Shown one piece after another: positions 1-64,000 of a DNA stretch of 64,000 bases. Both the position numbers and the translations under genes were made by a program. Each line of letters opens with the position of its first letter. The stretch's first letter is position 1. Source of the DNA: Eledone cirrhosa (lineage: Eukaryota); assembly GCA_964016885.1 (NCBI GenBank), contig OZ024740.1:435798001-435862000 (forward strand), read 5' to 3'. A model generated the notes under the pieces. The model did no database searches. It was not told the DNA's origin and was given only the letters and a program-made list of their open reading frames with translations.

Positions 1-360
1 TGTCTATACTATTCATAAATGACCACTCAAGTGTGGATATCCTACTTACCTCTAGTACTTTCAATTTCCCCACATCTCCAACAAACAATAGTTATATTCA
101 AGTAGTTTGACATAACAATAGTTGTATTAAAAAATAGTAGTTCTTTCTAATTGTTCATATATTTATCCATTTCCTTAAGTCTGTTTCAATTCTGATTGGT
201 CAATTTTCCATAGTGTTTTACTTTAAAATCACTCAAGTTTTTCCAGTTAACCAGAGATGAGATGGTTTTCTAAATTCTATGATTTGTTTACAGAATATCA
301 TTCTACCATTAGCTACTCAACCAGATGAGTTGGAGTGAAGAGTTACTCTCGTATTTAATT

Positions 361-566
361 TGACTGACAGACTGTCGTGGTAGTTTGACAGACTGTTATG
401 GTAGTTTGACAGGTAGATGTGGTAGTTTGACAGGTTGATGTGGTAGTTTGACAGGTAGATGTGGTAGTTTGACAGGTTGATGTGGTAGTTTGACAGGTAG
501 ATGTGGTAGTTTGACAGGTTGATGTGGTAGTTTGACAGGTAGATGTGGTAGTTTGACAGGTTGACA
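361..566. repeat. 21-bp minisatellite (GGTAGTTTGACAGGTWGATGT), alternating variants giving a 42-bp period
   Basis: About 9 direct tandem copies; explains the spurious ORF 355..591. Confidence 0.95.
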
Positions 567-982
567 TAAACATTTTTAATTTAAGGAGCACTGAAAGGCT
601 AACTAGATACAGTTATGAGGTGAAGAAAAAGTAATACAACTTATTCCAATTATTTTGGAGACAATTCTGGATATGTTTCTATATTATTCCAACCTCAACA
701 GGGAAGCATAACCTCCATTGTATTTGGTAAAATAGGGATGAAAGAATCACAAGGTAAATGTCCAAGATTATACTCTGGTTAGCTCCACTACAGTGGCTGT
801 AATGAAGTCCTTATCTGATCCTCATAGCATGAATACATATATGAAAAATCTTATATATCTTGGCAAAGTATCTGTTTATTGTTGAACCTTTAACCAAACC
901 CTTAGTTCTCTAGTATAGTGGATATTACTACTACTAAATTCATCCACTTCATCATGGTGACATGATAAAACCTTTCTATGTC

Positions 983-1075
983 ACACAATCGTGAGGTTGC
1001 TAGTTTGATTCCTGGACCGGGGTATGCGTTATGTCCTTGAGCAAGACACTTTATTTCACATTGCTCTGTCTGCCA
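983..1075 (+). mobile_element. Degenerate fragment of a tRNA-derived CORE-type SINE
   Basis: TGTCCTTGAGCAAGACACTTTATTTCACATTGCTC is shared with the SINE copies at 15397-15738 and 28594-28940. Confidence 0.65.
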
Positions 1076-2472
1076 GTAGTTGCAGCCTGTAGATATTATC
1101 AGCAATGGAAAGACCAATGGAAACGTTGTTTCCTTGGTCTGATTTGACGAGGTCCACCTCACTCAGTGAGGTCTGGGATCTTGTCAATCAACTTTCTTTC
1201 CTTCCTTAATTGTTCATAAAGGAAGTTATAGTGTGAGATACTCTCATGGAATGACCAAATGAGGTTTATTTTTCAACATAGTCCCTGGAAAGAAACAATG
1301 TAATTATTAAGAAGAGTTGAAATTAATGTATGCAAGATTTCACAGCTCTAGCATCACTCTTTCATAGTCATCCTATGAACTTCTCAGCCGACCCTCGTAG
1401 ATGTATTTTGTCCAGAAATGGTTGAAAGCAGAGTAAAATTTGTTTTGTTAATCAGTAAACAGAAACAAAAGAAGACAAGAATTAGTATTGACTTAACATT
1501 TGTCTGGTCTGGAATTAGTCAACAGAATATTGCCAACTACTTTAGAATATAATTATTTAGTGAAACTGTCTTGAGACAAAAATATAAAGAGGTTTGGCAG
1601 GAGGGTGGCTTTGACAGAGAAGGAAAGGCAACATAAATGATGTTTGTTTTTAAGACCTCTCTGACTTGTGTGAGAAAGTTTCCCTCAGGTGAGAGAACTA
1701 GCCTGAATGTTTGCAGTAAAATACATTCCACTAAAGGTAGCCATGAGCCAGAAGTTTGTGTTGATATTAATTGGAAAAGATTCATTTCCTAACATATGCT
1801 ACACAATCATTATTATTGCTTCCGGCCCAGGTGTCTTATGCTGCTAAACTTGCATTGAAGGCTGACAGCCATGACTTGCAATAAAAGGTTTATTTACATT
1901 ACTCTCTATATATATACTATTGTATTTTTGTGGTGAATTCTCACACAATATCAAACCTATGAGATTTTGATATTTATTTTAAGAACAATACCTTAACAAC
2001 AGTATGGGTGGCCAGTTACAGCCAGTTTGAACAGAAAGAAGTGAGAGAATTCTGGATATGGCCAGTTTAAATGCTAAAGGGTTAAACTTGTACCTGAAAT
2101 ACTGAAGTTTTACGTTTGAGGTAAATAAAATTTGATTCTCAGCAATAGTTTCTCATAGCAACACAAAATAGGTTATCTTGGTCTCTTCTCTCAATTAACA
2201 AATGACATGTTATCTCTACATCAACTCACCTTATGCATTTATCTCCCTTTCTTTTGCCATCTTTAATGTTTCTCAACCCTCTTAAACCCTACACAAACCA
2301 TTTTTCTCCAATTATTCCACCCCAAAACAACAGCCATCTTCAATACCCCTCCACCCTTGTCTACTAAATAATAATTCTACGGATATTTGAGCTGTGATTC
2401 TCCTCAATAATAAATCAACTCAGTAACTCTAGAAGATTGCAAGGACATGTCTTTCGATATTGCTGGCTGTAG

Positions 2473-3077
2473 AGTCTCTTGTTGCAGTTTATATGGGGTT
2501 AAGTCTCTTGTTGCAGTTTATATGGAGTTAAGTCTCTTGTTGCAGTTTATATGGAGTTAAGTCTCTTGTTGCAGTTTATATGGGGTTAAGTCTCTTGTTG
2601 CAGTTTATATGGGGTTAAGTCTCTTGTTGCAGTTTATATGGAGTTAAGTCTCTTGTTGCAGTTTATATGGGGTTAAGTCTCTTGTTGCAGTTTATATGGG
2701 GTTAAGTCTCTTGTTGCAGTTTATATGGGGTTAAGTCTCTTGTTGCAGTTTATATGGGGTTAAGTCTCTTGTTGCAGTTTATATGGGGTTATGTCTTTTG
2801 TTGCAGTTTATATGGGGTTAAGTCTCTTGTTGCAGTTTATATGGGTTTAAGTCTCTTGTTGCAGTTTATATGCAGTTAAGTCTCTTGTTGCAGTTTATAT
2901 GGGGTTAAGTCTCTTGTTGCAGTTTATATGGGGTTAAGTCTCTTGTTGCAGTTTATATGGGGTTAAGTCTCTTGTTGCAGTTTATATGGGGTTAAGTCTC
3001 TTGTTGCAGTTTATATGCAGTTAAGTCTCTTGTTGCAGTTTATATGGAGTTAAGTCTCTTGTTGCAGTTTATATGGA
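2473..3077. repeat. 29-bp minisatellite (AGTCTCTTGTTGCAGTTTATATGGGGTTA)
   Basis: About 21 near-identical tandem copies. Confidence 0.97.
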
Positions 3078-3175
3078 AATGTGAGGAGTCACAAGTTGAT
3101 GTAATGATATGATGGAGTTCTTCCTAACATTTCCATGTTAGTATCCATAAATATTACCTGATCAAGGTCATTACA

Positions 3176-3365
3176 ATCACCACCATTGTGACCATCACCA
3201 CCATAACCATCACCACCACCATAACCATCACCACCACCATCACCACCATCACCACCACCATCACCACCACCACCACCATCACAACCACGACCATCACCAC
3301 CACCACCATTGTGATCATCATCAACATCATTGTGATCATCATCAACATCATTGTGACCACCATTG
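3176..3365. repeat. (CAC/CAT)n trinucleotide low-complexity tract
   Basis: Direct inspection. Confidence 0.9.
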
Positions 3366-3540
3366 AACATTCCTGATAAAGTTAGTTAGTAATATTACAT
3401 GGTTAGTTAGTAATTTATTACATGGTTAGTTAGTAATTTATTACTTTAACCTAAAAACCATTCTACATTCTTATATTTATATTGTGAACTTAAATAATTC
3501 TGTTGCTTACAATTTTATTTTCTTCATTTTATTCTGTTAG

Positions 3541-3692
3541 GAAACTTGAGGCAGATGAAAAATCCCTTAAGGCATTACCTAGCTATAGCGGAACTCCTCC
3601 AACCCATTCAAGAAAGGGGTCTGGTTCCAGCCTATTGTCAAATTCTTCACTAAACAGCTACAGTAGTAACCATATTGTTGAAGAAGAAACAG
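3541..3692 (+). CDS. EVI5: Internal coding exon of a probable EVI5-family Rab GTPase-activating protein (region just upstream of the TBC domain)
   Basis: Pyrimidine-rich acceptor (ttttcttcattttattctgttag) and donor AG|gtatgt flank an open frame KLEADEKSLKALPSYSGTPPTHSRKGSGSSLLSNSSLNSYSSNHIVEEET. From memory this resembles EVI5 'RLLETDSKSL..SRRNSGSSLVSSSS..SHLEED'. The identity is recalled, not searched. Confidence 0.7.
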
Positions 3693-3957
3693 GTATGTAT
3701 GTCTTAGAAAATCTTACATCTTAAATCTGATATTTGTATGTTTAATGTAGTCAAAAGCTGGTACTGTAACAGGTGTAAAACTAACGGAGCAATAAACATT
3801 GTATTTAAAAATCATGTACTTTAACCCTTTCACATTTAAACCAGTTGTATCCAGCCAGAATTTTCTCACCTCTTTCTGTTCAAACTGGCTGTAATTAGTT
3901 GCTTATATTTATGTTAAGGTATTGTTCTCAAAATAAATAATATCAATCTTGTAGATT

Positions 3958-6900
3958 CAATATTGTGTGAGGTAAAGGCTTTACCATGAAAATACAATAG
4001 TATATATAGAGTAATGTAAATGTTGTGTGAGATATTATGTGAGGTAAAGACTTTACTGTGAAAATACAATAGTATATATAGAGTAATGTAAATGTTATGT
4101 GAGATATTATGTGAGGTAAAGCCTTTACTGTGACAATACAATAGTATATATAGAGTAATGTAAATGTTATGTGAGGTATTGTGTGAGGTAAAGCCTTTAC
4201 TGTGAAAATACAATAGTATATATAAAGTAATGTAAATGTTATGTGAGGTAAAGCCTTTACTGTGAAAATACAATAGTAAATATAGAGTAATGTAAATGTT
4301 ATGTGAGATATTATGTGTGGTAAAGCCTTTACCATGAAAATACAATAGTATATATAGAGTAATGTAAATGTTATGTGAGGTAAAAGCCATTACTGTGAAA
4401 ATACAATAGTATATATAGAGTAATGTAAATGTTATGTGAGATATTATGTGTGGTAAAGCCTTTACTGTGAAAATACAATAGTAAATATAGAGTAATGTAA
4501 ATGTTATGTGAGGTAAAGCCTTTACTGTGAAAATACAATAGTAACTATAGAGTAATGTAAATGTTATGTGAGGAAAAGCCTTTACTGTGAAAATACAATA
4601 GTAACTATAGAGTAATGTAAATGTTATGTGAGGTAAAGCCTTTACTGTGAAAATACAATAGTAACTATAGAGTAATGTAAATGTTGTGTGAGGTAAAGCC
4701 TTTACTGTGAAAATACAATAGTAAATATAGAGTAATGTAAATGTTGTGTGAGGTAAAGCCTTTACTGTGAAAATACAATAGTAAATATAGAGTAATGTAA
4801 ATGTTGTGTGAGGTAAAGCCTTTACTGTGAAAATACAATAGTAACTATAGAGTAATGTAAATGTTGTGTGAGGTAAAGCCTTTACTGTGAAAATACAATA
4901 GTAAATATAGAGTAATGTAAATGTTGTGTGAGGTAAAGCCTTTACTGTGAAAATACAATAGTAAATATAGAGTAATGTAAATGTTGTGTGAGGTAAAGCC
5001 TTTACTGTGAAAATACAATAGTAAATATAGAGTAATGTAAATGTTATGTGAGGTAAAGCCTTTACTGTGAAAATATAATAGTAACTATAGAGTAATGTAA
5101 ATGTTATGTGAGGTAAAGCCTTTACTGTGAAAATACAATAGTAACTATAGAGTAATGTAAATGTTATGTGAGGTAAAGCCTTTACTGTGAAAATACAATA
5201 GTAAATATAGAGTAATGTAAATGTTGTGTGAGGTAAAGCCTTTACTGTGAAAATACAATAGTAAATATAGAGTAATGTAAATGTTGTGTGAGGTAAAGCC
5301 TTTACTGTGAAAATACAATAGTAAATATAGAGTAATGTAAATGTTATGTGAGATATTATGTGAGGTAAAGCCTTTACTGTGAAAATACAATAGTATATAT
5401 AGAGTAATGTAAATGTTATGTGAGGTAAAGCCTTTACTGTGAAAATACAATAGTAACTATAGAGTAATGTAAATGTTATGTGAGGTAAAGCCTTTACTGT
5501 GAAAATACAATAGTAACTATAGAGTAATGTAAATGTTATGTGAGGTAAAGCCTTTACTGTGAAAATACAATAGTAAATATAGAGTAATGTAAATGTTGTG
5601 TGAGGAAAAGCCTTTACTGTGAAAATACAATAGTAAATATAGAGTAATGTAAATGTTATGTGAGATATTATGTGAGGTAAAGCCTTTACTGTGAAAATAC
5701 AATAGTAACTATAGAGTAATGTAAATGTTATGTGGGGTAAAGCCTTTACTGTGAAAATACAATAGTAAATATAGAGTAATGTAAATGTTGTGTGAGGTAA
5801 AGCCTTTACTGTGAAAATACAATAGTAAATATAGAGTAATGTAAATGTTGTGTGAGGAAAAGCCTTTACTGTGAAAATACAATAGTAAATATAGAGTAAT
5901 GTAAATGTTGTGTGAGGTAAAGCCTTTACTGTGAAAATACAATAGTAAATATAGAGTAATGTAAATGTTGTGTGAGGAAAAGCCTTTACTGTGAAAATAC
6001 AATAGTATCATCATCATCATCATCATCATCACCGTTTTACGTCCGTTCTTCCACGCTAGCATGGGTTAGACGGGTTGTCCTGTTGTGGGCAGTGTCTGGT
6101 CGGCTGACCATGCCTTGCTCATACAGGAACTGATCTGGCTTGATTTCTACAGCTGGATGCCCTTCCTAACACCAACCTCATTTACAGTGAGTGCTGGGTG
6201 CTTTTTCGTGGCGCCTACACGTCCACTTTACAGTGTGGGCTGGGTGCTTTTTTGCCGTGGCACCTCCACGACCACCTTGCGGTGGGGGGGGGGGGGCATA
6301 TTGTTTATATGCTTCAGCATGTACCCATGGGAGGTCGGGTACCCTGTATTACTGCGTGACGCCAGAAGTCACGGTCGTGTGTCATTGACTTTGAGAGGTG
6401 TAGTTGGGTAAGGTCGGCTTTTATCACCTCATCCCAAGTCATCTTGGGTCTCCCCACTCCGCGGTTTCCATCAACTTCTAGTGCTCTGCACCTTTTTATG
6501 CAGCTGTCATCCTTCATACGCATCACATGTCCATACCAGCGTAACCGCCTCTCTGGTATGGACATGTGATGCGTATATATAGAGTAATGTAAATGTTATG
6601 TGAGATATTATGTGAGGTAAAGCCTTTACTGTGAAAATACAATAGTAATTATAGCGTAATGTAAATGTTGTGTGAGATATTATGTGAGGTAAAGCCTTTA
6701 CTGTGAAAATACAATAGTATATATAGAGTAACGTAAATGTTATGAGATATTATGTGAGGTAAAGCCTTTACTGTGAAAATACAATAGTAAATATAGAGTA
6801 ATGTAAATGTTATGTGAAGTAAAGCCTTTACTGTGAAAATACAATAGTAAATATAGAGTAATGTAAATGTTATGTGAGGTAAAGCCTTTACTGTGAAAAT

Positions 6901-8368
6901 ACAATAGTAAATATAGAGTAATGTAAATGTTATGTGAGGTAAAGCCTTTACTGTGAAAATACAATAGTAACTATAGAGTAATGTAAATGTTATGTGAGGA
7001 AAAGCCTTTACTGTGAAAATACAATAGTAACTATAGAGTAATGTAAATGTTATGTGAGGTAAAGCCTTTACTGTGAAAATACAATAGTAAATATAGAGTA
7101 ATGTAAATGTTATGTGAGGTAAAGCCTTTACTGTGAAAATACAATAGTAACTATAGAGTAATGTAAATGTTATGTGAGGTAAAGCCTTTACTGTGAAAAT
7201 ACAATAGTAAATATAGAGTAATGTAAATGTTATGTGAGATAAAGCCTTTACTGTGAAAATACAATAGTAACTATAGAGTAATGTAAATGTTATGTGAGGA
7301 AAAGCCTTTACTGTGAAAATACAATAGTAACTATAGAGTAATGTAAATGTTATGTGAGGTAAAGCCTTTACTGTGAAAATACAATAGTAAATATAGAGTA
7401 ATGTAAATGTTATGTGAGGTAAAGCCTTTACTGTGAAAATACAATAGTAACTATAGAGTAATGTAAATGTTATGTGAGGTAAAGCCTTTACTGTGAAAAT
7501 ACAATAGTAAATATAGAGTAATGTAAATGTTATGTGAGGTAAAGCCTTTACTGTGAAAATACAATAGTAACTATAGAGTAATGTAAATGTTATGTGAGGT
7601 AAAGCCTTTACTGTGAAAATACAATAGTAACTATAGAGTAATGTAAATGTTATGTGAGGTAAAGCCTTTACTGTGAAAATACAATAGTAAATATAGAGTA
7701 ATGTAAATGTTATGTGAGGTAAAGCCTTTACTGTGAAAATACAATAGTAACTATAGAGTAATGTAAATGTTATGTGAGGAAAAGCCTTTACTGTGAAAAT
7801 ACAATAGTAACTATAGAGTAATGTAAATGTTATGTGAGGTAAAGCCTTTACTGTGAAAATACAATAGTAAATATAGAGTAATGTAAATGTTATGTGAGGT
7901 AAAGCCTTTACTGTGAAAATACAATAGTAAATATAGAGTAATGTAAATGTTATGTGAGGTAAAGCCTTTACTGTGAAAATACAATAGTAACTATAGAGTA
8001 ATGTAAATGTTATGTGAGGTAAAGCCTTTACTGTGAAAATACAATAGTAACTATAGAGTAATGTAAATGTTATGTGAGGTATTATGTGAGGTAAAGCCTT
8101 TACTGTGAAAATACAATAGTAACTATAGAGTAATGTAAATGTTATGTGAGGTAAAGCCTTTACTGTGAAAATACAATAGTATATATAGAGTAATGTAAAT
8201 GTTATGTGAGATATTATGTGAGGTAAAGCCTTTACTGTGAAAATACAATAGTAACTATAGAGTAGTGTAAATGTTATGTGAGATATTATGTGAGGTAAAG
8301 CCTTTACTGTGAAAATACAATAGTAACTATAGAGTAGTGTAAATGTTGTGTGAGATATTATGTGAGGA
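3958..8368. repeat. 60-bp satellite (71-bp variant with an extra 11-nt ATATTATGTGA-type segment), interrupted by an RTE insertion at 6007-6577
   Basis: Roughly 60 tandem copies of GAGGTAAAGCCTTTACTGTGAAAATACAATAGTAAATATAGAGTAATGTAAATGTTATGT. Confidence 0.97.
6007..6577 (-). mobile_element. RTE LINE subfamily B, 5'-truncated 3' end
   Basis: (GAT)n tail; ORF end [13 protein letters not shown]...GRPKMTW; 3' UTR matches 46920-48631. Confidence 0.93.
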
Positions 8369-8429
8369 CATTCTATTTACATGTTCATCTAAATTTCACA
8401 AGAGTTGGCCAGTTATTTCACTGCTGCTC

Positions 8430-8625
8430 TGTGTGACAGTTGACATGTCCTGTGTGACAGTTGACATGTTGTGTGCCGCAGTTGACACGCCCTGTGTCAC
8501 AGTTGACATGTCTTATGCAATAGTTGACACAGTCTGTCACAGTTGACATGCCCCGTGTCACATTTGGCACGTCAAGTGTCGCAGTTGGCACGGTCTTGTC
8601 GCAGTTGGCACGGCCTGTGTCACAG
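8430..8625. repeat. Degenerate 21-bp minisatellite (TGTGTCACAGTTGACATGCCC-like)
   Basis: About 9 diverged copies. Confidence 0.8.
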
Positions 8626-8957
8626 TGACAAAGGACCATAGTTGGTGGAAAGGTGCTGTGAGTTCCATCCAAGCTATGCTAGCAATGGATAGCAAACATA
8701 AAACGATGATGATGATGATGCTTACCTGTTCTTACTGAAAATCATCATCATTTAATGTCCATTTTTCTCTGCTAGAAAGGATTGGTTCTATAGAGACTCG
8801 GTAGTGAAGCCCTTGGTCTATCTTAGGAGTCACTGACTTCTCAGATGGACTCGGGATCCTCTTCCTTAATGATACAAACATATACTAAATAGACATTGTA
8901 TGTTTGTATTTGGGAGAAACGTTGTACAGCTCCATAGCAAAATTCTGTTCAAGGTTT

Positions 8958-9106
8958 TATAAGGTATATTAGGTGTATTACCTTATCAGGTAGCTAGTGT
9001 ATTACCTTATAAGGTATATTAGGTGTATTACCTTATAAGGTAGCTAGTGTATTACCTTATAAGGTATATTAGGTGTATTACCTTATAAGGTAGCTAGTGT
9101 ATTACT
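8958..9106. repeat. 50-bp composite (26+24) tandem repeat
   Basis: AAGGTATATT recurs at 8961, 9011 and 9061. Confidence 0.9.
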
Positions 9107-9226
9107 TTAGAATCACAGTATATTAGATAGTTAGTGCATATGTTATAACAACTGTACTCATCACTCTTAAATCAAACATTTTCATTATTATCAATATAAG
9201 CACAAAGAGCTGCTCCATTGTTGGTT

Positions 9227-10325
9227 CTTGGGTGACTGTATTACCAATTACACTACATAGTGACTGTATTACTAATTACACTACATAGTGACTGTATTAC
9301 TAACTTGGGTGACTGTGTTACCAATTACACTACATAGTGACTGTATTACTAACTTGGGTGACTGTGTTACCAATTACACTACATAGTGACTGTATTACTA
9401 ACTTGGGTGACTGTGTTACCAATTACACTACATAGTGACTGTATTACTAACTTGGGTGACTGTATTACCAATTACACTACATAGTGACTGTATTACTAAT
9501 TACACTACATAGTGACTGTATTACTAACTTGGGTGACTGTGTTACCAATTACACTACATAGTGACTGTATTACTAACTTGGGTGACTGTGTTACCAATTA
9601 CACTACATAGTGACTGTATTACTAACTTGGGTGACTGTGTTACCAATTACACTACATAGTGACTGTATTACTAACTTGGGTGACTGTATTACCAATTACA
9701 CTACATAGTGACTGTATTACTAATTACACTACATAGTGACTGTATTACTAACTTGGGTGACTGTATTACCAATTACACTACATAGTGACTGTATTACTAA
9801 TTACACTACATAGTGACTGTATTACTAATTACACTACATAGTGACTGTATTACTAACTTGGGTGACTGTATTACCAATTACACTACATAGTGACTGTATT
9901 ACTAACTTGGGTGACTGTATTACCAATTACACTACATAGTGACTGTATTACCAATTACACTACATAGTGACTGTATTACTAACTTGGGTGACTGTATTAC
10001 CAATTACACTACATAGTGACTGTATTACTAATTACACTACATAGTGACTGTATTACCAATTACACTACATAGTGACTGTATTACCAATTACACTACATAG
10101 TGACTGTATTACTAATTACACTACATAGTGACTGTATTACCAATTACACTACATAGTGACTGTATTACTAATTACACTACATAGTGACTGTATTACCAAT
10201 TACACTACATAGTGACTGTATTACTAATTACACTACATAGTGACTGTATTACCAATTACACTACATAGTGACTGTATTACCAATTACACTACATAGTGAC
10301 TGTATTACCAATTACACTGCATAGT
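9227..10325. repeat. Compound 28-bp/21-bp minisatellite (GTGACTGTATTACCAATTACACTACATA and GTGACTGTATTACTAACTTGG)
   Basis: Interspersed tandem units sharing GTGACTGTATTAC. Confidence 0.95.
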
Positions 10326-10394
10326 ATATACCGTGTTATTTATTCTCCACAAGTATCTGACTTAATTCCGAGATAATCTTTTAACCACTACTTT

Positions 10395-10992
10395 CTAGCC
10401 AGCTAGACCATTCTACTAATGTCCAACATAGTACAGTTCACTAGCCAGCTAGACCATTCTACTAATGTCCAACATAGTACAGTTCACTAGCCAGCTAGAC
10501 CATTCTACTAATGTCCAACATAGTACAGTTCACTAGCCAGCTAGACCATTCTACTAATGTCCAACATAGTACAGTTCACTAGCCAGCTAGACCATTCTAC
10601 TAATGTCCAACATAGTACAGTTCACTAGCCAGCTAGACCATTCTACTAATGTCCAACATAGTACAGTTCACTAGCCAGCTAGACCATTCTACTAATGTCC
10701 AACATAGTACAGTTCACTAGCCAGCTAGACCATTCTACTAATGTCCAACATAGTACAGTTCACTAGCCAGCTAGACCATTCTACTAATGTCCAACATAGT
10801 ACAGTTCACTAGCCAGCTAGACCATTCTACTAATGTCCAACATAGTACAGTTCACTAGCCAGCTAGACCATTCTACTAATGTCCAAGATAGTACAGTTCA
10901 CTAGCCAGCTAGACCATTCTACTAATGTCCAACATAGTACAGTTCACTAGTCAGCTAGACCATTCTACTAATGTCCAACATAGTACAGTTCA
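10395..10992. repeat. 46-bp minisatellite
   Basis: 13 near-perfect copies of CTAGCCAGCTAGACCATTCTACTAATGTCCAACATAGTACAGTTCA. Confidence 0.97.
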
Positions 10993-11356
10993 ATATTTGT
11001 AATTATTATTAGTTCTATGAATTTGAGCAATTCTAAATTAATTGATTTTAATCATTATAAACACCATTTTGATAGAAAAAAGAAGAGGTTCCCCCGGAGG
11101 ATTGAAACTGTGTCTTAGCAGGTTGTATTAGTGATTCTATTACAGAACACTTATTCTATCTTCTCAAATTAGGTTCTATAAATGATATTAATTCAATCCA
11201 GTGTAGATTAGATAGAGCCTACATTTACATGCTAAGAGTAGCTTTGAATATCATTTAGACAGATTGTCTGACCAATGGGAGACTGTATGGGAACCGTCGT
11301 CCAATGTCAGACAACATCAAGGCAAAGCATTGCTGGAGAGCTAAAGATATATATAT

Positions 11357-12020
11357 ACGAACTAAGGAAAAAATTAGAAATAAGAGGGATCAGATGTTGT
11401 TTACTCGAGAGAAGGCTACGTTGGTATGGACACGTGATGCGCATGAAAGTCGATAGCTGTATAACAAAGTGCAGGGCAATAAAGATAGATGGTAGCCACA
11501 AAATAGGCAGACCTAGAAAAACCTGGGACGAGCTGATAAACTCCGACCTCACACACTTACGCCTCTCCAAGACAATGTCACTGGACCGAGACCTTTGGCG
11601 GTACGCAGTAATAGAGAAGACCCGCCTTAACTAAATAAAGAGTAAAACCTACTACAGTCAGTAGGCATCTCTAACAAAATACACCCCCGTCCCACCACCC
11701 ACACCCTATCCACACCGCCCCCTTCTATGTAAAGTTATGTTGGTGCCACACCATCCAGGCCGAAACAGATGAGATCGTGTAGGTGTCACGACAAAAAAAC
11801 ACACAGTCCACGCTGTAATGTGGCCGTGTAGGCAACACGGTAAAAACCTCCCAGACCCACACTGTAAATGTGGTTGGTGTTAGGAAGGGCATCCAACTGT
11901 AGAAAACCTGCCAGACAGTCCTATGCGAGCAAGACAATCACTCTTGCCTCAAAGTGGGAAAACCCCCGTCCAAACCCATGCAAGCGTGGAACACGGACAT
12001 TAAACGTTGATGATGATGAT
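11357..12020 (+). mobile_element. RTE LINE subfamily A, 5'-truncated 3' end
   Basis: [29 protein letters not shown]...GRPRKTW, then the 3' UTR and a (GAT)n tail; flanked by (TA)n. Confidence 0.93.
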
Positions 12021-12215
12021 ATATATATAATATATTAACAAATGGAAACTATGTTTATAAAACCATATTTATTTCATTATACATATTTCAAGGGCCACCA
12101 AGGCAGATTCTGGTGCACTTTCATCAAATAAAATATAATATAGATTAGTTTTATAAATAAATATTGACATATTTCAGGGTATGTCAATATTTATTTATAA
12201 AACTAATCTATATTA

Positions 12216-12281
12216 TATTTTATCTGATGAAAGCGCACCATAATCTGCCTTGGTGGCCCTTGAAATATGTATAATGAAATA
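12216..12281 (+). ncRNA. Type I hammerhead ribozyme motif
   Basis: TATTTTAT-CTGATGA-[AAGCGCACCA..TGGTGGCCCTT]-GAAA-TATGTA-TA|ATGAAATA; helix I pairs. Confidence 0.7.
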
Positions 12282-12325
12282 AATATGGTTTTATAAATAT
12301 AGTTTCCATTTGTTAATATATTGTA

Positions 12326-12582
12326 TCATCATCATCATTGTTTAACGTCCATCTTCCATGCTCGCATGGGTTTAGACGGGAGTTTTCCCACTTGAGGCAA
12401 GAGTGGTTGTCTTGCTCGCATAGGACTGTCTGGCGGGTTTTCTACAGCTGGATGCTCTTCCTAACACCAACCACGTTTACAGTGTGGACTGGGAGGTTTT
12501 TACCGTGTTGCCTACACGGCCACATTACAGCGTGGACTGTGTGTTTTTTTTTGTCGTGACACCTACACGACCTCATTTGTTT
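12326..12582 (-). mobile_element. RTE subfamily A 3' UTR fragment
   Basis: (GAT)n tail plus subfamily A 3' UTR sequence. Confidence 0.88.
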
Positions 12583-12642
12583 TTACTCCAATTAATTTGT
12601 TGAGTGCTTTATATCAGTTATAAAAATATTTTGCTTGTTGTA

Positions 12643-12945
12643 TGAGTGACCATGAAATTTGCACCTAGAAAGTTCTCCTCCAAGGCACAAGTCCAGGCAA
12701 GGTTGTTTGAGGAAGACCAGCAGTCGTCCATGCATACCAGCCTCCACTCTCCACACCACCGATACTGTCCAAGGGAAAGGCAATATTCGATACAGCTTGG
12801 CACCAGTGATGTCACAACTTATTTCTACAGATGGGTAAACTGGAGCAACGTGAAATAAAGTGTCTTGCTCAGTGACACAACACATCACCTGGTCCAAGAA
12901 TCGAACTCACAACCTGCCAATTGAGAGCCCAATGTTCTAACCTCT
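12643..12945 (-). mobile_element. tRNA-derived CORE-type SINE with a different 3' part
   Basis: Minus strand carries a B box (GAGTTCGATTC) and GAGCAAGACACTTTATTTCACGTTGCTCCAG. Confidence 0.7.
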
Positions 12946-13129
12946 ACATACAGGTGTAGATACCTTGCAATGGACTAATCCCACTCTGAACAACTGTGAC
13001 AGGTGTCCAAAAAGAAGGTCAACATCATTAGCTACCATCACAGGTTTTACATCAGTTTTCCTTCTAGAATATCCTAACAAGGACTAGGGGCCTCTTACTT
13101 CTGGTGGGCTTACCCAACACTCACACACC

Positions 13130-13385
13130 AAACATACATGCGTAAATATGTACATACATACACACATACATCTGTCTGTATATATACATGCATACATATG
13201 TACGCACATACATCTGTCTGTATATATACATACATACGTACATACATCTGTTTGTATATATATATATACATGCATGTATACATATATACATATGTACATA
13301 CATACATCTGTCTGTATATATACATGCATGTATACATACATACGTATATACATACATCTGTCTGTATATATATACATGCATATAT
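13130..13385. repeat. TACA/TA compound microsatellite
   Basis: Direct inspection. Confidence 0.9.
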
Positions 13386-13829
13386 GGTGGCTGCAAATTC
13401 TGCTGAGTATTACAATTGCTTGTCAGATTGCAGAAAATGGTCCACTTTTAGGCTACGGCCAGCCACACAAACCTGTAACAGATCCTAAACAAGCAATGCC
13501 TGTATTATGAAGCTTTTTTAAGTGGGGAAAGGCCTTGCACTCGACCAATCCCACTCTCTGAGCATTGAAAACACTACCTGAAAAGGAGAACTTGTCAACA
13601 TCATCGGATGCTTCCGAAGCCACAGGTCTTTTTTGTCAGAGTTTCCCTCTTAGAAAGGTGTTATGACAATAACTGGGGGCCTTTCAACCCCAGGTGAAAA
13701 ACAAAACTATTATTTGGATGGCCATTGACTCTGTTGAGTTCCTCCGCCTTTTGTCCAAATATCACCCTCTTCACAAAGCCAGCTTGGTGGGGTTGCTGGT
13801 TTAGTCACCGACGACCCAGCCATGAGACA

Positions 13830-14286
13830 TCTATATATATAAAAGCAAGTCGGTCTGTGTGTGTGTGTGTGTCTGTCTGTGTACAAATACTAGACTCCTT
13901 TTAACTTTTGAAGTACTAGGCCGATTTTCTTCAAGGAATGATATTTCTATGTCCAGTTGATGGTCAACGTGATAGTGGCAGCGCCATCTTACGCATAGGG
14001 TTTAGTCTACTGAAGGACATACGGTGCGTCTATTTCATCTTTATCCCCTTACTCATACCTACTACAGCAAGGCCGGACCTGAAATCATTCACGTCAATTA
14101 ACTCAAGCTACCCCATGAATTGTTTTTATGTTGCCGTTTATTTCACTCAATCATGTCACTGTACACCCATTTTGTTAAACTTTGTTTTACAATTACATTT
14201 CAATTCTTTGCTCAACCTTTGGCTCTCTTTATACGGACAAACAGGCTGTCATTCATTTCCCGAGCAATGTTGGGTACATCTGCTAG
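13830..14286 (+). mobile_element. Non-autonomous Helitron
   Basis: 5' A|TCTATATATATAAAAGC start, subterminal hairpin CCCGA-GCAATG-TTGGG, 3' CTAG|T end; inserted between A and T. Confidence 0.7.
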
Positions 14287-14334
14287 TATACATATATAAA
14301 TACATATATACATGCATACATACATATATATATA

Positions 14335-14527
14335 TAGGAACAAGTATGACCCAATGGCAGAGCTCAAGCCGTTTTGATGGTTATTTCAGTCTAGAAATAG
14401 CCGTCGAAACGGCTTGAGCTCTGCCGTCGGGGTCATGCTTGTTCCTATTACCCACTCTACTACCCTAAGTATTGAGTACTTTGGTGCGTTATGGTCCATC
14501 TGGTTCCTTACCACAATTCCTTCATTA
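14335..14527 (+). mobile_element. Small hairpin-plus-tail repeat (copy 1 of 4)
   Basis: About 55-bp inverted arms plus an ~80-nt tail shared with 27231-27438, 33203-33396 and 48684-48819. Confidence 0.8.
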
Positions 14528-14923
14528 TATATATATATACATACATACATACATAGATGTATATAGTCAGTTCAATTAAAAACAGTGTGATGTTTCTATT
14601 TCTGTTTCACAAGTTTAAAATATGTTAGATGTTTATATATACACCCTCCATATTGTAACTTCTCAAGTGTCAAGAGGAGTTGAGAATTCTGACTGAAACA
14701 GTCTCGGAAACAAAACAGGATACTAAATGAACCGTCATATATAGCCTCTTAAACACATTTTTACACATTGTGTGTGTGTATATATGTGTGTGTGTGTGTG
14801 TGTGTGATCAAAAGTACATATATTATAGGCGTGATATAATATAGTCCAATTGTAGATAACGGTTGATAGAATAGACTTAGTTATAACTAGTTGCTATATG
14901 AACTTATAAAATGTTTGTCCAAG

Positions 14924-15061
14924 ATAAGAAACCAGTTCGTATAAAGCGACTAAACAGTTATTTAAGAAGCCTGAGTATTAGTCCTACCAAGAGTCCCAAA
15001 TCTTCAAATTTTGACTGGTCAAACGTGACTTTTGAGACTGATTTAACTGAACCAACCCAAG
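14924..15061 (+). CDS. Candidate 138-nt symmetric (phase 1-1) coding exon of the same host gene
   Basis: Acceptor tttgtccaag and donor AAG|gtaacc; open frame (D)KKPVRIKRLNSYLRSLSISPTKSPKSSNFDWSNVTFETDLTEPTQ. The phase matches the 3692 donor (G+AT=GAT). Unique sequence between repeats. Confidence 0.55.
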
Positions 15062-15147
15062 GTAACCTTCTCACTCAACTTTTCTCTTCTTTACTTAGAC
15101 ATATTTTTTATTCATGTACACACACACACACATACACACATACACAT

Positions 15148-15245
15148 ATCATCATCATTTTATGTCTGCTTGCAAGGGTGGGACGGGTCCTACTCAGCAC
15201 AGCATCTCTTCACTTGTCACGGTCCTTCGTCATCTCCTCGGTGAG
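15148..15245 (-). mobile_element. RTE subfamily C extreme 3' fragment
   Basis: Matches 27537-27645. Confidence 0.75.
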
Positions 15246-15396
15246 AGAGAGACATACATGCATACATACATACATACATACATACATACATACATACATA
15301 CATACATAGAGAGAGATACATATATACATAGAGAGATACATACATACATACATACATACATACATACATACATACATAAAGAGAGATACATGCATA

Positions 15397-15738
15397 CATC
15401 ATCATCATCATTTCATTTTACGTCCTCTTTTCCCTGCTTGCAAGGATGGGACGGGAACTGATTCTGGCTTGATTTCTACAGCTGGATGCCCTTCCTAACA
15501 CCAACCTCATTTACAATGAGTGCTGGGTGCTTTTTTTTCGTGGCACCTACACGTCCACTTTTCAGTGGAATGATAGGGAACCCAGTCCCTATCATTTCAT
15601 TTCTACAGCTGAGTAAACTGGAGCAATGTGAAATAAAGTGTCTTGCTCAAGGAAACAACACATCACCCGGTCTGAGAATTGAACTCACAACCTTTCGATT
15701 GCAAGGCCAATGTTCTAACCACTAAGCCATGTGCCTCC
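15397..15738 (-). mobile_element. tRNA-derived SINE with an RTE-derived 3' tail
   Basis: Full-length homolog of 28594-28940; A/B boxes, CORE-like segment, (GAT)n tail. Confidence 0.88.
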
Positions 15739-15794
15739 ATATATATATTACTAATGCATATTTTTCATTCATTTATGCATACACACGCACACAC

Positions 15795-15825
<31 letters not shown>

Positions 15826-15849
15826 TGCACATATATATCTTATCTGTCC

Positions 15850-16460
15850 CATATTCTAGTGGACTGTTGGCGCACCACAGATGACCGGGCAACCAGCTCC
15901 TTCCATTCCTGTTGCATCCAGCTTCATGCCAGTCCATTCTGGGATGTTTTCTTCCCATCTCTTTTTCTGTCTTCCTCCCTCCTTGTACTGTTCCCTGCAG
16001 GACAGTCTTGGTAAGCCCTGAAGATCTTGTCACGTGCCCGTACCATCTCAGTTTGCGTTGTTTTACAATGGTCATTAGATCTTCGTAGGGCCTGATGTCT
16101 TGCCAAATTCTGTCTTCCTCCTCCTCATTAGAGATTTGGTTTCTGTAGATGATGCCAAGGAGCTTTCTGAAGCCTCTCATCTCCATAGCCTGTTCTCTCC
16201 AGATCTGCTATTATTGTCCAAGACTCACAGACATACAAGAATATGAACATGACCGGAGAGTGCATCGGTCAGATCTTTGAGCTGAGGGCTATGTTCTTGT
16301 CATTCCAGATAGTCTTAAGTTTTGTAAGTGCTTCTGTGATCTGGGCAGATCTGGCGAGTACTTCGGGTTTAGATTCTTCCGCTGAAATGATTGTACCCAA
16401 GTATTTGAAACTGTTGACACACATGAAATGGTTCACAACTTCAACTTATGTATAGTCTCC
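15850..16460 (-). pseudogene. Old, degraded RTE/BovB-like LINE fragment (a lineage distinct from A-C)
   Basis: EMRGFRKLLGI..RKLRWYGHVTRSSGLTKTVLQGTVQGGR; FKYLG motif upstream; frameshifted. Confidence 0.75.
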
Positions 16461-16484
16461 ATTACTGGCAATAATGTTGACCAT

Positions 16485-16646
16485 AAAGGGACGTAACCTT
16501 GCTTTCCAGCATAGTTACGTCGCTTTATGATCTGAGTTCAAATCCCGCCGAGGTTGACTTTGCCTTTCATCCTTACGGGGTCGATAAAATAAAGTACCAG
16601 TAATGTACTGGCTTTTTGCTGGCCTTGTGCCTAAAGTAGAAACAAT

Positions 16647-16648
<2 letters not shown>
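16485..16648 (+). mobile_element. Short tRNA-related SINE, second family
   Basis: B box GAGTTCAAATCC; ends GGCCTTGTGCCTAAAGTAGAAACAATTA; copies at 41987-42166 and 55047-55207. Confidence 0.8.
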
Positions 16649-16677
<29 letters not shown>

Positions 16678-16896
16678 GCACACATACACACTCATACTCT
16701 CTAAAACCATATTCCAAAAATAGATTTTCTTTTACAACCCTACTTTTGCCTCCCTCACCCATAGAATCTGTCTCTAGCTTACAATTCCCCTGTTCCCCAC
16801 CCCCACCTGAACTCTTGACCAGTCCATTAACACAATTGAGATACAGATTTACAGAACAATTTCCTAAAAATTATTTTGTTCTGTGAAAAGAAGACA

Positions 16897-19506
16897 CAAC
16901 TACTACCACCACCACTACCACCACCACTACCACCACCACTACCACTACCACCACCACTACAACTACCACCACCACTACCACCACCACTACCACTACCACC
17001 ACCACTACCACGACCACCACCACTACCACTACCACCACCACTACCACTACCACGACCACTACCACTACCACCACCACTACCACCACCACTACCACCACCA
17101 CTACCACTACCACGACCACTACCACTACCACCACCACTACCACCACCACTACCACTACCACCACCACTACCACTACCACCACCACTACCACCACCACTAC
17201 CACCACCACCACCACTACCACCACCACTACCACTACCACCACCACTACCACTACCACCACCACTACCACGACCACCACCACTACCACTACCACTACCACT
17301 ACCACTACCACTACCACCACCACTACCACGACCACCACCACTACCACCACCACTACCACTACCACCACTACCACGACCACCACCACTACCACTACCACTA
17401 CCACTACCACCACCACTACCACCACCACTACCACTACCACTACCACCACCACTACCACTACCACCACCACTACCACCACCACTACCACCACCACTACCAC
17501 TACCACCACCACTACCACTACCACCACCACTACCACTACCACCACCACTACCACCACCACTACCACCACCACTACCACCACCACTACCACCACCACTACC
17601 ACTACCACCACCACTACCACGACCACCACCACTACCACTACCACTACCACTACCACCACCACTACCACGACCACCACCACTACCACCACCACTACCACTA
17701 CACCACCACTACCACCACCACCACTACCACTACCACCACCACTACCACTACCACTACCACTACCACGACCACCACCACTACCACCACCACTACCACTACA
17801 CCACCACTACCACCACAACCACCACCACTACCACTACCACCACCACTACCACTACCACTACCACCACCACCACCACTACCACCACCACTACCACGACCAC
17901 CACCACTACCACCACCACCACCACTACCACTACCACCACCACCACCACCACTACCACTACCACCACCACTACCACTACCACTACCACTACCACCACCACC
18001 ACTACCACTACCACCACCACCACCACTACCACTACCACTACCACCACCACTACCACCACCACTACCACTACCACCACCACCACCACCACTACCACTACCA
18101 CCACCACTACCACTACCACTACCACTACCACCACCACCACCACCACTACCACTACCACCACCACTACCACTACCACTACCACCACCACTACCACCACCAC
18201 TACCACCACCACCACCACTACCACCACCACTACCACTACCACCACCACTACCACTACCACCACCACTACCACTACCACCACCACTACCACGACCACCACC
18301 ACTACCACTACCACTACCACTACCACGACCACCACCACTACCACCACCACTACCACTACCACCACTACCACGACCACCACCACTACCACTACCACTACCA
18401 CTACCACTACCACCACTACCACCACCACTACCACTACCACCACCACTACCACTACCACCACCACTACCACCACCACCACCACTACCACCACCACTACCAC
18501 TACCACCACCACTACCACTACCACCACCACTACCACTACCACCACCACTACCACTACCACCACCACTACCACCACCACTACCACCACCACCACCACTACC
18601 ACCACCACTACCACTACCACTACCACCACCACTACCACTACCACCACCACTACCACGACCACCACCACTACCACTACCACTACCACTACCACGACCGCCA
18701 CTACCACCACCACTACCACCACCACCACCACTACCACCACAACTACCACTACCACCACCACTACCACTACCACCACCACTACCACGACCACCACCACTAC
18801 CACTACCACTACCACTACCACGACCACCACCACTACCACCACCACTACCACCACCACCACCACTACCACCACCACTACCACTACCACCACCACTACCACT
18901 ACCACCACCACTACCACCACCACTACCACCACCACCATCACTACCACCACCACTACCACTACCACCACCACTACCACTACCACCACCACTACCACCACCA
19001 CTACCACCACCACTACCACTACCACCACCACTACCACCACCACCACCACTACCACCACCACTACCACTACCACCACCACTACCACTACCACCACCACTAC
19101 CACGACCACCACCACTACCACCACCACTACCACCACTACCACGACCACTACCACTACCACTACCACTACCACCACCACTACCACTACCACCACCACTACC
19201 ACTACCACCACCACTACCACTACCACCACCACTACCACTACCACCACTACCACGACCACTACCACTACCACTACCACTACCACTACCACCACCACTACCA
19301 CTACCACCACCACTACCACTACCACCACCACTACCACCACCACCACCACCAACACCACCACCACCATCACCACCATCACCACCACCACCAACAACACCAC
19401 CACCAACAACACCACCACCACCACCACCACCACCACCACCACCAACAACACCACCACCACCATCACCACCACCACCACCACCACCACCACCACCAACACC
19501 ATCAAC

Positions 19507-19538
<32 letters not shown>

Positions 19539-19802
19539 CAACAACACCACCACCAACACCACCACCACCACCACCACCACCACCACCACCACCACCAACA
19601 ACAACAACACCACCACCACCATCACCACCACCAACACCAACACCACCACCACCATCACCACCACCACCACCACCACCACCATCAACAACAACAACACCAC
19701 CACCAACAACACCACCACCACTACCACCACCACCACCAGCACCACCACCAACACCAACAACACCACCACCACCATCACCACACCATCACCACCACCACCA
19801 CC

Positions 19803-19834
<32 letters not shown>

Positions 19835-20267
19835 CACCACCACCACCACCAACAACACCACCACCACCACCACCACCACCACCACCATCAACACCACCAC
19901 CACCACCATCACCACCACCACCACCACCACCACCAACAACACCACCACCACCACCACCAACACCACCAACACCACCAACTCCATCAACACCACCACCACC
20001 ACCAACACCACCACCACCACCACCACCACCACCACCACCACCACCACCACCAACAACACCACCACCACCACCACCAACACCACCAACACCACCAACACCA
20101 TCAACACCACCATCACCACCACCAACAACACCACCACCACCACCACCACCATCAACACCACCACCATCACCACCAACACCAACACCAACACCACCACCAA
20201 CACCAACAACACCACCACCACCATCACCACCACCACCACCACCACCACCACCACCACCACCACCACC
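16897..20267. repeat. 3.4-kb (CCA/CTA/CAA)n trinucleotide array
   Basis: Direct inspection; source of the poly-P/T/H/V ORFs. Confidence 0.98.
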
Positions 20268-20383
20268 TGGAATATTGGTCTCAGTTGATATCATTCAACC
20301 ATGAAATTGGTCAGTTATTTAAGAGGTCACTTTAAAGGTTGTAGCAGTCCTTCACCTTTGGTCAATTGTTCAAATTCCTCATC

Positions 20384-20416
<33 letters not shown>

Positions 20417-20530
20417 GGCACAGACACATACATACATGCATACATACACACACAGACACACGTAGACCCACACACACACCCACACATATACATACACACA
20501 CACATACATACACACACACACACAGGATTG

Positions 20531-20799
20531 TAGTGTTTTGTTACTCTGGAGTTTTGCCTAATAGGGTCCTAGAATTAGTATATATAGAAAAATACTTGTT
20601 TCTACTTTAGGCACAAGGCCAGCAAAACCCAGTGCATTACTGGTACTTTATTTTATCATCCTTACGGTGTCAATAACATAAAGTACCAGGAATGCACTGG
20701 TTAATTGCTGGCCTTGTGCCTAAAGTAGAAACAAGTATTTTTCTATATATACTAATTCTAGGACCCTATTAGGCAAAACTCCAGAGTAACAAAACACTG
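20531..20799. repeat. Fold-back inverted repeat built from a SINE 3' end plus flanking DNA
   Basis: About 95-bp essentially perfect inverted arms (AGTGTTTTGTTACTCTGG...CCAGAGTAACAAAACACT). Confidence 0.88.
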
Positions 20800-21015
20800 G
20801 CTTGGCTTTAATATATATATATATATATAATATGTATATATATATTAAATATATATATATATATATATATACATATATATATACATATATTTAATATATA
20901 TATATATATATTAAATATATGTATATATTAAATATATATACATATATTAAATATATATATATATTTAATATATTAAATATATATATATATATTAAATATA
21001 TATATATATTTAATA

Positions 21016-21310
21016 TACAATGATATTTAATAAATGGAAACTATATTTATAAAACCATATTTATTCTATTATATATATTTCAAGCGTACCAAAAACTTCA
21101 TCAGATAAAATACAAAGTGTGTTTTATAAATTTTGACATAGCCAAGGAACATACCTAATCAGTTGAAGTATTCCTATTGACTATCCAAGGAATACTTTGT
21201 ATTTTATCTGATGAAAGCGTACCAAAGTTTTTGGTACGCTTGAAATATATATAATAGAATAAATATGGTTTTATAAATATAGTTTCCATTTATTAAATGT
21301 CATTGTATAT
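21016..21310 (+). mobile_element. Non-autonomous fold-back element derived from a PLE pseudo-LTR, carrying a hammerhead
   Basis: Inverted arms of about 100 bp; same family as 12030-12323; embedded in (TA)n. Confidence 0.75.
21200..21261 (+). ncRNA. Type I hammerhead ribozyme motif
   Basis: TATTTTAT-CTGATGA-AAGCGTACCAA-AGTTT-TTGGTACGCTT-GAAA-TATATA-TA|ATAGAATA; perfect 11-bp helix II and 8-bp helix I. Confidence 0.8.
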
Positions 21311-21557
21311 TAAATATATATATATATTTAATATATATATATATATTTAATATATTAAATATATATATATATTTAATATATATATATATTTAATATATTA
21401 AATATATATATATATTTAATATATATATATATATTTAATATATTAAATATATATATATATTTAATATATATATATATTTAATATATATATATATTTAATA
21501 TATATATATATATATATATTTAATATATATTTAATATATATATATTTAATATATATA

Positions 21558-24500
21558 TCATCATCATCATCATCATCAACGTTTAACGTCCGTGTTCCAC
21601 GCTTGCATGGGTTTGGACGGGGGTATTCCCACTTGAGGCAAGAGTGATTGTCTTGCTCGCATAGGACTGTCTGGCAGGTTTTCTACAGTTGGATGCCCTT
21701 CCTAACACCAACCACATTTACAGTGTGGGGCTGGGAGGTTTTTACCGTGTTGCCTACACGGCCACATTACAGCGTGGACTGTGTGTTTTTTTGTCATGAC
21801 ACCTACACGATCTCATTTGTTTCGGCCTGGATGTTGTGGCACCAACATAACTTTACATTGAAAGCGGCGGTGTGGATGGGGTGGGGTGGGTGGGACGGGG
21901 GTGTATTTTGTTAGAGATGCCTACTGGCTGTAGTAGGTTTTACTATGTATTTAGGTAAGGCGGGTCTTCTCTATTACTGAGTACCGCCAAAGGTCTCGGT
22001 CCAGTGACATTGTCTTGGAGAGGTGTAAGTGTGTGAGGTCGGAGTTTATCAGCTCGTCCCAGGTTTTTCTAGGTCTGCCTATTCCATGGCTACCGTCTAT
22101 CTTTATTGCCCTGCACTTTGTTATACAGCTATCGACTTTCATGCGCATCACGTGTCCATACCAACGTAGCCTTCTCTCGAGTAAACAACATCTGATCCCT
22201 CTTATTTCTAATTTTTCCCTTAGTTCGTTTATGCTTTGCCGTTCGCGTATATTACTATTACACATCCAGCGAAGCATGCAAGCTTCATTCCTCTCTAGTC
22301 TGCGTATATCCTCTGCACACAATGCCCAGGTCTCACTGCCATGCAACATTGCTGTTCGTATGCAGGCATCATACAACCTGCCTTTCATTTTTAGGGAGAA
22401 CCCTTTAGCGGCTAATAGTGGTATAAGCTCTCTGAACTTTTTCCATCCAGTTCTGACTCTAGCTACTGTACTTTCAGAGCACCCTCCCCCACTGCTGATT
22501 TTGTCACCCAGGTAACGGAAGCTGTCCACTATTTCTATAGAACCCTCTGCGCAGTTGTAAGAGCTAGTATTTTGTGGGCACTTGCTGCTACTTATTGCAC
22601 CATAGCACCGGCCACATGTAAAATCTATGTTCTTAGTTAGCTTACCTGTGATCCCACTACATCTTTTATGCACCCATACTTTGCATTTGGGACATAAAAT
22701 GGAGTTTCTACCTACGCCTTTCCTACACACTGAGCATGGCCATTTCCCGGAAGGGACCGGCGCCTTATTTTCTTTCCTACAAACTATAACTTTAGTCTTA
22801 GCCAGGTTAATTTTAAGGCCTTTTGATTCTAGGCCGTGCTTCCATGTTTGGAATTTCTTCTCTAGCTCGGCCATTGATTCAGCTATGAGCGTTAGATCAT
22901 CTGCGTATAGGAGTTCCCATGGGCAGCCGGTCTTGAACTCCTTTGTTATAGCCTGAAGGGCAATAATAAATAGTAGGGGGCTGAGAACAGAGCCCTGATG
23001 GACGCCAACTTTTACGCTAAACTCTTCACTATATTCGTTGTTAATTCTAACCTTGCTGACTGTTTCTTTATACATGGCTTGTATAGCTCTCACAAGCCAT
23101 TCGTCGACACCTAGTTTTCTAAGGGCCCACCAGATAATGGAACGGGGGACTCTGTCGAAGGCTTTCTCCAAGTCGACAAAAGCTAAGTAGAGGGGTTTAC
23201 CTTTAGCTAGGTACTTCTCCTGTAGTTGTCGTACAATGAAAAGAGCGTCTGTGGTACTTTTGCCTGACACAAACCTGAACTGCATTTCATCTAGGTCAAT
23301 TCTCTCTCTGATTAGTTGCGCTATTACTTTTTCTGTGACCTTCATGACCTGGTCGATTAATTTAATGCCTCTATAGTTACTCCTATCTAGGGCATCTCTT
23401 TACCCTTATAACAGTTAACGATGATGCTGCTATGCCAGTCCTTTGGAAGAACCCCATTCTGTACGACTTGGTTAACTATCCGGGTGACCATGGTGTCTCC
23501 CACCGTGCCAGATGCTTTCAGCATCTCAGCAACTATTTCCGAAGGCCCAGCCGCCTTACCCGTCTTCATATCTTTGATTGCCTTACTTATTATACTACCC
23601 TCGACTAACACTGCTGATCCCTCTATTGGGTCGATGTGGGGGAGACTGTCTTTCTCCCATTTATTCTCCTCATTTAGTAGCCTTTCATAGTGACACTTCC
23701 AAGCTACCTTCTTATCAGCGTCGGTGATGGCAAGTACGCCGTCATCATTAAGTACACACTTCTCCCCAACAATATCCCGGTTTTCCTTGACACATTGCCT
23801 AGCAATCCTGAACACCTCGCACTGTAGAACATGCTTGAACTTTCTTTCCTCTGCTTCCCTTCTTGCGAAGTACACTTGTCTCCTAGCTTCCCTCCTGGCC
23901 ACTTGATAGTCTTCTCTACTTCCCCCATCCCGCCATACTTTCCAAGCCTGCTTTTTGGCCTTAATTGACCCCTCCACCTTACTGTTCCACCACCATGTTA
24001 CTCTCCTCCTGCCTACAGGCCTGCTCCAGCCACAGACTTCGTCTGTCGCCATCAGCAGGTTTGCTTTCAGAAATTCCCACTGTCTCTCTATATTGTCCGA
24101 CTCTAAATGCTCTTCCTTACTGTCGAAAGCATCAAGTAATATGCTTTGAAATTTATTTCTGGCTGTGGGGTCCTTTAGCTTCCATATTTTTCTCCTGAGG
24201 ATAGTCCTCTTCTGCTGTCGAGTACGTCTCGTCCTGACTATGAGGTCGCTAATTATCAGTCTATGTTGGGAGGTGCATTCTTCATGGGGGAGGTATTTAG
24301 TGTTTACAACAGACACTCTGTCACGTCTTCTGGTAAGGATATAATCTACCTGGCTTGTGTGTTCCCCGGATCTATAGGTGATCAGGTGATTGTCACGTTT
24401 TTTGAAGTTAGTGTTACAGATAGTTAGGTTATTTGCGTCACAGAATTCCAGGATTCTGGAGCCTTCCTCATTTCTAGTACCAAACCCATAGCCTCCATGG

Positions 24501-25339
24501 ATTTCGTCGTAGCCATCACAATGTTGTCCAACGTGACCATTTAGGTCGCCTGCAATAATTATATAGTCATTGTCGGTTATTTGGGAGGTAGTGAGCATTA
24601 GTGTCTCATAGAATCTGTCTTTTATAGTGCCGGGCAGTCCGGATTGGGGTGCGTACGCAGATATTACTGTCACCGTAGTTCTATTGAGGACAAGTCTTAT
24701 TTCAATTATTCTGTCGTTCACTCTATTTACGTCTATCATCTTATCTGCCCACTTTTCTGCTACCATGATTCCTACTCCACCCAGCCCATCGTCGTTTCCC
24801 ACCCAGAAAAGCTTATAACATCGTTTTTTACCCTCAATGAATCTAGCAGACCCACCCCTCCACCTGGTTCTTGAATACAACAAACATCGACCTCCTTACG
24901 TTCAAGCATTTCTACAACCTCGTTAGCGCGACCCTTTAAGGTGCCTACATTTATGGTACCAACTCTGAAGTTTTGGATTGCGTTTGGAGGATGGGGGCGG
25001 TCGAAACAAAGAGGAGTGCTCGCATTCTCGTCCACGAGGTGAATTTGTCTTTATCTTTGGCATTGTCGCTGAGCGTCCAGATTTTTCTCTCTCTTCCACT
25101 CTCCAGGATTCCGTAGTCCATCCATCCATCATATATCGAAAGGCAACCGGGCAAGCGATAGTATAGGCCTCTGGCTTATGATTGGTCCGCGTAATAATAA
25201 TGGTGATGAGTGGGAGATCTGGCTTATGATTGGTCCACGTAATAACAATGGTGGTGCATGGGGGCGGGAGGGAGGGGTGTTGGGTAGCTAGCTATAAGGT
25301 AAGGATTGAATGAGGTCCTCGTATTTAACAAGCGATTAA
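21558..25339 (-). mobile_element. Near full-length RTE LINE subfamily A (APE endonuclease + RT), two frameshifts
   Basis: ORF pieces 25035-24772, 24883-23387 and 23345-21951. EN motifs GTINVGTL, CIQE, GDLNGH, QVDYIL, SQHR; RT motifs FVDLEKAFD, QGSVLSP, YADD. Has a 5' UTR and a (GAT)n tail. Confidence 0.96.
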
Positions 25340-25365
25340 CATATATATATATTTAATATATATAT

Positions 25366-26318
25366 AGTGGACAGCTTCCGTTACCTGGGTGACAAAATCA
25401 GCAGTGGAGGAGGGTGCTCTGAAAGTACTGTAGCTAGAGTCAGAACTGGATGGAAAAAGTTCAGAGAGCTTATACCACTATTAGCCGCTAAAGGGTTCTC
25501 CCTAAAAATGAAAGGCAGGCTGTATGATGCCTGCATACGAACAACAATGTTGCATGGCAGTGAGACCTGGGCATTGTGTGCAGAGGATATACGCAGACTA
25601 GAGAGGAACGAAGCTTGCATGCTCCGCTGGATGTGTAACAGTAATATACGTGAACGGCAAAGCATAAACGAACTAAGGGAAAAATTAGAAATAAGAGGGA
25701 TCAGATGTTGTTTACTCGAGAGAAGGCTACGTTGGTATGGTCACGTGATGCGCATGAAAGACGACAGCTGTATAAAAAAGTGCAGGGCAATAAAGATAGA
25801 CGGTAGCCACGGAGTAGGCAGACCCAGAAAAACCTGGGACGAGCTGATAAATTCCGACCTCACACACTTACACCTCTCCAAGACAATGTCACTGGACCGA
25901 GATCTTTGGCGGCACTCAGTAATAGAGAAGACCCGCCTTACCTAAATACATAGTAAAACCTGCTACAGTCAGTAGGCATCTCTAACAAAATACACCCCCC
26001 CCCCACCCCATCCACACCGCACCTTTCAATGTAAAGTTATGTTGGTGCCACAACATCCAGGCCGAAACAAATGAGATCGTGTAGGTGTCATGATTAAAAA
26101 ACACACAGTCCACACTGTAATGTGGCCGTGTAGGCAACACGGTAAAAACCTCCCAACCCCACACTGTAAATGTGGTTGGTGTTAGGAAGGGCATCCAACT
26201 GTAGAAAACCTGCCAGACAGTCCTATGCGAGCAAGACAATCACTCTTGCCTCAAGTGGGAAAACTCCCGTCCAAACCCATGCAAGCGTGGAACACGGACG
26301 TTAAACGATGATGATGAT
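25366..26318 (+). mobile_element. RTE subfamily A, 5'-truncated
   Basis: ORF 25367-25945 (DSFRYLG...KTRLT), 3' UTR and (GAT)n. Confidence 0.95.
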
Positions 26319-26334
26319 ATATATATATATATAT

Positions 26335-27113
26335 CATCATCATCATGTTTAGCGTCCGTGTTCCACGCTTGCATGGGTTTGGACGGGGGTTTTCCCACTT
26401 GAGGCAAGAGTGGTTGTCTTGCTCGCATAGGACTGTCTGGCGGGTTTTCTACAGTTGGATGCCCTTCCTAACACCAACCACATTTACAGTGTGGGGCTGG
26501 GAGTTTTTACCGTGTTGCCTACACGGCCACATTACAGCGTGGACTGTCTGGCGGGTTTTCTACAGCTGGATGCCCTTCCTAACACCAACCACATTTACAG
26601 TGTGGGGCTGGGAGGTTTTTACCGTGTTGCCTACACGGCCACATTTACAGCGTGGACTGTGTGTTTTTTTGTCGTGACACCTACACGATCTCATTTGTTT
26701 CGGCCTGGATGTTGTGGGACCAACATAACTTTACATTGAAAGAGGCGGTGTGGATGGGGTGGAGGTGGTGGAACGGGGGGGGAGGTGTTTTGATAGAGAT
26801 GCCTACTGACTGTAGTAGGTTTTTACTTTGTATTTAGGTAAGGCGGGTCTTCTCTATTACTGAGTACCGCCAAAGGTCTCGGACCAGTGACATTGTCTTG
26901 GAGAGGTGTAAGCGTGTGAGGTCGGAATTTATCAGCTCGTCCCATGTTTTTCTGGGTCTGCCTACTCCGTGGCTACCGTCTATCTTTATTGCCCTGCACT
27001 TTGTTATACAGCTGTTGTCTTTCATGCGCATCACGTGACCGTACCAACGTAGCCTTCTCTCGAGTAAACAACATCTGATCCCTCTTCTAATTTTTTTCTT
27101 AGTTCGTTTATGC
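26335..27113 (-). mobile_element. RTE subfamily A, 5'-truncated, with an ~110-bp duplication in the 3' UTR
   Basis: ORF end 27034-26834; duplicated GGACTGTCTGGCGGG...CAGCGT block. Confidence 0.94.
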
Positions 27114-27155
27114 TAAATATATATATATATATATTTTATATATATATATATATTT

Positions 27156-27230
<75 letters not shown>

Positions 27231-27235
<5 letters not shown>

Positions 27236-27438
27236 AACCAGTAAGACCCCGACAGCTGAGCTCAAGCCGTTTCGACGGCTAATTCTGGACTGAATTAGCC
27301 AGAATTAGCCGTCGAAACGGCTTGAGCTCAGCTGTCGGGGTCTTACTGGTTCCTATTACCCACTCTACTACTACCTCAAGTATTGAGTACTTTGGTGCGT
27401 TATGGTCCACCTGGTTCCTTACCACATTTCCTTCGTTA
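27231..27438 (+). mobile_element. Small hairpin-plus-tail repeat (copy 2)
   Basis: Perfect ~58-bp stem (ATAGGAACCAGTAAGACCCCGAC...GTCGGGGTCTTACTGGTTCCTAT) plus the shared tail. Confidence 0.85.
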
Positions 27439-27494
27439 TATATATATATATATATATATTTAATATATATATTTTTTATATATATATATATTTA

Positions 27495-28940
<1,446 letters not shown>

Positions 28941-28967
28941 ACATATATATATATATATATATATTTA

Positions 28968-28998
<31 letters not shown>

Positions 28999-29351
28999 AT
29001 ATTTAATAGTAATAATAATAAATTTGAAGACTAAAATCCAATAAGGATAAATATATATCAAATATATAAGAACCGTAGAGCAAATATTTATTAAAATAAC
29101 AGATTAAAGTTTAAGCAAAGAATCGCTGCTTTCACCTTTAACGGGATCTTCTGAAACTAACAAAGTCAATCTGTAAACGCAGAACTGGATATTTCAAAAA
29201 ACGTTGCAACCGGAGGAAGACAGGAAGACGATACTTTGGTTTGTGAACTAAGGATTACCGTAAAACTAATCGGTGCGTCATCAATGAAATCAACGATGCT
29301 GGGTTTAAAATCACATCTGATCTCAACATCCTGGACCCTATTTCTCCCCAC

Positions 29352-30928
29352 TTTACCCTGAAGGATCACAAATCCAATTTTCCGAACAACCCCTCTATTC
29401 GGCTTATTAACCCTACGAAGTCCGATTTAGGTAGACTTAGTAAAACGATTCTTGATAGAATTATACCTCAAATTAGAAGTTTGGCCCCTCTTGCACTGTG
29501 GAACAATTCTTTCGCGGTGATTGATTGGTTCAACGGCATATGTAACAAGGAACATTGCCGGTTTATCCAATTCGACATCAACAATTACTACTACTCCATC
29601 ACTTTACCACTTCTCTTTAGAGCTATCAATTTCGCTAAAACACTCACAGTGGTTAAGGATTTCGAAGTTGATGTCATCCTCAATGCCCGAAAGTCGGTGA
29701 TTAATTTCGACGACTCTATTTGGATAAAAAAATCCAATAGTACCCCATTCGACGTGAGTATGGGCGCCAGTGACTCTGCGGAGGTTACTGATCTTATCGG
29801 CCTTTTCCTTCTTTTCTCTATCAAGGACGAATTCCCCAACGCGGGCGGTGGTTTGTACCGTGACGATGGTCGTTTGACCATGACTAAGTGCGGACCTCGT
29901 GCTTGCGACAGGTTCAGAAAAGAACTCACAGCCTTCTTTAAAGGCTTCAACCTCTCGGTCGTTAATTACCTCGACGTTACCCTCAATTTATTGAATGGGT
30001 TGTATTACCCATATAGAAAGCCGAATGATACGCTTAATTACATAAGTAAGCATTCCAACCATGCTGCCAGGATAACCAAGAACCTGGTAAGAAACGTTTC
30101 GTTGAGGCTTTCCCGTCTTTCCACCAACGAGCGTATTTTCAACGACCATTCCACTTATTACAATGAAGCTCTTGCTCGAAGTGGATTTGTCGATAAGGTA
30201 GCATATACAGAGTACGAAAATAGACCTAGAAGAAATAGATCCCGTCGCATTTGTTGGTATAACCCACCATATAATATGGAGGTGGCCACACCATTAGCTA
30301 AGATCTTTCTTTCCCTTATTACGAAGCATTTTCCCCCTACACATAAACATAGTAAAATTTTTAATAGAAATACTATTAAAATTTCTTACTCTACGACTCC
30401 TAACCTTGCACATAACATCACAGCTTCAAATTTAGCTAAACTACCTAGCCGTAGGAACATGTGCAACCCTGTAGTTAGTACTAACTGTAATTGTAGGAAT
30501 CGGGCTGATTGCCCCCTATCCGGGAAATGCCTCTCTAGTAACATTGTCTACAAAGGTAAGGTTGTAACACCCACGTCCCGTAGGGCCTACATAGGGTTAA
30601 CCGCCAATAGTTTCAAGCAGCGTCTTTACATGCATGCCCATTCTTTTCGTTACCCTCTAAGAAGGAATATGACGTCACTTTCAGCTTATATCTGGAGTCT
30701 AAAAGACAACCACACCCAATATAAGTTACACTGGGAGATCCTAGCTAGGGCTAGATCGTATAATGGAAATAAAAGACCATGTGACCTCTGCGCCGCTGAG
30801 GCCCTGGAAATATTCTACGCCGCAGACCACATCTTAAACAAAAAAATCTGAGGCAATTTCGGCTTGTAAACATAAATTGCACAAAACTTTCCTGTATTAC
30901 AGCCCCACGTTATACCCTAACGGATAGA
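29352..30928 (+). pseudogene. PLE reverse transcriptase + GIY-YIG endonuclease (partial, disabled)
   Basis: TLKDHKSNFPNNPSIRLINP, QFDINNYY, VSMGASDSAE, GLYRDDG, NYLDVTL, CNCR..CPLSGKC, IVYKG..YIGLT..FKQR..H, CDLC. A 1-nt frameshift in the A-run near 30845 precedes SEAISACKH. Confidence 0.9.
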
Positions 30929-31814
30929 ACGATCTATACGTGGATATTTTACGTCTTGATGTGGTAGCTAAGTATATGTTTTGTTTATTCCTTTACTTAT
31001 TTGCATAGGTAAATATATATTACCCGTATGTTTTGTGAAGGTATGTATACCTTCTCGTACGTATATTTGATTGCTATGGCGTATAATTTTATATATTCTG
31101 GTACATAGGGTTTGGCTATGTGTATACGGGAGTTTTTGCGTCTGTGTGATTATGTAGGTTCGTACGTATGGTGCGTGTGTGTATATGTGTACTTCTTGTT
31201 TTAGTTGACTTACGTCTCCGAACATTCGTGTATTTATATGTGGGTATGTGTGTGCGCTTGTTATATACGTTTATATAATTATTTATTTATTTGTATACAC
31301 GCATACACACACACATATTTATATGTGCGTGGTTTTGTATACCTATGACAAGTGTTTTCGCGTATGCTTGTGTATGTACGTTTTTGTTTGCGTGTATGTA
31401 TTTATTTATTACTTCTGTATTGTATTTATTTACTTTGTTCTTAACTCTGTAGCGGAGATTCATTTGGTCTCCTAGTTAGAATTTTAGTCTACGACTTCTG
31501 CTATACCATTTACGTGGTTTTGTCTTTGCGTGCTATTGTTCTCCACGCTCCACATATGACGTATTATCTTCGTTTTTTTCGTTCATTGCCAGAGAACGTC
31601 TCTATGCACCACCTAGAGAACATTGGTCTACGACCTCTTTTATACCATAAACGTGGTTCTGTCTTTGCGCATAAATGTTTTTCACCGCTCCTATTAATGA
31701 CGTATTATTTCGTTTTTTCCCGTTCTTCGCCAGCGAACGTTTCCACGAACCAAAGTATCGTCTTCCTGTCTTCCTCCGGTTGCAACGTTTTTTGAAATAT
31801 CCAGTTCTGCGTTT

Positions 31815-31890
31815 ACAGATTGACTTTGTTAGTTTCAGAAGATCCCGTTAAGGGTGAAAGCAGCGATTCTTTGCTTAAACTTTAATCTGT
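31815..31890 (+). ncRNA. Variant type I hammerhead in the PLE 3' pseudo-LTR (core CAGAAGA)
   Basis: ACAGATTGA..AGTTT-CAGAAGA-TCCC(GTTAA)GGGT-GAA-AGCA(9 nt)TGCT-T|AAACT-TTAATCTGT; all three helices pair. Confidence 0.6.
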
Positions 31891-31994
31891 TATTTTAATA
31901 AATATATATTTAATATATATATATATATTTAATATATATATATATATATATTTAATATATATATATATATATATATATATTTAATATATATATA

Positions 31995-32036
<42 letters not shown>

Positions 32037-32038
<2 letters not shown>

Positions 32039-32760
32039 TCATCATCGTTTAACGTCCGTGTACAACGCTTGCATGGGTTTGGACGGGGGTTTTCCCACTT
32101 GAGGCAAGAGTGATTGTCTTGCTCGCATAGGACTGTCTGGCGGGTTTTCTACAGCTGGATGCCCTTCCTAACACCAACCACATTTACAGTGTGGGGCTGG
32201 GAGGTTTTTACCGTGTTGCCTACACGGCCACATTACAGCGTGGACTGTCTGGCAGGTTTTCTACAGCTGGATGCCCTTCCTAACACCAACCACATTTACA
32301 GTGTGGGGCTGGCAGGTTTTTACCGTGTTGCCTACACGGCCACATTACAGCGTGGACTGTGTTTTTTTTGTCGTGACACCTACACGATCTCATTTGTTTC
32401 GGCCTGGATGTTGTGGGACCAACATAACTTTACATTGAAAGAGGCGGTGTGGATGGGGTGGAGGTGGTGGGACGGGGGGGGGGGGTTGATAAAGATGCCT
32501 ACTGACTGTAGTAGGTTTTTACTTTGTATTTAGGTAAGGCGGGTCTTCTCTATTACTGAGTACCGCCAAAGGTCTCGGTCCAGTGACATTGCCTTGGAGA
32601 GGTGTAAGTGTGTGAGGTCGGAATTTATCAGCTCGTCCCAGGTTTTTCTGGGTCTGGCTACTCCGTAGCTACCGTCTATCTTTATTGCCCTGCACTTTGT
32701 TATACAGCTGTCGTCTTTCATGCGCATCACGTGACCATACCAACGTAGCCCTCTCTCGAG
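32037..32760 (-). mobile_element. RTE subfamily A, 5'-truncated, with the same 3' UTR duplication as 26335-27113
   Basis: ORF end 32730-32530; duplicated block. Confidence 0.94.
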
Positions 32761-32774
32761 TATATATATATATA

Positions 32775-32815
<41 letters not shown>

Positions 32816-32846
32816 ATATATATATATATATTTAATATATATATAT

Positions 32847-33165
32847 CATCATCATCATCATCACCGTTTTACGTCCGTTCTTCCACGCTAGCACGGGTTA
32901 GACGGGTTGTCCTGTTGTGGGCAGTGTCTGGTCGGCTGACCATGCCTTGCTTATACAGGAACTGATTTGGCTTGATTTCTACAGCTGGATGCCCTTCCTA
33001 ACACCAACCTCATTTACAGTGAGTGCTGGGTGCTTTTTCGTGGCGCCTACACGTCCACTTTACAGTGTGGGCTGGGTGCTTTTTTGCCGTGGCACCTCCA
33101 CGACCACCTTGCGGTGGTGGAATATTGTCTATATGCTTCAGCCTGTACCCATGGGAGGTCGGATA
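32847..33165 (-). mobile_element. RTE subfamily B 3' UTR fragment
   Basis: Matches 48300-48631; (GAT)n tail. Confidence 0.9.
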
Positions 33166-33169
33166 TATA

Positions 33170-33202
<33 letters not shown>

Positions 33203-33205
<3 letters not shown>

Positions 33206-33393
33206 CGAAGGAAATGTGGTAAGGAACCAAGTGGACCATAACGCACCAAAGTACTCAATACTTAGGGTTGTAGAATGGGTAATAGGAACGAGTAGGACCC
33301 CGACGGCTGAGCTCAAGCCGTTTCTAGTCTAATTCTGGACCAGAATTAGCCGTCGACACGGCTTGAGCTCAGCCATCGGCGTCCTTCTCGTTC

Positions 33394-33396
<3 letters not shown>
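33203..33396 (-). mobile_element. Small hairpin-plus-tail repeat (copy 3)
   Basis: Reverse-oriented homolog of 27231-27438. Confidence 0.82.
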
Positions 33397-33435
<39 letters not shown>

Positions 33436-33438
<3 letters not shown>

Positions 33439-34724
33439 GGTGTTAAAGTTTGCTTGAAGCATTGTGAAATATGTAAAATATGAAGTTTAGAAAGCCACAA
33501 CAATGCAGATGGGAAATCTCGAGGTAGGAAGTGAGTGAGAAATAGGAGAAAAGTGAAAATTGAGAGAAACGAAAACAAAACAAAGGTAGAAGGGTTACCG
33601 TAGTGGAGATTTAATCCCAATATTTTGGGCTCACGCCCATCAACGGGGGGAAAGTTCCAAAAGGGGGGGAACAGGCTAAGCTGGAGAAAGTTGTATTGTC
33701 GTTAAAACATAGGAATGCCGTTATGGCGCTCCGAAGATGCCTCTCCACCAAACCCGATGAGTCAGATGGGACGTGTTCCCTCAGCAACTGCCCGATACGG
33801 GGGGCAGATTGCCTACGCACCTATGTTGTATATAAGATTCAATGCGATAAATGTAACAAGTTTTACATAGGTAGCACCATCCGACCCCTACATGTTCGTA
33901 TCAAGGAACATGTCAACACCAACGCATCTTCCTTCCGTAAACACATCCTTAAATGCGGAAACCCACAGGGCAGACCCTTGGTCACAGTCCTAGCGACTGA
34001 ACGCAGCATCGGATCCTTAAGGATAAAGGAAGCACTTGTTATTAAGAACCTCAGACCCCCACTTAACAACCGGGCTGAGAGAAATGAGCTGACATGGCTA
34101 ATCTAACCATAGTGACCAGTAACAGCCCCTACGGCCTACTATCTTTCACACACACGCACTTATATGTATACCCATACACATACACACACACACATCTATA
34201 TTTATACACGCACACATGTTTATACAACCTACCACCTTTCACACCCTTTGAATTCCAGCTTCTACGGCCCACTATCTTTCACACACGCACACTCACATAC
34301 ATACACACATACACATATACACACACAGTTACACACACATATATATTTACACACACATATTTTACGGCTTTCACACGCTAGCGCACCCTATTGATTTAAC
34401 CCAATTGGTCAGTAGCTTTTGCCACAGCCTATCACGCGCACGCGCATTCTTTCCCTCGTTTGAATTTTTTCCCCATAATGGCATTCCTATGTTTTAACGA
34501 CAATACAACTTTCTCCGGCTTAGCCTGTTCCCCCCCTTTTGGAACTTTCCCCCTGTTGATGGGCGTGAGCCCGAAATATTGGGATTAAATCTCCACTACG
34601 GTAACCCTTCTACCTTTGTTTTGTTTTCGGATTTTCGTTTCTCTCAATTTTCACTTTTCTCCTATTTCTCACTCACTTCCTACCTCGAGATTTCCCATCT
34701 GCATTGTTGTGGCTTTCTAAACTA
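33436..34724 (+). mobile_element. Penelope-like element (second family), heavily 5'-truncated, with inverted pseudo-LTRs
   Basis: GIY-YIG C-terminus in ORF 33696-34106 (VVYKIQCDKCNKFYIGSTIRPLHVRIKEH..RIKEALVI..PPLN); 33484-33726 is the reverse complement of ~34474-34723. Confidence 0.9.
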
Positions 34725-34757
34725 CATATATCATCATCATCATATATAAATATATAT

Positions 34758-37700
34758 ATCATCATCATCATCATCATCATCAACGTTTAACGTCCGTGTT
34801 CCACGCTTGCATGGGTTTGGACGGGGGTAGTCCCACTTGAGGCAAGAGTGATTGTCTTGCTCGCATAGGACTGTCTGGCAGGTTTTCTACAGTTGGATGC
34901 CCTTCCTAACACCAACCACATTTACAGTGTGGGTCTGGGAGGTTTTTACCGTGTTGCCTACACGGCCACATTACAGCGTGGACTGTGTGTTTTTTTGTCG
35001 TGACACCTACACGATCTCATTTGTTTCGGCCTCGATGGCGCGGCACCAACATAACTTTACATAGAACGGGGTGGTGTGGATCGGGTGGGGGTGGTGGGAC
35101 GGGGTGTATTTGTTAGAGATGCCTACTGGCTGGAGTAGGTTTTACTATATATTTAGGTAAGGCGGGTCTTCTCTGTTACTGAGTACCGCCAAAGGTCTCG
35201 GTCCAGTGACATTGTCTTGGAGAGGTGTAAGTGTGTGATGTCGGAGTTTATCAGCTCGTCCCAGGTTTTTCTAGGTCTGCCTATTCCGTGACTACCGTCT
35301 ATCTTTATTGCCCTGCACTTTGTTATACAGCTATCGACTTTCATGCGCATCACGTGTCCATACCAACGTAGCCTTCTCTCGAGTAAACAACATCTGATCC
35401 CTCTTATCTCTAATTTATTCCTTAGTTCGTTTATGCTTTGCCGTTCACGTATATTACTGTTACACATCCAGCGGAGCATGCAAGCTTCGTTCCTCTCTAG
35501 TCTGCGTATATCCTCTGCACACAATGCCCAGGTCTCACTGCCATGCAGCATTGCTGTTCGTATGCAGGCATCGTACAACCTGCCTTTCATTTTTAGTGAG
35601 AACCCTTTAGCAGCTAATAGTGGTATAAGCTCTCTGAACTTTTTCCAACCAGTTCTGACTCTAGCTACAGTACTTTCAGAGCACCCTCCCCCACTGCTGA
35701 TTTTATCGCCCAGGTAACGGAAGCTGTCCACTATTTCTATAGAACCCTCTGCGCAATTGAAAGAGCTAGTAGTTTGTGGGCACTTGCTGCTACTTATTGC
35801 ACCAGAGCACCGGCCACATGTAAAATCTATGTTCTTAGTTAGCCTACCTGTGATCCCACTACATCTTTTATGCACCCATACTTTGCATTTAGGACATAAA
35901 ATGGAGTTTCTACCTACGCCTTTCCTACACACCGAGCACGACCATTTCCCAGAAGGGACCGCCGCCTTGTTTTCTTTCCTACAAACTAGTACTTTGGTCT
36001 TAGCCAGGTTAATTTTAAGTCCTTTTGACTCTAGGCCGTGCTTCCATGTTTGGAATTTCTTCTCTAGCTCGGCCATTGATTCCGCTATGAGTGTCAGGTC
36101 GTCTGCGTATAGGAGTTCCCATGGGCAGCCTGTCTTGAACTCCTCTGTTATGGCCTGAAGGGCAATAATAAATAGTAGTGGACTGAGAACAGAGCCCTGA
36201 TGGACGCCGACTTTTACGCTAAACTCTTCACTATATTCGTTGTTAATTCTAACCTTGCTGACTGTTTCTTTATACATGGCTTGTATAGCCCTCACAAGCC
36301 ATTCGTCAACGCCTAGTTTTCTAAGAGCCCACCAGATAATGGAGCGGGGGACTCTGTCGAAGGCTTTCTCCAAGTCGACAAAAGCTAAGTAGAGGGGTTT
36401 ACCTTTAGCTAGGTACTTCTCTTGTAGTTGTCGTACTATGAAAAGAGCGTCTGTGGTACTTTTGCCTGACACAAACCCGAACTGCATTTCATCTAGGTCA
36501 ATTCTCTCTCTGATTAGTTGCGCTATTACTCTTTCCGTGACCTTCATGACCTGGTCGATTAATTTAATGCCTCTATAGTTACTCCTATCTAGGGCGTCTC
36601 CTTTACCCTTATAACAGTTAACGATGATGCTGCTATGCCAGTCCTTCGGAACAACCCCGTTTTGTACGACTTGGTTAACTATGCGGGTGACCATGGTGTG
36701 TCCCACCGTGCCAGATGCCTTCAGCATCTCAGCAACTATTTCCGAAGGCCCAGCCGCCTTACCAGTCTTCATATCCTTGATTGCCTTACTTATTATACTC
36801 CCCTCGACTAACACTGCTGGTCCCTCTATTGGGTCGATATGGGGGAGACTGCCTTTCTCCCAATTATTCTCCTCATTTAGAAGCCTTTCATAGTGACACT
36901 TCCAAGCTACCTTCTTATCAGCGTCGGTGATGGCAAGTGTGCCATCGTCGTTTAGTACACACTTCTCCCCGACAATATCACGGTTTTCCTTGACGCATTG
37001 CCTAGCAATCCTGAACACCTCACGTTTTTGGTCATCGCGTTGTAGAACATGCTTGAACTTTCTTTCCTCAGCTTCCCTTCTTGCTAAGTACACTTGTCTC
37101 CTAGCTTCCCTCCTGGCCACTTGATAGTCCTCTCTACTTCCCCCATCCCGCCATACTTTCCAAGCCTGCTTTTTGGCCTTAATTGACCCCTCCACCTTAC
37201 TGTTCCACCATGTTACTCTCCTCCTGCCTACAGGCCTGCTCCAGCCACAGACCTCGTCTGTCGCCAACAGCAGGTTTGCTTTCAGAAATTCCCACTCTCC
37301 CTCTATATTGTCCGACTCTAAATGTTCTTCCTTACTGTCGAAAGCATCAAGTAATATGCTTTGAAATTTATTCCTGGCTGTGGGGTCCTTTAGCTTCCAT
37401 ATTTTCCTCCTGAGGATAGTCCTCTTCTGTTGTCGAGTACGTCTCGTCCTGACTATGAGGTCGCTAATTATCAGTCTATGTTGGGAGGTGCATTCTTCAT
37501 GGGGGAGGGATTTAGTGTTAACAACAGACACTCTGTCACGTCTTCTGGTAAGGATATAATCTACCTGGCTTGTGTGTTCCCCGGATCTATAGGTGATCAG
37601 GTGATTGTCACGTTTTTTGAAGTTAGTGTTACAGATAGTTAGGTTATTTGCATCACAGAATTCCAGGATTCTGGAGCCTTCCTCATTTCTAGTACCAAAC

Positions 37701-37870
37701 CCATAGCCTCCATGGATTTCGTCGTAGCCGTCACAATGTTGTCCAACGTGACCATTTAGGTCGCCTGCGATAATTATATAGTCACTGTCGGATATTTGGG
37801 AGGTAGTTAGCATCAGTGTCTCATAGAATCTGTCTTTTATAGTGCCGGGCAGTCCGGATTGGGGTGCGTA
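34758..37870 (-). mobile_element. RTE subfamily A, 5'-truncated, uninterrupted ~905-aa EN(partial)-RT frame
   Basis: ORF 37933-35153 is genuine from YAPQSG onward; the N-terminal ~21 aa come from the LTR and (TA)n. Confidence 0.96.
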
Positions 37871-37889
37871 TTTAATATATATATATATA

Positions 37890-38390
37890 TGTACAGCCAC
37901 CGGAAATAACATCTGTGAAATATTCAGCGCCATCTACCTGTTAGCTAGCTACCTCAACGTGAAACAAAAGATCCCTGAAAACCTACCAGAATAAAAGCCT
38001 ACACAGCGGGGCTAAACATCAAACGGTTATTTCTGTATAAATAGAGTGGTTCCAAACACTTCCCCAGTCGACATTTGGCAGAGTCAACTCGCGTATCATT
38101 GTTCCTCGCCTCTGCCACGCTTTGTCACTCACACACGCCTTGTACCTCGTATCGTCGCTTCAGGTGAAAATAAATAGCTGATCGAATTTACATCTCGCCT
38201 TGCTTCGTCCTTTCAACTTGTGCTTTCGTCTGTCCATCCTCAACAGTTCTTTTAAGGGCTATATGCGACAACAGTCCTTTTAAGGGCTATCTTCAGATCT
38301 GATCAGACCGTATGCGATAACAGTCCTTCTAAGGGCTATTCTCGGATCTGATCAGAAGTAGTGACCAGACTGACTAACCACGTCGCTACA
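37890..38390 (+). repeat. 5' LTR
   Basis: TGTACAG...GCTACA; 4 substitutions seen versus the 3' LTR. Confidence 0.96.
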
Positions 38391-38392
38391 AT

Positions 38393-38425
38393 TGGTGACC
38401 CCGGCATGATGTCGAACGCGCAACC
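38393..38425 (+). promoter_or_regulatory. Primer binding site complementary to the tRNA-Trp 3' end
   Basis: TGGTGACCCCG begins 2 nt after the 5' LTR; this is the complement of the recalled eukaryotic tRNA-Trp 3' end CGGGGUCACCA. Confidence 0.8.
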
Positions 38426-38450
38426 AGACACCACCTAAGAAAATACCAAC

Positions 38451-41400
38451 ATGGACATGCAACCAGCGACAGAGGCCGAGATTTCAGAGCTGCGGGCAAT
38501 GATAAGAGAGTGGGCTGGTCAAATTAAAGCCCTCTCAAATCAAGTAGAGAACTTGACCTTTCAAACACACCGGCGGCGCAGCAACAGTCGATCCAGGTCT
38601 TTTCACAGTCGAAGATCCAGTAGTCTCAGTCAAAATCGTGTGCCTGGCAACCTCTGCTGGTATCACACAAATTTTGGCGCACAGGCATCTAAGTGCAAAG
38701 CCCCATGCTCTTTCCGGAATGCCACCCAGGGCCTGGCAACGACGTTCACCCATGGTACTGAAAAGAAAAGTCGTCTATTTTTTATTAACGACCAGGCGAC
38801 AGGCATCCGTTACCTCGTGGATACAGGAGCCCAGGTTAGTGTTTTCCTGTTTCACTAATCTCGGGCAAAAGACACCCAACCCCGTCCTTTCTGCAGGCAG
38901 TGAACCAATCGTCAATTCCGACTTTCGGGGAGAAGACTCTGACCCTCAATTTAGGCCTGAGGCGGCGTTATCAATGGGTGTTTGTCGTGGCAGACCTGCC
39001 GACCCCTATCCTAGCAGCCGATTTTCTCCACCACTTCAACCTTCTGTGTGGATATGAAGAACCGGAGGCTTATCGACACCACCACAAACCTCACTGTGAG
39101 AGGTATATTTACCACACAATCCACAGTGAGCCCTGTAATTTGCCAGTCAGAGCCTTCGCGGTACAACGGCATTCTCCAGAAATACCCAAACATCACTCGC
39201 CCGGTATTTAAGATGGTCCCATTAAGCCTAGTGTCACGCACCACATCGAGACAAAGGGACCACCCACAGCTGCCCGACCAAGGAGACTGCCTCCAGACCG
39301 ATTGAGAATTGCCAAGCAGGAGTTCCAACACATGCTGGACCTCGGAATCATTCGCCCTTCCTCCAGCAACCGGTCTGCACCCCTACACCTTGTTCCTAAA
39401 AAAGACGAGAATGATTGGCGACCATGTGGGGATTATCGTGCACTTAACAATTCTACAGTGCCCGATAATTACCCTGTACCTCACCTGCACGATTTTTCTG
39501 CCTCTCTGCAAGGCACACGCATCTTTTCCAAGATAGATTTGGTGCGTGCATATAACCAGATACCTATGGAGCCTGCAGATATTCTGAAGACCGCAATCAC
39601 AACACCGTTCGGTTTATTTGAATTCCTGCGAATGCCGTTCAGTCTGCGCAATGCTGCACAAACTTTTCAGCGGTTTATTGACACCGTGTTACGCGATCTA
39701 TCCTTCGTATACGCGTATATTGACGACGTGCTGGTAACAAGTACTTCTGAGCAAGAACACGAGAAGCATTTAGATCTCCTTTTCCAACGTTTGGCTGAGT
39801 ACGGTATCATTATCAACCCCCAGCAAGTGCCTTCTCGGCGTTCCTTCACTGTCCTTTCTCGGGCACATCATCAACAAAGACGGCATTCGTCCACTTCCCG
39901 AGAAAGTAGAAGCTATCTGCAGTTTTCCCGCACCTACATCACTTCGGAAACTGCGTGAATTCCTCGGTCTGGTGAATTTTTAAAGGCGTTTTATCCCTCA
40001 TTGTTCCGACGCAGCCAGACTCCTCACGGACCTTTTTCGTAACTGGACTCGCAAAAACGAAGAGATCAGCCTAAATGAGGAAGAATTAACATCTTTTAAC
40101 CGCCTGAAGGAAATGTTGGCAAACGCTTCCATGCTCGTTTTCCCCAGGTCTGGCGCTCCTCTTTCGCTGCTAGTGGACGCATCAGACACAGGGGTTGGAG
40201 GCGTTTTACAACATGTCGACGGCGTGTGGCAACCCTTATCCTTCTTTTCTAAGCGGTTGCAACCGGCAGAAACGAAATACAGTACCATTGGCTGCGAACT
40301 CTTGGCAACCTATCTTTCGGTTAAGCATTTACGGCACATGCTCGAAGGATCAGATTTCGTGATCTACACGGACCATAAACCATTAGTTTATGCGTTCTGT
40401 ACTAAACCTGATCGACATTCACTGAGAGAACTCCGACACCTGGATTTTGTCTCCCAATATTCAACTGATATTTGGCATATCAAGGGATCAGACAACGTAG
40501 CAGCCGACGCCCTGTCCCGAATCCAGCTGAACGCAATACATGTGCATTCAGGCATCGACCTTCAACAGATTGCAGCTGACCAAGAGACTGACGAAGAGTT
40601 TATCAAGCTCCGAGATTCACCATCCCTCAAGTTTCAGTAAGTTCCCATTCCTTCTTCTCCGGGACAAATTTGGTGCGACCTTTCTACCGGTCATGAAAGA
40701 CCGTACGTACCACAGATGCATCGTCGACAAGTTTTTTCTGCTTTACACTGCTTGTCTCACCCTGGAATCTGGACAACACATAACTCATCTCTGCTCGTTT
40801 TGTGTGGACTAACATTAACAAGGACGTGCGCAACTGGTCCAGGAGCTGCATTGCCTGCCAGAAAGCCAAAGTCCACAGACACATAAAAACTCCACTCAGC
40901 ACATTCGCGCAACCTGAGCACGTTTTCATCATGTGCATATCGACATCGTCGGACCTCTACCACCATCACAGAACTACACGCACTTGCTCACCTGCATAGA
41001 TCGATTTTCTCGTTGGCCTGAGGATTTTCCCATAAATGATACCTCAGCGGAAACAGTCGCTAAAACTTTGGTTTTACACTGGGTATCACGTTTTGGCGCC
41101 CCAGCGAAGATAACAAGGGACAGAGGACGCCAATTTGACTCCCACCTCTTCAGGGAACTGACTCGCCTGTTAGGATGTAAACACATCCGCACGACAGCTT
41201 ATCACCCGCAAGCTAATGGTCTCGTGGAAAGATTCCATCGCCAATTGAAAGCTGCAATAAAAGCATATCCAGACAAGACACACTGGTTTGAATACCTGCC
41301 ACTCATCCTTCTGGGCATTCGATCCACCGTTAAGGAGGAATTCGGACACACACCTGCAGAATTACTGTACGGCACCACCCTGGTTCTACCTGGTCAGATG

Positions 41401-41790
41401 GTTGCTCCCATCTCTCCTCAGGATGTTCCAGACCCAGGATCATACGTACACCGTCTTCGACAATATATGTCTCACCTTGCTCCTGCAAGCACCCGTCAAC
41501 AGAACACGGCCACACACGTACCTTCAGACATTAAAGATTGGACACACGTTTTCGTTCGAAACGACACCATCTCAGCTCATCTTCGACCTCCATATTCTGG
41601 CCCTTATCGTGTTCTAAAAAAATATCCGAAATATTTTATTCTCGATCTAGATGGTAAACAGAATTCTGTCAGCGTGGACAGATTAAAAAAAGCCATCATG
41701 GATACTGTTACAGTCTCTACACCAGAAACTCCAACAGATTGCTGTCCCAGCGAGCCACATGTTTCATCTCCAGTCACGAGAAGGGGATGA
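38451..41790 (+). pseudogene. gag(C-terminus)-pol pseudogene (PR-RT-RH-IN)
   Basis: Fragments 38451-38858, 38900-, 39048-, 39302-, 40113-40640, 40802- and 40933-41790, separated by frameshifts and stops. Confidence 0.93.
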
Positions 41791-41986
41791 CGCGTCCATT
41801 GGCCCGCAAAGTTGGCACAATATGTGAATTACCGTTAACCTCAAGTGAGTTTCTTAATCATTCTTCGTGCAAAACATTTCCATTTTTCCTGTGTTTACTA
41901 TTTCCAGTTTCAAATACAATGAACTCTCTGCTTCAACAATTGCAATTTTTAGTGACCATGTGCTCATGTCACGAAGTACATTATTT

Positions 41987-42166
41987 TGGCAGTATCGGTA
42001 GAGGGTCGGACGCCATGCTTTCCAGCATAGTTACGTCCATTTACGATCTGAGTTCAAATCCCGCCGAGGTTGACTTTGCCTTTCATCGTTACGGGGTCGA
42101 TAAAATAAAGTACCAGTAATGCACTGGGTAATTGCTGGCCTTGTGCCTAAAGTAGAAACAATTATT
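41987..42166 (+). mobile_element. Short tRNA-related SINE inside the gypsy 3' non-coding region
   Basis: Homologous to 16485-16648 and 55047-55207. Confidence 0.85.
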
Positions 42167-42515
42167 TATAATGAACATTATTTATTACAAACACTATTTA
42201 AGAACAAACATTGTGTAGAGCATTGTTTTTTCTTCTCTCTTGTTTTGCAAGCTCAACCCAAATTGCAACAGGCTCATTCATCACGCCTGCATAAATCTTG
42301 TCAAAGGCATTTTATAGTTTTTTTTTTTTTTCTCTTCCTGACACACACATCTTGCCATATCATCTCTACATCGACTCTGTCCTGTACTCGATGATCACAC
42401 AATTTCACAACGTGCTGGACACTCCTGGGGCTATTGTCATGACAAATGCACCACTGGCCCATTACTATACGATATTTCGCACTTTTGTTGTACAAAAGAT
42501 CTGGCATGGGGCTAA

Positions 42516-43016
42516 TGTACAGCCACCGGAAATAACAGCTGTGAAATATACAGCGCCATCTACCTGTTAGCTAGCTACCTCAACGTGAAACAAAAGATCC
42601 CTGAAAACCTACCAGAATAAAAGCCTACACAGCGGGGCTAAACATCAAACGGTTATTTCTGTATAAATAGAGTGGTTCCAAACACTTCCCCAGTCGACAT
42701 TTGGCAGAGTCAACTCGCGTATCATTGTTCCTCGCCTCTGCCACGCTTTGTCACTCACACACGCCTTGTACCTCGTATCGTCGCTTCAGGTGAAAATAAA
42801 TAGCTGATCGAATTTACTTCTCGCCTTGCTTCGTCCTTTCAACTTGTGCTTTCGTCTGTCCATCCTCAACAGTTCTTTTAAGGGCTATATGCGACAACAG
42901 TCCTTTTAAGGGCTATCTTCAGATCTGATCAGACCGTATGCGATAACAGTCCTTCTAAGGGCTATTCTCGGATCTGATCAGAAGTAGTGACCAGACTGAC
43001 TAACCACATCGCTACA
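42516..43016 (+). repeat. 3' LTR
   Basis: Direct repeat of 37890-38390. Confidence 0.96.
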
Positions 43017-43031
43017 CATATATATATATAT

Positions 43032-43640
43032 TTAATATATATATATATATATCTACCTCTTTTTCCCCCCCACCTCTATCTTTCTCTCTCTCTCTGTTTT
43101 CTCTTCATTTTTTATTTCTCTCCGTCTCCTTAACACTATAACTAAATAAGTACAGTACTCCCTCCCTCCTAAATCTCTCAATTTGTATGATGAATTATTA
43201 TTATTCATCTGTTGCCTCAGCTGCATCTCTTTTTTCACCTCCTCACTATTTCTCTCTCCCCTATCTCTCTCTATTTCTCTCTGTTTTTCTTTACATACAT
43301 CTCTTCTTTTTCTCCGTCTTTCTTTTTAACTGTGCTTAACACTAAATATTTATAAACATTTCACTACCAAACCAACTTCTTACATAAAAGTTGATCAATA
43401 TTTATGGTACGTCAAAATTATTTATAAAACTGTTTATATATTGTATTTTATCTGAAGAAGGCATGCCATATTTTTAATATGGTATCCCCGAAATATGTAT
43501 AATGAAATAAATATGGTTTTATAAATATAGTTTCCATTTGTTTAATATCGTATATCTACTCCAAAACTTGTTGAGTGCTTTATATCAGTTATAAAATATT
43601 TACTTGTTGTAACCCAACAATTTTAAATAAAACTTTTGCA
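43032..43640 (+). mobile_element. PLE-type 3' end (CT-rich spacer, pseudo-LTR with hammerhead, tail)
   Basis: Homologous to 44900-45180 and to the 12030 and 21016 elements. Confidence 0.7.
43444..43509 (+). ncRNA. Type I hammerhead ribozyme motif
   Basis: TATTTTAT-CTGAAGA-AGGCATGCCATATT(TTT)AATATGGTATCCCC-GAAA-TATGTA-TA|ATGAAATA. Confidence 0.7.
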
Positions 43641-43873
43641 TATAGATATATATATATATATATATATTTAATATATATATATATATATTTAATATATATA
43701 TATATATATTTAATATATATATATATATATTTAATATATATATATATATATATTCAAAATATATATATATATATATTCAAAATATATATATATATATATT
43801 TAATATATATATATATATATATATATTTAATATATATATATATATATATTTAAAATATATATATATATATATA

Positions 43874-43908
<35 letters not shown>

Positions 43909-43946
43909 ATATATATATATATCTATATTTAATATATATATATATC

Positions 43947-44000
<54 letters not shown>

Positions 44001-44010
44001 TTAATATATA

Positions 44011-44169
44011 TCATCATCATCATCATCATCAACGTTTAACGTCCATGTTCCATGCTTGCATGGGTTTGGACGGGAGTTTTCCCACTTGAGGCAACAGTGG
44101 TTGTCTTGCTCGCATAGGACTGTCTGGCGGGTTTTCTACAGCTGGATGCCCTTCCTAACACCAACCACA
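44011..44169 (-). mobile_element. RTE subfamily A extreme 3' fragment
   Basis: (GAT)n tail plus 3' UTR. Confidence 0.88.
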
Positions 44170-44232
44170 TATATATATATATATATATATATACAATATT
44201 AAATAAATGGAAACTATATTTATAAAACCATA

Positions 44233-44298
44233 TTTATTTCATTATATATATTTCAGGGATATCATATTAACAATATGCTATGCCTTCCTCAGACAAAA
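44233..44298 (-). ncRNA. Type I hammerhead motif (inverted copy)
   Basis: Reverse complement of 44984-45049. Confidence 0.65.
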
Positions 44299-44983
44299 TA
44301 CAATATAAACAGTTTTATAGATAAATAGATTCGACATACCGTAACAACATCGACTTGTATTTGAAAAGGTTGATTTGTTTGTAGCTATCACATAAACATA
44401 TGAATTTTTTTAAAAAAACTAAACATAAGATCATTAATTTTCACACATTATGGATACTTGTCTCATTCAGGAATACTGATATTTACAATATAGTGGCTGG
44501 TTTTTATAAATACTAATACCTCTACATTAAAACATAGGGTTTTTACGCCTCGCCTATATCTGGTTATTTTTACATTTTTTTCTCTCTCTATATTTTTTCT
44601 CTCTCTATATATCTCCCTTACATTAATACTAGAGCTAAATAAATAAATAAATGTATCATTGATACGTTTACTCAACAGACGTCCCACTACCTAATTTTCT
44701 ATATATATGTATCTATCTCTATTTCCTCTCTCTCTATATATATATATATCTTTCTGTTTCTTTACATGAAGTTCTTCTCTTTATCTATCTTTCCATCTCT
44801 CTATTTTGTTCCATGCATTTCTTCTTTTTCTTCTTTTTCTTCGTTTTCTGTCTTTCTTTCTTTTTTTTCTCTCTTTCTTTCTCTCTGTGTACAATTTTTT
44901 CACTGCCAAATCAACCTTTTCAAATACAAGTCGATGTTGTTACGGTATGTCGAATCTATTTATCTATAAAACTGTTTATATTG

Positions 44984-45049
44984 TATTTTGTCTGAGGAAG
45001 GCATAGCATATTGTTAATATGATATCCCTGAAATATATATAATGAAATA
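44984..45049 (+). ncRNA. Type I hammerhead ribozyme motif
   Basis: TATTTTGT-CTGAGGA-AGGCATAGCATATT(GTT)AATATGATATCCCT-GAAA-TATATA-TA|ATGAAATA. Confidence 0.65.
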
Positions 45050-45178
45050 AATATGGTTTTATAAATATAGTTTCCATTTATTTAATATTGTAAATATACT
45101 CCAAATATTTGTCGAGTGCTTTTATATCAGTTATAAATATTTACTAGTTGTAACCCAACAATTTAAATATAACTTTCC

Positions 45179-45211
<33 letters not shown>

Positions 45212-45218
<7 letters not shown>

Positions 45219-46869
45219 ATTCCAAAGCATATTACTTGATGCTTTCGACAGTAAGGAAGAGCAAATAGAGTCGTACAAGGTAGAGGAACAGTGGGAATTC
45301 CTGAAAGCAAACCTGCTGACGGCGACAGACGAAGTCTGTGGCTGGAGCAGGCCTGTAGGCAGGAGGAGAGTAACATGGTGGTGGAACAGTAAGGTGGAGG
45401 GGTCAATTAAGGCCAAAAAGCAGGCTTGGAAAGTATGGCGGGATGGGGGAAGCAGAGAAGACTATCAAGTGGCCAGGAGGGAAGCTAGGAGACAAGTGTA
45501 CTTCGCAAGAAGGGAAGCAGAGGAAAGAAAGTTCAAGCATGTTCTACAACGTGAGGACCAAAAACGTGGGGTGTTCAGGATTGCTAGGCAATGTGTCAAG
45601 GAAAACAGTGATATTGTCGGGGAGAAGTGTGTACTTAACGATGATGGCGTACTTTAGTCTTAGCCAGGTTAATTTTAAGGCCTTTTGATTCTAGCCCGTG
45701 CTTCCATGTTTGGAATTTCTTCTCTAGCTCGGCCATTGATTCAGCTATGAGCGTTAGATCATCTGTGTATAGGAGTTCCCATGGGCAGCCGGTCTTGAAC
45801 TCCACTGTTATAGCCTGGAGGGCAATAATAAATAGTAGGGGGCTAAGAACAGAGCCCTGATGAACACCAACTTTTACACTAAACTCTTCACTATATTCGT
45901 TGTTAATTCTAACCTTGCTGACTGTTTCTTTATACATGGCTTGTATAGCTCTCACAAGCCATTCATCGACACCTAGTTTTCTAAGAGCCCACCAGATAAT
46001 GGAACGGGGGACTCTGTCGAAGGCCTTCTCCAAGTCGACGAAAGCTAAGTATAGGGGTTTACTTTTAGCTAGGTACTTCTCCTGTAGTTGTCGTACAATG
46101 AAAAGAGCGTCTGTGGTACTTTTTCCTGACACAAACCCGAACTGCATTTCATCTAGATCAATTCGCTCTCTGATTAGTTGCGCTATTACTTTTCCGTGAC
46201 CTTCATGACCTGGTCGATTAATTTAATGCCTCTATAGTTACTCCTATCTAGGGCGTCTCCTTTACCCTTATAACAGTTAACGATAATGCTGCTACGCCAG
46301 TCCTTCGGAACAACCCCATTCTGTATGACTTGGTTGACTATCCGGGTGACCATGGTGTGTCCCACCGTACCAGATGCCTTCAGCATCTCGGCAACTATTT
46401 CCGAAGGCCCAGCCGCCTTGCCTGTCTTCATATCTTTGATTGCCTTACTTATTATACTACCCTTGACTAACACTGCTGGTCCCTCTATTGGGTCGATGTG
46501 GGGGAGACTGTCTTTCTCCCATTTATTCTCCTCATTGAGTAGCCTTTCATAGTGACACTTCCAAGCTACCTTCTTATCGGCGTCGGTGATGGCAAGTACG
46601 CCATCATCGTTAAGTACACACTTCTCCCCGACAATATCACTGTTTTCCTTGACACATTGCCTAGCAATCCTGAACACCTCACGTTTTTGGTCCTCACGTT
46701 GTAGAACATGCTTGAACTTTCTTTCCTCTGCTTCCCTTCTTGCGAAGTACACTTGTCTCCTAGCTTCCCTCCTGGCCACTTGATAGTCTTCTCTGCTTCC
46801 CCCATCCCGCCATACTTTTCAAGCCTGCTTTTTGGCCTTAATTGACCCCTCCACCTTACTGTTCCACCA
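45212..46869. mobile_element. Rearranged internal RTE-A fragment: sense piece 45212-45654 fused to antisense piece 45650-46869; no 3' UTR
   Basis: ORFs 45394-45657(+), 46779-46186(-) and 46147-45635(-); junction microhomology GTACTT. Confidence 0.9.
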
Positions 46870-46881
46870 TATATATAATAT

Positions 46882-46918
<37 letters not shown>

Positions 46919-46919
46919 T

Positions 46920-48629
46920 ACATGAAAGTAACAGAAAGAGTTATAGCACAGCTGATTAGGGACCGGGTGAATATAGACGAGATGCAATTTGGGTTTGTTC
47001 CAGGGAAAGGCACCACTGATGCGCTCTTCCTTGTGAGGCAATTACAGGAAAAGTACCTAGCTAAAAGTAAGCCACTCTACTTGGCATTTGTCGACCTTGA
47101 GAAAGCCTTTGACAGAGTTCCACGTGCAGTAATCTGGTGGGCTCTTAGAAAACTAGGAGTAGATGAATGGCTTGTGAAAGCGGTACAAGCCATGTATAGG
47201 GGAGCAGTCAGCAAAGTTAGGATTGGCAATGAGTATAGCGAGGAATTTAGCGTACAGGTTGGGGTCCACCAGGGCTCTGTTCTTAGCCCTCTCCTGTTCA
47301 TCATAGTCCTGCAGGCAATAACGGAGGAGTTTAAGACCGGATGCCCATGGGAACTCCTGTATGCTGATGACCTCGCACTCATAGCTGAATCTATGGTAGA
47401 ACTAGAGAATAAATTCCAAACCTGGAAGCAGGGACTAGAGAGAAAGGGCCTCAAAGTCAACATGACAAAGACTAAGGTCCTTATAAGTAGACGAGAAAAC
47501 AGAACCCAGATCCCCTCAGGGAAATGGCCTTGCTCAGTATGTAGGAAAGGTGTAGGTAGGAACTCCATTCTTTGCCCCAAATGCAAACAATGGGTACACA
47601 AGAGATGTAGCGGGATCTCAGGAAGCTTAATTAAGAATGTAGGATTCACATGCAGCAGCTGTGCTGAAACAGCAAGCAAACAGCCACAGGAAACAAGTAC
47701 CACCAATCTCTGGGAGGGCCCTGTAGAAACAGTAGACAGCTTCTGCTACCTAGGTGACCGAATTAGCAACGGAGGTGGGTGCTCAGAAAGTACAATAACT
47801 AGGGTAAGAACGGGATGGAAGAAGTTTAGGGAACTACTACCACTGCTAGCTGCAAAAGGCTTCTCCCTCAGAATGAAAGGCAGACTGTATGATGCGTGTA
47901 TCCGAACAGCGATGTTGCATGGTAGTGAGACCTGGGCGCTGAAGGTGGAAGACTTACGTAGATTAGAGAGAAACGAAGCCTGCATGCTCCGATGGATGTG
48001 TAACAGTAATATACGTGAACGACAAAGCATAAATGAATTGAGAGAGAGACTGAGCATAAGAGGAATCAAATGCTGCGTGCAGGAGAGGCGGTTACGCTGG
48101 TATGGACATGTGATGCGTATGAAGGATGACAGCTGCATAAAAAGGTGCAGAGCACTAGAAGTTGATGGAAACCGCGGAGTGGGGAGACCCAAGATGACTT
48201 GGGATGAGGTGATAAAAGCCGACCTTACCCAACTACACCTCTCAAAGTCAATGACACACGACCGTGACTTCTGGCGTCACGCAGTAATACAGGGTACCCG
48301 ACCTCCCATGGGTACATGCTGAAGCATATAAACAATATGCCCCCCCCCCCCCCCCCACCGCAAGGTGGTCGTGGAGGTGCCACGGCAAAAAAGCACCCAG
48401 CCCACACTGTAAAGTGGACGTGTAGGCGCCACGAAAAAGCACCCAGCACTCACTGTAAATGAGGTTGGTGTTAGGAAGGGCATCCAGCTGTAGAAATCAA
48501 GCCAGATCAGTTCCTGTATGAGCAAGGCATGGTCAGCCGACCAGACACTGCCCACAACAGGACAACCCGTCTAACCCATGCTAGCGTGGAAGAACGGACG
48601 TAAAACGGTGATGATGATGATGATGATGA

Positions 48630-48631
<2 letters not shown>
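46920..48631 (+). mobile_element. RTE subfamily B, 5'-truncated, open RT frame
   Basis: MKVTERVIAQ...YADD...RPPMGTC* (46922-48322), 3' UTR and (GAT)n. Confidence 0.96.
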
Positions 48632-48683
<52 letters not shown>

Positions 48684-48686
<3 letters not shown>

Positions 48687-48819
48687 GAAGGAAATGTGGT
48701 AAGGAACCAGGTGGACCATAACGCACCAAAGTACTCAATACTTAGGGTAGTAGAGTGGGTAATAGAATTAGCCGTCGAAACGGCTTGAGCTCAGCCGTCT
48801 GGGTCCTACTCGTTCCTAT
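48684..48819 (-). mobile_element. Small hairpin-plus-tail repeat (copy 4, one arm deleted)
   Basis: The tail is joined directly to a single arm. Confidence 0.75.
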
Positions 48820-48929
48820 ATATATATATATTTAATATATATATATATATCATCATCAACATCATTTTACGTCCACTTTTCCCTGCTTGCAAGATTTAAT
48901 ATATATATATATATATATGTATTTAATAT

Positions 48930-49431
48930 ATTGTTATACTTTGGGAGGGTCATGTTGCCAATAAGAAACACACGCACCAGTTGCTTTCACTTCAATTTAT
49001 TATAATAAATTTATAAATGTAGGAGTTTATAAATTTCCGGTTGGTTGGTTGATTCCACAACCAGATGATTGTTTATATATTGTCAAAGTTCTTTCATCAC
49101 ACATTCTGTGACCTCTTCAGTGACTGGGGATTCTTTTCTTTGTTTTTGTGCCTCTCCTTTATTCTGTCCTACGCCATCTTGTTTTTGTGTGTGTTGTGTG
49201 CTTAGTTTGCGCATGTGTTACATCCGGGTGTCTGTGTGTGTTTATATTTGTTTATTTATTTGTTTATTTACATGTTACTGGTTGGTTGTTTGTTCTATGT
49301 GCGTGTGTGTTTTCATTTTGTCCTTAATTGTAAGTTGTGATGTTGCTGTTCCATTCATGTTTTCTATTTAATTTTGGTTGGAGTTCATTTAGGTTTATTG
49401 CCTCTGTGATTTGTCTAAACATTGCGTCTAT
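48930..49431 (-). mobile_element. Penelope-like element 3' fragment (third family) with a hammerhead-bearing pseudo-LTR
   Basis: Minus strand from ~49429 reads DAMFRQITEAINLNELQPKLNRK/(frameshift)EWN, typical of a PLE GIY-YIG C-terminus; HHR downstream; flanked by (TA)n. Confidence 0.7.
49082..49124 (-). ncRNA. Minimal type I hammerhead motif
   Basis: Minus strand GTCA-CTGAAGA-G-GTCACA(GAATG)TGTGAT-GAAA-GAAC-T-T|TGAC. Confidence 0.65.
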
Positions 49432-49555
49432 TTAATATATATATATGTATTTAATATATATATATATGTATTTAATATATATATATGTATTTAATATATA
49501 TATATATGTATTTAATATATATATAATGTATTTAATATATATATATATATATGTA

Positions 49556-49590
<35 letters not shown>

Positions 49591-49593
<3 letters not shown>

Positions 49594-51396
49594 TCATCAT
49601 CATCATCACCGTTTTACGTCCGTTCTTCCACGCTAGCATGGGTTAGACGGGTTGTCCTGTTGTGTGCAGTGTCTGGTCGGCTGACCATGCCTTGCTCATA
49701 CAGGAACTGATCTGGCTTGATTTCTACAGCTGGATGCCCTTCCTAACACCAACCTCATTTACAGTGAGTGCTGGGTGCTTTTTCGTGGCGCCTACACGTC
49801 CACTTTACAGTGTGGGCTGGGTGCTTTTTTGCCGTGGCACCTCCACGACCACCTTGCGGTGGGGGGGGGGGGCATATTGTTTATATGCTTCAGCATGTAC
49901 CCATGGGAGGTCGGGTACTCTGTATTACTGCGTGACGCCAGAAGTCACGGTCGTGTGTCATTGTCTTTGAGAGGTGTAGTTGGGTAAGGTCGGCTTTTAT
50001 CACCTCATCCCAGGTCATCTTGGGTCTCCCCACTCCGCGGTTTCCATCAACTTCTAGTGCTCTGCACCTTTTTATGCAGCTGTCATCCTTCATACGCATC
50101 ACGTCTTTACCAGCGCAACCGCCTCTCCTGCACACAGCATTTGATTCCTCTTATGCTCAGTCTCTCTCTCAATTCATTTATGCTTTGTCTTTCACGTATA
50201 TTACTGTTACACATCCATCGGAGCATGCAGGCTTCGTTTCTCTCTAATCTACGTAAGTCTTCCACCTTCAGCGCCCAGGTCTCACTACCATGCAACATCG
50301 CTGTTCGGATACACACATCATACAGTCTGCCTTTCATTCTGAGGGAGAAGCCTTTTGCAGCTAGCAGTGGTAGTAGTTCCCTAAACTTCTTCCATCCCGT
50401 TCTTACCCTAGTTATTGTACTTTCTGAACACCCACCTCCGTTGCTAATTCAGTCACCTAGGTAGCAGAAGCTGTCTACTGTTTCTACAGGGCCCTCCCAG
50501 AGATTGGTGGTACTTGTTTCCTGTGGCTGTTTGCTGCTTGCTGTTTCAGCACAGCTGCTGCATGTGAATCCTACATTCTTAATTAAGCTTCCTGAGATCC
50601 CGCTACATCTCTTGTGTACCCATTGTTTGCATTTGAGGCAGAGAATGGAGTTCCTACCTACACCTTTCCTACATACTGAGCAAGGCCATTTCCCTGAGGG
50701 GATCTGGGTTCTGTTTTCTCATCTACTTACAAGGACCTTAGTCTTTGTCATGTTGACTTTGAGACCCTTTCTTTCTAGTCCCTGCTTCCAGGTTTGGAAT
50801 TTATTCTCTAGTTCTACCATAGATTCAGCTATGAGTGCGAGGTCATCAGCATACAGGAGTTCCCATGGGCATCCGGTCTTAAACTCCTCCGTTATTGCCT
50901 GCAGGACTATGATGAACAGGAGAGGGCTAAGAACAGAGCTCTGGTGGACCCCAACCTGTACGCTAAATTCCTCGCTATACTCATTGCTAATCCTAACTTT
51001 GCTGACTGCTCCCCTATACATGGCTTGTACCGCTTTCACAAGCCATTCATCTACTCCTAGTTTTCTAAGAGCCCACCAGATTACTGCACGTGGAACTCTG
51101 TCAAAGGCTTTCTCGAGATCGACAAATGCCAGGTAGAGTGGCTTACTTTTAGCTAGGTACTTTTCCTGTAACTGCCTCACAAGGAAGAGGGCATCAGTGG
51201 TGCCTCTTTCTGGTACAAACCCAAATTGCATCTCGTCTATATTCACCCGGTCCCTAATCAGCTGTGCTATAACTCTTTCTGTTACTTTCATGACCTGGTC
51301 CATCAGCTTTATACCTCTATAGTTTCCTCTATCGAGTGCATCACCTTTACCTTTGTAGCAGTTGACAATGATGCTACTGCACCAATCTTTTGGAAC
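49591..51396 (-). mobile_element. RTE subfamily B, 5'-truncated, with stops and a frameshift
   Basis: ORF pieces 51396-50719, 50337-50107 and ~50105-49890; 3' UTR and (GAT)n. Confidence 0.95.
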
Positions 51397-51621
51397 CTCC
51401 AGAACGCACTGCTGCCCACACCAAGAACATTCAGTGCCGCCTCGGCCGCGTCCGACCAGCTGCCACAAGCTCCAATTGGACAACCGTGCACAAAAAGATA
51501 TATATATATATATATATTAAATATATATATATATATATATATTAAATATATATATATATATATATTTAATATATATATATTTAATATATATATATATATA
51601 TATATTAAATATATATTTATA

Positions 51622-53094
51622 TTGTCATTCTCGATAAAAGCACTGGATATGTAGTCCTGATGATTTCTAACAAGAATGAAACGCGTAGATTACTTCCCTT
51701 GCTTTTATCGAGAATCTAATTGTAATACGTGACGTATTCTATTCTATAGCGATTAGGTCTTCAAAATGTTTATTATAAACATACAGAATATTTTCGAATA
51801 TTCTATGTCTATATTCACATATATATCGCTATTTCAGAGCATTTATTCCAATTTCTAATTTCTGCCGGACCGGCAACCGCTCTTTCAAACCAGTTCCTGT
51901 ACACAGCTAAGTATTCTATAAGTCTCTAGCTGTGTCATTCTCGATAAAAGCACTGGATATGTAGTCCTGATGATTTCTAACAAGAATGAAACGCGTAGAT
52001 TACTTCCCTTGCTTTTATCGAGAATCTAATTGTAATACGTGACGTATTCTATTCTATAGCGATTAGGTCTTCAAAATGTTTATTATAAACATACAGAATA
52101 TTTTCGAATATTCTATGTCTATATTCACATATATATCGCTATTTCAGAGCATTTATTCCAATTTCTAATTTCTGCCGGACCGGCAACCGCTCTTTCAAAC
52201 CAGTTCCTGTACACAGCTAAGTATTCTATAAGTCTCTAGCTGTGTCATTCTCGATAAAAGCACTGGATATGTAGTCCTGATGATTTCTAACAAGAATGAA
52301 ACGCGTAGATTACTTCCCTTGCTTTTATCGAGAATCTAATTGTAATACGTGACGTATTCTATTCTATAGCGATTAGGTCTTCAAAATGTTTATTATAAAC
52401 ATACAGAATATTTTCGAATATTCTATGTCTATATTCACATATATATCGCTATTTCAGAGCATTTATTCCAATTTCTAATTTCTGCCGGACCGGCAACCGC
52501 TCTTTCAAACCAGTTCCTGTACACAGCTAAGTATTCTATAAGTCTCTAGCTGTGTCATTCTCGATAAAAGCACTGGATATGTAGTCCTGATGATTTCTAA
52601 CAAGAATGAAACGCGTAGATTACTTCCCTTGCTTTTATCGAGAATCTAATTGTAATACGTGACGTATTCTATTCTATAGCGATTAGGTCTTCAAAATGTT
52701 TATTATAAACATACAGAATATTTTCGAATATTCTATGTCTATATTCACATATATATCGCTATTTCAGAGCATTTATTCCAATTTCTAATTTCTGCCGGAC
52801 CGGCAACCGCTCTTTCAAACCAGTTCCTGTACACAGCTAAGTATTCTATAAGTCTCTAGCTGTGTCATTCTCGATAAAAGCACTGGATATGTAGTCCTGA
52901 TGATTTCTAACAAGAATGAAACGCGTAGATTACTTCCCTTGCTTTTATCGAGAATCTAATTGTAATACGTGACGTATTCTATTCTATAGCGATTAGGTCT
53001 TCAAAATGTTTATTATAAACATACAGAATATTTTCGAATATTCTATGTCTATATTCACATATATATCGCTATTTCAGAGCATTTATTCCAATTT
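51622..53094 (+). mobile_element. Tandem array of 310-bp hammerhead-containing units (4.75 copies); candidate non-LTR retrozyme
   Basis: TCATTCTCGATAAAAG starts at 51625, 51935, 52245, 52555 and 52865; no differences seen between units; one HHR per unit; no ORF; flanked by (TA)n. Confidence 0.85.
51627..51715 (+). ncRNA. Type I hammerhead ribozyme (unit 1; repeated every 310 bp, cores at 51657, 51967, 52277, 52587, 52897)
   Basis: ATTCTCGATAAAAGCA..GTAGTC-CTGATGA-T-TTCT(AACA)AGAA-T-GAAA-CGCG-TA|GATTAC..TGCTTTTATCGAGAAT; predicted cleavage after GUA at 51687. Confidence 0.82.
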
Positions 53095-53497
53095 ATATAT
53101 ATATATATATATTAAATATATATATATATATATATTAAATATATATATATATATTAAATATATATATATATATATATATTAAATATATATATATATATAT
53201 ATTAAATATATATATATATATATATTAAATATATATATATATATATATTAAATATATATATATATATATTTATTAAATATATATATATATATTTAATATA
53301 TATATATATATATATTTAATATATATATATTTAATATATATATATATATATATATTAAATATATATATATATATATTTAATATATATATATTTAATATAT
53401 ATATATATATATATTTAATATATATATATTTAATATATATATATATATATATTTAATATATATATATATATATATTTAATATATATATATATATATA
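53095..53497. repeat. (TA)n tract punctuated by TTAAA/TTTAA
   Basis: Direct inspection; similar tracts separate most elements between 20.8 and 54.2 kb. Confidence 0.95.
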
Positions 53498-53499
53498 AA

Positions 53500-54150
53500 A
53501 AAAAAATTAGAAATAAGAGGGATCAGATGTTGTTTACTCGAGAGAAGGCTACGTTGGTATGGTCACGTGATGCGCATGAAGGACGATAGCTGTATAACAA
53601 AGTGCAGGGCAATAAAGATAGATGGTAGCCACGGAATAGGCTGACCCAGAAAAACCTGGGATGAGCTGATAAATTCCGACCTCACACACTTACACCTCAC
53701 CAAGACAATGTCACTGGACCGAGACCTTTGGCGGTACTCAGTAATAGAGAAGACCCGCCATACCTAAATACAAAGTAAAACCTACTACAGTCAGTAGGCA
53801 CCTCTAACAAAATACACCCCCGTCCCACCACCCCCACCCCATCCACACCGCCGCTTTCAATGTAAAGTTATGTTGGTGCCACAACATCCAGGCCGAAACA
53901 AATGAGATCGTGTAGGTGTCACAACAAAAAAACACACAGTTCACGCTGTAATGTGGCCGTGTAGGCAACACAGTAAAAACCTCCCAGACCCACACTGTAA
54001 ATGTGGTTGGTGTTAGGAAGGGCATCCAGCTGTAGAAAACCCGCCAGACAGTCCTATGCGAGCAAGACAATCACTCTTGCCTCAAGTGGGAATACCCCCG
54101 TCCAAACCCATGCAAGCGTGGAACACGGACGTTAAACGTTGATGATGATA
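53500..54150 (+). mobile_element. RTE subfamily A, 5'-truncated 3' end
   Basis: [21 protein letters not shown]..., 3' UTR and (GAT)n. Confidence 0.93.
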
Positions 54151-54947
54151 TTAAATATATATATATATTAAATATATACATGTTATATGTATAAACACGT
54201 GTACATAAATACAAACTCATATATAGACATACCATGTGGAACAAATTAACACACACACTCATGTTCACACACACACATGCTCGCACACACACACACACTC
54301 ATGTTCACTCACACACACACATACACATGTTCACACACTCATGTTTACTCACACACAAACACATGTTCACACACATGTTCACACACTTATACACACTCAT
54401 TCACACACACACTCATTGATACATATAGCCCCCCCCCCATATAAAGGGTATGTTGGTATTGGTTTACAAGACTTGCAGATATTTCTAATCAGTCAAGTTT
54501 GGTGCAACATGTGACCAAATCAATTCTCACCATCTTGGATCCTATTACCATCTCTCTCACTATCTCTCTCTCTCTATATATAGATAGATAGATACTGAGG
54601 ACAACTTGAGAGGCGGGGGGGGGGGGGGCTGAGAGAAAACATTCAGTAACAACAACAACCACCTGCTCCAAAGTACAGTTACATTGTTAGTGTTAGTATC
54701 TAGTTAAGGTGTATGATAATCAAGCCACTACTACCACTACCACCACCACCAGTACCACCGCTGCCACCACCACGGCAACCACCACCAACTCCACCACCAC
54801 CTCCACCACCACCATATATTCCTGTAGACATGTTTACTGAAGGACTCTTTTTCTGTACGTTTGTAAACAAAATTGTTTTTTTTCTTCATTACCCTTTACA
54901 GCCATGTGTATGTGTGTGTTCTTGTGTATGTGTGTGTTTGTATTTAT

Positions 54948-55014
<67 letters not shown>

Positions 55015-55046
55015 CAAGAAACATGTTATCCACAATTATATGTGAA

Positions 55047-55207
55047 CTGGCAGTGTCGGTAGAGGGTTGGACGCCATGCTTTGATGCATTCTGAGTTCAA
55101 ATCCCGCCAAGGTTAACTTTGTCTTTCATCCTTACGGGGTCGATAAAATAAAGTACCAGTAATACACTGGTTAATTGCTGGCCTTGTGCCAAAAGTAGAA
55201 ACAATTA
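55047..55207 (+). mobile_element. Short tRNA-related SINE
   Basis: Homologous to 41987-42166. Confidence 0.82.
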
Positions 55208-55249
55208 TAAATAACATTGCGAATTGTTTATAATTCTTACAAAATGAAA

Positions 55250-55826
55250 ATATAAACACAAATAATATATATATATATATACGTACACACAATATATATA
55301 TATATGTAGAATACTATACCTACACAAATAATATATATATATACACACACACAATATATATATATAGAATAATATATATATACATACACACATAATATAT
55401 ATATATGTAGAATAATATATATATACACATACACACACAATATATATATGTAGAATACTATATATACACAAATAATATATATTATATATATACACACATA
55501 CACACACACACACTCACACACACACACACACACACAATCCATATATATGTAGAATAATATATATACATATATACACACACTATATGTATAGAATACTATA
55601 TATACACACACACACTATATATATGTAGAATAATATATATACACAAATAATATATATTATATATATACACACATACACACACACACACACACACAATCCA
55701 TATATATGTAGAATAATATATATACATATATACACACACTATATGTATAGAATACTATATATACACACACACACTATATATATGTAGAATAATATATATA
55801 CACAAATAATATATATTATATATATA

Positions 55827-55876
<50 letters not shown>

Positions 55877-55980
55877 ATATATATGTAGAATAATATATAT
55901 ACATATATACACACACTATATGTATAGAATACTATATATACACACACTATATATATGTAGAATAATATATATACAAATAA
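55250..55980. repeat. Compound TA/CA microsatellite with a higher-order (~170-190 bp) repeat
   Basis: Recurrent GTAGAATAATATATAT/CACACAATCCATAT blocks. Confidence 0.85.
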
Positions 55981-55982
55981 TA

Positions 55983-56178
55983 ATCATCATCACCGTTTTA
56001 CGTCCGTTCTTCCATGCTAGCATGGGTTAGACGGGTTGTCCTGTTGTGGGCAGTGTCTGGTCAGCTGACCATGTCTTGCTCATGCGGGAACTGATTCTGG
56101 CTTGATTTCTACAGCTGGATGCCCTTCCTAACACCAACCTCATTTACAGTGAGTGCTGGGTGCTTTTTTGCCGTGGTT
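55983..56178 (-). mobile_element. RTE subfamily B 3' UTR fragment
   Basis: Matches 6007-6200. Confidence 0.88.
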
Positions 56179-56275
56179 CCTAAATATATATATATATATA
56201 CACACACACAAATTCATGCAATACTTACATAAATATTACATATTAAAATATGAGAACAATGTCCAATGAAAGCTA

Positions 56276-57045
56276 ATAACCCCTTAATTTCAAGTGTGTC
56301 AATAGATTAAACACCACAAGGGGTGTAGTGGCCTCCCTAACCCCTTAATTTCAACACTGTCAATAGATTAAACACCACAGGGGTACAGTAGCCTCTCTAA
56401 CCCCTTAATTTCAACACTGTGTTAATAGATGAAACACAAGGGGTGTAGTAGCCTTCCTAACCCCTTAATTTCAACAGTCAATAGATTAAACACCACAAGG
56501 GTGTAGTAGCCTTCCTAACCCCTTAATTTCAACACTGTCAATAGATTAAACACCACAAGGGTGTAGTAGCCTTCCTAACCCCTTAATTTCAACACTGTGT
56601 CAATAGATTAAACACAAGGGGTGTAGTAGCCTTCCTAACCCCTTAATTTCAACACTGTCAATAGATTAAACACCACAAGGGTGTAGTAGCCTTCCTAACC
56701 CCTTAATTTCAACACTGTGTCAATAGATTAAACACAAGGGGTGTAGTAGCCTTCCTAACCCCTTAATTTCAACACTGTCAATAGATTAAACACCACAAGG
56801 GTGTAGTAGCCTTCCTAACCCCTTAATTTCAACACTGTGTCAATAGATTAAACACAAGGGGTGTAGTAGCCTTCCTAACCCCTTAATTTCAACACTGTGT
56901 CAATAGATTAAACACAAGGGGTGTAGTAGCCTTTCTAACCCCTTAATTTCAACACTGTCAATAGATTAAACACCACAAGGGTATAGTAGCCTTCCTAACC
57001 CCTTAATTTCAACACTGTGTCAATAGATGAAACACCACAAGGAGT
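56276..57045. repeat. ~60-bp minisatellite (CCTAACCCCTTAATTTCAACACTGTCAATAGATTAAACACCACAAGGGTGTAGTAGCCTT), two alternating variants
   Basis: About 13 tandem copies. Confidence 0.95.
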
Positions 57046-57339
57046 GCAGTAGTCTCCCTTTAATACTATTTAAGGCAAGCCAACTTGTTAGTAGCATTAC
57101 TGCTGGTGATAGTGAGGCTAGGTCACTGGAACAACCAAGTACCATCTTTCACATCACCGGATGATGGTAAGGTGAGCTACTGACGATGACAAAAACTTTG
57201 TTGTCAGCGGCCCAACTCCACCAAACGTCTCATTTCAATGAACATGCATATGTGTGTGTGTTTCAATGAATGTGTATATGTGTGTGTGTTTGAATGAATG
57301 TGTATATGTGTGTGTGTATGTTTGAAATAATGTGCATAT

Positions 57340-57712
57340 GCCACCACCATCACCACCATCACTGACACCATTCCACCACCTTTACTACCACCACCACCAT
57401 CACTGGCACCATCTACCACTACTACCACCACCACCACCATCACTGTCACCATCACTGTCACCATCCACCACCATCACTGTCACTATCCATCACCATCACC
57501 GACACCATCCACCACCTTCACCATCACTGATACCATCCACCACCTTCACCACCGCCATCACCACCACCACCGCCATCACTGACACTATCCACCACCACCA
57601 CCTTCACCACCACATTCACCACCACTGACACCATTCACCACCATCACCACCATTCACCACCATCACCACCACCACCACCACTGATGCCATCCACTGCCAC
57701 CACCATCACCAG
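57340..57712. repeat. Degenerate (CAC)n tract
   Basis: Direct inspection. Confidence 0.88.
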
Positions 57713-58127
57713 CGATCAGGCCTTAAAAACAACTATAATAATAATGGTTGTTATAATGGTTGTTTCTGCTTTTGGCACGGGGCCAGCGGTTGCCCAATGC
57801 GTTGCTGGTGCTTTGTTTTATCGACCCCATAAGGACGGAGAGTGGAGAGCCGTTGCTCTTTGCTGTAAGCAAACAATTATTATTATTATATAAAAACTGA
57901 ACTGGATTGGAAAAGTCAACAGTTGACATGATTTTGATTTTGTATCAGTACTGACGGTAATATATGTATATGTTTGTGTGTGTGAGTGGTGTGTGTGTTT
58001 GTATGCATGAGTGTTGGTGTGTGAGTGGCATGTGCGTTTGTAGTTTGTATGTTGATTTTGAGAATGTAAGCAAAATAATTGTCTTAAGGTGGGTTGACTG
58101 CGGAAATTTGGAAAGTCTAAGCACTCA

Positions 58128-61100
58128 ATGACAATGTCACAGATAAAGATAAAGATAAATTCATCTTCTGCCACAAGACGAGAATACAAGGACTCCTCTT
58201 TATTTCAGACACAGATGATCAACAAAATTCCGTCTCCCACACCCCTCCCTGCCCCTCCAACCCATCCATCCTGCCCTCCCAACTTCAGAGTTGGTACCAT
58301 GAACGTAGGCACATTGAAAGGTCACTCAAATGAGGTTGTAGAGATGCTTGAACGTAAAGAAGTTGATGTTTGTTGTATTCAAGAGACTAGGTGGAGAGGG
58401 GGGTCTGCTAGATTGATCGTGGGTAAAAAACGATGCTATAAACTTTTCTGGGTGGGAAATGACAGCGGACAGGGTAGTGTAGGAATTATGCTAGCTGAAA
58501 AATGGGTAGATAAGGTAATGACGTAAATAGAGTGAATGACAGAATAATTAAATTAAGACTAGTTCTAAATAGAACTACTGTGACAATAATATCCGCTTAT
58601 GCACCCCAATCTGGTCTACCTGACGTTATAAAGGACAGGTTCTCTGAGATGCTAATGCACACTACCTCCCAAATAACCGACAGTGACTACTTAATTATTG
58701 CTGGCGATCTAAATGGTCATGTTTGACAACATAGTGATGGCTATAATGGAATCCATGGAGGCTATGGGGTTGGAAATAGAAATGAGGAGGGCTTCAGAAT
58801 CCTGGAATTCTGTGACGCAAATAGCCTAACTATCTGTAACACAAACTTAAAAAAACGTGAAAACCACTTGATCACCTATAGATCAGGGGAACACGCCAAC
58901 CAGATGGATTATATCCTTACTAGAAGACGGGACAAAGTGTCTGTTGTAAACACTAAATCATTCTCTCGTGAAGAATGCACCTCCCAACATAGCCTAGTAG
59001 TTAGTGACCTCATAGTCAGGAATAGACGTACTCGACGACAGAGGAGGACTACTTTGAGGAGAAGAATATGGAAGTTGAAGGACCCCATAGCCAGTGACAA
59101 ATTTAAGAGCTTATTACTTGATGCCTTTGACAATAAGGAAGAGCAATTAGAGACATGCAATATAGAGGAACAGTGGCAATTCTTGAAAGTGAACCTGCTG
59201 AAAGCAACGGATGAAATCTGGCTGGAGCAAACCTATTGGCAGGAGGAGAGTAACTTGGTGGTGGAAGAGAGAATCAAGGCCAAAAAGCAGGCTTGGAAAG
59301 TACGGTAGGATGGGGGAAGTAGAGAGCACTATCAAGTGGCCAGGAGAGAAGCTAGGAGACAAGTGTACCTTGCAAAAAGAGAAGCAGAGGATAGAAAGTT
59401 CAAGCATGTTCTACAACGTGAGGTCCAAAAACGTGAGGTGTTCAGGATTGCTAGACAATGTGTCAAGGAAAACCGTGATATTGTCGGGGAGAAGTGTGTC
59501 CGTAATGATAACGGTGTACTTGCCCTCACTGATACTGATAAGAAGATAGCCTGGAAGTGTCACTATGAGAGACTATTAAATGAGGAGAATAAATGGGAAA
59601 AAGTCTGCCCCAAATCGATCCAATAGAAGGACCAGCAGTGCAAGTTAAAGGTAGTATAATAAGTAAGACAATCAAAGATATGAAGACAGGCAAGGCAGTT
59701 GGGCCTTCGGAGATAGTTGCTGAGATGTTGAAGGCATCTGGTATGGTGGGACACACTATGGTCACCCGTATAGCTAACCAAGTAATACAGAATGAGGTCA
59801 TACCGAAAGACTGGCATAGCAGCATCATCATTAACTGCTACAAGGGTAAAGGGGATGCTCTAGATAGGGGAAACTGACCAGGTCATGAAGGTGACAGAAA
59901 GAGTTATAGCACAACTAATCAGAGATCGAATTGATCTAGATGAAATGCATTTTGGATTTGTGTCAGGTAAAAGTACCACAGACGCTCTTTTCCTTGTACG
60001 ACAACTACAAGAGAAGTACCTAGCTAAAAGTAAACCCCTTTACTTAGCTTTTGTAGATCTGGAGAAAGCCTTTCACAGAGTCCCCAACTCCATTATCTGG
60101 TGGGCTCTTAGAAAACTAGGTGTAGATGAATGGCTTGTGAGAGCTATACAAGCTATTTATAATGAGACAGTCAGTAAGGTTAGAATTAACAATGAATATT
60201 GTGAAGAGTTTAGTGTAAAAGTTGGCGTTCATCAAGGCTCAGTCCTTAGCCCCCTCCTATTTATTATTGCCCTTCAGGCTATAACAGAGGAGTTCAAGAC
60301 CGGGTGCCCATGGGAACTCCTATACGCAGATGATCTAACGCTCATAGCTGAATCAATGGCTGAATTAGACAAGAAATTCCAAACATGGAAACATGGCCTA
60401 GAATCAAAAGGCCTTAAAGTTAACTTGTCTAAGACTAAAGTTCTAGTTTGTAGAAAGGAAAATAGGGCACAGGTGCCCTCAGGGAAATGGCCATGCTCAG
60501 TGTGTAGGAAAGGAGTAGGTAGAAATTCAATTTTATGTCCCAAATGCAAAGTATGAGTACATAAAAGATGTAGTGGGATCAGAGGTAAGCTAACTAAGAA
60601 CATAGATTTTATATGTGGCCGGTGCTCAGGTGCAATAAGTAGCAGGTGTCCACAGGATACTATCTCCTTCTATTGCCCAGATGGTTCTATAGAAATAGTA
60701 GACACTTTCCATTACCTGGGTGACGAAATCAGCAGTGGTGGAGGGTGTTCTGAAAGTATGGTAGCTAGAGTCAGAACGGGATGGAAAAAGTTCAGAGAGC
60801 TTATACCGCTGTTGGCCACAAAAGGTTTCTCTCTAAAAATGAAAGGCAGGCTGTATGATGCCTGTATACGAACAGTAATGCTACATGGCAGTGAGACATG
60901 GACATTACGTGCAGAGGACCTGCAAAGCATAAATGAACAAAGTGAGAAATTAGGAATAAGAGGGATCAGATGCTGTTCACTTGAGAGAAGACTATGTTGG
61001 TACGGTCACGTGATGCGGATAAAAGACGACAGCTGCATAAAAAAGTGCAGGGCGATCAAAATTGATGGTAGTTACGTTGTAGGCAGACCCAGAAAAACAT

Positions 61101-61641
61101 GGGACGATCTGATAAATTCCGACCTTACACACTTGCACTTCTCTAAGACAATGTCGCTGGGACCGAGATCTTTGGCGCTATGCAGTAATACAGAAGACCC
61201 GCCTTGCCTATGTACAAAGCGGAAACTACAGTCAGTAGGCACCTCCTATCCAAATATACACCCCCATCCCACTACCCCTACCCTATCCTCCCACTCCCAC
61301 CAACACCACCCTCTCTCTGTAAAGTTGGTACGACAATATCCAGTCCAAATAAATGAGATAATGAGATCAAGATCGTGTAGGTGTCACGACAAAAAAAAAA
61401 AAACACACAGTCCACGCTGTAATGTGGCCGTGTAGGTAACACAGTAAAAAGTTCCCAGTTCCACACTGTAAACGTGGTTGGTGTTAGGAAGGGCATCCAG
61501 CTGTAGAAAACCTGCCAGACAGTCCTATACGAGCGAGACAAGGTCACCCGACCAACGTTGCCTCAAGTGGGACAACTCCCATCTAACCCATGCTAGTGTG
61601 GAAGATGGACGTTAAACGATGATGATGATGATGATGATGAT
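58128..61641 (+). mobile_element. Older, near full-length RTE LINE (subfamily A-related), multiple stops and frameshifts
   Basis: EN from NFRVGTMNVGTL through RT YADD to GRPRKTW in at least 7 ORF pieces; 3' UTR and (GAT)n tail. The 5' UTR may extend upstream to ~57720. Confidence 0.94.
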
Positions 61642-61721
61642 GTGTGTGAGAGTATTTATTGTGTTGAACATTTTCTAAAATACCAAGAATATATTTTATC
61701 CACAGTTGTATAACATTACTA

Positions 61722-64000
61722 ATGCTACCAGGGTAGTGTCTACACTACATACATGGTACCAGGGTAGTGTCTACACTACATACATGGTACCAGGGTAGTG
61801 TCTACACTACATACATGGTACCAGGGTAGTGTCTACACTACATACATGGTACCAGGGTAGTGTCTACAATACATACATGGTACCAAGGTAGTGTCTACAC
61901 TACATACATGGTACCAAGGTAGTGTATACACTACATACATGGTACCAAGGTAGTGTCTACACTACATACATGGTACCAGGGTAGTGTCTACACTACATAC
62001 ATGGTACCAGGGTAGTGTCTACACTACATACATGGTACCAGGGTAGTGTCTACACTACATACATGGTATCAGGGTAGTGTCTACACTACATACATGGTAC
62101 CAAGGTAGTGTCTACACTACATACATGGTACCAAGGTAGTGTCTACACTACATACATGGTACCAAGGTAGTGTCTACACTACATACACGGTACCGGGGTA
62201 GTGTCTACACTACATACACGGTACCGGGGTAGTGTCTACACTAATGCTACCAGGGTAGCATCTACACTACATACATGGTACCGGGGTAGTGTCTACACTA
62301 CATACATGGTACCGGGGTAGTGTCTACACTAATGCTACCAGGGTAGCATCTACACTACATACATGGTACCAGGGTAGTGTCTACACTACATACATGGTAC
62401 CAGGGTAGTGTCTACACTACATACATGGTACCAGGGTAGTGTCTACACTACATACATGGTACCAAGGTAGTGTCTACACTACATACATGGTACCAAGGTA
62501 GTGTCTACACTACATACACGGTACCGGGGTAGTGTCTACACTACATACATGGTACCGGGGTAGTGTCTACACTACATACATGGTACCAGGGTAGTGTCTA
62601 CACTAATGCTACCAGGGTAATGTCTACACTACATACATGGTACCAGGGTAGTGTCTACACTACATACATGGTACCAGGGTAATGTCTACACTACATACAT
62701 GGTACCAGGGTAGTGTCTACACTACATACATGGTACCAGGGTAGTGTCTACACTACATACATGGTACCAGGGTAATGTCTACACTACATACATGGTACCA
62801 GGGTAGTGTCTACACTACATACATGGTACCAGGGTAGTGTCTACACTACATACATGGTACCAGGGTAATGTCTACACTACATTAATGGTACCAGGGTAGT
62901 GTCTACACTACATACATGGTGCCAGGGTAATATCTACACTACATACATGGTACCAGGGTAGTGTCTACACTACATACATGGTACCAGGGTAGTGTCTACA
63001 CTACATACATGGTACCAGGGTAGTGTCTACACTACATTAATGGTACCAGGGTAATGTCTACACTACATACATGGTACCAGGGTAGTGTCTACACTACATA
63101 CATGCTACCAGGGTAGTGTCTACACTACATACATGGTACCAGGGTAGTGTCTACACTACATACATGGTACCAGGGTAGTGTCTACACTACATAATGGTAC
63201 CAGGGTAGTGTCTACACTACATACATGGTACCAGGGTAATGTCTACACTACGTACATGGTACCAGGTTAATGTCTACACTATATACATGGTACCAGGGTA
63301 ATGTCTACACTACATAAATGGTACCAGGGTAATGTCTACACTACATACATGGTACCATGGTAATGTCTACACTACATACATGGTACCATGGTAATGTCTA
63401 CACTACATACATGGTACCAGGGTAATGTCTACACTACATACATGGTACCAGGGTAGTGTCTACACTATATACATGGTACCAGGGTAATGTCTACACTACA
63501 TACATGGTACCAGGGTAATGTCTACACTACATACATGGTACCATGGTAATGTCTACACTACATACATGGTACCATGCTAATGTCTACACTACGTACATGG
63601 TACCAGGTTAATGTCTACACTATATACATGGTACCAGGGTAATGTCTACACTACATACATGGTACCAGGGTAATGTCTACACTACATACATGGTACCATG
63701 GTAATGTCTACACTACATACATGGTACCAGGGTAATGTCTACACTACATACATGGTACCAGTGTAATGTCTACACTACATACATGGTACCAGGGTAATGT
63801 CTACACTACATACATGGTACCAGGGTAGTGTCTACACTACATTGATGGTACCAGGGTAGTGTCTACACTACATACATGGTACCAGGGTAGTGTCTACACT
63901 ACATTAATGGTACCAGGGTAGTGTCTACACTACATATATGGTACCAGGGTAATGTCTACACTACATACATGGTACTAGGGTAATGTCTACACTACATTAA
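61722..64000. repeat. 31-bp minisatellite (GGTACCAGGGTAGTGTCTACACTACATACAT), runs off the window end
   Basis: More than 70 tandem copies; internal inverted repeat GTAGTGT-CT-ACACTAC. Confidence 0.97.

Follow-up and report, generated by a model that had tools for sequence, protein, structure and literature searches.

The array at positions 51623-53094 of the analyzed stretch of Eledone cirrhosa DNA (the window, 64,000 nucleotides) is probably a young non-LTR retrozyme insertion, which a Penelope-type enzyme would have pasted from a single, likely circular RNA copied repeatedly. The array comprises 4.75 units of 310 bp on the + strand, with 0 mismatches between units in the assembly sequence, and the longest stop-to-stop frame within a unit is 59 aa. 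The earlier note's description of identical, ORF-less, head-to-tail 310-bp units in (TA)n thus holds as it stood. To judge from the sequence data assembled below, the 310-bp family is a real, young non-LTR retrozyme with a predicted ribozyme. The landmarks of the insertion and its host gene are the following, with unit position 1 set at window position 51623.

3541-3692, + strand: exon of the EVI5-like host gene, best match 96% to an EVI5-like protein named from Octopus sinensis
51498-51622, no strand assigned: left (TA)n target tract, read from the sequence
51623-53094, + strand: single-arm retrozyme insertion, which starts at unit position 1 and stops at unit position 232, the long, tail-bearing end class A
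53058-53094, + strand: Penelope-type tail, the ~35-37 nt between the fixed 3' end sites 195-204 and 230-237
53095-53497, no strand assigned: right (TA)n target tract, read from the sequence

The next EVI5-like exon lies ~44 kb past the window end. Given this position and the + strand exon at 3541-3692, the array lies in sense orientation within an EVI5-like intron of ~105 kb, in agreement with the earlier note. As most insertions of the family carry both orientations, any intronic copy places a sense predicted hammerhead in the host pre-mRNA. The host gene itself is split in the assembly, with residues 1-368 at C1:435.68-436.15 Mb (+) and residues 405-832 at C1:434.87-434.93 Mb (-); this separation of ~0.9 Mb reflects either an inversion or a misassembly.

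Each unit contains the elements of a type I hammerhead, which were annotated as follows.

51651-51693, + strand: type I hammerhead motif 1, predicted cut after 51687
51651-51656 with 51688-51693, + strand: helix I of motif 1, GTAGTC/GATTAC, with one G.U
51657-51663 and 51678-51682 (GAAAC), + strand: core of motif 1, CUGAUGA...GAAA
51664-51677, + strand: helix II of motif 1, U.U at the base
Within motif 1, + strand: helix III, palindromic ACGCGT; cleavage site GUA
51627-51715 (arms 51627-51642 and 51700-51715), + strand: 16-bp helix enclosing the hammerhead, by sequence pairing
51961-52003, + strand: hammerhead copy 2, predicted cut after 51997
52271-52313, + strand: hammerhead copy 3
52581-52623, + strand: hammerhead copy 4
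52891-52933, + strand: hammerhead copy 5

In unit numbering, helix I occupies positions 29-34/66-71, the core 35-41, helix II 42-55 and GAAAC 56-60, and the predicted cut falls after 65. Helix I, core, helix II, ACGCGT and the GUA site had all been claimed in the earlier note, together with cuts after 51687 and 51997, the 16-bp helix and four further hairpins; all of these features are present in the sequence, and the cut positions agree with the predicted site. In other copies of the family, the 16-bp helix around the hammerhead carries recurrent array-wide A>G changes, and in a sister family its pairing is retained via compensatory changes.

A hammerhead descriptor matches the + strand of the unit only, and 3 of 5000 dinucleotide shuffles match as well. 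An Rfam search returned a hammerhead match only below the gathering threshold (HH9, 19.2 bits vs 52, E=0.06), and the sole result at that threshold was a weak tRNA-like match. Both strands fold better than shuffled sequences (z of -3.76 for antisense and -2.90 for sense); because the antisense strand folds at least as well as the sense one, fold stability cannot tell the strand. The minimum-energy fold of the monomer mispairs part of the hammerhead core. The U.U mismatch at the base of helix II, earlier listed as a caveat, can be dropped, since the same mismatch occurs in the axolotl HHR_Amex2, a ribozyme whose weak cleavage on its own improves in the dimeric form (PMC7229834), and one sub-lineage of the present family converts it to A-U. 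Both a U3-A8 hammerhead core and a palindromic helix III acting as a dimer are known (PMC4209133). Nevertheless, a predicted hammerhead does not imply an active ribozyme, as 8 of 9 predicted Xenopus retrozyme dimers showed no cleavage (bioRxiv 10.64898/2026.07.22.740005).

In the copies compared, changes in the hammerhead follow a purifying pattern and covary between families. At the 13 invariant core positions, 0 changes are fixed array-wide vs 5 confined to single units. Fixed changes inside the motif fall at N7 and in loop II, give G.U wobbles, turn the U.U into A-U, produce a helix I bulge and convert the cleavage site from GUA to GUU. A second line of evidence is provided by the sister family, which its sequence indicates is retrozyme-like and older than the 310-bp family. 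A 32-mer of this family has 1,427 matches in the genome, corresponding to at least that many copies. Its unit of 316-320 bp is collinear with the 310-bp unit, the arms are alike, the ends are similar, and the hammerhead is at the equivalent place, but its helix III is longer and its core mostly U3-A8. The mapped copies are listed below.

L206-L235, L108 and L153 (e.g., L213:1200-1517): sister family loci

Between the two families, both partners differ in 13 of the 24 named pairs, one case being C3-G8 to U3-A8, and 96% of alignment cells are paired vs 31-48% with partners slid. The alignment, in which pairs were placed by hand, has 23 rows (10 from the young family and 13 of the 17 sister motifs listed) that represent two or three lineages rather than 23 independent observations.

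The family is dispersed genome-wide, as the earlier note had anticipated. Exact matches to a 38-base pattern from the core number 4,200 in the genome vs 0 for the reversed-pattern control, and further haplotypes add to this number. The two end motifs have 637 and 589 forward matches genome-wide (totals use forward counts, the reverse counts being doubled by a gap in the pattern). Among the end motifs listed for the first 158.5 Mb of C1, 68 are of class A and 67 of class B, and the 68 A ends correspond to ~90 insertions. By extrapolation from this segment, we estimate the family at 1,500 or more insertions, roughly 1,700, across the 3.0-Gb genome.

Insertion anatomy was analyzed in 92 fetched regions (90 after merging) and in the window, with the unit mapped on each. 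The arms consist of tandem units only, abut (TA)n, and have no layout of LTR, primer-binding site or polypurine tract. Most insertions have two arms: 79 two-arm blocks were observed vs 16 that are single-arm or cut by a gap, and the window array, a single A-ended arm, falls in the single-arm minority. Two-arm insertions are divergent, so that the 3' ends face outward and the inner 5' ends meet. The outer ends form two classes ~35 nt apart, B at unit positions 195-204 and A at 230-237; among 171 outer ends, 58 are at 230, 44 at 195, 30 at 204 and 11 at 232. The pairing of the classes is strict. All 45 divergent neighbors among the end motifs listed for the first 158.5 Mb of C1 are A+B, with 0 A+A or B+B, which independent pairing would make half of the total. 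The mapped blocks give the same picture (75 of 79 are A+B, and the other four are cut by a region edge or an internal fold-back); about half of these two-arm loci were chosen for having both ends, and loci chosen by internal patterns agree.

The flanks and inner ends complete this description. TA-rich flanks, by a 12-nt score, border 156 of the 171 outer ends, and most of the others are ends called short because of a variant; most loci were picked with TA-containing patterns, and those picked by the core agree. Target duplications are unreadable within (TA)n. Of the 79 junctions between arms, 50 show overlapping or abutting arms, another 28 carry no more than 33 additional bases, and in the last, at L036:2599-2870, a captured foreign stretch of 272 bases separates the arms. 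The inner ends are spread nearly uniformly (p=0.08), with 2 of 158 within 3 nt of the predicted cut and 3.6 expected. The lengths of 155 arms fit an exponential distribution with a mean of 4.9 and a maximum of 45 units. The permuted ends expected in the earlier note were therefore found in part, at the scattered inner 5' ends; the outer 3' ends occupy two fixed sites, mostly on two inverted arms.

This anatomy strongly indicates Penelope-type mobilization. Penelope-like insertions have as their signature a tail of 30-40 bp on one side, together with a 5'-truncated copy in inverted orientation, and (TA)n targets are known for several Penelope-like clades (PMC8557442). In vitro, a Poseidon protein introduces nicks into both strands of AT-rich DNA, extends them and uses two internal RNA start sites with a spacing equal to the tail (PMC11167929). 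In the same genome, a coding family with reverse transcriptase (RT) and GIY-YIG domains also ends within (TA)n in two classes, separated by 39-41 nt. Its ends at 20 loci comprise 11 long, 9 short and one odd, and long and short ends are combined in all three loci that show both. One insertion outside a microsatellite has a target duplication of 11-14 bp.

The link to Penelope-like elements follows from the tail and the inverted arms, not from proximity. The earlier note had placed the array next to its likely helper class, which is loose: the Penelope-like pieces are 17-22 kb away, and their families are abundant genome-wide. Since both families are abundant and have long open frames elsewhere, the closeness of these pieces is uninformative. 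[quoted passage not shown] The other, at 33,435-34,730, comes from a second family, which has long open frames elsewhere; this piece is truncated, has two arms and carries a tail of ~40 nt. The nearest coding neighbor of the array is an RT fragment at 50722-51516.

A comparison of the unit with these two coding Penelope-like families (30 and 20 loci) revealed no shared sequence beyond TA-rich chance matches. An RT plus GIY-YIG ORF of an autonomous Penelope-like element is absent from the unit and from between the outer ends at the fetched loci. With a dispersed unit that is no coding element's terminal repeat at the loci examined, and a hammerhead marked by purifying change and covariation, the retrozyme reading of the earlier note is supported. 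A third family shares only helix II and the core with the 310-bp unit. Its hammerhead-like motif, observed at L066, L083, L096, L155 and L159, has a nearly equal helix II with the U.U base and adjoins, on a reading by eye, the 3' end of an apparent endonuclease frame, so this family is a possible relative or helper. A flank that resembled the 3' end of a helper was also considered and proved to be another non-coding repeat.

A mostly monomeric circular template is likely, to judge from the variation among and within insertions. In 76 insertions with at least three units, there are 31 array-wide haplotypes, 23 of them seen once. Both arms share a haplotype in 46 of 48 insertions, vs 0.12 by chance, and private changes are fixed in all units of both arms (e.g., 17/17, 22/22 and 24/24 units). 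The scattered inner ends and the multi-lap arms of up to 45 units rule out a cut linear monomer as the template. Over 62,122 lap-matched bases, 71 positions are discordant between arms; on the other hand, 3 of 75 two-arm insertions (L061, L085 and L099) have, at 8 positions in all, a non-fixed variant that is common to both arms in one lap only. A monomer circle does not predict such variants, which thus count against a pure form of this model. Together with block duplications and mosaics, they suggest that some templates may be multimers.

Repeated blocks and mosaics are observed in the long arrays L034, L036, L105, L073 and L253, and DNA-level turnover, as read from these patterns, also shapes array length and homogeneity. 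In L099, the haplotype switches in both arms after the two outermost laps; a multimer template, a template switch and repair are options for the mosaics in L099, L073 and L253. A 340-nt contig from 3 of 4 sequencing runs was set aside as evidence for a circle, as it fits a closed 310-nt loop and tandem DNA gives it equally.

The changes fixed across arrays are enriched in A>G. Among 28 array-wide origins, 13 are of this type, compared with 5 among 82 changes seen in single units (p=5e-6); counted by site, it accounts for 8 of 22 array-wide sites (p=8e-4). T>C is found in 3 array-wide vs 13 single-unit cases; the A>G and T>C tallies leave out four backbone sites. Most array-wide A>G sites lie in stable helices. 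The change at unit position 31 recurs on four backbones and that at position 85 on at least four. As counts of units rather than of insertions, 85G is present in 791 units, listed mostly as whole arrays spanning both arms, and the wobble-keeping C>T at position 87, a CpG two bases from 85, in 7 lone units; this control is one site and is more destabilizing than A>G.

Heavy A-to-I editing in coleoid cephalopods is established, and editing is a plausible source of the A>G marks, in our view the better bet on the observed pattern. If a single molecule is edited and then copied lap after lap, a whole-array change is explained, and selection for G.U over A.C may account for part of the excess. A more far-reaching version can be offered tentatively, as slightly less probable than not: a Penelope-type enzyme pair would, as recorded in more than a thousand insertions, prime both sides of one break and circle one ribozyme-made RNA, A-to-I edits would become heritable array-wide, and editing would drive the germline evolution of a viroid-like circle.

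The following scenario can be proposed. Transcripts of tandem units would be cleaved at GUA, probably by hammerheads that dimerize via the ACGCGU palindrome, and the monomers would be ligated to 310-nt circles, some of them A-to-I edited in the long helices. A Penelope-type enzyme would then nick both strands of a (TA)n tract, with cDNA primed from each nick and reverse transcription beginning at two internal sites, which we infer to be unit positions ~195-204 and ~230-237. Each polymerase would circle the template a random number of times, passing through the ribozyme site, and the two cDNA ends would be joined with short overlaps. The window copy would have retained only the long-end arm, and long arrays would later be reshuffled also at the DNA level.

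The main alternative retains the element and the Penelope-type enzyme and replaces the template by an uncut linear multimer or a multimeric circle, homogeneity being due to young source arrays, gene conversion and unequal crossover. Such a template would account for the lap-matched shared variants in 3 of 75 insertions and for the block duplications within long arrays; the monomer hammerhead is weak, with its U.U and a 2-bp helix III, and for PAc, a Penelope-like element, the hammerhead is dispensable for in vitro insertion and the main substrate is uncut RNA (PMC11167929). However, read-through of a source array should often carry its junction or flank, and a long foreign insert (the 272 bp mentioned above) is found at only 1 of 79 junctions. 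Linear copying can neither lengthen arrays nor spread a private change to every unit in the two arms, arm-discordant positions outnumber shared ones (71 vs 8), and the 5' ends do not pile up at a start site. We consider this alternative unlikely as the general explanation, while giving it more weight than any other rival of the mostly monomeric circle.

A satellite that multiplies as DNA (through extrachromosomal circles, rolling-circle replication of DNA or Helitron-like copying) and carries the hammerhead as a passenger is very improbable and, on the sequence comparisons made, largely refuted. Arrays of up to 45 units with DNA-level turnover would suit it, and a one-unit circular DNA would likewise yield homogeneous arrays, but it leaves unexplained why the outer ends fall at two fixed sites 35 nt from each other and pair strictly as A+B, with the 3' ends facing outward, why the layout in the coding Penelope-like family matches, and why there are a strand-biased A>G excess and a conserved core. 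Still less credible is the notion that the array is an assembly artefact or merely the terminal repeat of a coding Penelope-like element. The window units are indeed 100% identical and inside a microsatellite, and the assembly has the 3' half of the EVI5-like gene inverted ~0.9 Mb off; against an artefact, equal anatomy and locus-specific haplotypes are found at ~90 fetched loci. As to a terminal repeat, the arms occupy the whole span between the outer ends at the fetched loci, so that a coding body has no space, and the two coding families have no similarity to the unit. At the loci examined, the unit is thus dispersed and is not a coding element's terminal repeat, so neither this nor confinement to a single locus, both raised in the earlier note as grounds for rejection, was what we found.

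The window contains several other repeats. Six hammerhead-like motifs of another family, at positions 12224, 21104, 21208, 43452, 44292 and 44992, have a long helix II and a TATATATA helix III, and some form inverted pairs. A coding region of the LTR-retrotransposon type (RT, RNase H and integrase), broken into several frames, spans 38,400-41,800, and a 3.4-kb (ACCACC)n array with extreme strand skew occupies 16,905-20,267.

The family resembles the metazoan non-LTR retrozymes described in PMC7229834 (Cervera and de la Pena 2020) in its non-coding tandem unit (150-450 bp in that study), low GC, thousands of copies, one type I hammerhead per unit, U.U at the base of helix II and a predicted self-paired RNA; the axolotl Rtz353/HHR_Amex2 is the closest in ribozyme form. 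Those retrozymes are accompanied by expression and cleavage data, whereas the window family is described here from its genomic sequence. The inverted two-arm insertions, the fixed ends of the tail and the preference for (TA)n targets in the window family are not described in the available part of that paper, where the link of retrozymes to Penelope rests on co-occurrence. Li, Clavereau and Pollet (2026, bioRxiv 10.64898/2026.07.22.740005) likewise proposed Penelope-like mobilization of non-LTR retrozymes, and their amphibian elements have a mean unit of ~316 bp and many intronic copies. They argue from co-distribution and from homology of terminal repeats in vertebrates and favor local tandem growth; here, in contrast, the evidence is insertion anatomy, with no homologous coding element among the families compared.

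With Penelope-like elements, including PAc (PMC8557442, PMC11167929), the family shares a 30-40-nt tail, an inverted 5'-truncated arm, (TA)n targets, two adjacent internal initiation sites and priming of both strands; it differs in having no ORF and many 310-nt laps per arm. A partial precedent is provided by Chlamys MRC1, with multicopy head-to-tail non-autonomous elements, from a clade mostly devoid of hammerheads. A search that covered titles and the beginnings of abstracts, mostly of papers outside subscription journals, turned up neither cephalopod retrozymes nor retrozyme insertions with two arms.

In the literature so far, as represented by the accessible parts of PMC7229834, PMC7761336 and bioRxiv 10.64898/2026.07.22.740005, the retrozyme-Penelope link consists of co-occurrence and terminal-repeat homology, with the mechanism open, and the write-back of animal retrozymes from RNA circles by Penelope-like enzymes has been a proposal. 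The young family analyzed here gives the footprint of this step directly. As two start sites, the target and a 310-nt template can be named, the write-back becomes accessible to reconstitution in vitro. Should the A>G marks be due to editing, they would link RNA editing to heritable changes in the DNA of heavily editing animals.
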